From Nostoc punctiforme PCC 73102 (GTDB lineage: Bacteria; Cyanobacteriota; Cyanobacteriia; Cyanobacteriales; Nostocaceae), in the NCBI RefSeq assembly GCF_000020025.1, contig NC_010628.1, forward strand, positions 3,600,001 to 3,632,000: a stretch of 32,000 nucleotides of DNA, read 5' to 3'. The notes below the pieces were generated by a model. That model searched no databases. It saw only the letters and a list, made by a program, of their open reading frames with translations, and had not been told where the DNA came from. The translations under genes were made by a program, and so were the position numbers. Positions 1 through 32,000 of this stretch are shown piece by piece. Within the stretch, counting starts at the first letter, position 1. Every line of letters begins with the position of its first letter.

Positions 1-326
1 TGCCAAACTGATAACTGATACTCTCCCCGTTGTGGATATAGGCGAATACTACCCAAAATAATTATTTGCTCACCGGCAACTGGCATTTGGGCGAGTTTTG
101 GCAATTGGCTATTCCATACCACACATTTAATTCCGGCAGTGCGATCGGTATCTTGCAGCGTGAAAAATAAACCACTGCGATGGTGGTTAGCACTGGAGAC
201 TTCGCCAGTTACCCAAACTTGCCGCAATTGTTCATCTTGCTCTAACAGCAAACGGATATAGTCAGTTAATCCAGATACTGAAAGCGCTGTATCGAGAATC
301 AAAGAGTCGGGAAGGTCGAAAGTCAT
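1..326 (-). CDS. xseA: Exodeoxyribonuclease VII large subunit, N-terminal part (gene runs off the left edge of the window)
   Basis: Absent from the ORF track because the window edge truncates it. Manual reverse translation from the ATG (complement of 324-326) gives MTFDLPDSLILDTALSVSGLTDYIRLLLEQDEQLRQVWVTGEVSSANHHRSGLFFTLQDTDRTAGIKCVVWNSQLPKLAQMPVAGEQIIILGSIRLYPQRGEYQLSVW with no stop. The pattern GEVS..H.SG..FF.L.D....I.CV.W followed by Y..RG.YQL is the OB-fold N-terminus of XseA as I remember it. Confidence 0.7.
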   Translation of the reverse strand, partial: MTFDLPDSLILDTALSVSGLTDYIRLLLEQDEQLRQVWVTGEVSSANHHRSGLFFTLQDTDRTAGIKCVVWNSQLPKLAQMPVAGEQIIILGSIRLYPQRGEYQLSVW

Positions 327-387
327 CAAAGATGCCTGAAAGCATTTGTGCTGGAGAGATTTTAGCATTTTTAATGAAACCCGAAGT

Positions 388-666
388 TTAACCGAGTAAA
401 CGCTTCAATCTTTTGTAGACATCATCATTGCGCTTACCGACTAAAATCACTTCTATTAAATCGCGATCGGGAAAATACCTGTAAATAATTCGATATTCAC
501 CACTATCAACTCGATATAAACCCTGATAACCAGATAGCTGCTCACTATCAGAGGGTAAAGGCTCAACATTCAAAGCCAAAACCTTTTTTGCAATCTGTGC
601 TGCTATTTTAGGCTGTAAACCGTTCAGAAAATCAAGAACAGTTGCTAGACCATCAAGCTTCGCCAT
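388..666 (-). CDS. Type II toxin-antitoxin system toxin, RelE/ParE family
   Basis: 92-aa ORF. The C-terminal half YRVDSGEYRIIYRYFPDRDLIEVILVGKRNDDVYKRL is the typical RelE/ParE core (R..G.YRIIY....I.V..VG.R..VY). It overlaps the upstream antitoxin ORF by 14 nt, the classic TA arrangement. Confidence 0.8.
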   Translation of the reverse strand: MAKLDGLATVLDFLNGLQPKIAAQIAKKVLALNVEPLPSDSEQLSGYQGLYRVDSGEYRIIYRYFPDRDLIEVILVGKRNDDVYKRLKRLLG

Positions 667-946
667 TAGCTAAATGCTTTAATGCAGATGTAAAAGCCTC
701 TGTACCAATCATTTTAGACTGACTCAGAGCAACTTCAGCAGCTTGACCAAAAACCATATCCTCTAATTCTTCCAACCGATTCATTAATTTTTGGTAGCTC
801 TCGGCTGAAATAATCACATGGCTAGGCCGTGATTGTTTAGTGAGTAGAACTGGCTCAGTAGTAGCCTTATCAAAAACCTCACCGTGTTTGTTACGAGCAT
901 CTGTGAGAGTATAGGTCTGCATAGACATTTTGACTATTTTAGACAT
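653..946 (-). CDS. Type II antitoxin, Phd/YefM family
   Basis: The N-terminus MQTYTLTDARNKHGEVFDKATTEPVLLTKQSRPSHVIISAESYQKL is a typical Phd/YefM fold signature. There are two in-frame ATG starts (946 and 928) created by an 18-bp tandem duplication, so the true start may be 928 (MSMQTY...). It overlaps the toxin ORF. Confidence 0.8.
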   Translation of the reverse strand: MSKIVKMSMQTYTLTDARNKHGEVFDKATTEPVLLTKQSRPSHVIISAESYQKLMNRLEELEDMVFGQAAEVALSQSKMIGTEAFTSALKHLANGEA

Positions 947-957
947 TTTGACTATAT
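922..957. repeat. Tandem 18-bp duplication containing a perfect 16-bp direct repeat (tagacattttgactat x2) across the antitoxin start codon
   Basis: Copies at 922-937 and 940-955 are identical. Each contains cat (ATG on the minus strand). Confidence 0.9.
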
Positions 958-1362
958 TTTAGCAGATAAATCTTCTCATCTCAATTCTGGCTTCACAGAA
1001 CTTGCTGCTTGTCAAAGCTGAAAGATTACCTAAAGCATTGAAAATCCCTTTACTACTACCCTAAAAGCTTTCTACATCAATCCCGACCCAATGAAGTCGC
1101 TGTAGATGATATGCTGATTGGCATAGCGATCGCTCCTAACTGAGCAACCTCCGCAAATGCTCACGAGTCCGGTTCTACTGACAGTGTTGTTTAGGTAATT
1201 TATTTTTTCAAATCCCTTGCTTACCCAGCGAAAAAAAGCTATCTCTGAATGCAAGTTGGTATCATTGTGCAAGACTACCCTAATCTGGTAGCGATCGAGT
1301 TACGATCTTGTTACACCCTTTTTTGATTTGAGAAGTCCTATTCCAGAATTTTCTGGTTAAAA

Positions 1363-1378
1363 TAGTATATCTGTTCTA
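1363..1378. promoter_or_regulatory. LexA-box-like operator upstream of recA
   Basis: TAGTATATCTGTTCTA lies 60 bp upstream of the recA ATG. It fits the cyanobacterial LexA consensus RGTACNNNDGTWCB with one mismatch (AGTAT-ATC-T-GTTC-T). A perfect 14-bp palindrome CCAGAATTTTCTGG lies just upstream at 1343-1356. Confidence 0.6.
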
Positions 1379-1437
1379 CTCAAACTCCCAGAGCAACACT
1401 CCTTAAAACCATATATTAAGAGGCATTAGACGCAGGA

Positions 1438-2517
1438 ATGGCTATCAACACCGATACTTCTGGCAAGCAAAAAGCGCTGACTATGGTGCTCAACCAGATT
1501 GAGCGCAGCTTTGGTAAAGGAGCAATTATGCGCCTGGGCGATGCCACCCGGATGCGGGTGGAGACAATTTCCAGTGGGGCGCTTACCCTAGATTTAGCAT
1601 TGGGTGGTGGTTTACCCAAGGGGCGGGTAATAGAAATTTATGGGCCGGAAAGTTCCGGTAAGACTACAGTAGCGCTACATGCGCTCGCCGAAGTGCAAAG
1701 AAATGGCGGTATTGCTGCCTTTGTTGATGCTGAACACGCCCTAGACCCTACTTATGCTGCTGCATTGGGTGTAGATATTGACAATTTGCTGATTTCCCAA
1801 CCTGACACTGGCGAATCAGCTTTAGAAATTGTCGATCAGCTTGTTCGCTCTGCTGCGGTTGATATTGTAGTTATTGACTCAGTAGCAGCACTGGTTCCCC
1901 GCGCTGAAATTGAAGGCGACATGGGTGATGCCCATGTTGGTCTACAAGCGCGATTAATGAGCCAAGCTCTACGTAAAATTACGGGTAATATTGGTAAATC
2001 TGGTTGTACCGTAATTTTCATTAACCAGTTGCGGCAAAAAATCGGTGTTACTTACGGTAGCCCAGAAACTACTACTGGTGGTAACGCATTGAAATTTTAC
2101 GCTTCGGTGCGCTTGGATATTCGTCGGATTCAAACCTTGAAAAAAGGTACAGATGAATATGGTAATCGCGTTAAGGTCAAAGTCGCCAAAAATAAAGTAG
2201 CGCCGCCTTTTAGAATAGCGGAATTTGACATTATTTTTGGTAAAGGTATTTCTACCTTGGGTTGTGTTGTTGACCTAGCAGAAGAAACTGGCATTATTAT
2301 CCGCAAAGGAGCTTGGTATAGTTACAACGGCGATAATATCTCCCAAGGACGAGACAACGCCATTAAGTATCTAGAAGAAAAGCCTGAATTTGCTGAAGAA
2401 ATTAAGAAACTGGTGCGTGAAAAGTTAGATAAAGGCGCTGTTGTTTCTGCTAACTCCGTAGCTAAAGCCAGTGAAGAAGATGAAGAGGAAGAAGTTGATT
2501 TAGAGCCAGAAGAATAA
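1438..2517 (+). CDS. recA: Recombinase RecA
   Basis: 359 aa with Walker [10 protein letters not shown], then [10 protein letters not shown] and the L2 loop region [24 protein letters not shown]. Full-length RecA with an acidic C-terminal tail. Confidence 0.98.
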
Positions 2518-2554
2518 GGAATGTGGATTTATTAATCTGCAATTTTGAATATGT

Positions 2555-2587
2555 AGTGGGTTACAAAAAGAGCTAACCCACTTTTTG
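2555..2587 (+). terminator. Rho-independent terminator of recA
   Basis: 9-bp stem agtgggtta / taacccact (2555-2563, 2574-2582) followed by a T run, 38 nt after the recA stop. Confidence 0.6.
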
Positions 2588-2639
2588 TAAAGGATTGATC
2601 GGTTATTCGTTAGGCATTTCTAGTTCTAATCAGGTAAAA

Positions 2640-2675
2640 GTAGGGGCACAAGAATTAACATTGTTGTGCCCCTAC
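2640..2675 (-). terminator. Hairpin terminator downstream of the FHA gene (possibly bidirectional)
   Basis: Perfect 12-bp stem gtaggggcacaa / ttgtgcccctac. On the minus strand it is followed by tttta. It sits between the convergent recA and FHA genes. A related GGGCACAA...TTGTGCCC hairpin occurs at 8209-8229. Confidence 0.5.
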
Positions 2676-2736
2676 GAATTGTATATATTTTACCCAATTG
2701 AAAATTATGGCAATTTTCAATTTTTTAACTGGGATT

Positions 2737-3459
2737 TTATGGTATTTGTCTGCTAAAAAAGCGGTCTAAAATTTCTGATTTCTGTTCTGAACTGAAGTTG
2801 TCATAATAATGTTCAAGGTTCTCAAGTAGTCGTGAATTTCTGAAAATCTCCAAATTCTCATCTACTTTCTCAGGTATATATTTTTGTTTATCACGGCGAA
2901 AAGAAAGTATTTCTACTTGATTGTCATTTTTACGATGCACAAGCTGCATCAATAACTCCATTGCTACAGTTGGCAAAACACGGCACGTATAATTCACAAA
3001 AAAATCAAAAGTCATATTGCCTAGACGGATGCGATCGCCATCTTCGAGCTTGATCGGCTCTAAAGCGCGATCGCCATTCACAAATGAGCCATTGGTACTG
3101 TTGAAGTCTATGAAGTAGAAGCCTTGATCGTCAATATATTGAATAGCCGCATGGCGACGAGACATATAGTTATCAGCAATGCAAATACCACTGTTCTGAT
3201 TACGACCTATTGTCCATATCTGCTGTGACTGTCGTAAACTTTGGGTCTGATTGTCGCACAAGTTAGTCATCAAATAAACAGTAGACGTATCCACTACACC
3301 ATGTACGTAACGTACCTTCATCTTTTTCAACGACGGTTGGGATAGGTTTTCTAGCTGAAGAATTTCATCTAGAAGGCTGCTGTGGTGTTCATACAACTTA
3401 AGAAATACTTGATATAAAGTTAATCGCCGTTCTATTTCTGTTTGTGCAAAGTCAGCCAT
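2737..3459 (-). CDS. FHA domain-containing protein
   Basis: 240 aa. The central segment WTIGRNQNSGICIADNYMSRRHAAIQYIDDQGFYFIDFNSTNGSFVNGDRALEPIKLEDGDRIRLG carries the FHA signature (G R ... S R .H A ... D..STNG..VNG ... L..GD.I.LG). Confidence 0.85.
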   Translation of the reverse strand: MADFAQTEIERRLTLYQVFLKLYEHHSSLLDEILQLENLSQPSLKKMKVRYVHGVVDTSTVYLMTNLCDNQTQSLRQSQQIWTIGRNQNSGICIADNYMSRRHAAIQYIDDQGFYFIDFNSTNGSFVNGDRALEPIKLEDGDRIRLGNMTFDFFVNYTCRVLPTVAMELLMQLVHRKNDNQVEILSFRRDKQKYIPEKVDENLEIFRNSRLLENLEHYYDNFSSEQKSEILDRFFSRQIP

Positions 3460-3862
3460 GATATATAAACCTTGTATTTATTGCCTGATTTCGGTTGTGA
3501 CTATTCTGCTTCAGCCTACAATCAGGGATAATTAATTAACTTTTCACTTTCTGCTGCCATCTGAAAACTTTAGTGGCTTAATAGCGTTATATTTTACAGC
3601 TTTTACTTACGAGATCACCTGTCGTTTATAGCAATAAGAAGCATAGAAATATCTAGGAAAAACTATTGTGATGCTTTATTGTTTATTGTAAATAATCATT
3701 TGTTATTTGTAACAGATGATTATTATAAAGATTTGATTAAGAATTGCCAATCGTTTCCGTATTTTTGCTAGATAATTAGATATTTCTTAATATTTGCAAG
3801 AGTGATGGCTATTGAGCGAACCAACTATAAAAATTCTGAGTTGTTCATGATAAATCAATACG

Positions 3863-3976
3863 CTTGGGTTAAGGCTAAAAACTAAAACTGGCGTAGGTTG
3901 AGTTCAGAAACGTAGCTTGTTTGCCGTTCGCGTAGCGTCTCCAAGGGAGAAGGGTAATGCTTATGCTTAACCCAAG
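3863..3976. repeat. Structured or MITE-like element bounded by an 11-bp inverted repeat
   Basis: cttgggttaag (3863-3873) and cttaacccaag (3966-3976) are perfect reverse complements. The interior contains cgttcgcgtagcgtctccaagggagaagg, related to the dispersed TCTCGTAGAGA-core repeats at 27361, 29192 and 31621. Confidence 0.5.
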
Positions 3977-3989
3977 GGTATTGTATGAT

Positions 3990-4027
3990 AAAAAAGATCC
4001 CCGACTTTATAAAAGTTTTCGGGGATC
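3990..4027 (-). terminator. Rho-independent terminator downstream of the Ser/Thr kinase gene
   Basis: 9-bp stem gatccccga / tcggggatc (3996-4004, 4019-4027). Read on the minus strand, the hairpin is followed by tttttt (complement of 3990-3995). Confidence 0.65.
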
Positions 4028-4271
4028 TGCGGGTTCCAATTCTCACAAATCAAATAGAATTGCGATATCTCATCTAATTGGTCAATTCTGAATAAATCTG
4101 AGTTTTATCAAGAAAAATAAGAGTTAATTTATCAAGCCAATAAGAAAATCGAAGCCTTGTGAAATAATACAGTTTAAATTAAGACTTTATCCTCTTTAAG
4201 CCTCCTTAGAAAGTAGGGAAATAGTCTGAAATCCAGTGACTTCCTCTGGCTCCAAAATCTTAACTTTCAAC

Positions 4272-5876
4272 TTACAATAAGCCTCGTTTACCATTGGGAC
4301 GGATGGTCATCCAATTTGTTTTTGCTAATGCTAGCTGCTCATCAGAAATCTTGGCACTAGTGAGATTAGCACCACATAGATTAGCTCCTCGCAGGTTAGC
4401 ATTGCTGAGATAAGCATTACTGAGGTCTGCACCTCGCAGGTCTGCCCCTTCTAAATCAGCATGGTTAAAGTATGCTTTGGTCAAATTAGCATCCTTGAGA
4501 TTTGCTTTACTAAGACTGGCTCTGCCAAAGTCACTATTGTGAAGATTAGCTCCCTGGAGATTGGTTTTTTGCAATTGAGTGGAATGGAAATTTGTTCCTG
4601 ATAAGTCAGCACCTTGCAGGTTCAACAAACTTAAATTGTGAAGAGCAAAATCTCGTCTTCCCTTTTGATAGGCGGTTAACAAACCTTGGGTATCTAGCTT
4701 ACGCTCAACTTTAGAATTTTGAACTTGCGAACCATTACTGTTGCTGTTAGCTAAAGTGGTTGATTTGCCCATCCCAGAAGCGTGGTGCGATCCAGCAGCT
4801 TCTGCTGCCTTAGCTCGTCTGGCACGAATTGCTGCTGCTACCTGTGCCACTCCTGCACTGGTTACAGCAACAGAAGAGTTGTTACATAAAACAGCGGAAT
4901 TTTCCAGGTGGTTGTGCGTTCGCTCTTTAGACCCAGTATCTGATTTAATCAGTAAACCCTTTGCTAAACTTTCTAAGTATGGTTCTATTTCCAATGCTCT
5001 AAGAACTTCTGCGGCTGACTGATAGCGATTACGTACAGAAACATCTAACATCTTTCGTAATACATTACTCAAGTGATCGCTCACTTGCACAAGTTGCTCC
5101 CATATCATCTCGCCAGTGTTGGGATTGTAATCTAAATCTTTAGGAGTTTTGCTAGTCAGTAAATAAATACATGTTACCCCCAGAGCATAAATATCACTAG
5201 CATATACTGGACGCATAGCCATTTGCTCTGGAGGTGCAAAACCAGGAGTACCAATCGCATAAGCAGTTAATGCTGTTTGTCCTGATTGACTGATTGCGCC
5301 TTGGGTGACTTGGTTTTTGACGGCACCAAAGTCGATAAGTACCATTCTGGCATCTTGAGTGCGACGAATTAAGTTGGCTGGCTTGATATCACGGTGGATC
5401 ACCTTTTGCTCGTGGATGTATTGGAGGAGTGGTAGAATCTCGCTTAAGAATTGCTTGACTCCAGTTTCGGTCAAGATACCGTTAAGTTTGACCTCCTCCT
5501 GCAAGGTATCACCACTGATATATTCTTGAACTAAATAGAATTGTTCATGATCTTCAAAATAGTCTAGCAATCTTGGTACTTGGGGATGATTGCCAATCTT
5601 ACCTAGAGTTTTGGCTTCTCGTTCAAAGAGTTCTCTGGCCATCTGTAAAACGTGTGGGGCGCTTCCTGATGGGCGTAATTGTTTGATTACGCAACTCGGT
5701 TCTCCTGGTAAGCCTCGATCGTTGGCTAAGAAGGTTGCTCCAAAGCCACCTTGACCTAATGGTTTGATCGCCTGATAGCGATCGCGCAACAGTAGTTGCG
5801 AGCCACAAGACTGACAACTTTGGCTATTTACCAAATTTTCTGGATTGGGACAGATAGGATTTAAGCAGTAGCTCAT
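4272..5876 (-). CDS. Ser/Thr protein kinase with N-terminal 4-Cys motif and C-terminal pentapeptide repeats
   Basis: 534 aa. The N-terminus is CLNPICPNPENLVNSQSCQSCG (4-Cys). The Hanks kinase motifs are GQGGFGATF, VIKQL, HRDIKPANL, DFG and GTPGFAPPE. The C-terminal ~115 aa are A(D/N)LxG-type pentapeptide repeats (LQGADLSGTNF...ANLRGANLCGANL). Confidence 0.9.
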   Translation of the reverse strand: MSYCLNPICPNPENLVNSQSCQSCGSQLLLRDRYQAIKPLGQGGFGATFLANDRGLPGEPSCVIKQLRPSGSAPHVLQMARELFEREAKTLGKIGNHPQVPRLLDYFEDHEQFYLVQEYISGDTLQEEVKLNGILTETGVKQFLSEILPLLQYIHEQKVIHRDIKPANLIRRTQDARMVLIDFGAVKNQVTQGAISQSGQTALTAYAIGTPGFAPPEQMAMRPVYASDIYALGVTCIYLLTSKTPKDLDYNPNTGEMIWEQLVQVSDHLSNVLRKMLDVSVRNRYQSAAEVLRALEIEPYLESLAKGLLIKSDTGSKERTHNHLENSAVLCNNSSVAVTSAGVAQVAAAIRARRAKAAEAAGSHHASGMGKSTTLANSNSNGSQVQNSKVERKLDTQGLLTAYQKGRRDFALHNLSLLNLQGADLSGTNFHSTQLQKTNLQGANLHNSDFGRASLSKANLKDANLTKAYFNHADLEGADLRGADLSNAYLSNANLRGANLCGANLTSAKISDEQLALAKTNWMTIRPNGKRGLL

Positions 5877-6153
5877 GCACTGTCAACTCGCTGCACGAAT
5901 AATCACGGGGAGCGTTACACTCTCTTTCAATTATTTAGACATTAATCAATTCTTGCCAGGTAATTTTTGCTGGAAATCCTTTGAAGACTTCCTAAAGTTT
6001 ACCTGGTATTACGTAAACGTCTACAAAAATAATGCAATTGATTATACTTATAATAACTAATCTTTGAGCTACTTGTTTACATTGCTAGAATAGCCATAAA
6101 TCTGAGACTTTGAATCCAAAATCCCAGTTACACTCGAAACACACCAAAATTGC

Positions 6154-6227
6154 CATCCAAAACTCAACCAAAATTGGTATTAGAGGGCAGTGCCCATCCT
6201 ACAAAAATCGCTGTAGGATTTTGGATG
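6154..6227 (-). terminator. Nested hairpins downstream of the squalene-synthase-like gene (terminator candidate)
   Basis: Outer arms catccaaaa / ttttggatg (6154-6162, 6219-6227), inner arms atcctaca / tgtaggat (6196-6203, 6212-6219), plus the palindrome gggcagtgccc (6185-6195). It lies 52 nt past the stop at 6279. Confidence 0.35.
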
Positions 6228-6278
6228 CCCAAATTTGGAGGCAATTTAGAATTATCTCCATTAGTTTTTAACAGACTA

Positions 6279-7139
6279 TTAGCTGGCTTTCATGTTCACA
6301 CTAATTATCTGTTCGATAAGTGCAAAAACATCACTGCGGCTGAGTTTCTCTTTACCATTAGCAAGAGCATCAAGGGTGCCATTAGCCAAGGTTAAGGGAA
6401 TTTGGCAAAAATCTAAAGCTGGGCCAGTAGGAAGGCCTTTGGTGTAAGCTTCTGCCAGAGCTAGATTGCGCCGCGCATACTCTTGCATATTTTCTGCACT
6501 CCAGCCTTCTGGAAAAAAGTCTACCCCACGCCTTAAATCTTCAGTGTGGTTACGCAAGATATTAACTGCTTGCAAACCGCGACCAAACCCAATCGCCTGG
6601 GTACGGTTCGTTTGTGTTCCATCGTACCAAGTCCATAAGTCCGAAAGTAACAACCCCACTGCGCCTGCAACCCCAAAGGTATAACGATCCAAATCAGATT
6701 CTGTATAAATTTTCCAGTTTCTTTCTGACCAGTAAGCCATTCGGTCTGACATTGCAGCAGTGGCATCCCAAATTCGAGGTGCAATAGTTTCAGGTGCTAA
6801 CAGCAACCATTCTCTAATCCTCAAAGTGACTTCTTCTAAGGTATTTTCATACCCATTAAATCCTGTAAAGAAAGCCTCTACTGCGAAGCCATCAACCCCT
6901 GCCTGCAATGTTAGGCTAATGCTTCTTAACAGCTTTGCTTTAGTCGCATTATCTATTTCGGGATGATCTTCAATTTCATCAATGGCACGCATACACAAAT
7001 ATGCTGATGCTACTGCTTCTTGTAATCCTGGCGGTAAAAGACTAATTGGGATATAAAAAGTTCGGCTAGTTTCCTTGAGGATTTGCAATGCATCTCTACG
7101 TAAATTCATGTTTCCACTCCCCGATTGATTTTGCACCAC
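6279..7139 (-). CDS. Squalene/phytoene synthase family protein (squalene-synthase-like)
   Basis: 286 aa. SRTFYIPISLL matches the SQS SRSF motif. The first Asp-rich motif is AIDEIED. The second-motif region NILRNHTEDLRRGVDFFPEGW aligns with the eukaryotic SQS segment NIIRDYLED....FWP as I remember it. Confidence 0.8.
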   Translation of the reverse strand: MVQNQSGSGNMNLRRDALQILKETSRTFYIPISLLPPGLQEAVASAYLCMRAIDEIEDHPEIDNATKAKLLRSISLTLQAGVDGFAVEAFFTGFNGYENTLEEVTLRIREWLLLAPETIAPRIWDATAAMSDRMAYWSERNWKIYTESDLDRYTFGVAGAVGLLLSDLWTWYDGTQTNRTQAIGFGRGLQAVNILRNHTEDLRRGVDFFPEGWSAENMQEYARRNLALAEAYTKGLPTGPALDFCQIPLTLANGTLDALANGKEKLSRSDVFALIEQIISVNMKAS

Positions 7140-7734
7140 ATGAAGTTTGCAGTTTTTTGATGATACTGGATATAGTTTTAACTAAACCTTAAAAACTATA
7201 GACTATAAGATACGCTAGTATTTCATCTAAAAATTAATAGTTTTTGGTGTTGCAATTAACATAACTCTCAAATTTATCAAAGTCTAGTCTAGTATATAGG
7301 CTTTTGGTTGCAAAAATATGTAAGGTGTTGTTTGATATAGCTTTCATAAAGTTTTAGTGTAGATATAAAGAATTATGCTAATATTTGGTTGATTAGCACA
7401 AAATTTCTCCATGAGCAAACATCCCTTTTAGGGATTTATAAAGTGTTTTAAGTCTGCGTTAATCGACTAACTTAGTGGATAAAATAGCCCTTGTCATGGG
7501 AAGCGTAGACACCCACCTGGATCAAAATTGGTCAACGGTGCTTTCTTCAGCATTTCTACGTTAGTTAGTCCAGCCAATTGTAACGCTTCTAACTCCTACT
7601 ACATCTCATCATATTGATTTTAGGTCTGGAGGAAAAAGATAGCTGTCAAGTATTTCCAAGTCGCAGTTAATGTTTTTTTGGGTAGCGATCGCCTCTCTTC
7701 TCTAGTATTAATTGCTGTTGTATAATTTTAGGCA

Positions 7735-8029
7735 ACAAGTTGTACGCCCTGTTTGCCGTGCATTTGTTCCAGTTAGTGGTACCAATAAGTTCAGTAAACT
7801 CGATAAGTGGACCGTTGTTCTTGCTGTTTGACCGCCATCAATGGGGCCATCATCCAGCATGACCACTGATTATTTTATCTGTGTGCTTACTTAAAGCACT
7901 TGACATCCATGCTATCCCAGCGCCGACAACGCACACATCTACATGAGTATTTTCGGTAAACACAGGTTGAATTAGGACTGCTGCCGTTGTCATCCAAATA
8001 GAAATAGTTTTACCAGAGTTGTGTCGCAT
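7735..8029 (-). pseudogene. Decayed N-terminal fragment of an FAD-dependent oxidoreductase gene
   Basis: From the ATG (complement of 8027-8029) the reading is MRHNSGKTISIWMTTAAVLIQPVFTENTHVDVCVVGAGIAWMSSALSKHTDKIISGHAG then a stop. The dinucleotide-binding motif VVGAGIAG is damaged (G to W). The expected continuation SVVMLDDGPIDGGQTARTT appears in another frame immediately after an in-frame TAA, and homology is lost after about 7735. Confidence 0.5.
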
Positions 8030-8208
8030 ATTTTTCAGAGTTTTAAGCTAAGCCTAACTTATCTGCTGGAAATAAAATTATTAAGGCAAGAGTAATGAAA
8101 AGGTAATCTTAAACCAAAGGATTCTGCACGCTTCACTTTGCTCTACACCGTATTTATTTTTTCACCTTGTTACTGATGGTATTTGGTATTTAAATTACAA
8201 AATTGTAA

Positions 8209-8229
8209 GGGCACAAATATATTGTGCCC
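8209..8229 (-). terminator. Hairpin downstream of the RTX protein gene
   Basis: 8-bp stem gggcacaa / ttgtgccc about 75 nt past the stop at 8303. On the minus strand it is followed by an A/T-rich tract with tttt. Confidence 0.4.
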
Positions 8230-8302
8230 CTATGTGTGCGATCTATTTAATTGAAAGTCGGTTAATGTTTGGATTACACTTCCACCAGTTTACCCAACCC
8301 AA

Positions 8303-11300
8303 CTATGCTTGAATGATGAAATCGGAGGCAGTAAGAGTGGGTGTACCAGTAAGTTGGGCAAATTGACCACCAGTGCCGAAACCAGCAGCGCTACCATTTT
8401 GATTGTATAGTAACTGCCCAGTCATAGAGTCGTAGACAATCACAGCATTACTAACTGCCCCTAAGCTAGTGATTTGAAAATTACTGGCGTTACTAAAACC
8501 CTTTCCTATAACAGAAGTAATGGCACTAAAAGTAGTCTTATCCAGAACAATCTTGTCACCATCAGAGTGATTGAAGTCAGCAATGGTATCAATACCTACA
8601 GTAGCGCTAGTAAAGGCAGCATTGGTGTTGTAGACGAAAGCATCAGCACCCATACCACCGATGAGAATATCATTACCTTTTCCACCAATGAGAAGATCAT
8701 CTCCAGCACCACCCCGCAGTAGATCGTCACCACTGTTACCATTGATGGTATCGTTGCCCCCTTGACCATTAATTACATCGTTGGAGTTGTCAAAACCGAC
8801 AATGTTATTGTTTAATTCATTGAGAAAGGTGACGGTGTTCTTGTTGAAAATGCTCGTTTGAGTGGAGTTGGCATTAATCACATCAAAGCTGTCTGTAATA
8901 CTGGCTTGTCCGTTAAACAGAATATTACCGATGGCGGGTCTTGTTGCCGATGCACTTACGTTCTCCAGGTTTTCTAACTTAAAGTTTTGCAGAGTGACTT
9001 TGGTATTAGCCACGTCTTCAAAAGTAACTTCTAAGTCATTACTATTTTGAGTTAATTGCAGATTTCTCGCAGTCAAGCCAGCCCCAACAAATTGCAAGGT
9101 ATCTAATTTGGTAATCACCGCAGATGAAGGGTTTGAGTTAGTACCTATACCGCCAAAGTCTGTGATGATGTCATTGCCATTGTTTAGCCGGGTAACAAAG
9201 ATGTCATTGCCAGCAGTGCCATTGATAACTTGAATTTTGGATTTAACTATGCCACTAATAACAAAGTCAAAAGAGCTTTCATCAGTATCGTTGTTGTCTA
9301 AAATCAGAGTGCCACCATAGCTGCCAGGTGTAGTGGTGTTGAGTGCCACCGTAATCGCGGTGGAAGCATTTGCAGCCACACTTGTTGGCAGAGTTCCTAC
9401 CAAACTAAATCCGTCGGGAAGCTTGAGATTATTGAGATTGAGTGCATCTGTACCCGTGTTCTTGATAGTAAAGGTTTTGGTCAGAGTATTACCAGTAATC
9501 ACATCGCCAAAGTTAATTGCGGTAGTACTGCCATCTGCAATATCAACTGTGCCATTGAGGACTTGAATTTCGGGAGCTGGAGCGGGTTTAACTATGCCAC
9601 TAATAACAAAGTCAAAAGAGCTTTCATCAGTATCGTTGTTGTCTAAAATCAGAGTGCCACCATAGCTGCCAGGTGTAGTGGTGTTGAGTGCCACCGTAAT
9701 CGCGGTGGAAGCATTTGCAGCCACACTTGTTGGCAGAGTTCCTACCAAACTAAATCCGTCGGGAAGCTTGAGATTATTGAGATTGAGTGCAGCTGTACCT
9801 GTGTTCTTGATGGTAAAGGTTTTGGTCAGAGTATTACCAGTAATCACATCGCCAAAGTTAATCGCGGTAGTACTGCCATCTGCAATGTTAACTGTGCCAT
9901 TGAGGACTTGAATTTCGGGAGCTGGAGCGGGTTTAACTATGCCACTAATAACAAAGTCAAAAGAGCTTTCATCAGTATCGTTGTTGTCTAAAATCAGAGT
10001 GCCACCATAGCTGCCAGGTGTAGTGGTGTTGAGTGCCACCGTAATCGCGGTGGAAGCATTTGCAGCCACACTTGTTAGAAGAGTTCCTACCAAACTAAAT
10101 CCGTCGGGAAGCTTGAGATTATTGAGATTGAGTGCATCTGTACCCGTGTTCTTGATAGTAAAGGTTTTGGTCAGAGTATTACCAGTAATCACATCGCCAA
10201 AGTTAATCGCGGTAGTACTGCCATCTGCAATGTCAACTGTGCCATTGAGGACTTGAATTTCGGGAGCTGGAGCGGGTTTAACTATGCCACTAATAACAAA
10301 GTCAAAAGAGCTTTCATCAGTATCGTTGTTGTCTAAAATCAGAGTGCCACCATAGCTGCCAGGTGTAGTGGTGTTGAGTGCCACCGTAATCGCGGTGGAA
10401 GCATTTGCAGCCACACTTGTTGGAAGAGTTCCTACCAAACTAAATCCGTCGGGAAGTTTAAGATTACTGAGATTGAGTGCAGCTGTACCTGTGTTCTTGA
10501 TGGTAAAGGTTTTGGTCAGAGTATTACCAGTAATCACATCGCCAAAGTTAATCGCGGTAGTACTGCCATCTGCAATGTCAACTGTGCCATTGAGGACTTG
10601 AATTTCCGGGGTGGTAATGGTTTTGTGGGGGGCTTCGTATGCACCAATATCAATCACTGCTGTGCCATTACCATCGCCATCGTGAGGAGTTTTATTAGTT
10701 ATGCTATTGAATGTATTGGAACCAGCATCAATTGCAGGACTTCCAGGTTTGAGACTAAAGTTACCATTCGCTGGATCAACAAATAATGGGTCTTGGTTTA
10801 AAATATTCCCTGAACCCGTAACCTTAAAAACTCCGTTGTAAGCAAGGTTATTATTGAATGTAACATTAGTAGACTTATTGTTGACAATGAGAGACTCTCC
10901 GTTGCTTCCATACAGAATATTGTTATAGACTCGAACATTTTTAGCATAGTTAAGGAAAATTTCTCCGTCTGAAAGTACTTTTGAATTTTGGTAAATTGTA
11001 TTATTCACAATGTCTACAGGGTTTTCTCCTTTGAAAATCTGAATACCTGCCCCGCCATTGCTGTAAGTTAAGTTGTTACTGATTAAGGCTTTACCAGTGT
11101 AGGCAACATTTCCAAAATAAGAAGTGTCAAGCATTATTCCATGACCTTCAGTTATTTTTCCTGCTACCTTCCAAGGAACTAATGATTGATTATCAGAAAC
11201 AGTGTTACCTTGAATAATTACTTTGTAATCTGCGGTGTTGTTATCGGAGTTCCAAAGTCTAAGTAGGGAAATACCTTGTGTACCAAAAGGTGAGTACCAA

Positions 11301-11848
11301 GCATTTCCAGTAACAACATTATTTTCTATTTTAATATAGTCTACTTCTGTTCCTCCAATCCCTCCCCCTGGAAACTTGGAAATATTGTTATTACTAATTG
11401 TGATATGACTTGAATGTTGATTTAGATTGTCACTGCTAACCGTAGCAAAAATACCACTTCCAGCTGTAGCTGGATTATTTAAATTGTCTTTTTGGTTAAG
11501 TGCATCTTTTAATGTAATATTGTCTCGATTTCCTACCAATGTTAAGCCTTCAATTTCTATGTAGCTCGAACCTGTAATTGATACAGCTACCCAATTTTTT
11601 TCATTTGCTTTTAAAACTGGTGTATGCCCAGGTAGTGCCATAAATTTGATCGGTGCATTAGCCGTACCCTGCTTATTTGCAATACTCAGGATATAGGCGT
11701 AAGGCGAGGTGTAAGTACCATTCATCACGTAGACTGTATCACCTGCTTTCACTAAGTCGGCAGCTTTTTGGAGGCTGCGAAATGCATCTCCCTGACTCAA
11801 GCCATTAGATTTATCATTGCCTGTTCCAGAAACGTAGTATGTAGCCAT
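8303..11848 (-). CDS. Large secreted protein: N-terminal right-handed parallel beta-helix, four tandem Ig-like (choice-of-anchor-D/HYDIN-like) domains, C-terminal RTX calcium-binding repeats
   Basis: 1181 aa. The N-terminus MATYYVSGTGNDKSNGLSQGDAFRSLQKAADLVKAGDTVYVMNGTY and the following NN/GN-rich turns are typical of pectate-lyase-fold beta-helix proteins. Four 115-aa repeats carry FGDVITGNTLTKTFTIKNTGTAALNL. The C-terminus holds nonapeptide GGxGxD repeats (GQGGNDTINGNSGDDLLRGGAGDDLLIGGKGNDILIGGMGADAFVY), typical of type I secretion substrates. Confidence 0.9.
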   Translation of the reverse strand: MATYYVSGTGNDKSNGLSQGDAFRSLQKAADLVKAGDTVYVMNGTYTSPYAYILSIANKQGTANAPIKFMALPGHTPVLKANEKNWVAVSITGSSYIEIEGLTLVGNRDNITLKDALNQKDNLNNPATAGSGIFATVSSDNLNQHSSHITISNNNISKFPGGGIGGTEVDYIKIENNVVTGNAWYSPFGTQGISLLRLWNSDNNTADYKVIIQGNTVSDNQSLVPWKVAGKITEGHGIMLDTSYFGNVAYTGKALISNNLTYSNGGAGIQIFKGENPVDIVNNTIYQNSKVLSDGEIFLNYAKNVRVYNNILYGSNGESLIVNNKSTNVTFNNNLAYNGVFKVTGSGNILNQDPLFVDPANGNFSLKPGSPAIDAGSNTFNSITNKTPHDGDGNGTAVIDIGAYEAPHKTITTPEIQVLNGTVDIADGSTTAINFGDVITGNTLTKTFTIKNTGTAALNLSNLKLPDGFSLVGTLPTSVAANASTAITVALNTTTPGSYGGTLILDNNDTDESSFDFVISGIVKPAPAPEIQVLNGTVDIADGSTTAINFGDVITGNTLTKTFTIKNTGTDALNLNNLKLPDGFSLVGTLLTSVAANASTAITVALNTTTPGSYGGTLILDNNDTDESSFDFVISGIVKPAPAPEIQVLNGTVNIADGSTTAINFGDVITGNTLTKTFTIKNTGTAALNLNNLKLPDGFSLVGTLPTSVAANASTAITVALNTTTPGSYGGTLILDNNDTDESSFDFVISGIVKPAPAPEIQVLNGTVDIADGSTTAINFGDVITGNTLTKTFTIKNTGTDALNLNNLKLPDGFSLVGTLPTSVAANASTAITVALNTTTPGSYGGTLILDNNDTDESSFDFVISGIVKSKIQVINGTAGNDIFVTRLNNGNDIITDFGGIGTNSNPSSAVITKLDTLQFVGAGLTARNLQLTQNSNDLEVTFEDVANTKVTLQNFKLENLENVSASATRPAIGNILFNGQASITDSFDVINANSTQTSIFNKNTVTFLNELNNNIVGFDNSNDVINGQGGNDTINGNSGDDLLRGGAGDDLLIGGKGNDILIGGMGADAFVYNTNAAFTSATVGIDTIADFNHSDGDKIVLDKTTFSAITSVIGKGFSNASNFQITSLGAVSNAVIVYDSMTGQLLYNQNGSAAGFGTGGQFAQLTGTPTLTASDFIIQA
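9228..10610. repeat. Four near-identical tandem 345-bp repeats inside the RTX protein gene
   Basis: Unit boundaries recur at 9241, 9586, 9931 and 10276 (period exactly 345 bp, or 115 codons). Units differ by only a handful of substitutions by eye. The four 77-aa antisense ORFs in the track (9333, 9678, 10023, 10368) mirror this periodicity. Confidence 0.95.
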
Positions 11849-13037
11849 CTGTTTACTCCGAATGTGTGTAAGGGGAATTAGTAGTACAATCTCAGCAACT
11901 TTGTTCAGTTGCTAAGTAGTTATTTGAATGAGTAATCTATCTAGTCTTTTCAAGACAGTCACAGTTGTGCGATCGCAACTGGAAATCGCGTCGGTTGTAG
12001 AAACACTGTTGCAATACTGAAAAAATTTCTTTTGTTAACCGTTAATGGTTAAATCAGGAATATCGATACCGCCGAACGTTACTGTTTTATTAAGGGAAAT
12101 CGGACGATTAGCAGATGAATGTGTAGCACAAAGACCGAGATGTTTACTATCTCCTTTGAGCTTATTATTAGACATTCTGTGATTGCTAGAGTTGGAGTTG
12201 AATCGAATCGTATCTTCATCTATAGCAGTCGCGATCGCTGCTTTTTATGAGCTAGCTTTACCTATCTGCTATATTCAATACAACGATCATAAATTGGCAT
12301 AATAATTCCTCTGAACTTTATCAGTTGTCTGAGGTCAGGAGCTTGTTAAAACGGTATGGTAAAATGCACCCCTGGCCGATAACTAGGGACTTAAAGTTAC
12401 AGTGGTCAAAGTAGAATTGGTTGAAACTTTAGTGAGTTGAACCCTTAACTTAAGGGGACTAATGTAACAACTGAGTCGAACCTGTTCTAAGCGGTGTAAC
12501 TGAATCCTTGTGAACTTGTTTAAAATTAACCTTTACAAATAGTACTTGATATCAGTGAATGCTCTGAATATGGTAAGTTTTTTTACAACAAATTCAAAAA
12601 AACTATGGAGGCGTAATGGTGAAGTGCTGTTAATTTACAGTGATATGGGAATGAAAAGTGCTTTGTGCGAGGATATGATGAAGTTTGTCTAAATATTCGG
12701 CAGGCTACGCTTACTTCAAGCAACAATGATCTCGTTAGTAAGTAGGGTAAATCTTTGTTGTTGCGATCGCACATGAGGGAAGAGGGTTTTTCTAAATCGC
12801 CAAAATATTAACTAAACTTGCTTATTATTTATAGCGACGTGCCTTTTCTACCGCCTTCGCTGCCGAAATTAGTCCCGATCGCAGTTCTTACTGTTGATAA
12901 GTCAAATGACTTGGGTACGATTGATTCATAGTTCTTGTAACGCTGTCATACTTAAGTATTTTCTCCTGAGAAGATACCGTTAATGTGGACTCGTTTACTT
13001 TTCGGATAACCCAAAATTCAACATCTCCAAATCGCCC

Positions 13038-14084
13038 ATGATTGAAATTGACGGTTCCTACGGAGAGGGAGGCGGACAAGTTCTTCGCACTTCCTTAAGT
13101 CTAGCCGCCATTACTGGTGAACCCATACGGATTGCAGGCATTCGCGCTGGACGCAAAAAGCCAGGATTAGCAGCACAACACTTAACAGCCGTTCGGGCTG
13201 CGGGTAGAATTTGTAATGCCCAACTACGGGGTGATGCTTTGGGTTCAATGTTGCTGGAATTCATTCCAGGTAGTGCTGTGCAAGCTGGAATTTACACCTT
13301 TGATGTGAGTAAAGCACAAGAAGGTGGTTCTGCGGGTGCGATCGCTCTAGTTTTACAGACAATTCTTTTACCTTTAGCACTAGCAACGGGTAATTCTCAG
13401 GTAACACTAAAGGGTGGAACCCATGTAAACTTTAGCCCGACTGTAACCTACATTGAGCAAGTTTATCTGCCAATACTGCAACGTATGGGAGTAGAAGCCC
13501 AAGTTAAGTTAGGCGCTTGGGGGTGGTTTCCTCAAGGTGGGGGAGAAATAGAGTTGCAGGTGATTGGTGGTACTCAACTCGGCGGGATCAACTTGCTGGA
13601 AAGGGGAGAGTTACAACAAGTGCGAGGAATAGCAGCAGTAACGGAACTACCTTCTCATATTCCGCAACGGATGGCGAACCGTGCGGAGAATTTGTTACGG
13701 GAAGCGCATTTGAAAGTTCGTGTACAGACTTTGCGAGAAAAAGGTGTGGCACCTGGCGCAGGTATTTTTTTAACTGCTGAGTATCAGAACAGCTTGACTG
13801 GCTTTGGTGGATTTGGGCGTTTGCGGTTGTCGGCGGAGACAGTTGCAGAAATTGCTTGTCAGCAACTGCTTGAATTTCATTACACCGGCGCAGCAGTGGA
13901 TGAACATTTAGCAGATCAGTTATTATTGCCAGCTACTTTAGCGTCACAAGAAAGTCAGTACCAGGTGGCTGAAGTAAGTAGACATTTGATTACGAATGCA
14001 GCAGTAATTGAACAATTTGGGCTAGCGCAGATTAGGGTAAATGAAGCTGATAAAATAGTATCTGTAAAGAGTTTGACTAGTTGA
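13038..14084 (+). CDS. rtcA: RNA 3'-terminal phosphate cyclase
   Basis: 348 aa. The N-terminus IEIDGSYGEGGGQVLRTSLSLAAITGEPIRIAGIRAGRKKPGLAAQHL is the RtcA signature, and the histidine region DEHLADQLLLPA lies near the C-terminus. Confidence 0.9.
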   Translation: MIEIDGSYGEGGGQVLRTSLSLAAITGEPIRIAGIRAGRKKPGLAAQHLTAVRAAGRICNAQLRGDALGSMLLEFIPGSAVQAGIYTFDVSKAQEGGSAGAIALVLQTILLPLALATGNSQVTLKGGTHVNFSPTVTYIEQVYLPILQRMGVEAQVKLGAWGWFPQGGGEIELQVIGGTQLGGINLLERGELQQVRGIAAVTELPSHIPQRMANRAENLLREAHLKVRVQTLREKGVAPGAGIFLTAEYQNSLTGFGGFGRLRLSAETVAEIACQQLLEFHYTGAAVDEHLADQLLLPATLASQESQYQVAEVSRHLITNAAVIEQFGLAQIRVNEADKIVSVKSLTS

Positions 14085-14259
14085 AATAAGGGTTATTACT
14101 TCAGTAATAGTTAACGATCAACTACTTGGTAGTACTACCTAAAAATCTAAATCAATATTTTTATACTTTCTGTTTTCAACTAAAAGCAGCAACTTTTAGC
14201 AGACAACTATAATAAATATTAAAAACTGCATTTAAAAAATTTAAGTAATAAACAAACTT

Positions 14260-14633
14260 ATGGCTGTGGAATATCATCAAGCTATTGAAGTGTTTTATTT
14301 TTATGCTTATGAAGATGAAACACTTCGCGACAAACTAGAAAAGCATCTCACCTTTTTAGAACCGTAAGGTGTGATTACAGGATGGCACGATCGCAAAATT
14401 GAAGCAAGAAAAGAATGGCAGAATGAGAGAGATACCCACTTAGATTCATTTCAGATAATTTTGCTGCTTGTAAGTGCAAATTTTGCTTAATATTATTGCT
14501 CGAATGTCGAGGTAAAACTGGCAATGGAACGGCATGAAAGCAAAGAAGCCAGAGTTATTCCTATAATTCTCAACTTTGTTGATATTAAATTGATAGCGCA
14601 AGTTCGTAAATGTAATCAAACTTGCAATAAATA
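14260..14633 (+). pseudogene. TIR domain gene remnant with two in-frame stop codons
   Basis: A single frame reads MAVEYHQAIEVFYFYAYEDETLRDKLEKHLTFLEP*GVITGWHDRKIEARKEWQNERDTHLDSFQIILLLVSANFA*YYCSNVEVKLAMERHESKEARVIPIILNFVD. This matches the cyanobacterial TIR pattern (VF.SYAHEDE.LR..LEKHL..L...G.I..WHDR.I..G..W...ID..L..A.IILLLVS.DFLAS.YC...E...A..RHE.GEARVIPVIL) but is interrupted by TAA at 14365-14367 and a second stop, and it ends after about 124 codons. Confidence 0.65.
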
Positions 14634-14896
14634 ATAACGTTAATAATATCAATAGTTTTTACATTACTTAACTTACTTTCATTTATTCTCGCCTACTTAC
14701 TTTATCTAGAAAGTTGCATTTGTTGTAATCATAAGCAACTGACCAATTTGCAAGGTGAGTGCAAGTTTCGTTGAGACTAAGTTCAGTCGAGCCGAATACT
14801 TGTTATTTACCTAACATAACTAGACAACATTGAAGTAGCTGTTAAAAAACATGGTAATAAATTTATTAGTGACACATATAAAATTGGAATAAAACC

Positions 14897-17245
14897 GTGA
14901 TTGATGAGCAAGAAATAGAAAAGCTGTGGCAAGCCTTCAAAGTATTAGATGTAGACGGCAACGGAGCAATCTCAACCGACGAACTGGGGGAAGTAATGCG
15001 ATCGCTAGGACAAAATCCTACGGAAACGGGGTTGCGTGACTTAATCAAAGAGATTGACGTGGATTTGTCAGGCACTATTGACTTTGACGAGTTTAAAACG
15101 CTGATGATCGCTAAGGTAGGCGATCGCGAAAGCCGCCTCAAGTTAGCCTTCAGCGCCTTTGATGAAGACAATAGCGGCCAAATTACTGCCGTCGAGTTGC
15201 GGACGGTAATGAGTCAATTTGGGCTGACAGACGCTGAATTGAAAGAGATGCTACAGGAAGTAGATCATGATGGCGATGGCTCAATTGACTTTGAGGAATT
15301 TTGTCAGCTAGTACTGGAAGAGTCAGAGAGCAAGACAGGCTATAAAGACTCACCAATCTCCCTAGAAAGTTCGCTCAAGACAGTTGCCACTAACAATACA
15401 CCAGTTGCCGACACCACTCAGCCTACTCTACAAGAAGCAACCAGCAACACGACTCCAGAGTTGGCACAGCTAAGAGAACAGTTGGTGCAACACCCAAACT
15501 CACCAAATCAGAAAAGAAGCGGCACCTCCCGCTTACAAATGCAGATTGGTTTGTTTCGGCTAATTCAAGGAGCAGCCTATCGTAGTTTCCGTGAAAGTTT
15601 CTCCGCTAACCATGAGACTCACTTACGTGTCAAAAACCTGCCATACAGAATTACTGACTTTGTGGAATTTGTCAAGCAGGCGATCGCGCTTTACAAAGGA
15701 TTAGGTGTGGTGGAAGAGGCTTGCTACCCCGTACTAGATGCAGTAGTAGAATCGATTGCAGATGAATATGCCCGATTACAGGAGCGCATCAAAGACTGGA
15801 AAACAGTGGCAAAGACTCCCGAAATGTTGGCAGAAGAGAAAAAGATTTTAGAGGCGCGGAGTAAATTTGCCAATGTCAAAGAAAAGTTTGCTGCCGGAGT
15901 CGAGTTTGCAATTACCATCAAAAAGAAAAGTCTCAGCTTGGGTGACATCGTAGAAGGTGTGCTGGCCATTAACGAGCTTAATCGCCTGAGAGGGATAGAA
16001 ATGAATGAAGAAATGGCACCACCACCACCTAAATCTGAGGGAAATCCCAGAGACTATTTATTCAAGTGGAACCGTGTCATCCTCTCGCAGGCAACCGAGG
16101 AAGTGGATGGTGCAATGATGCCAGTAGCATATTGGTATGAAGATTTCATGCCCAAGTTATTAGCAGCATTTAGTGTCTCGACGGCAGCAGATATCCAAAG
16201 CAATACCATACCTGACGAAGCAGCTTTGGATGAGTGGTATGACTTGACAAAAAAATCAGGAGAATTTAACCGTTACGGAGCAGATGTTGCCGAAAACTTT
16301 CTCAATTGCACTGCAAAAGAGAAACTGATCCTCAAACAAGCATGGCGATTAACACATCACTACCTGAATGGAGTGCAGAAACGGCGCGAACGCCTAGAGT
16401 TTGGGCGGGAGTCAGGCGCACTCTCGCAATATGTATCATTCATTGATGTCTATCTAAATCGGACTGAGGTGAAGGATTCCCAAATGCGTGTCAGCTTCCC
16501 GTATTACATCGGCCCAGCAGTGTGGCGCTTCTTCCACACCACGGCTGAAATCGTGTGTACCAAAACTGACATACAGCAAAAAACCCTGATGGCAATCTTC
16601 AAGGACTTCTTCCAACTGTTTGCTACGATGTATCCCTGTCCCTATTGCCGCCACCACCTGAATATGTACGTTGTGCAGAATAAGGAGGTGGATATGTATC
16701 CCGTGGAATACCTTGTCTTGGGACGCGATCCTAACCTTAGAGACTTTGAGGTATCACTGGAGGCAAAATTATCAACCGTAGTCGATGGTTCCTCCCTGCG
16801 TTTATTCTTCTGGAAGTTACATAACACTGTTTCTTCATCCATTGCGCGATCGGAAGAGTGGTATCACAAGGATGAGAAGGCGTTTTACACTACCCGCTTT
16901 TGGCCCAGCCTTGACTCGGAGCTAGCCAGAGCAAATGCCCTCAGATATACCAGCATCGAAACTGCTCGTATTTACAACATTTATGGAATGCTCAAGCCAT
17001 TGGCACGTCTGACAGGAGTAAAAACGGAATTGCCAAAGCTGTTACAAAAAGGTGATGAAAATAGCCTTAAGGAAGCATGTATAGTTGCACAGAACCACAT
17101 CGCGGATTTGGAGGAAGCTGTCATCCGTGGAGAGTTTCTGCAAGAGACATACTATTTTGACCCCGATGTCGTAGATAAAGCTCCACTTTTTACCCCTGAA
17201 GAGGAAGAGTTTGCACGAACTGGTATGTTCATAGAAGCCGCTTAA
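14897..17245 (+). CDS. Calmodulin-like four-EF-hand domain fused to a C-terminal Erv1/ALR-type sulfhydryl-oxidase-like domain
   Basis: 782 aa with a GTG start, the first start codon after an in-frame TAA. Residues 1-145 carry four canonical 12-residue Ca loops ([48 protein letters not shown]) and the calmodulin string [11 protein letters not shown]. An S/T/P/Q-rich linker follows, then a long helical region. At nt ~16500-16860 the reading is [14 protein letters not shown]...[21 protein letters not shown]...[10 protein letters not shown], matching the Erv/ALR pattern W..(L/F)H..A ... F ... YPC..C..H ... W..HN.V, with the CxxC at 16637-16648. Confidence 0.85.
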
Positions 17246-17292
17246 ACGTCATCCAGTTCAATTAAAATAATTTGCATGACCGATAATTTAAT

Positions 17293-17321
17293 GTATAGAT
17301 GTTGCAATACAACGTCTCTAC
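17293..17321 (+). terminator. Imperfect 12-bp hairpin after the EF-hand/Erv gene (member of a common Nostoc GTAGAGACGTTG-type hairpin family)
   Basis: gtatagatgttg caata caacgtctctac has one G-U pair and one mismatch. There is no clear T tract, so terminator function is uncertain. Confidence 0.3.
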
Positions 17322-17401
17322 AGCTCCCTAAATCTACATCTCTCCCAGAATGATGATTGAGAAGGTACAGAAACCTGGTAGATTTAGCTATCAGCGAGTA
17401 A

Positions 17402-18568
<1,167 letters not shown>

Positions 18569-18578
18569 GTAAACCCCA

Positions 18579-18689
18579 GTAAATCGTGGGTCTAAAATTG
18601 GTCGTCATATCTTAGCACAATATGACGACCAATCAATTATTATTTATCAGGCGCATCATCCAGCTATTAAGCTGTTCTATATTTAAATT
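18579..18689 (+). pseudogene. Short remnant of a DUF4291-family gene
   Basis: One frame reads PVNRGSKIGRHILAQYDDQSIIIYQAHHPAIKLFYI then a stop. GRHILAQYDD.SI.VYQAY.P.I resembles the N-terminus of DUF4291 proteins as I remember them. There is no start codon and only about 35 codons remain. An 11-bp perfect inverted repeat (ggtcgtcatat / atatgacgacc) lies inside it. Confidence 0.35.
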
Positions 18690-18786
18690 GCATAAACTGG
18701 GCGCTTATGTTGCCCACGCCACAAGAGTTATGTTTAATTCGATTATGCGAATTAGATGTTTTATAGCTTACTAAATTTTCCGTTTA

Positions 18787-18807
18787 GCACAGTTATTATA
18801 ACTGTGC
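18787..18807. promoter_or_regulatory. Perfect 21-bp palindrome upstream of sqdX (operator candidate)
   Basis: gcacagttat t ataactgtgc has 10-bp arms and a single central base, too short a loop for an RNA hairpin. It lies about 95 bp upstream of the sqdX ATG. Confidence 0.4.
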
Positions 18808-18901
18808 AAAATTGATTGCAGCACACGAGACAGTTTATTCTGTGTTTAATCGTAAAATGCACCTGAAGCTGAGATTATCTGCCTGTACTGAATAGTTTTT
18901 T

Positions 18902-20032
18902 ATGAGAATTGCCCTATTTACTGAAACCTTTTTACCCAAGGTTGACGGCATTGTAACGCGTCTGCGCCATACTGTTGACCATCTACAGCGTAGTGGTAAT
19001 CAAGTGCTGGTGATTGCCCCTGATGGAGGCATCACTGAACACAAAGGCGCTAAAGTTTACGGCATTACTGGCTTTCCTCTGCCATTGTATCCAGAATTGA
19101 AAATGGCACTTCCTCGCCCAGCCATTGGTTATGCTTTAGAAGAGTTTAAGCCAGAGGTGATTCATGTCGTGAATCCAGCCGTTTTGGGTTTAGCTGGCAT
19201 ATTTTACAGCAAAATCCTCAAAATACCCTTAGTAGCGTCTTACCATACCCATTTACCCCAATATCTTCAACATTACGGCTTGGGGATGCTGGAAGGTTTT
19301 CTTTGGGAACTGCTCAAAGGCGCTCATAATCAAGCAGCTTTGAATCTGTGTACCTCCACAGCAATGGTGGAGGAACTGACAGGACATGGGATTGAACGTG
19401 TAGATTTATGGCAGCGTGGGGTGGATACGGAATTATTTCACCCCGATTTAGCTAATGTAGAGATGCGATCGCGCCTATCCCAAAATCATCCAGAAAGTCC
19501 ATTGCTACTTTACGTTGGGCGGCTTTCTGCTGAAAAAGAAATTGAGCGCATCAAACCAATTTTAGAAGCAATTCCCGAAGCGCGGTTAGCATTGGTTGGA
19601 GATGGCCCACACCGTCAAGCACTGGAAAAACACTTTGCTGGCACAAATACTTATTTTGTTGGATATCTTATGGGACAAGAATTAGGTTCTGCCTTTGCGA
19701 GTGCTGATGCCTTCATATTTCCTTCCCGTACAGAAACACTAGGCTTAGTACTACTAGAAGCGATGGCTGCTGGCTGTCCCGTGGTAGCAGCCCGTTCCGG
19801 GGGAATTCCTGATATTGTGACAGACGGGGTAAATGGATATCTTTTTGAGCCAACAGAAGATGTTAAAGGAGCAATCGCCGCTACTGTTCGCCTCTTAGAA
19901 CAAAAAGAACAACGAGACATCATCCGTCAAAATGCTCGCCAGGAAGCAGAAAGTTGGGGTTGGGCAGCTGCAACCAATCAGCTACAAGATTACTACCAGA
20001 AGATAATATTTTCTGAGCAGTTGGCAAAATAA
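18902..20032 (+). CDS. sqdX: Sulfoquinovosyl diacylglycerol synthase-type glycosyltransferase (GT4)
   Basis: 376 aa. The N-terminus MRIALFTETFLPKVDGIV and the C-terminal segment FPSRTETLGLVLLEAMAAGCPVVAARSGGIPDIV (E-x7-E region) mark a GT4 enzyme. The position directly after sqdB is the conserved cyanobacterial arrangement. Confidence 0.85.
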   Translation: MRIALFTETFLPKVDGIVTRLRHTVDHLQRSGNQVLVIAPDGGITEHKGAKVYGITGFPLPLYPELKMALPRPAIGYALEEFKPEVIHVVNPAVLGLAGIFYSKILKIPLVASYHTHLPQYLQHYGLGMLEGFLWELLKGAHNQAALNLCTSTAMVEELTGHGIERVDLWQRGVDTELFHPDLANVEMRSRLSQNHPESPLLLYVGRLSAEKEIERIKPILEAIPEARLALVGDGPHRQALEKHFAGTNTYFVGYLMGQELGSAFASADAFIFPSRTETLGLVLLEAMAAGCPVVAARSGGIPDIVTDGVNGYLFEPTEDVKGAIAATVRLLEQKEQRDIIRQNARQEAESWGWAAATNQLQDYYQKIIFSEQLAK

Positions 20033-20043
20033 GAGGTAGAGAG

Positions 20044-20104
20044 TGGGGAGATGAGGGAGCAGGGGAAGCAGGGAAAGAAGAATTAATAACCATACCCTAT
20101 GCCC
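20044..20104. repeat. G-rich dispersed repeat (GGGAGCAGGGGAAGCAGGG...GAATTAATAACC...ATGCCC), left copy
   Basis: Aligns by eye in inverted orientation with 22796-22870. It is followed at 20180-20216 by TTTTGAA-type short repeats and ttcggagcgaagcgacg, which is related to the element at 28408-28464. Confidence 0.7.
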
Positions 20105-20216
20105 AAAATCTAAAATCTTAAATTCCCATTACCGAAACAGACTCATAATACAAGCCCATTTCTTTATGGGGATTATTAATTTTGAATTTTGAATTTTTAA
20201 TTCGGAGCGAAGCGAC

Positions 20217-22793
20217 GTGACACTCCCCAATCCTGGCAGCGTCTTGGCTACATTAACTGAACTGACTCAAGTTAATCGTACTCACGCCTTATTACGTCGC
20301 GTAAAAGATTTATCTGTTAATGAATTTGTTTGCCTACTCGACTTCATAACTGCTGAGTTCCAGCAATTTCTTAGAGCTATTGAACTAATCAATAATGAAG
20401 CTCTAGAAACTATGTTAGAGAAGGTACTAGAAGCTATCACACTTAAAATAGGTCAAATCCTGCAAGCAGAACATACAGCTATTTTTTTAGTTGACCATGA
20501 CAAAGGTCAACTATGGTCAAAAGTTCCTCAAGATAATAGTCAAAAATTCTTAGAAATTCGTACTCCTATGACTGTGGGTATCCCCGGTCATGTTGCCAGT
20601 ACAGGTCAATATTTAAATATATCTGAAACTTATACTCATCCTTTATTTAGCCCAGAACTTGAAAAACAAATGGGCTACAAAATCCATAATATTTTATGTA
20701 TGCCTGTTACCAGCAGCAAAAACCAGACTGTTGCGGTAGTTCAACTGGCTAATAAAACCGGGAATGTTCCGTTTAATCATGATGATGAAGAACGTTTTCG
20801 AGACTTTGCCGCTTCTATTGGGATTATTCTGGAAAGCTGCCAATCTTTTTATGTCGCGGCTCGGAATCAACGAGGCGCAACGGCTTTGTTACGCGCAACT
20901 CAGACATTGGGGCAAAGTCTGGATTTAGAAGCAACTTTGCAAATAGTCATGGAACAAGCTCGAATTTTAATGCAAGCAGACCGCAGTACGCTGTTTTTAT
21001 ATCGTAAAGAGATGAGCGAACTCTGGACAAAAGTTGCGGCGGCAGATGGCACAAACTTATTAGAAATCTGTATTCCAGCTAACCGAGGTATTGCTGGCTA
21101 TGTGGCTTCCACTGGTCAAGCCTTAAACATTTCCGATGCCTACAAAGATCCCCGCTTTGACCCAAGTACAGATAGAAAAACTGGTTATGTGACTCGCAAT
21201 ATTCTATGTTTACCAGTATTTAATTCTGCAAATGAATTAATTGGCGTAACCCAATTAATTAATAAGCAGCAAAACAGTTTTACTGCTTCTGATGAAGAGT
21301 TTATGCGGGCTTTTAATATTCAGGCAGGAATTGCCTTAGAAAATGCTCGTCTATTTGAAAATGTATTGTTAGAAAAACAGTATCAAAAAGACATTTTGCA
21401 AAGTCTTTCAGATGCGGTGATTTCTACAGATATGGCAGGTAGAATTGTCACGATTAATGATGCAGCTCTGGAGTTATTGGGTTGCCCTGTAAAAGACACT
21501 AATACCAAAAGTCACAAGCTTTTGTGGGAACAAAATTTGATTGGTCGCTTAGTTTGGGAAGTTGTGCCGATTGAAAATCTCCAAATGCGACTCGAAGATA
21601 GCTTAAAAACTGGAGCTAAACATTATGTGCCAGAGCAAACTTTGATGGTGGGAATTTCTCAAGTTAAGAATGCTGTTAATGGTAGTGGGACGTTTAGCAC
21701 TCAGTACTCAATTTTAGCAATGTGCGATCGCACTAACCCCAATGTGTTCATTCCCTGGAATCTCCCCCTCACAACCGAATCTGAGTTTTTTAGCCCTGAT
21801 GAGGTGCAAACATTAGAACGCAGTACAAATCTCACTGTCAATCCCCTAACTAACCCAGAAGGCGGTGTTCGGGGTGGTTTGGTGGTGTTGGAAGACATCA
21901 GCCAGGAAAAACGGATGAAAACTACCATGTCCCGCTACCTAACGCCTCATGTAGCCGAACAAGTCATGGCTCTGGGAGAAGATGCTTTAATGGTGGGTGA
22001 GCGTAAGGATGTAACCATCTTGTTTTCTGATATCCGAGGCTATACAACACTTACAGAAAATATCGGTGCAGCTGAAGTGTTATCCTTGCTCAATCAGTAT
22101 TTTGAAACGATGGTGGAGGCGGTTTTTAACTACGAAGGCACGCTCGATAAATTTATTGGTGATGCGTTAATGGCAGTATTTGGTGCGCCGCTACCTCTGA
22201 CAGAAAATCATGCTTGGAGAGCTGTGCAGTCAGCGTTAGATATGCGACAACGCTTAGAGGAATTTAACCAACGGCGAATTATCCAGGCACAGCCACAAAT
22301 TCATATTGGCATTGGCATTAGTTCTGGAGAAGTGGTTTCGGGTAATATTGGTTCCCGTAAACGCATGGATTACACCGTAATTGGAGACAGTGTAAACTTG
22401 AGTTCGCGGTTAGAAGCAGTAACTAAAGAATACGGTTGTGATATTATTTTAAGCGAATTTACTTACCAGATGTGCAGCGATCGCATTTGGGTGCGCCAGT
22501 TAGATAAAATCCGAGTCAAAGGGAAACATCAAGCAGTTAATATCTACGAGTTAATTGGCGATCGCAACACCCCTCTAGATGCCAACACCCAAGAGTTTTT
22601 GTATCACTATCATACTGGACGCGCTGCTTATTTATCGCGCAACTTCTCACTAGCGATCGCTTGTTTTAAAGCCGCCAAATACATCCAACCCAAAGACCAA
22701 GGTGTTGATATCCACCTAGAACGTGCGCGTAATTATTTACAAAATCCGCCCCCAGAGTCATGGGATGGTATTTGGACAATGCTTACTAAGTAG
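20217..22793 (+). CDS. cyaB1: Adenylate cyclase with tandem GAF domains, a PAS domain and a class III cyclase catalytic domain (CyaB1 type)
   Basis: 858 aa with a GTG start. There are two GAF domains (...GIPGHVASTGQYLNISETY...LCMPV... and ...GIAGYVASTGQALNISDAY...LCLPV...), then a PAS-like region (QKDILQSLSDAVISTDMAGRIVTINDAA) and the class III cyclase core (VTILFSDIRGYTTL...KFIGDALMAVFGAP...GNIGSRKRMDYTVIGDSVNLSSRLE). Size and architecture match Anabaena CyaB1/CyaB2. I chose the symbol from remembered synteny with the omp85-lpx cluster, so B1 versus B2 is not certain. Confidence 0.85.
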   Translation: MTLPNPGSVLATLTELTQVNRTHALLRRVKDLSVNEFVCLLDFITAEFQQFLRAIELINNEALETMLEKVLEAITLKIGQILQAEHTAIFLVDHDKGQLWSKVPQDNSQKFLEIRTPMTVGIPGHVASTGQYLNISETYTHPLFSPELEKQMGYKIHNILCMPVTSSKNQTVAVVQLANKTGNVPFNHDDEERFRDFAASIGIILESCQSFYVAARNQRGATALLRATQTLGQSLDLEATLQIVMEQARILMQADRSTLFLYRKEMSELWTKVAAADGTNLLEICIPANRGIAGYVASTGQALNISDAYKDPRFDPSTDRKTGYVTRNILCLPVFNSANELIGVTQLINKQQNSFTASDEEFMRAFNIQAGIALENARLFENVLLEKQYQKDILQSLSDAVISTDMAGRIVTINDAALELLGCPVKDTNTKSHKLLWEQNLIGRLVWEVVPIENLQMRLEDSLKTGAKHYVPEQTLMVGISQVKNAVNGSGTFSTQYSILAMCDRTNPNVFIPWNLPLTTESEFFSPDEVQTLERSTNLTVNPLTNPEGGVRGGLVVLEDISQEKRMKTTMSRYLTPHVAEQVMALGEDALMVGERKDVTILFSDIRGYTTLTENIGAAEVLSLLNQYFETMVEAVFNYEGTLDKFIGDALMAVFGAPLPLTENHAWRAVQSALDMRQRLEEFNQRRIIQAQPQIHIGIGISSGEVVSGNIGSRKRMDYTVIGDSVNLSSRLEAVTKEYGCDIILSEFTYQMCSDRIWVRQLDKIRVKGKHQAVNIYELIGDRNTPLDANTQEFLYHYHTGRAAYLSRNFSLAIACFKAAKYIQPKDQGVDIHLERARNYLQNPPPESWDGIWTMLTK

Positions 22794-22795
22794 TC

Positions 22796-22870
22796 ATGGG
22801 GCATTGGGAATTGGGCATGGGTTATTAATTCTTCTCCCCCTGCCTCCCCTGCTCCCTGCCCCCTCGCCTC
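22796..22870. repeat. G-rich dispersed repeat, right copy (inverted relative to 20044-20104)
   Basis: The reverse complement reads ...gcagggagcaggggaggcagggggagaagaattaataacccatgcccaattcccaatgcccc, sharing agggagcagggga-gcaggg---gaagaattaataacc---atgccc with the left copy. Confidence 0.7.
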
Positions 22871-22871
22871 C

Positions 22872-23147
22872 TCAACCTTCAACCTCCCCCTGGTCATCCT
22901 GAAACGGATCTTCACCAATTCGCAGTTCTTTCTTTGAGTGTTTCAACTGTTTCCATAGATCCCTTATTTGTTTGTAAGCTTCACCTGGAGGCAGCTTTCC
23001 ACCTGTTTCTAAGTTGCAAATGTAGCTTACGCGTTGGGCAAATTCCTGTAGATTCGCATTAAAAACCAGGTTTTCTGGCTTTACCTGACCATAGTAGCGA
23101 CCACGAGGGTAAAGAAAATCATCCTTATTCAATATTTTGTTCTCCAT
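22872..23147 (-). CDS. Small conserved hypothetical protein
   Basis: 91-aa ORF with coding-like composition (YPRGRYYGQVKPENLVFNANLQEFAQRVSYICNLETGGKLPPGEAYKQIRDLWKQLK). I recall similar small proteins in other cyanobacteria but cannot name a family. Its stop codon abuts the repeat at 22796-22870. Confidence 0.55.
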   Translation of the reverse strand: MENKILNKDDFLYPRGRYYGQVKPENLVFNANLQEFAQRVSYICNLETGGKLPPGEAYKQIRDLWKQLKHSKKELRIGEDPFQDDQGEVEG

Positions 23148-23840
23148 TTATTAATTCACCTTCTATTCGAATGTTTGAAGCGAAATCCTAGCTACCTTAA
23201 TCTTTACTTTCGTCAGACTGCGGAAAAGCAAATCATCCACTCTTTTTCCAATTGGTCATGCAGGAATTAGTTGATTGAGATAGTTGATTGAGATTTTGAG
23301 ACTAGAGGATAAAGCTTGAAATACTTTTTCTTGTTGTAAATGTTACAGAAAAAATGTTTGCTAAAGTAACTAGATAGAATATTTGATTTTCCTCCCGATC
23401 GTCAATTTATCTCATCTTAATTTATGAAGTTCAAATTGTAATTAACTTCAGTCCAAACCCTGAATTAAAAACTCTTAAAAAATACAAGTATATCTTACCA
23501 AATAATTTTGGCAAAAATAGTTACATTTGAGACAGCAATAATACTGAGTTAAACATACTATAAACCAGAGTAACTCGTCCTCTATTAAAAGTTAGAGATT
23601 CAGTTGTTAATATTTAGCAACTGACTAACGGAGGGCATTGAGTATTGAAAAGAGTCAGAGGGATGCGTTGCTGCTCTTACTGAGGGGAAAATTCTTCTCC
23701 CTCATACTTTCCTGCTAAATTCTCCGCGTCCTTGCATCCTCTTCAAAAATCACCGATGGCTAATAGTTAATAACTAAAGATAAAATGGTTAAGCCCGAAA
23801 GGACAAAAATCGTCCATAGCCTAGAACTTTAACTGCCACC

Positions 23841-24578
23841 ATGTCTGTGAATTCCAAGTTATACGAAGGCAAAGCAAAAATTCTCTATACAACGGACGAT
23901 CCGGAAGTCTTGTTGGCTGATTTTAAGGACGATGCCACGGCGTTTAACGCCCAAAAACGTGGCAGTATCCAAGGAAAAGGAAAAATAAATTGTAGCATTT
24001 CCAGTCAGCTTTTTAAACAGTTAGAGGCTTATGGTATAAAGACTCACTTTATCGACAGCCCTACCCCGAATCAGATGCTGGTGAAGGCAGTAAAAATTTT
24101 ACCCTTAGAAGTAGTGATCAGAAATATTGCAGCTGGCAGTCTGTGTCAACAAACAGGCTTGCCAGTGGGTACAATTCTGAAACAGCCTTTGGTTGAGTTT
24201 TATTACAAAAACGATCACTTAGGAGATCCTTTGCTCACACGCGATCGCCTTTACCTGCTAGAACTAGCTACTGCGGAACAAGTAGATGCAATTACACATC
24301 TTGCATTGCAAATCAATGAATTTCTCAATAAATTTTGGCAGCAATGCGGCATTACCCTAGTAGACTTCAAGCTAGAGTTTGGTTTGGACTCACAACAGCA
24401 GTTGCTCTTGGCAGACGAAATTAGCCCCGACACTTGCCGTTTGTGGGATACCACAGAAGAGGACTCAAATCGCCGGATAATGGACAAAGACCGCTTTCGC
24501 CGGGACTTAGGAAATGTAGAGGATGCTTACCAGGAGGTTTTACAAAGAGTGCTAAAAGCAGTAGAAACTACAAATTAA
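23841..24578 (+). CDS. purC: Phosphoribosylaminoimidazole-succinocarboxamide synthase (SAICAR synthetase)
   Basis: 245 aa. LYEGKAKILYTTDDPEVLLADFKDDATAFNAQKRG, VVIRNIAAGSL, LVDFKLEFG and ADEISPDTCRLWD are classic PurC motifs. Confidence 0.95.
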   Translation: MSVNSKLYEGKAKILYTTDDPEVLLADFKDDATAFNAQKRGSIQGKGKINCSISSQLFKQLEAYGIKTHFIDSPTPNQMLVKAVKILPLEVVIRNIAAGSLCQQTGLPVGTILKQPLVEFYYKNDHLGDPLLTRDRLYLLELATAEQVDAITHLALQINEFLNKFWQQCGITLVDFKLEFGLDSQQQLLLADEISPDTCRLWDTTEEDSNRRIMDKDRFRRDLGNVEDAYQEVLQRVLKAVETTN

Positions 24579-24617
24579 ACAGGTAAAAACCAAAAGGTCA
24601 GAAGGAATTATATTTTA

Positions 24618-24640
24618 CTTTTGCCTTTTGCCTTTTGCCT
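24618..24640. repeat. STRR heptamer tandem repeat (CTTTTGC x3)
   Basis: cttttgccttttgccttttgcc lies directly after purC. The motif aattatatttt recurs at about 24606 and 24668. Confidence 0.85.
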
Positions 24641-24754
24641 TGTAAAGTAAAAAAGCAAAAGAAAAAAATTATATTTTGAATTTTACCTTTGGCATAAGGG
24701 CATTATTGCCTTGTGATGGTGTGTGTGTGGTCGTGAAGAGGAATCATAAGTAAA

Positions 24755-27310
24755 ATGCGTTTATCTCCCGTATTGCTGGCAGCAATAGCAATTACAGTCC
24801 CTTTGGGCGGCTCATTGAGTGCAAAAGCAGAAACCGCCAAAAGTTCAAAACAGACAACAGAAGTTTTGACACTAGGAACAAATCAGCAGCCAGAAAAGGA
24901 TACTAGTCAGCTTGACTCTAGTAAAAATCTAAAATCTCGATCTAATCTCACAGGGATTATAGAGGAACAGAAATCTCGTATTGTCGCAGTTTACCCTGCT
25001 AATCCAGCAGCGATGCCTGCGGTGGTCACTGAGCGCAGCCGAAGTGCGGGCGGCCATGCCTACGCGACACCAGGGGTAATAGTGCCAACCTCCACAACGC
25101 TAAAAACTGCACAACAAACCCCTCAAATCAATCCCAGCCCAACTCAACAGCCCTCTCCAGCGCCGGACATCCCACCGCCAGAAATTCAACAACCAACGCC
25201 TTCCCCAACTCCTGAGACGACTCCAGTCCCAGAGAATGTCAATCCACCAACAACAGAACCTTTATTACCCACAACTCCAGAACCATCTACCGCTCCAGAC
25301 GTTCCATTTCCAGATGGTCAACAACGAACACCTGCTCCAAGACCAGGTGCTACACCCAATCCGCAGAATGTTAATCCACCGACAACTCCAGAAAGTACTC
25401 AACCCAACACAGCCCCGGAAGCCAATGACCCCCGCGTACTGGTGTCGGAAGTCCTCATTAGATCCCAGTCTGGGCAACTATCACCAGAACTAGAAGAACA
25501 AGTTTACAGGGTAATTCGTACCCAACCAGGACGAACAACAACTCGCAGCCAACTGCAAGAAGATATTAACGCCATCTTTGGTACTGGCTTCTTCTCCAAC
25601 GTCCAAGCATCGCCAGAAGATACCCCCTTGGGAGTGCGGGTGAGCTTTGTTGTACAGCCTAACCCCGTCCTGAGCAAAGTAGAAGTGCAAGCCAATCCTG
25701 GCACTGGTGTTCCCTCTGTACTCCCACCTACTACTGTGGATGAAGTATTTAAGGAGCAGTATGGCAAAATCCTCAACTTGCGTGACTTGCAAGAAGGCAT
25801 CAAGCAGTTAAACAAGCGGTATCAAGACCAAGGTTATGTGCTAGCCAACGTCATTGGAGCGCCCCAAGTCGCTGAAAACGGAGTTGTTACCTTACAAGTA
25901 GCAGAAGGTGTTGTAGAGAATATTAGAGTCCGGTTCCGCAATAAAGATGGTCAAGAGACAGACGAGAAGGGACAACCAATTCGCGGACGGACACAAGATT
26001 ACATCATTACCCGAGAATTGGAGTTGAAGCCAGGGCAAACATTCAACCGCAACACGGTGCAAAAAGACCTACAGCGCGTGTATGGACTAGGGCTATTTGA
26101 AGATGTGAATGTCTCCCTAGACCCTGGTACTGACCCCAGCAAGGTTGATGTAGTCGTGAATGTAGCGGAACGCAGCAGTGGTTCTATTGCGGCTGGGGCA
26201 GGGATTAGTTCTGCTAGCGGACTTTTTGGAACAGTTAGCTATCAACAACAAAACCTGAACGGTAGAAACCAAAAACTGGGCGCAGAAGTCCAGGTGGGAG
26301 AACGGGAACTGCTATTTGACGTGCGATATACAGACCCTTGGATTGCGGGAGATCCTTACCGGACTTCCTACACAACCAATCTTTTTCGCCGCAGTTCCAT
26401 TTCATTGATTTTTGATGGCAAAGATGAAGATATTAGGACTTTTGACCCAAATAATCCCAGTAATACAGATGCTCAGGATCGCCCCCGCATTCTCCGTCTA
26501 GGTGGCGGTGTTACCTTTACCCGTCCTCTTTCCAGCAATCCTTACAAAACTTCCGTTTGGACTGCCTCAGCAGGTTTACAGTATCAACGAGTTTCCGCCC
26601 GTGATGCCGATGGCAATCTCAGAAAAACAGGAGCGGTATTCAATGATAATGGAGTGCCCCTCGACGAGAATGGAAACCCCACCGCCAATGGTCAACCACT
26701 AGAAATTCCACTTACCTTGTCTCCGGGAGGTGAAGACGATTTACTACTGCTGCAACTAGGGGCACAGCGCGATCTCCGTAATAACCCATTGCAACCCACT
26801 AGCGGTTCTTATCTTCGCTTCGGGGTTGATCAGTCAGTTCCCATCGGACTAGGAAACATTCTCCTAACCAGATTGCGGGGTAGCTACAGCCAATATTTAC
26901 CCATTAAGCTGATTAACCTTACCAAGGGGGCACAAACCTTAGCATTTAACCTGCAAGCAGGAACCATCCTTGGTGACTTGCCCCCCTACGAAGCCTTTAC
27001 TCTTGGAGGTAGCAACTCCGTCCGGGGTTACGAAGAAGGAGCATTAGGTAGTGGACGCTCTTACGTGCAAGCATCAGTTGAATATCGGTTCCCAGTTTTT
27101 TCAGTAGTCAGTGGCGCACTATTTTTTGATCTCGGCAGCGATTTGGGAACTAGCACCAGGGCGGCTGAAGTATTGAGCAAAAATGGTAGTGGCTACGGTT
27201 ATGGTCTTGGCGTTCGCGTCCAATCTCCACTGGGACCAATTCGTATTGACTACGGTATCAACGATGACGGAGATAGTCGAATTAATTTCGGTATTGGCGA
27301 AAGGTTTTAG
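24755..27310 (+). CDS. Omp85/BamA-family outer membrane protein with proline-rich N-terminal domain and POTRA repeats
   Basis: 851 aa. It starts with a signal peptide (MRLSPVLLAAIAITVPLGGSLSAKA), followed by a P/T/Q-rich region with an internal duplication (PENVNPPTTEP / PQNVNPPTTPE). POTRA-like segments and a C-terminal beta-barrel ending in ...RINFGIGERF (terminal aromatic residue) follow. Its position upstream of lpxC-fabZ-lpxA-lpxB matches the Anabaena Omp85 (Toc75-like) locus. Confidence 0.9.
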   Translation: MRLSPVLLAAIAITVPLGGSLSAKAETAKSSKQTTEVLTLGTNQQPEKDTSQLDSSKNLKSRSNLTGIIEEQKSRIVAVYPANPAAMPAVVTERSRSAGGHAYATPGVIVPTSTTLKTAQQTPQINPSPTQQPSPAPDIPPPEIQQPTPSPTPETTPVPENVNPPTTEPLLPTTPEPSTAPDVPFPDGQQRTPAPRPGATPNPQNVNPPTTPESTQPNTAPEANDPRVLVSEVLIRSQSGQLSPELEEQVYRVIRTQPGRTTTRSQLQEDINAIFGTGFFSNVQASPEDTPLGVRVSFVVQPNPVLSKVEVQANPGTGVPSVLPPTTVDEVFKEQYGKILNLRDLQEGIKQLNKRYQDQGYVLANVIGAPQVAENGVVTLQVAEGVVENIRVRFRNKDGQETDEKGQPIRGRTQDYIITRELELKPGQTFNRNTVQKDLQRVYGLGLFEDVNVSLDPGTDPSKVDVVVNVAERSSGSIAAGAGISSASGLFGTVSYQQQNLNGRNQKLGAEVQVGERELLFDVRYTDPWIAGDPYRTSYTTNLFRRSSISLIFDGKDEDIRTFDPNNPSNTDAQDRPRILRLGGGVTFTRPLSSNPYKTSVWTASAGLQYQRVSARDADGNLRKTGAVFNDNGVPLDENGNPTANGQPLEIPLTLSPGGEDDLLLLQLGAQRDLRNNPLQPTSGSYLRFGVDQSVPIGLGNILLTRLRGSYSQYLPIKLINLTKGAQTLAFNLQAGTILGDLPPYEAFTLGGSNSVRGYEEGALGSGRSYVQASVEYRFPVFSVVSGALFFDLGSDLGTSTRAAEVLSKNGSGYGYGLGVRVQSPLGPIRIDYGINDDGDSRINFGIGERF

Positions 27311-27313
27311 TTT

Positions 27314-27346
27314 GTCATTGGTCATTAGTCATTGGTCATTGGTCAC
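27314..27346. repeat. STRR heptamer tandem repeat (GTCATTG/GTCATTA, about 4.5 copies)
   Basis: gtcattggtcattagtcattggtcattggtcac begins 4 nt after the omp85 stop. Confidence 0.9.
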
Positions 27347-27360
27347 TTGTACTAATGGAA

Positions 27361-27395
27361 GCCTTTGGCGCAGCCTCTCGTAGAGAAGGATTAGC
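27361..27395. repeat. Dispersed short repeat with core TCTCGTAGAGA
   Basis: gcctttggcgcagcctctcgtagagaaggattagc is flanked by taatgg / ccatta inverted arms. Related cores occur at 31621-31680 (same orientation), 29192-29220 (inverted) and 3911-3955 (diverged). Confidence 0.7.
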
Positions 27396-27407
27396 CATTA
27401 GGGAATC

Positions 27408-27446
27408 ACAAAGGACAAATGACAAAGGACAAAGGACAAATGACAA
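27408..27446. repeat. STRR heptamer tandem repeat (ACAAAGG/ACAAATG, about 5.5 copies)
   Basis: acaaaggacaaatgacaaaggacaaaggacaaatgacaa. It is partly complementary to the 27314-27346 array (shared TTTGTCAT), so the two arrays can bracket the central repeat as a long imperfect stem. Confidence 0.9.
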
Positions 27447-27580
27447 TTAGCTTGCTAATTTTGACATTTACCTCAATACTGTTCCGATAAAGGGATTAAT
27501 GACTTTTTTAGGGGAATATCAGGGACTTTACCAAAACAGACGATGAACAATACTAAACAAAATATATTGACTTTTCGGCT

Positions 27581-28459
27581 ATGCAACAGCACACTCTAGC
27601 TGCCGAAATCACCCAAGTAGGGGTGGGATTGCATAGCGGTGTGAATACCCAGGTGCGGATACTACCAGATGAAACGGGAAGTGGACGCTACTTTGTACGG
27701 GTGGATTTACCAGATTTGCCGATTATTCCAGCCCAAGTTGCGGCAGTTAGTCACACTGTTCTCTCAACTCAGTTGGGTAAGGGTGAGGTATATGTTCGCA
27801 CGGTAGAACATTTGTTGGCAGCACTTTCGGGTATGGGTGTGGATAATGCCCGGATTGAAATTGATGGGTCAGAAGTCCCGCTTTTGGATGGTTCAGCAAG
27901 TGTGTGGGTAGCCAACATTGCCCAAGTTGGCCTAGTATCACAACCCGTTAACAACCAAGTTCCTTTGACTGTTACAGAACCAATATGGGTCTATCAAGGT
28001 GATGCCTTTGTATGTGCCCTCCCAGCACCAGAAACTCGTTTTAGTTACGGTATTGAATTTGACCTGCCTGCCATTGGTAATCAATGGTATAGTTGGTCAC
28101 TAACCACTGAACTAGAAAAAGCTTCTGCTAGCTTTGCTGCCGAAATTGCTCCTGCCCGTACTTTTGGGTTACTGCATCAAATTGAACACTTACAAAAAAC
28201 TGGGTTAATTAAAGGTGGTAGTTTGGATAATGCACTTGTTTGCGGGCCAGAAGGGTGGCTAAATCCTCCGTTGAGATTTGCAAATGAACCAGTCCGTCAT
28301 AAAATCTTGGATTTAGTCGGAGATTTGAGTTTACTAGGGGCTTTTCCTCGGGCTCATTTCTTAGCGTATAAAGCCAGCCATAATTTACACATTCAATTGG
28401 CTCAGAAAATTTTAGATTTTGGATTCGACTTCGCTCAGTCGAACGATTTTAGATTTTGA
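27581..28459 (+). CDS. lpxC: UDP-3-O-acyl-N-acetylglucosamine deacetylase
   Basis: 292 aa. [52 protein letters not shown] and [10 protein letters not shown] are LpxC signatures. The C-terminal tail is encoded by a repeat element (see 28408-28464). Confidence 0.9.
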
Positions 28460-28464
28460 ATTTG
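28408..28464. repeat. Short repeat element forming the 3' end of lpxC
   Basis: gattttagattttg occurs twice (about 28414 and 28444), flanking the inverted repeat ttcgac ttcgctca gtcgaa. The core gagcgaag-cga is shared in inverted orientation with ttcggagcgaagcgacg at about 20199-20216. Confidence 0.6.
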
Positions 28465-28550
28465 CTCTAAAGCTTAAAATCCAGGATTATTAAGATTTCG
28501 ATCTACGCCTGCCTGCTAAACTTTCAGATGAAAAATTAACTATAGGGCCA

Positions 28551-29081
28551 ATGTCAATCCTCACTGAAGTGAATACTATCGATCCAACTACACCTACATC
28601 TACCGAACTACAGGGTATAAATGAGACTGCGATCGCCTCTGAAATTAAAACAACTTTCACATCTGAAGAAATTCAAAAATTATTACCCCACCGCTACCCA
28701 TTTTTACTTGTAGATAAAATAATTGACTACGTTCCAGGTAAAAAAGCTGTTGGCGTTAAAAATGTTACTATCAACGAACACTATTTCCAAGGACATTTCC
28801 CCGGCCGTCCACTGATGCCAGGGGTGCTAATTGTCGAAGCAATGGCACAAGTTGGGGGCATTGTTCTTACTCAAATGTCTTCGGTAGAAGGCGGGCTATT
28901 TGTTTTCGCTGGTATCGATAAAGTTCGCTTTCGCCGCCAGGTCGTACCGGGGGATCAACTAGTCATGACAGTGGAACTGTTATGGGTAAAACAACGTCGT
29001 TTCGGTAAGATGCAAGGTCGTGCCGAAGTTGACGGTCAACTTGCTTGTGAAGGGGAATTAATGTTTTCTCTAGTCAACTAA
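28551..29081 (+). CDS. fabZ: 3-hydroxyacyl-ACP dehydratase
   Basis: 176 aa. [43 protein letters not shown] and [17 protein letters not shown] are FabZ hot-dog-fold signatures. The N-terminal extension of about 35 aa is common in cyanobacterial FabZ. Confidence 0.95.
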
Positions 29082-29191
29082 AAGTTTGCTTTCGTGGTGT
29101 GGGCATAGCCGTGAAATGCCCTTACTGAATCCTACAAAAGGATAACAGTTAAAAAAAAATCCACAACAGCATCTGATAATTTCTTGATTTT

Positions 29192-29220
29192 CGATGCCCT
29201 CTCTACGAGATGCTACTCGA
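29192..29220. repeat. Dispersed short repeat (inverted copy of the TCTCGTAGAGA core)
   Basis: cgatgccctctctacgagatgctactcga; the reverse complement contains gcatctcgtagagaggg. It lies in the unusually long 307-bp fabZ-lpxA spacer. Confidence 0.6.
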
Positions 29221-29388
29221 ACACACTTAACTTGCTTTGCCCGACACTTTCGTTCACTGAAATACTTCACGCTCTACCAGTCGCCTTGATGGGGCGGTAG
29301 TTTGTATAAATCTCTTAACCAGATTAACACGCTGCCTTAGAAACCCTATCTGGCGCTGACTTATCAAGACAGTTCTGGAGATTCACCC

Positions 29389-30207
29389 TTGAAAACGCTA
29401 ATTCATCCAACTGCTGTAATTCATCCGAAATCGGAACTCCACCATACAGTGCAAGTCGGTGCCTATGCTGTGATTGGAGCGCATGTCAAAGTGGGCCCTG
29501 AAACAATAATCGGCGCTCATGCTGTGTTAGAGGGGCCTTGTGAGATTGGGGCGCAAAATCAGATTTTTACAGGTGCAGCCATCGGTATGGAACCCCAGGA
29601 TCTCAAGTTTGTGGGAGAACCAACTTGGGTCAAAATTGGTGATAACAACTTAATTCGTGAGTACGTTACCATTAACCGTGCTACTGGTGCTGGTGAAGCA
29701 ACGGTAATTGGTGATGGTAACTTGCTGATGGCTTATGTCCATGTGGCTCATAACTGTGTAATTGAAGACCAGGTAGTGATTGCCAACTCTGTAGCGTTGG
29801 CGGGTCATGTGCATATAGAGTCACGTGCCAGGCTGAGTGGGGTTTTAGGTGTCCATCAATTTGTGCGTATTGGTAGACACGCAATGGTGGGAGGTATGGC
29901 ACGTATTGACCGGGATGTAGCCCCATATATGCTAGTAGAGGGAAATCCGGCGCGAGTGCGAACCCTCAACCTTGTGGGACTCAAACGGTCTGGTATGGAT
30001 TCAGCAGATTTGCTTGCACTCAAAAAAGCCTTCCGAATTCTCTACCGTTCTGATTTGTCCTTTAAGGATGCTTTGGAAAAACTGGAACTTTTAGGCGATA
30101 GCGAACAATTACAACATCTGCGTCGCTTCCTGCTACTTTCTCAGATGCCAGGTAGACGCGGCTTGATTCCCGGTAAAGGGAAAAAAGGCACGAGTGATGA
30201 ATCGTGA
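29389..30207 (+). CDS. lpxA: Acyl-ACP--UDP-N-acetylglucosamine O-acyltransferase
   Basis: 272 aa with a TTG start per the ORF track. It has left-handed beta-helix hexapeptide repeats (IHPTAVIHPKSELHHTVQVGAYAVIGAHVKVGPETIIGAHAVL...) and the LpxA C-terminal helical domain (NLVGLKRSG...LKKAFRILYRS). Confidence 0.9.
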   Translation: MKTLIHPTAVIHPKSELHHTVQVGAYAVIGAHVKVGPETIIGAHAVLEGPCEIGAQNQIFTGAAIGMEPQDLKFVGEPTWVKIGDNNLIREYVTINRATGAGEATVIGDGNLLMAYVHVAHNCVIEDQVVIANSVALAGHVHIESRARLSGVLGVHQFVRIGRHAMVGGMARIDRDVAPYMLVEGNPARVRTLNLVGLKRSGMDSADLLALKKAFRILYRSDLSFKDALEKLELLGDSEQLQHLRRFLLLSQMPGRRGLIPGKGKKGTSDES

Positions 30208-30210
30208 ATT

Positions 30211-30291
30211 ATGAGTTAGGAGTTATGGGTTAGGAGTTATGGTTGATGAATTGAATTTTTAACTCCTGACTCTTAACTCCTCACTTCTAAC
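30211..30291. repeat. Inverted pair of STRR heptamer arrays (AGGAGTT-type / AACTCCT-type) forming a long hairpin
   Basis: The left arm is atgagtt aggagtt atgggtt aggagtt (30211-30238). The right arm is aactcct gactctt aactcct cacttct (30261-30288). It sits between lpxA and lpxB. Confidence 0.9.
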
Positions 30292-30329
30292 TATTTATTC
30301 CTAAGTTTTTACTAATTACCAATTATCAA

Positions 30330-31496
30330 ATGCGGATTTTTATCAGCACTGGCGAAGTATCTGGCGATTTACAAGGATCGCTGCTCATTACAGCGCTGAA
30401 GCGTCAAGCTATGGCGATTGGGTTGAAATTAGAGATTGTGGCGCTGGGTGGCGAAAAAATGGTGGAGGCTGGGGCAATTCTGCTGGGCAATACTAGTAGT
30501 ATTGGCTCAATGGGTATTCTAGAAGGGTTGCCCTATATTCTACCTACTCTCCAGGTACAACGTCAGGCGATCGCTTCTCTAAAACAAAATCCACCAGATT
30601 TAGTAGTGCTGATCGATTATATGACTCCCAATCTGGAAATTGGGACTTATATGAAACAGCAGCTACCAGATGTGCCTGTGGTATATTACATTGCTCCCCA
30701 AGAATGGGCTTGGTCATTAAGTTTGCGTAGAACTAACCGGATTGTTGGTTTTACAGATAAGCTGTTGGCAATTTTCCCACAAGAAGCCCGTTTTTTTCGT
30801 GAGCAAGGGGCAAAAGTTACTTGGGTAGGGCATCCTTTGATTGACCGAATGCAAGACGCTCCCAGTCGCCAAGCAGCGCGTGCAACACTGGGGATTGCGC
30901 CAGAACAAATTGCGATCGCACTTCTCCCCGCCTCTCGCCGCCAAGAATTAAAATATCTTTTACCAGTAATTTTTCAAGCCGCCCAAACTATTCAAGCTAA
31001 ATTACCTGAAGTTCATTTCTGGATTCCCCTTTCTTTGGAAGTCTATAGACAGCCAATTGAGGAGGCTATTGAGCGTTACGGTTTACGGGCGACAGTTCTA
31101 TCAGGTCAACAAATGGAAGTTTTTGCTGCGGCTGATTTAGCCATTAGTAAATCTGGTACTGTCAATTTAGAACTTGCTTTGTTAAATGTGCCCCAAGTTG
31201 TAGTTTACCGCCTCAGTCGCCTGACTGCTTGGATAGCTCGTAAAATCCTCAAAGGTTCTATAGCCTTTGCATCGCCACCCAACTTAGTTGTGATGAAGCC
31301 GATTGTGCCAGAATTTTTACAAGAGCAAGCCACAGCAGAGAATATTATCCAAGCCGCGATGGAACTACTACTCAATCCCAGTCGCAGAGAGCAAACTTTG
31401 CTAGATTATGAAGAAATGCGGCAAAGTTTAGGAGAAGTGGGAGTGTGCGATCGCGTTGCTCAAGAAATTTTGCAAATGCGACCAAATAATTCGTAG
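30330..31496 (+). CDS. lpxB: Lipid-A-disaccharide synthase
   Basis: 388 aa. MRIFISTGEVSGDLQGSLL, VYYIAPQEWAW, SKSGTVNLELALLNVPQVVVYR are LpxB signatures, and it is the last gene of the lpx cluster. Confidence 0.9.
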   Translation: MRIFISTGEVSGDLQGSLLITALKRQAMAIGLKLEIVALGGEKMVEAGAILLGNTSSIGSMGILEGLPYILPTLQVQRQAIASLKQNPPDLVVLIDYMTPNLEIGTYMKQQLPDVPVVYYIAPQEWAWSLSLRRTNRIVGFTDKLLAIFPQEARFFREQGAKVTWVGHPLIDRMQDAPSRQAARATLGIAPEQIAIALLPASRRQELKYLLPVIFQAAQTIQAKLPEVHFWIPLSLEVYRQPIEEAIERYGLRATVLSGQQMEVFAAADLAISKSGTVNLELALLNVPQVVVYRLSRLTAWIARKILKGSIAFASPPNLVVMKPIVPEFLQEQATAENIIQAAMELLLNPSRREQTLLDYEEMRQSLGEVGVCDRVAQEILQMRPNNS

Positions 31497-31519
31497 TTCG
31501 TAATTCGTAATTCGTAATT
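31490..31519. repeat. STRR heptamer tandem repeat (TTCGTAG/TTCGTAA x4) overlapping the lpxB stop codon
   Basis: ttcgtag ttcgtaa ttcgtaa ttcgtaa tt; the TAG of the first unit (31494-31496) is the lpxB stop. Confidence 0.9.
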
Positions 31520-31607
31520 AAAAATAGAGAATCAATCAGTTTACTTAGGAGTAAAATTAAGTACGAACTACCTATTATTTGCCGAAACCCGCATTTATGC
31601 TTATGGT

Positions 31608-31693
31608 AATTACGAATTACCTTAGCGTAGCGGTAGCGATTCCGCGTTCGCTTTTAGCGTTTCGTAGAGAGCGTCATTAGAAATTACGAATTA
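31608..31693. repeat. Inverted STRR copies (AATTACG) bracketing a dispersed TCGTAGAGA-core repeat
   Basis: aattacgaattac (31608-31620) and aattacgaatta (31682-31693) flank cttagcgtagcggtagcgattccgcgttcgcttttagcgtttcgtagagagcgtcattag. They are complementary to the 31490-31519 array. Confidence 0.75.
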
Positions 31694-31705
31694 GATTGGG
31701 GTGTC

Positions 31706-32000
31706 ATGGCTTATGAGATGAGAAAACAAAGAGCGATCGCAGTTGATTTGTTCGCTGGCGCGGGTGGTATGACTCTTGGCTTTGAACAAGCTGGTTTTGA
31801 CGTGCTAGCCTCTGTAGAAATTGACCCTATCCACTGTGCAACACATGAGTTTAATTTTCCTTATTGCTCAGTGTTATGTCAAAGTGTTGTGGATACAACT
31901 GGTGAAGAAATTAGGAGTCGGTCTAAAATTGGCGATCGCGAAATTGATGTGGTAATTTGTGGTTCACCATGTCAAGGATTTTCTCTAATTGGTAAACGGG
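31706..32000 (+). CDS. DNA (cytosine-5)-methyltransferase, N-terminal part (runs off the right edge of the window)
   Basis: Manual translation gives MAYEMRKQRAIAVDLFAGAGGMTLGFEQAGFDVLASVEIDPIHCATHEFNFP...IDVVICGSPCQGFSLIGKR. Motif I (DLFAGAGG) and motif IV (GSPCQGFS, catalytic PC) of C5 methyltransferases are both present. Confidence 0.85.
   Translation, partial: MAYEMRKQRAIAVDLFAGAGGMTLGFEQAGFDVLASVEIDPIHCATHEFNFPYCSVLCQSVVDTTGEEIRSRSKIGDREIDVVICGSPCQGFSLIGKR

What the first reader, a model, noticed from the sequence alone, without database searches (positions are those of the whole stretch)
14897..17245. Calmodulin-like four-EF-hand module fused to an Erv1/ALR-type sulfhydryl-oxidase-like domain in a cyanobacterium
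Seen directly: the first ~145 residues are very close to eukaryotic calmodulin and are not merely a generic EF-hand protein. All four 12-residue loops are canonical at positions 1, 3, 5 and 12, with Gly at 6. The string [15 protein letters not shown] reproduces the calmodulin [11 protein letters not shown] segment, and the spacing of the four hands matches calmodulin. After an S/T/P/Q-rich linker and about 330 residues of predicted helical sequence, the C-terminal part carries the Erv/ALR hallmark. That hallmark reads W-RFFH-T-A, then [13 protein letters not shown] (CxxC, nt 16637-16648), then FWKLHNTV.

Established: Erv1/ALR FAD-linked thiol oxidases are overwhelmingly eukaryotic or from large DNA viruses, and true calmodulin-like proteins are rare in bacteria.

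Inference: two eukaryote-typical modules in one polypeptide suggest a Ca2+-gated disulfide-forming or redox enzyme. The logic would resemble the CDPKs, where an output domain, a junction and a CaM-like domain sit in a single chain. The basic amphipathic segment [25 protein letters not shown] just after the linker looks like a candidate intramolecular CaM-target (IQ-like) helix. There is no signal peptide, so a cytoplasmic thiol oxidase would itself be unusual. I know of no characterised protein with this architecture.
Basis: partly seen in the sequence, partly recalled or inferred. Interest (0 to 1): 0.8.

Follow-up and report, generated by a model that had tools for sequence, protein, structure and literature searches.

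The report
Calmodulin-like domain fused to Erv-type oxidase
This Nostoc gene really does encode a calmodulin-like calcium sensor joined to an Erv/ALR-type disulfide-forming flavoenzyme domain, and it belongs to a widespread family in bacteria, eukaryotes and giant viruses for which I found no functional study, so it is a good candidate for a calcium-switched thiol oxidase.

Summary
ORF 14897-17245 (+) encodes a 782-aa protein, 100% identical over aa 200-782 to a Nostoc punctiforme protein annotated only as "EF-hand domain-containing protein". Residues 1-141 are 51% identical to human calmodulin, with four canonical EF loops. Residues 531-681 pass Pfam's threshold for Erv1/ALR, and a family profile hits essentially only Erv-type oxidases in the PDB.

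The interpretation needs correcting in three ways.
- The fusion is not a local oddity. Relatives occur in 258 bacterial/archaeal species genomes (the best 80 listed are all filamentous cyanobacteria; Nannocystis and Ruegeria members came from a protein search), diverse eukaryotes and giant viruses, and all 80 genome loci examined keep both parts.
- The proposed "IQ-like" helix is almost unchanged in relatives that lack EF-hands and is modelled confidently within the body, so it is probably structural.
- A different short helix (aa 187-199) tracks with canonical EF-hands and is a better candidate target for the calcium sensor.

The 330-residue helical body has no Pfam or PDB match. The Erv signature (W-x3-H, YPCPYC, HN-V) is nearly invariant across 251 relatives, which argues for a live redox site.

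The best reading is a soluble, Ca2+-regulated Erv-type thiol oxidase built on NOX5/CDPK logic. FAD binding, activity and Ca2+ control are all untested, and I found no paper describing it. Novelty: new variant of a known kind. Interest 0.6.

The parts
14897..17245 (+). Complete gene: 782 codons with a GTG start, then a stop codon at 17243-17245
   Evidence: Residues 200-782 are 100% identical to the 782-aa N. punctiforme protein P0002.
14897..15319 (+). Calmodulin-like four-EF-hand domain (aa 1-141)
   Evidence: Pfam EF-hand_7 E 2.7e-31. PDB calmodulins at about E 1e-38. 51% identity to human calmodulin. Foldseek hits with the full model are calmodulins only.
14948..14983 (+). EF loop 1, [12 protein letters not shown] (aa 18-29)
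   Evidence: Canonical in 131 of 141 close relatives.
15056..15091 (+). EF loop 2, [12 protein letters not shown] (aa 54-65)
   Evidence: Canonical in 134 of 141 close relatives.
15161..15196 (+). EF loop 3, [12 protein letters not shown] (aa 89-100)
   Evidence: Canonical in 137 of 141 close relatives.
15263..15298 (+). EF loop 4, [12 protein letters not shown] (aa 123-134)
   Evidence: Canonical in 139 of 141 close relatives.
15320..15454 (+). Variable, T/S-rich disordered linker (aa 142-186)
   Evidence: pLDDT <50. Poorly conserved among 133 close relatives. Composition.
15455..15493 (+). Short amphipathic helix [13 protein letters not shown] (aa 187-199), proposed here as the candidate target ('junction') helix for the EF domain
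   Evidence: A semi-conserved island within the linker. A motif fitted to it is found in 124 of 148 relatives with 3 or more EF-like loops and in 0 of 105 with 2 or fewer; background rate 2%. AlphaFold2 predicts a helix at 187-198 but with low confidence. Its role is inference.
15518..15592 (+).
   Evidence: F220, G225, Y228 and R229 are invariant in the 38-sequence alignment and nearly so in all groups, including relatives without EF-hands. pLDDT 96-98 with or without the EF domain in the model.
15518..16486 (+). Family-specific helical domain (aa 208-530), with conserved motifs such as [29 protein letters not shown] and [12 protein letters not shown]
   Evidence: No Pfam model matches it. 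Confident AlphaFold2 model (pLDDT 85, pTM 0.88). No Foldseek match in the PDB (best E 1.0). One full-length match in a giant virus.
16487..16939 (+). Erv/ALR-like domain (aa 531-681): helix 1 GPAVWRFFH, helix 2, CxxC helix, a ~38-residue insert, the helix [12 protein letters not shown], and a short fifth helix
   Evidence: PF04777 at 39.1 bits against a 27.6 cut-off. Profile search of the PDB: the 15 best hits are all Erv-family oxidases. Predicted helices at 535-554, 558-578, 582-592, 631-647 and 672-681.
16637..16648 (+). Putative redox-active CPYC (C581, C584)
   Evidence: C581 is Cys in 250 of 251 relatives and C584 in 248 of 251. It aligns with the active-site CxxC of Erv1 and AtErv1.
16820..16831 (+). 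HNTV motif (aa 642-645), matching the HNxV motif of Erv enzymes
   Evidence: H642 is invariant and N643 is conserved in 250 of 251 relatives. It aligns with HNTV of AtErv1 as a sub-threshold second segment.
16940..17242 (+). C-terminal long helical hairpin (aa 689-745) and conserved tail (YYFDP...[13 protein letters not shown])

Best explanation
The gene encodes a soluble cytoplasmic enzyme in three parts: an N-terminal calmodulin-like Ca2+ sensor, a flexible linker that carries a short amphipathic helix, and a large helical body whose C-terminal half is an Erv/ALR-type FAD domain with a CPYC redox centre.

Proposed mechanism:
1. (Inferred) At resting Ca2+ the EF domain is detached, or holds the enzyme in a less active state.
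2. (Inferred) A Ca2+ rise loads the four EF loops.
3. (Inferred) The opened lobes clamp a target helix. The best candidate is aa 187-199, and a surface of the body is the alternative.
4. (Inferred) This switches the Erv domain on or off.
5. (Inferred from the family) The CPYC disulfide takes electrons from substrate thiols, passes them to FAD, and FAD passes them to O2 (giving H2O2) or to another acceptor.

This is the logic of NOX5 and of the calcium-dependent protein kinases: a calmodulin-like domain in the same chain as the output domain.

Shown here: domain identities, canonical Ca2+ ligands, near-invariance of the Erv signature, absence of export signals, and family-wide retention of the architecture. 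Everything about cofactor, catalysis, substrate and direction of regulation is inference.
For: EF domain. It is 51% identical to calmodulin and has four canonical loops. The loops are canonical in 131-139 of 141 relatives from filamentous cyanobacteria. Read directly from the alignment, the hydrophobic residues that form calmodulin's target pockets are retained as hydrophobic: M34, M70, M105 and M118 are kept, and the others are L, V or F.

Erv domain. Pfam PF04777 is above threshold. The family profile hits Erv1, ALR, Erv2, R596 and another FAD-linked sulfhydryl oxidase as its 15 best PDB matches. G539-x3-W543-x3-H547 and YPC581xxC584 are in register with solved Erv enzymes; H642-N-x-V645 aligns only in a sub-threshold segment. 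These residues are nearly invariant in 251 relatives, even where the EF-hands have decayed. The predicted helix order fits an Erv bundle.

The two parts travel as one unit. Both are present in 80 of 80 loci. Between Nostoc and Nannocystis, the N-terminal domain is 61% identical and the body 60%. A profile of the N-terminal domain also detects that domain in AT-rich eukaryote-type relatives.

Candidate target helix. It co-occurs with canonical EF-hands.

Localisation and gene status. No signal peptide or membrane segment, and G+C is typical of coding sequence in this window.

Precedent. NOX5, which also occurs in cyanobacteria, is switched on when its calmodulin-like EF domain binds its flavin-containing dehydrogenase domain in the presence of Ca2+ (PMC7317449).
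Against: - No experiment exists. FAD binding and oxidase activity rest on motif conservation alone.
- About 38 residues are inserted between the CxxC helix and the HN helix, and Pfam aligns only the first half of its profile.
- The only CxxC, CxC or similarly close cysteine pair in the Nostoc protein is the CPYC; its other five Cys are at 136, 276, 471, 554 and 728. Cellular Erv enzymes normally use a second 'shuttle' pair to reach protein substrates.
- At least 70 relatives keep the Erv signature but have lost canonical EF loops (the picocyanobacterial-type group is identified), so Ca2+ control is not essential to the family's core function.
- AlphaFold2 places the aa 187-198 helix at low confidence (pLDDT 42-49). 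The link between that helix and EF-hand status is phylogenetically structured, so it is not a set of independent observations.
- A thiol oxidase in a reducing cytoplasm has no identified substrate, and no conserved neighbouring gene hints at one.
Confidence: 0.5

Rival explanations
1. The Erv-like domain is a redox-active CxxC/flavin module, but it is not a Ca2+-switched oxidase. In this view it acts constitutively, for example as a dedicated oxidase or isomerase for one partner, or as a redox sensor. The EF domain would then serve as a Ca2+ buffer, a structural cap or a localisation module rather than a switch.
For: The catalytic signature is invariant in at least 70 relatives whose EF loops are no longer canonical, and in eukaryotic relatives that lack the domain altogether. 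The family's core function is therefore independent of Ca2+. Another cyanobacterial EF-hand protein, CSE, is thought to act partly as a buffer (PMC13578307).
Against: All four loops keep their Ca2+ ligands across 141 close relatives. The calmodulin-type hydrophobic pocket residues are kept. A short helix in the linker tracks with EF-hand competence. That pattern is what a sensor-plus-target pair would produce, and a buffer would not need it.
Confidence: 0.25
2. One reading: the basic helix [25 protein letters not shown] (aa 208-232) is an IQ-like intramolecular calmodulin target. On a Ca2+ signal the EF domain docks onto it or releases it, and this gates the enzyme.
For: The segment contains an IQ-like string, (L/I)QGAAYRxFR, and it sits just after the linker. 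Eukaryotic relatives that lack their own EF domain could in principle recruit free cellular calmodulin to the same helix; this is inference only.
Against: F220, G225, Y228 and R229 are conserved whether the EF-hands are canonical, degenerate or absent. The helix is modelled at pLDDT 96-98 in the model made without the EF domain. Both points fit a helix buried in the fold better than an exposed regulatory peptide.
Confidence: 0.12
3. The protein is mainly a helical scaffold or adaptor. The Erv-like part would be a non-catalytic 'pseudo-Erv' fold, like the second Erv-like domain of QSOX enzymes (from background knowledge), and the CxxC would be structural or metal-binding.
For: The body is large and helical, with a long C-terminal hairpin. 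Only about 150 of the 580 body residues are Erv-like. Some eukaryotic relatives carry a lipidation-type N-terminus, a signal peptide or a WD40 fusion. Foldseek did not recover any Erv structure.
Against: Non-catalytic Erv-like domains lose the CxxC and the flavin-contacting residues (background knowledge). Here W543, H547, C581, C584, K640, H642 and N643 are nearly invariant in 251 sequences spanning bacteria and eukaryotes.
Confidence: 0.1

Closest known systems
Erv/ALR family FAD-dependent sulfhydryl oxidases (yeast Erv1 and Erv2, human ALR, Arabidopsis Erv1, mimivirus R596, ASFV pB119L)
   Same: It matches Pfam PF04777 above threshold. The G-x3-W-x3-H, YPCxxC and HNxV motifs correspond to those of solved Erv enzymes (the first two in register, HNxV in a sub-threshold segment), and the predicted helix order is the same.
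   Different: - The Erv module is embedded in a ~580-residue helical body that has no Pfam or PDB match.
- About 38 residues are inserted between the CxxC helix and the HN helix.
- There is no second closely spaced cysteine pair.
- A calmodulin-like domain sits at the N-terminus.
- The protein is predicted to be cytoplasmic in a bacterium.
NOX5 / DUOX / plant RBOH NADPH oxidases
   Same: They use the same logic: a calmodulin-like four-EF-hand domain in the same chain as an O2-reducing flavoenzyme. In NOX5 the Ca2+-loaded EF domain binds the catalytic domain to activate it, and NOX5 also occurs in cyanobacteria (PMC7317449).
   Different: The catalytic domain is unrelated: NOX5 has a membrane-bound haem/FAD/NADPH enzyme, whereas this is a soluble Erv-type thiol oxidase. 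Ca2+ activation of this protein is not demonstrated.
Calcium-dependent protein kinases (CDPK/CCaMK type)
   Same: The output domain, a junction helix and a calmodulin-like domain lie in a single chain.
   Different: The domain order is reversed, with the sensor at the N-terminus. The output is a redox domain rather than a kinase. The junction helix proposed here (aa 187-199) is only a correlation-based candidate.
Eukaryotic calmodulin and bacterial EF-hand proteins (cyanobacterial CSE, Streptomyces calmodulin-like proteins)
   Same: It has four canonical EF loops, 51% identity to calmodulin and the exact [11 protein letters not shown] string.
   Different: It is not a free-standing ~149-residue protein. 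It has two 2-residue deletions relative to calmodulin. CSE is an 8.5 kDa protein with two EF-hands and no enzyme domain (10.1101/571836).
QSOX (quiescin sulfhydryl oxidases) and baculovirus/nudivirus P33-type oxidases
   Same: These are multi-domain proteins in which an Erv module is combined with extra helical or regulatory domains. The matches are weak: TbQSOX at E 0.86 and a nudivirus sulfhydryl oxidase at E 2.4.
   Different: There is no thioredoxin domain and no secretion signal, and neither match is significant by sequence or fold.

Membership tests
Erv/ALR sulfhydryl oxidase family (Pfam PF04777) | Significant match to the family profile | tested here: met
   39.1 bits against a gathering cut-off of 27.6, E 9.7e-10, but only profile positions 2-56 of 93. 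Some relatives align over positions 2-82. In a family-profile search of the PDB, the 15 best hits are all Erv-type oxidases, best E 1e-7.
Erv/ALR sulfhydryl oxidase family (Pfam PF04777) | Active-site CxxC at the start of the third helix, preceded by Y-P | tested here: met
   YPC581PYC584 aligns with the YPCxxC of Erv1 and AtErv1. Cys is conserved at these positions in 248-250 of 251 relatives.
Erv/ALR sulfhydryl oxidase family (Pfam PF04777) | Flavin-contacting motifs: W-x3-H in helix 1 and H-N-x-V in helix 4 | tested here: met
   W543 and H547 align in register with AtErv1 and are invariant. H642-N643-T-V645 aligns with AtErv1's HNTV only in a sub-threshold segment; H642 is invariant and N643 nearly so. 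That these residues contact FAD comes from background knowledge of Erv structures, not from a test here.
Erv/ALR sulfhydryl oxidase family (Pfam PF04777) | Four/five-helix bundle fold | tested here: inconclusive
Erv/ALR sulfhydryl oxidase family (Pfam PF04777) | Bound FAD and thiol:O2 (or cytochrome c) oxidoreductase activity | not testable with these tools
   Needs purified protein.
Erv/ALR sulfhydryl oxidase family (Pfam PF04777) | Second 'shuttle' cysteine pair on a flexible arm (typical of cellular Erv1, Erv2 and ALR; from background knowledge it is absent from some viral members) | tested here: not met
   The seven Cys are at 136, 276, 471, 554, 581, 584 and 728. The CPYC is the only CxxC, CxC or similarly close pair.
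Calmodulin (in the strict sense) | Four canonical Ca2+-binding EF loops in two lobes | tested here: met
Calmodulin (in the strict sense) | Free-standing protein of about 149 residues, very highly conserved across eukaryotes | tested here: not met
   It is a domain of a 782-aa protein, 51% identical to human calmodulin, with two deletions. It should be called calmodulin-like, not calmodulin.
NOX5-type Ca2+-activated flavoenzyme (analogy only) | EF domain binds the catalytic domain when Ca2+ is present and activates it | not testable with these tools
   Only indirect support: canonical loops, and a linker helix that co-occurs with them.

The most novel reading that the evidence does not exclude
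This family is a previously unrecognised class of soluble, regulated Erv-type oxidases that turn a cytoplasmic Ca2+ transient into a burst of disulfide formation or H2O2.

In filamentous cyanobacteria, the Ca2+ spike reported at light-to-dark transitions (cited in 10.1101/571836) could switch the enzyme on, so that it re-oxidises thioredoxin-regulated enzymes.

On the sampling and the rough tree obtained here, the family shows more divergence among eukaryotes than among bacteria. It may therefore have reached bacteria as a complete unit of sensor plus enzyme, possibly with giant viruses as carriers.
Probability: 0.25. Interest if true: 0.8.

Novelty: new variant of a known kind. Interest (0 to 1): 0.6.

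Why it matters
Bacterial Ca2+ signalling has very few known effectors, and Erv-type oxidases are regarded as enzymes of eukaryotic compartments and large DNA viruses. A conserved bacterial protein that joins a near-calmodulin sensor to an Erv redox centre would give a direct, testable link between Ca2+ and thiol redox state or H2O2 in cyanobacteria.

It would be the second example, after NOX5, of an EF-hand-controlled, O2-reducing flavoenzyme shared between cyanobacteria and eukaryotes. It would also give a first functional handle on an uncharacterised family present in choanoflagellates, algae, diatoms, other AT-rich eukaryotes (possibly apicomplexans) and giant viruses.

The ~330-residue helical domain has no Pfam or PDB match and is a structural unknown in its own right.

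If the protein turns out to have no flavin or no Ca2+ response, the finding reduces to an interesting domain fusion with a misleading automatic annotation.

Tried and rejected
- Fold search of the full model returned only calmodulins.
- Fold search of the body alone against the PDB found nothing (best E 1.0), so the fold comparison with Erv structures stays open.
I therefore could not check docking of the EF domain or the geometry of the flavin pocket.
- Gene neighbourhood gave nothing. The upstream RNA cyclase gene is shared only within Nostoc (23 of 80 loci) and the downstream sulfolipid-type genes only with the closest strains (3-4 of 80). No other gene family accompanies the gene across genera. 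An operon-based functional inference is rejected.
- Recent horizontal arrival or a decaying gene is rejected: G+C is typical and the gene is intact in 80 of 80 loci.
- An anti-phage defence role, prompted by the decayed TIR gene next door, is not supported: no PADLOC match.
- Promoter and terminator scans were at chance level.
- Nine literature searches or paper look-ups for the fusion or for any Ca2+-regulated Erv enzyme found nothing. One paper only notes in passing that PF04777 occurs in Nostocales and Oscillatoriophycideae (PMC10598087).
- I tried to put names on the AT-rich eukaryote-type relatives, which I first guessed to be apicomplexan. No named Plasmodium or Toxoplasma protein came back. 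One contig carries eukaryotic-type genes such as a ubiquitin hydrolase. The 'apicomplexan' label is therefore unproven and I do not rely on it.
- Pfam does not detect EF-hands in those relatives, but a profile built from the family's own N-terminal domain does find the domain.
- The neighbour-joining tree is rough, midpoint-rooted and without support values. It suggests, but does not establish, that the bacterial clade lies inside eukaryotic diversity.
Full report
**1. The observation**

The window holds an uninterrupted ORF at 14897-17245 on the + strand, with a GTG start and 782 codons. Residues 200-782 are 100% identical to a 782-aa protein that NCBI names "EF-hand domain-containing protein [Nostoc punctiforme]" and UniRef names "thiol oxidase" (P0002).

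Pfam gives EF-hand_7 at E 2.7e-31 with four separate EF-hand_1 stretches. It also gives Evr1_Alr (PF04777) at E 9.7e-10 and 39.1 bits against a gathering cut-off of 27.6. A sequence search of the PDB returns calmodulins at about 1e-38 over residues 2-140, including the exact string [11 protein letters not shown].

It has two 2-residue deletions, one in the central helix and one between hands 3 and 4. The four loops (aa 18-29, 54-65, 89-100, 123-134) each have D at position 1, D at 3, N/S/D at 5, G at 6 and E at 12. The CxxC is at aa 581-584, which is nt 16637-16648 as stated. There is no signal peptide or membrane segment: the highest 19-residue hydropathy mean is 1.11.

**2. Anatomy**

AlphaFold2 with a 38-sequence alignment gave pLDDT 78.9 and pTM 0.74 for the whole protein. 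With 45 sequences it gave pLDDT 85.1 and pTM 0.88 for residues 205-782 alone. The parts are:
- an EF-hand domain, aa 1-141;
- a disordered, T/S-rich and poorly conserved linker, aa 142-186;
- a short predicted helix, aa 187-198, at low confidence;
- a confidently modelled helical body from about aa 208 to 770.

Within the body, helices at 535-554, 558-578, 582-592 (starting at the CPYC), 631-647 (carrying HNTV) and 672-681 have the order expected of an Erv bundle. About 38 residues are inserted between the CxxC helix and the HN helix. That insert explains why Pfam aligns only profile positions 2-56 of 93. In some relatives the alignment runs to position 82.

A profile built from the Erv region of 17 diverse relatives finds Arabidopsis Erv1 (1e-7), yeast Erv1, ALR, Erv2, mimivirus R596 and another FAD-linked sulfhydryl oxidase as its 15 best PDB hits. 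G-x3-W-x3-H and YPCxxC are in register; HNTV aligns only as a sub-threshold second segment.

**3. Distribution**

The gene is not a curiosity of one strain.

*Homologue searches.* A search with residues 200-782 found 646 clusters. The 120 listed, all at least 75% identical, are nearly all 780-810 aa proteins with the same EF-hand plus Erv architecture; the named ones are from Nostocales and Oscillatoriales. An exhaustive search of 1.84 billion cluster representatives found only 231 hits, so the family is discrete.

*Genomes.* A scan of one genome per species found relatives in 258 species. The 80 best are all filamentous cyanobacteria, and every one of the 80 has both the N-terminal and C-terminal parts.

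*Other bacteria.* Further members occur in picocyanobacteria-type Synechococcales and in Nannocystis (Myxococcota) and Ruegeria (Rhodobacterales).

*Eukaryotes.* Confirmed members are the streptophyte alga Chlorokybus atmophyticus, which has EF-hands and, by eye, an organelle-targeting leader; the diatom Seminavis robusta; and the choanoflagellate Didymoeca costata. The other forms are:
- versions starting MGxxxS, which looks like an N-myristoylation signal (by eye);
- versions with signal peptides;
- one WD40 fusion;
- a set of Asn-rich proteins of 730-1480 aa. One of these lies on a contig with eukaryotic-type genes such as a ubiquitin hydrolase.

*Viruses.* Foldseek against viral models gives one strong full-length match, a Yasminevirus protein mislabelled "histidine kinase" (E 1.2e-19). 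A giant-virus metagenome bin also carries a relative.

*Tree.* A rough, midpoint-rooted neighbour-joining tree puts the prokaryotic sequences plus Chlorokybus in one clade, nested among deeper eukaryotic branches. This hints at a eukaryotic origin with transfer to bacteria, but it is not a rigorous test.

*No sign of recent transfer.* In this window the gene's G+C (0.46) is typical of neighbouring genes.

**4. What is conserved, and what that says**

I aligned 254 relatives and grouped 251 of them by identity to the Nostoc body.

| Group (identity to Nostoc body) | Sequences | Canonical EF loops |
|---|---|---|
| At least 70% (filamentous cyanobacteria) | 141 | 131-139 of 141, per loop |
| 35-50% | 70 | EF1-3: 0 of 70; EF4: 6 of 70 |
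| Below 35% | 29 | 0 of 29 |

The Erv signature behaves differently. W543, H547, K640 and H642 are invariant in all 251. C581 is conserved in 250, C584 in 248 and N643 in 250. The redox site is therefore the family's constant, and Ca2+ binding is a lineage-specific regulatory layer, either kept or lost.

The N-terminal domain itself is old. A profile built from it detects the N-termini of the Asn-rich eukaryote-type members (full-sequence E 1.7e-20 to 0.002, all but the weakest spanning nearly the whole domain) although Pfam sees no EF-hand there. Between Nostoc and Nannocystis the N-terminal domain (61%) and the body (60%) have diverged in step, so the two parts are inherited together.

**5. 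The proposed calmodulin target**

However:
- F220, G225, Y228 and R229 are conserved irrespective of whether EF-hands are canonical, degenerate or absent;
- the helix is modelled at pLDDT 96-98 even when the EF domain is left out of the model.

It is most simply a core helix of the body.

A better candidate emerged from the linker. A short amphipathic helix about 10-20 residues upstream reads [13 protein letters not shown] in Nostoc (aa 187-199), with a by-eye consensus close to E-[IV]-x-R-L-K-E-L-L-A-x-H-P. A motif fitted to it occurs in 124 of 148 members with three or more EF-like loops, and most of the misses are visible variants, including the Nostoc punctiforme sequence itself. It occurs in none of 105 members with two or fewer loops. 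The background rate is 2%.

Nannocystis and Chlorokybus have a related helix by eye, though the motif regex does not match the Chlorokybus sequence; the Synechococcales type with degenerate EF-hands has a Pro/Ala-rich stretch instead. This correlation is phylogenetically structured and is not proof, but it is what a sensor-and-junction pair would look like.

**6. Mechanism**

The best-supported reading is a soluble Erv-type flavin thiol oxidase placed under the control of a calmodulin-like domain in the same chain.

Shown:
- domain identities;
- intact Ca2+ ligands;
- calmodulin-type hydrophobic pocket residues;
- an invariant redox signature;
- cytoplasmic location by absence of targeting signals;
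- co-inheritance of the modules.

Inferred:
- FAD binding;
- electron flow from substrate thiols to CPYC, then FAD, then O2 or another acceptor;
- Ca2+-driven clamping of a target helix that changes activity.

The closest working analogy is NOX5. Its calmodulin-like EF domain folds when Ca2+ binds and attaches to the flavin-containing dehydrogenase domain to activate it, and NOX5 likewise occurs in cyanobacteria as well as eukaryotes (PMC7317449).

Points against:
- the CPYC is the only closely spaced cysteine pair;
- no substrate is suggested by gene context, which is not conserved beyond the genus;
- many relatives dispense with Ca2+ binding.

A speculative physiological role is re-oxidation of thioredoxin-regulated enzymes when Ca2+ rises at light-to-dark transitions, a Ca2+ signal mentioned in 10.1101/571836.

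**7. Comparison with what is known, and novelty**

The Erv domain meets the sequence-level membership criteria (profile score, CxxC, flavin-contact motifs). It fails the shuttle-cysteine criterion. It could not be tested for fold superposition, flavin or activity.

The N-terminal domain is calmodulin-like rather than calmodulin. It is fused to a larger protein, it is 51% identical, and it has two deletions.

Databases label family members only automatically, as "EF-hand domain-containing protein", "thiol oxidase", "ERV1/ALR-related protein", "signal transduction protein" or, wrongly, "histidine kinase". One paper notes in passing that PF04777 occurs in Nostocales and Oscillatoriophycideae (PMC10598087). 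Nine searches or look-ups found no description or characterisation of the fusion, and the cyanobacterial Ca2+-signalling papers on CSE do not mention it.

I rate it a new variant of a known kind: an Erv-type enzyme with an unprecedented scaffold and a built-in Ca2+ sensor.

**8. Verdict**

Interest is 0.6. This is a well-conserved family with a clear, testable hypothesis for which I found no functional study, and it bears on bacterial Ca2+ signalling and on the evolution of Erv enzymes. At present it rests entirely on sequence and predicted structure.

Noticed in passing
window 14260-14634 (+): A decayed TIR-domain gene lies in the spacer between the RNA cyclase gene and the EF-hand/Erv gene. 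It is a single reading frame with two in-frame stop codons. With the stops masked, it matches Pfam TIR_2 at E 1.3e-7 and 32.6 bits.
   Followed up: yes
window 15455-15493 (aa 187-199 of the protein); also seen in P0038, P0039, P0361, P0125 and others: A short amphipathic helix in the otherwise variable linker occurs only in family members that keep three or more canonical EF loops: 124 of 148, against 0 of 105 in the rest. It is a candidate docking helix for the calmodulin-like domain.
   Followed up: partly
BFVD entry A0A5K0UAY3 (Yasminevirus sp. GU-2018); locus L083 6001-7305 (giant-virus metagenome bin): Giant viruses encode full-length relatives of the helical body plus Erv domain: Foldseek E 1.2e-19, and tblastn E 2e-48 at 25% identity. 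The Yasminevirus protein is annotated 'histidine kinase', the same wrong label carried by several cyanobacterial members.
   Followed up: partly
proteins P0134, P0136, P0138, P0141, P0142 (Didymoeca costata), P0143; P0215; P0151, P0225, P0235, P0255: Eukaryotic relatives have replaced the EF domain with other N-termini:
- MGxxxS/MGNC starts, which look like N-myristoylation or palmitoylation signals;
- a WDR55-type WD40 propeller (P0215);
- signal peptides.
This suggests the same redox core is deployed in different cell compartments.
   Followed up: partly
proteins P0163, P0169, P0171, P0174-P0176, P0179, P0181, P0182, P0185, P0188, P0220; locus L081: Asn-rich relatives of 730-1480 aa come from unnamed AT-rich eukaryotes. 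One contig also carries ubiquitin hydrolase and Bax-inhibitor genes. They keep a degenerate version of the N-terminal EF-type domain, which is detectable only with the family's own profile. A few have lost the CxxC: P0188 reads YPGPYSQDH and P0220 reads YPCPTLKL.
   Followed up: partly
window 8303-11848 (-): A 1180-aa protein with repeated HYDIN/VesB-type Ig-like and DUF1573 domains, a beta-helix region and an RTX Ca2+-binding repeat. It is conserved next to the locus only in the closest Nostoc strains.
   Followed up: no
window 17408-18568 and 18902-20032 (+): An NAD-dependent epimerase/dehydratase and a family 4 glycosyltransferase lie directly downstream. By eye they look like the sulfolipid genes sqdB and sqdX. 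They sit next to the EF-hand/Erv gene in only 3-4 of 80 loci, so they are probably unrelated to it.
   Followed up: partly
window 20217-22793 (+) and 4272-5876 (-): Two signalling genes lie nearby: a GAF-GAF-PAS adenylate/guanylate cyclase, and a Ser/Thr protein kinase fused to pentapeptide repeats.
   Followed up: no
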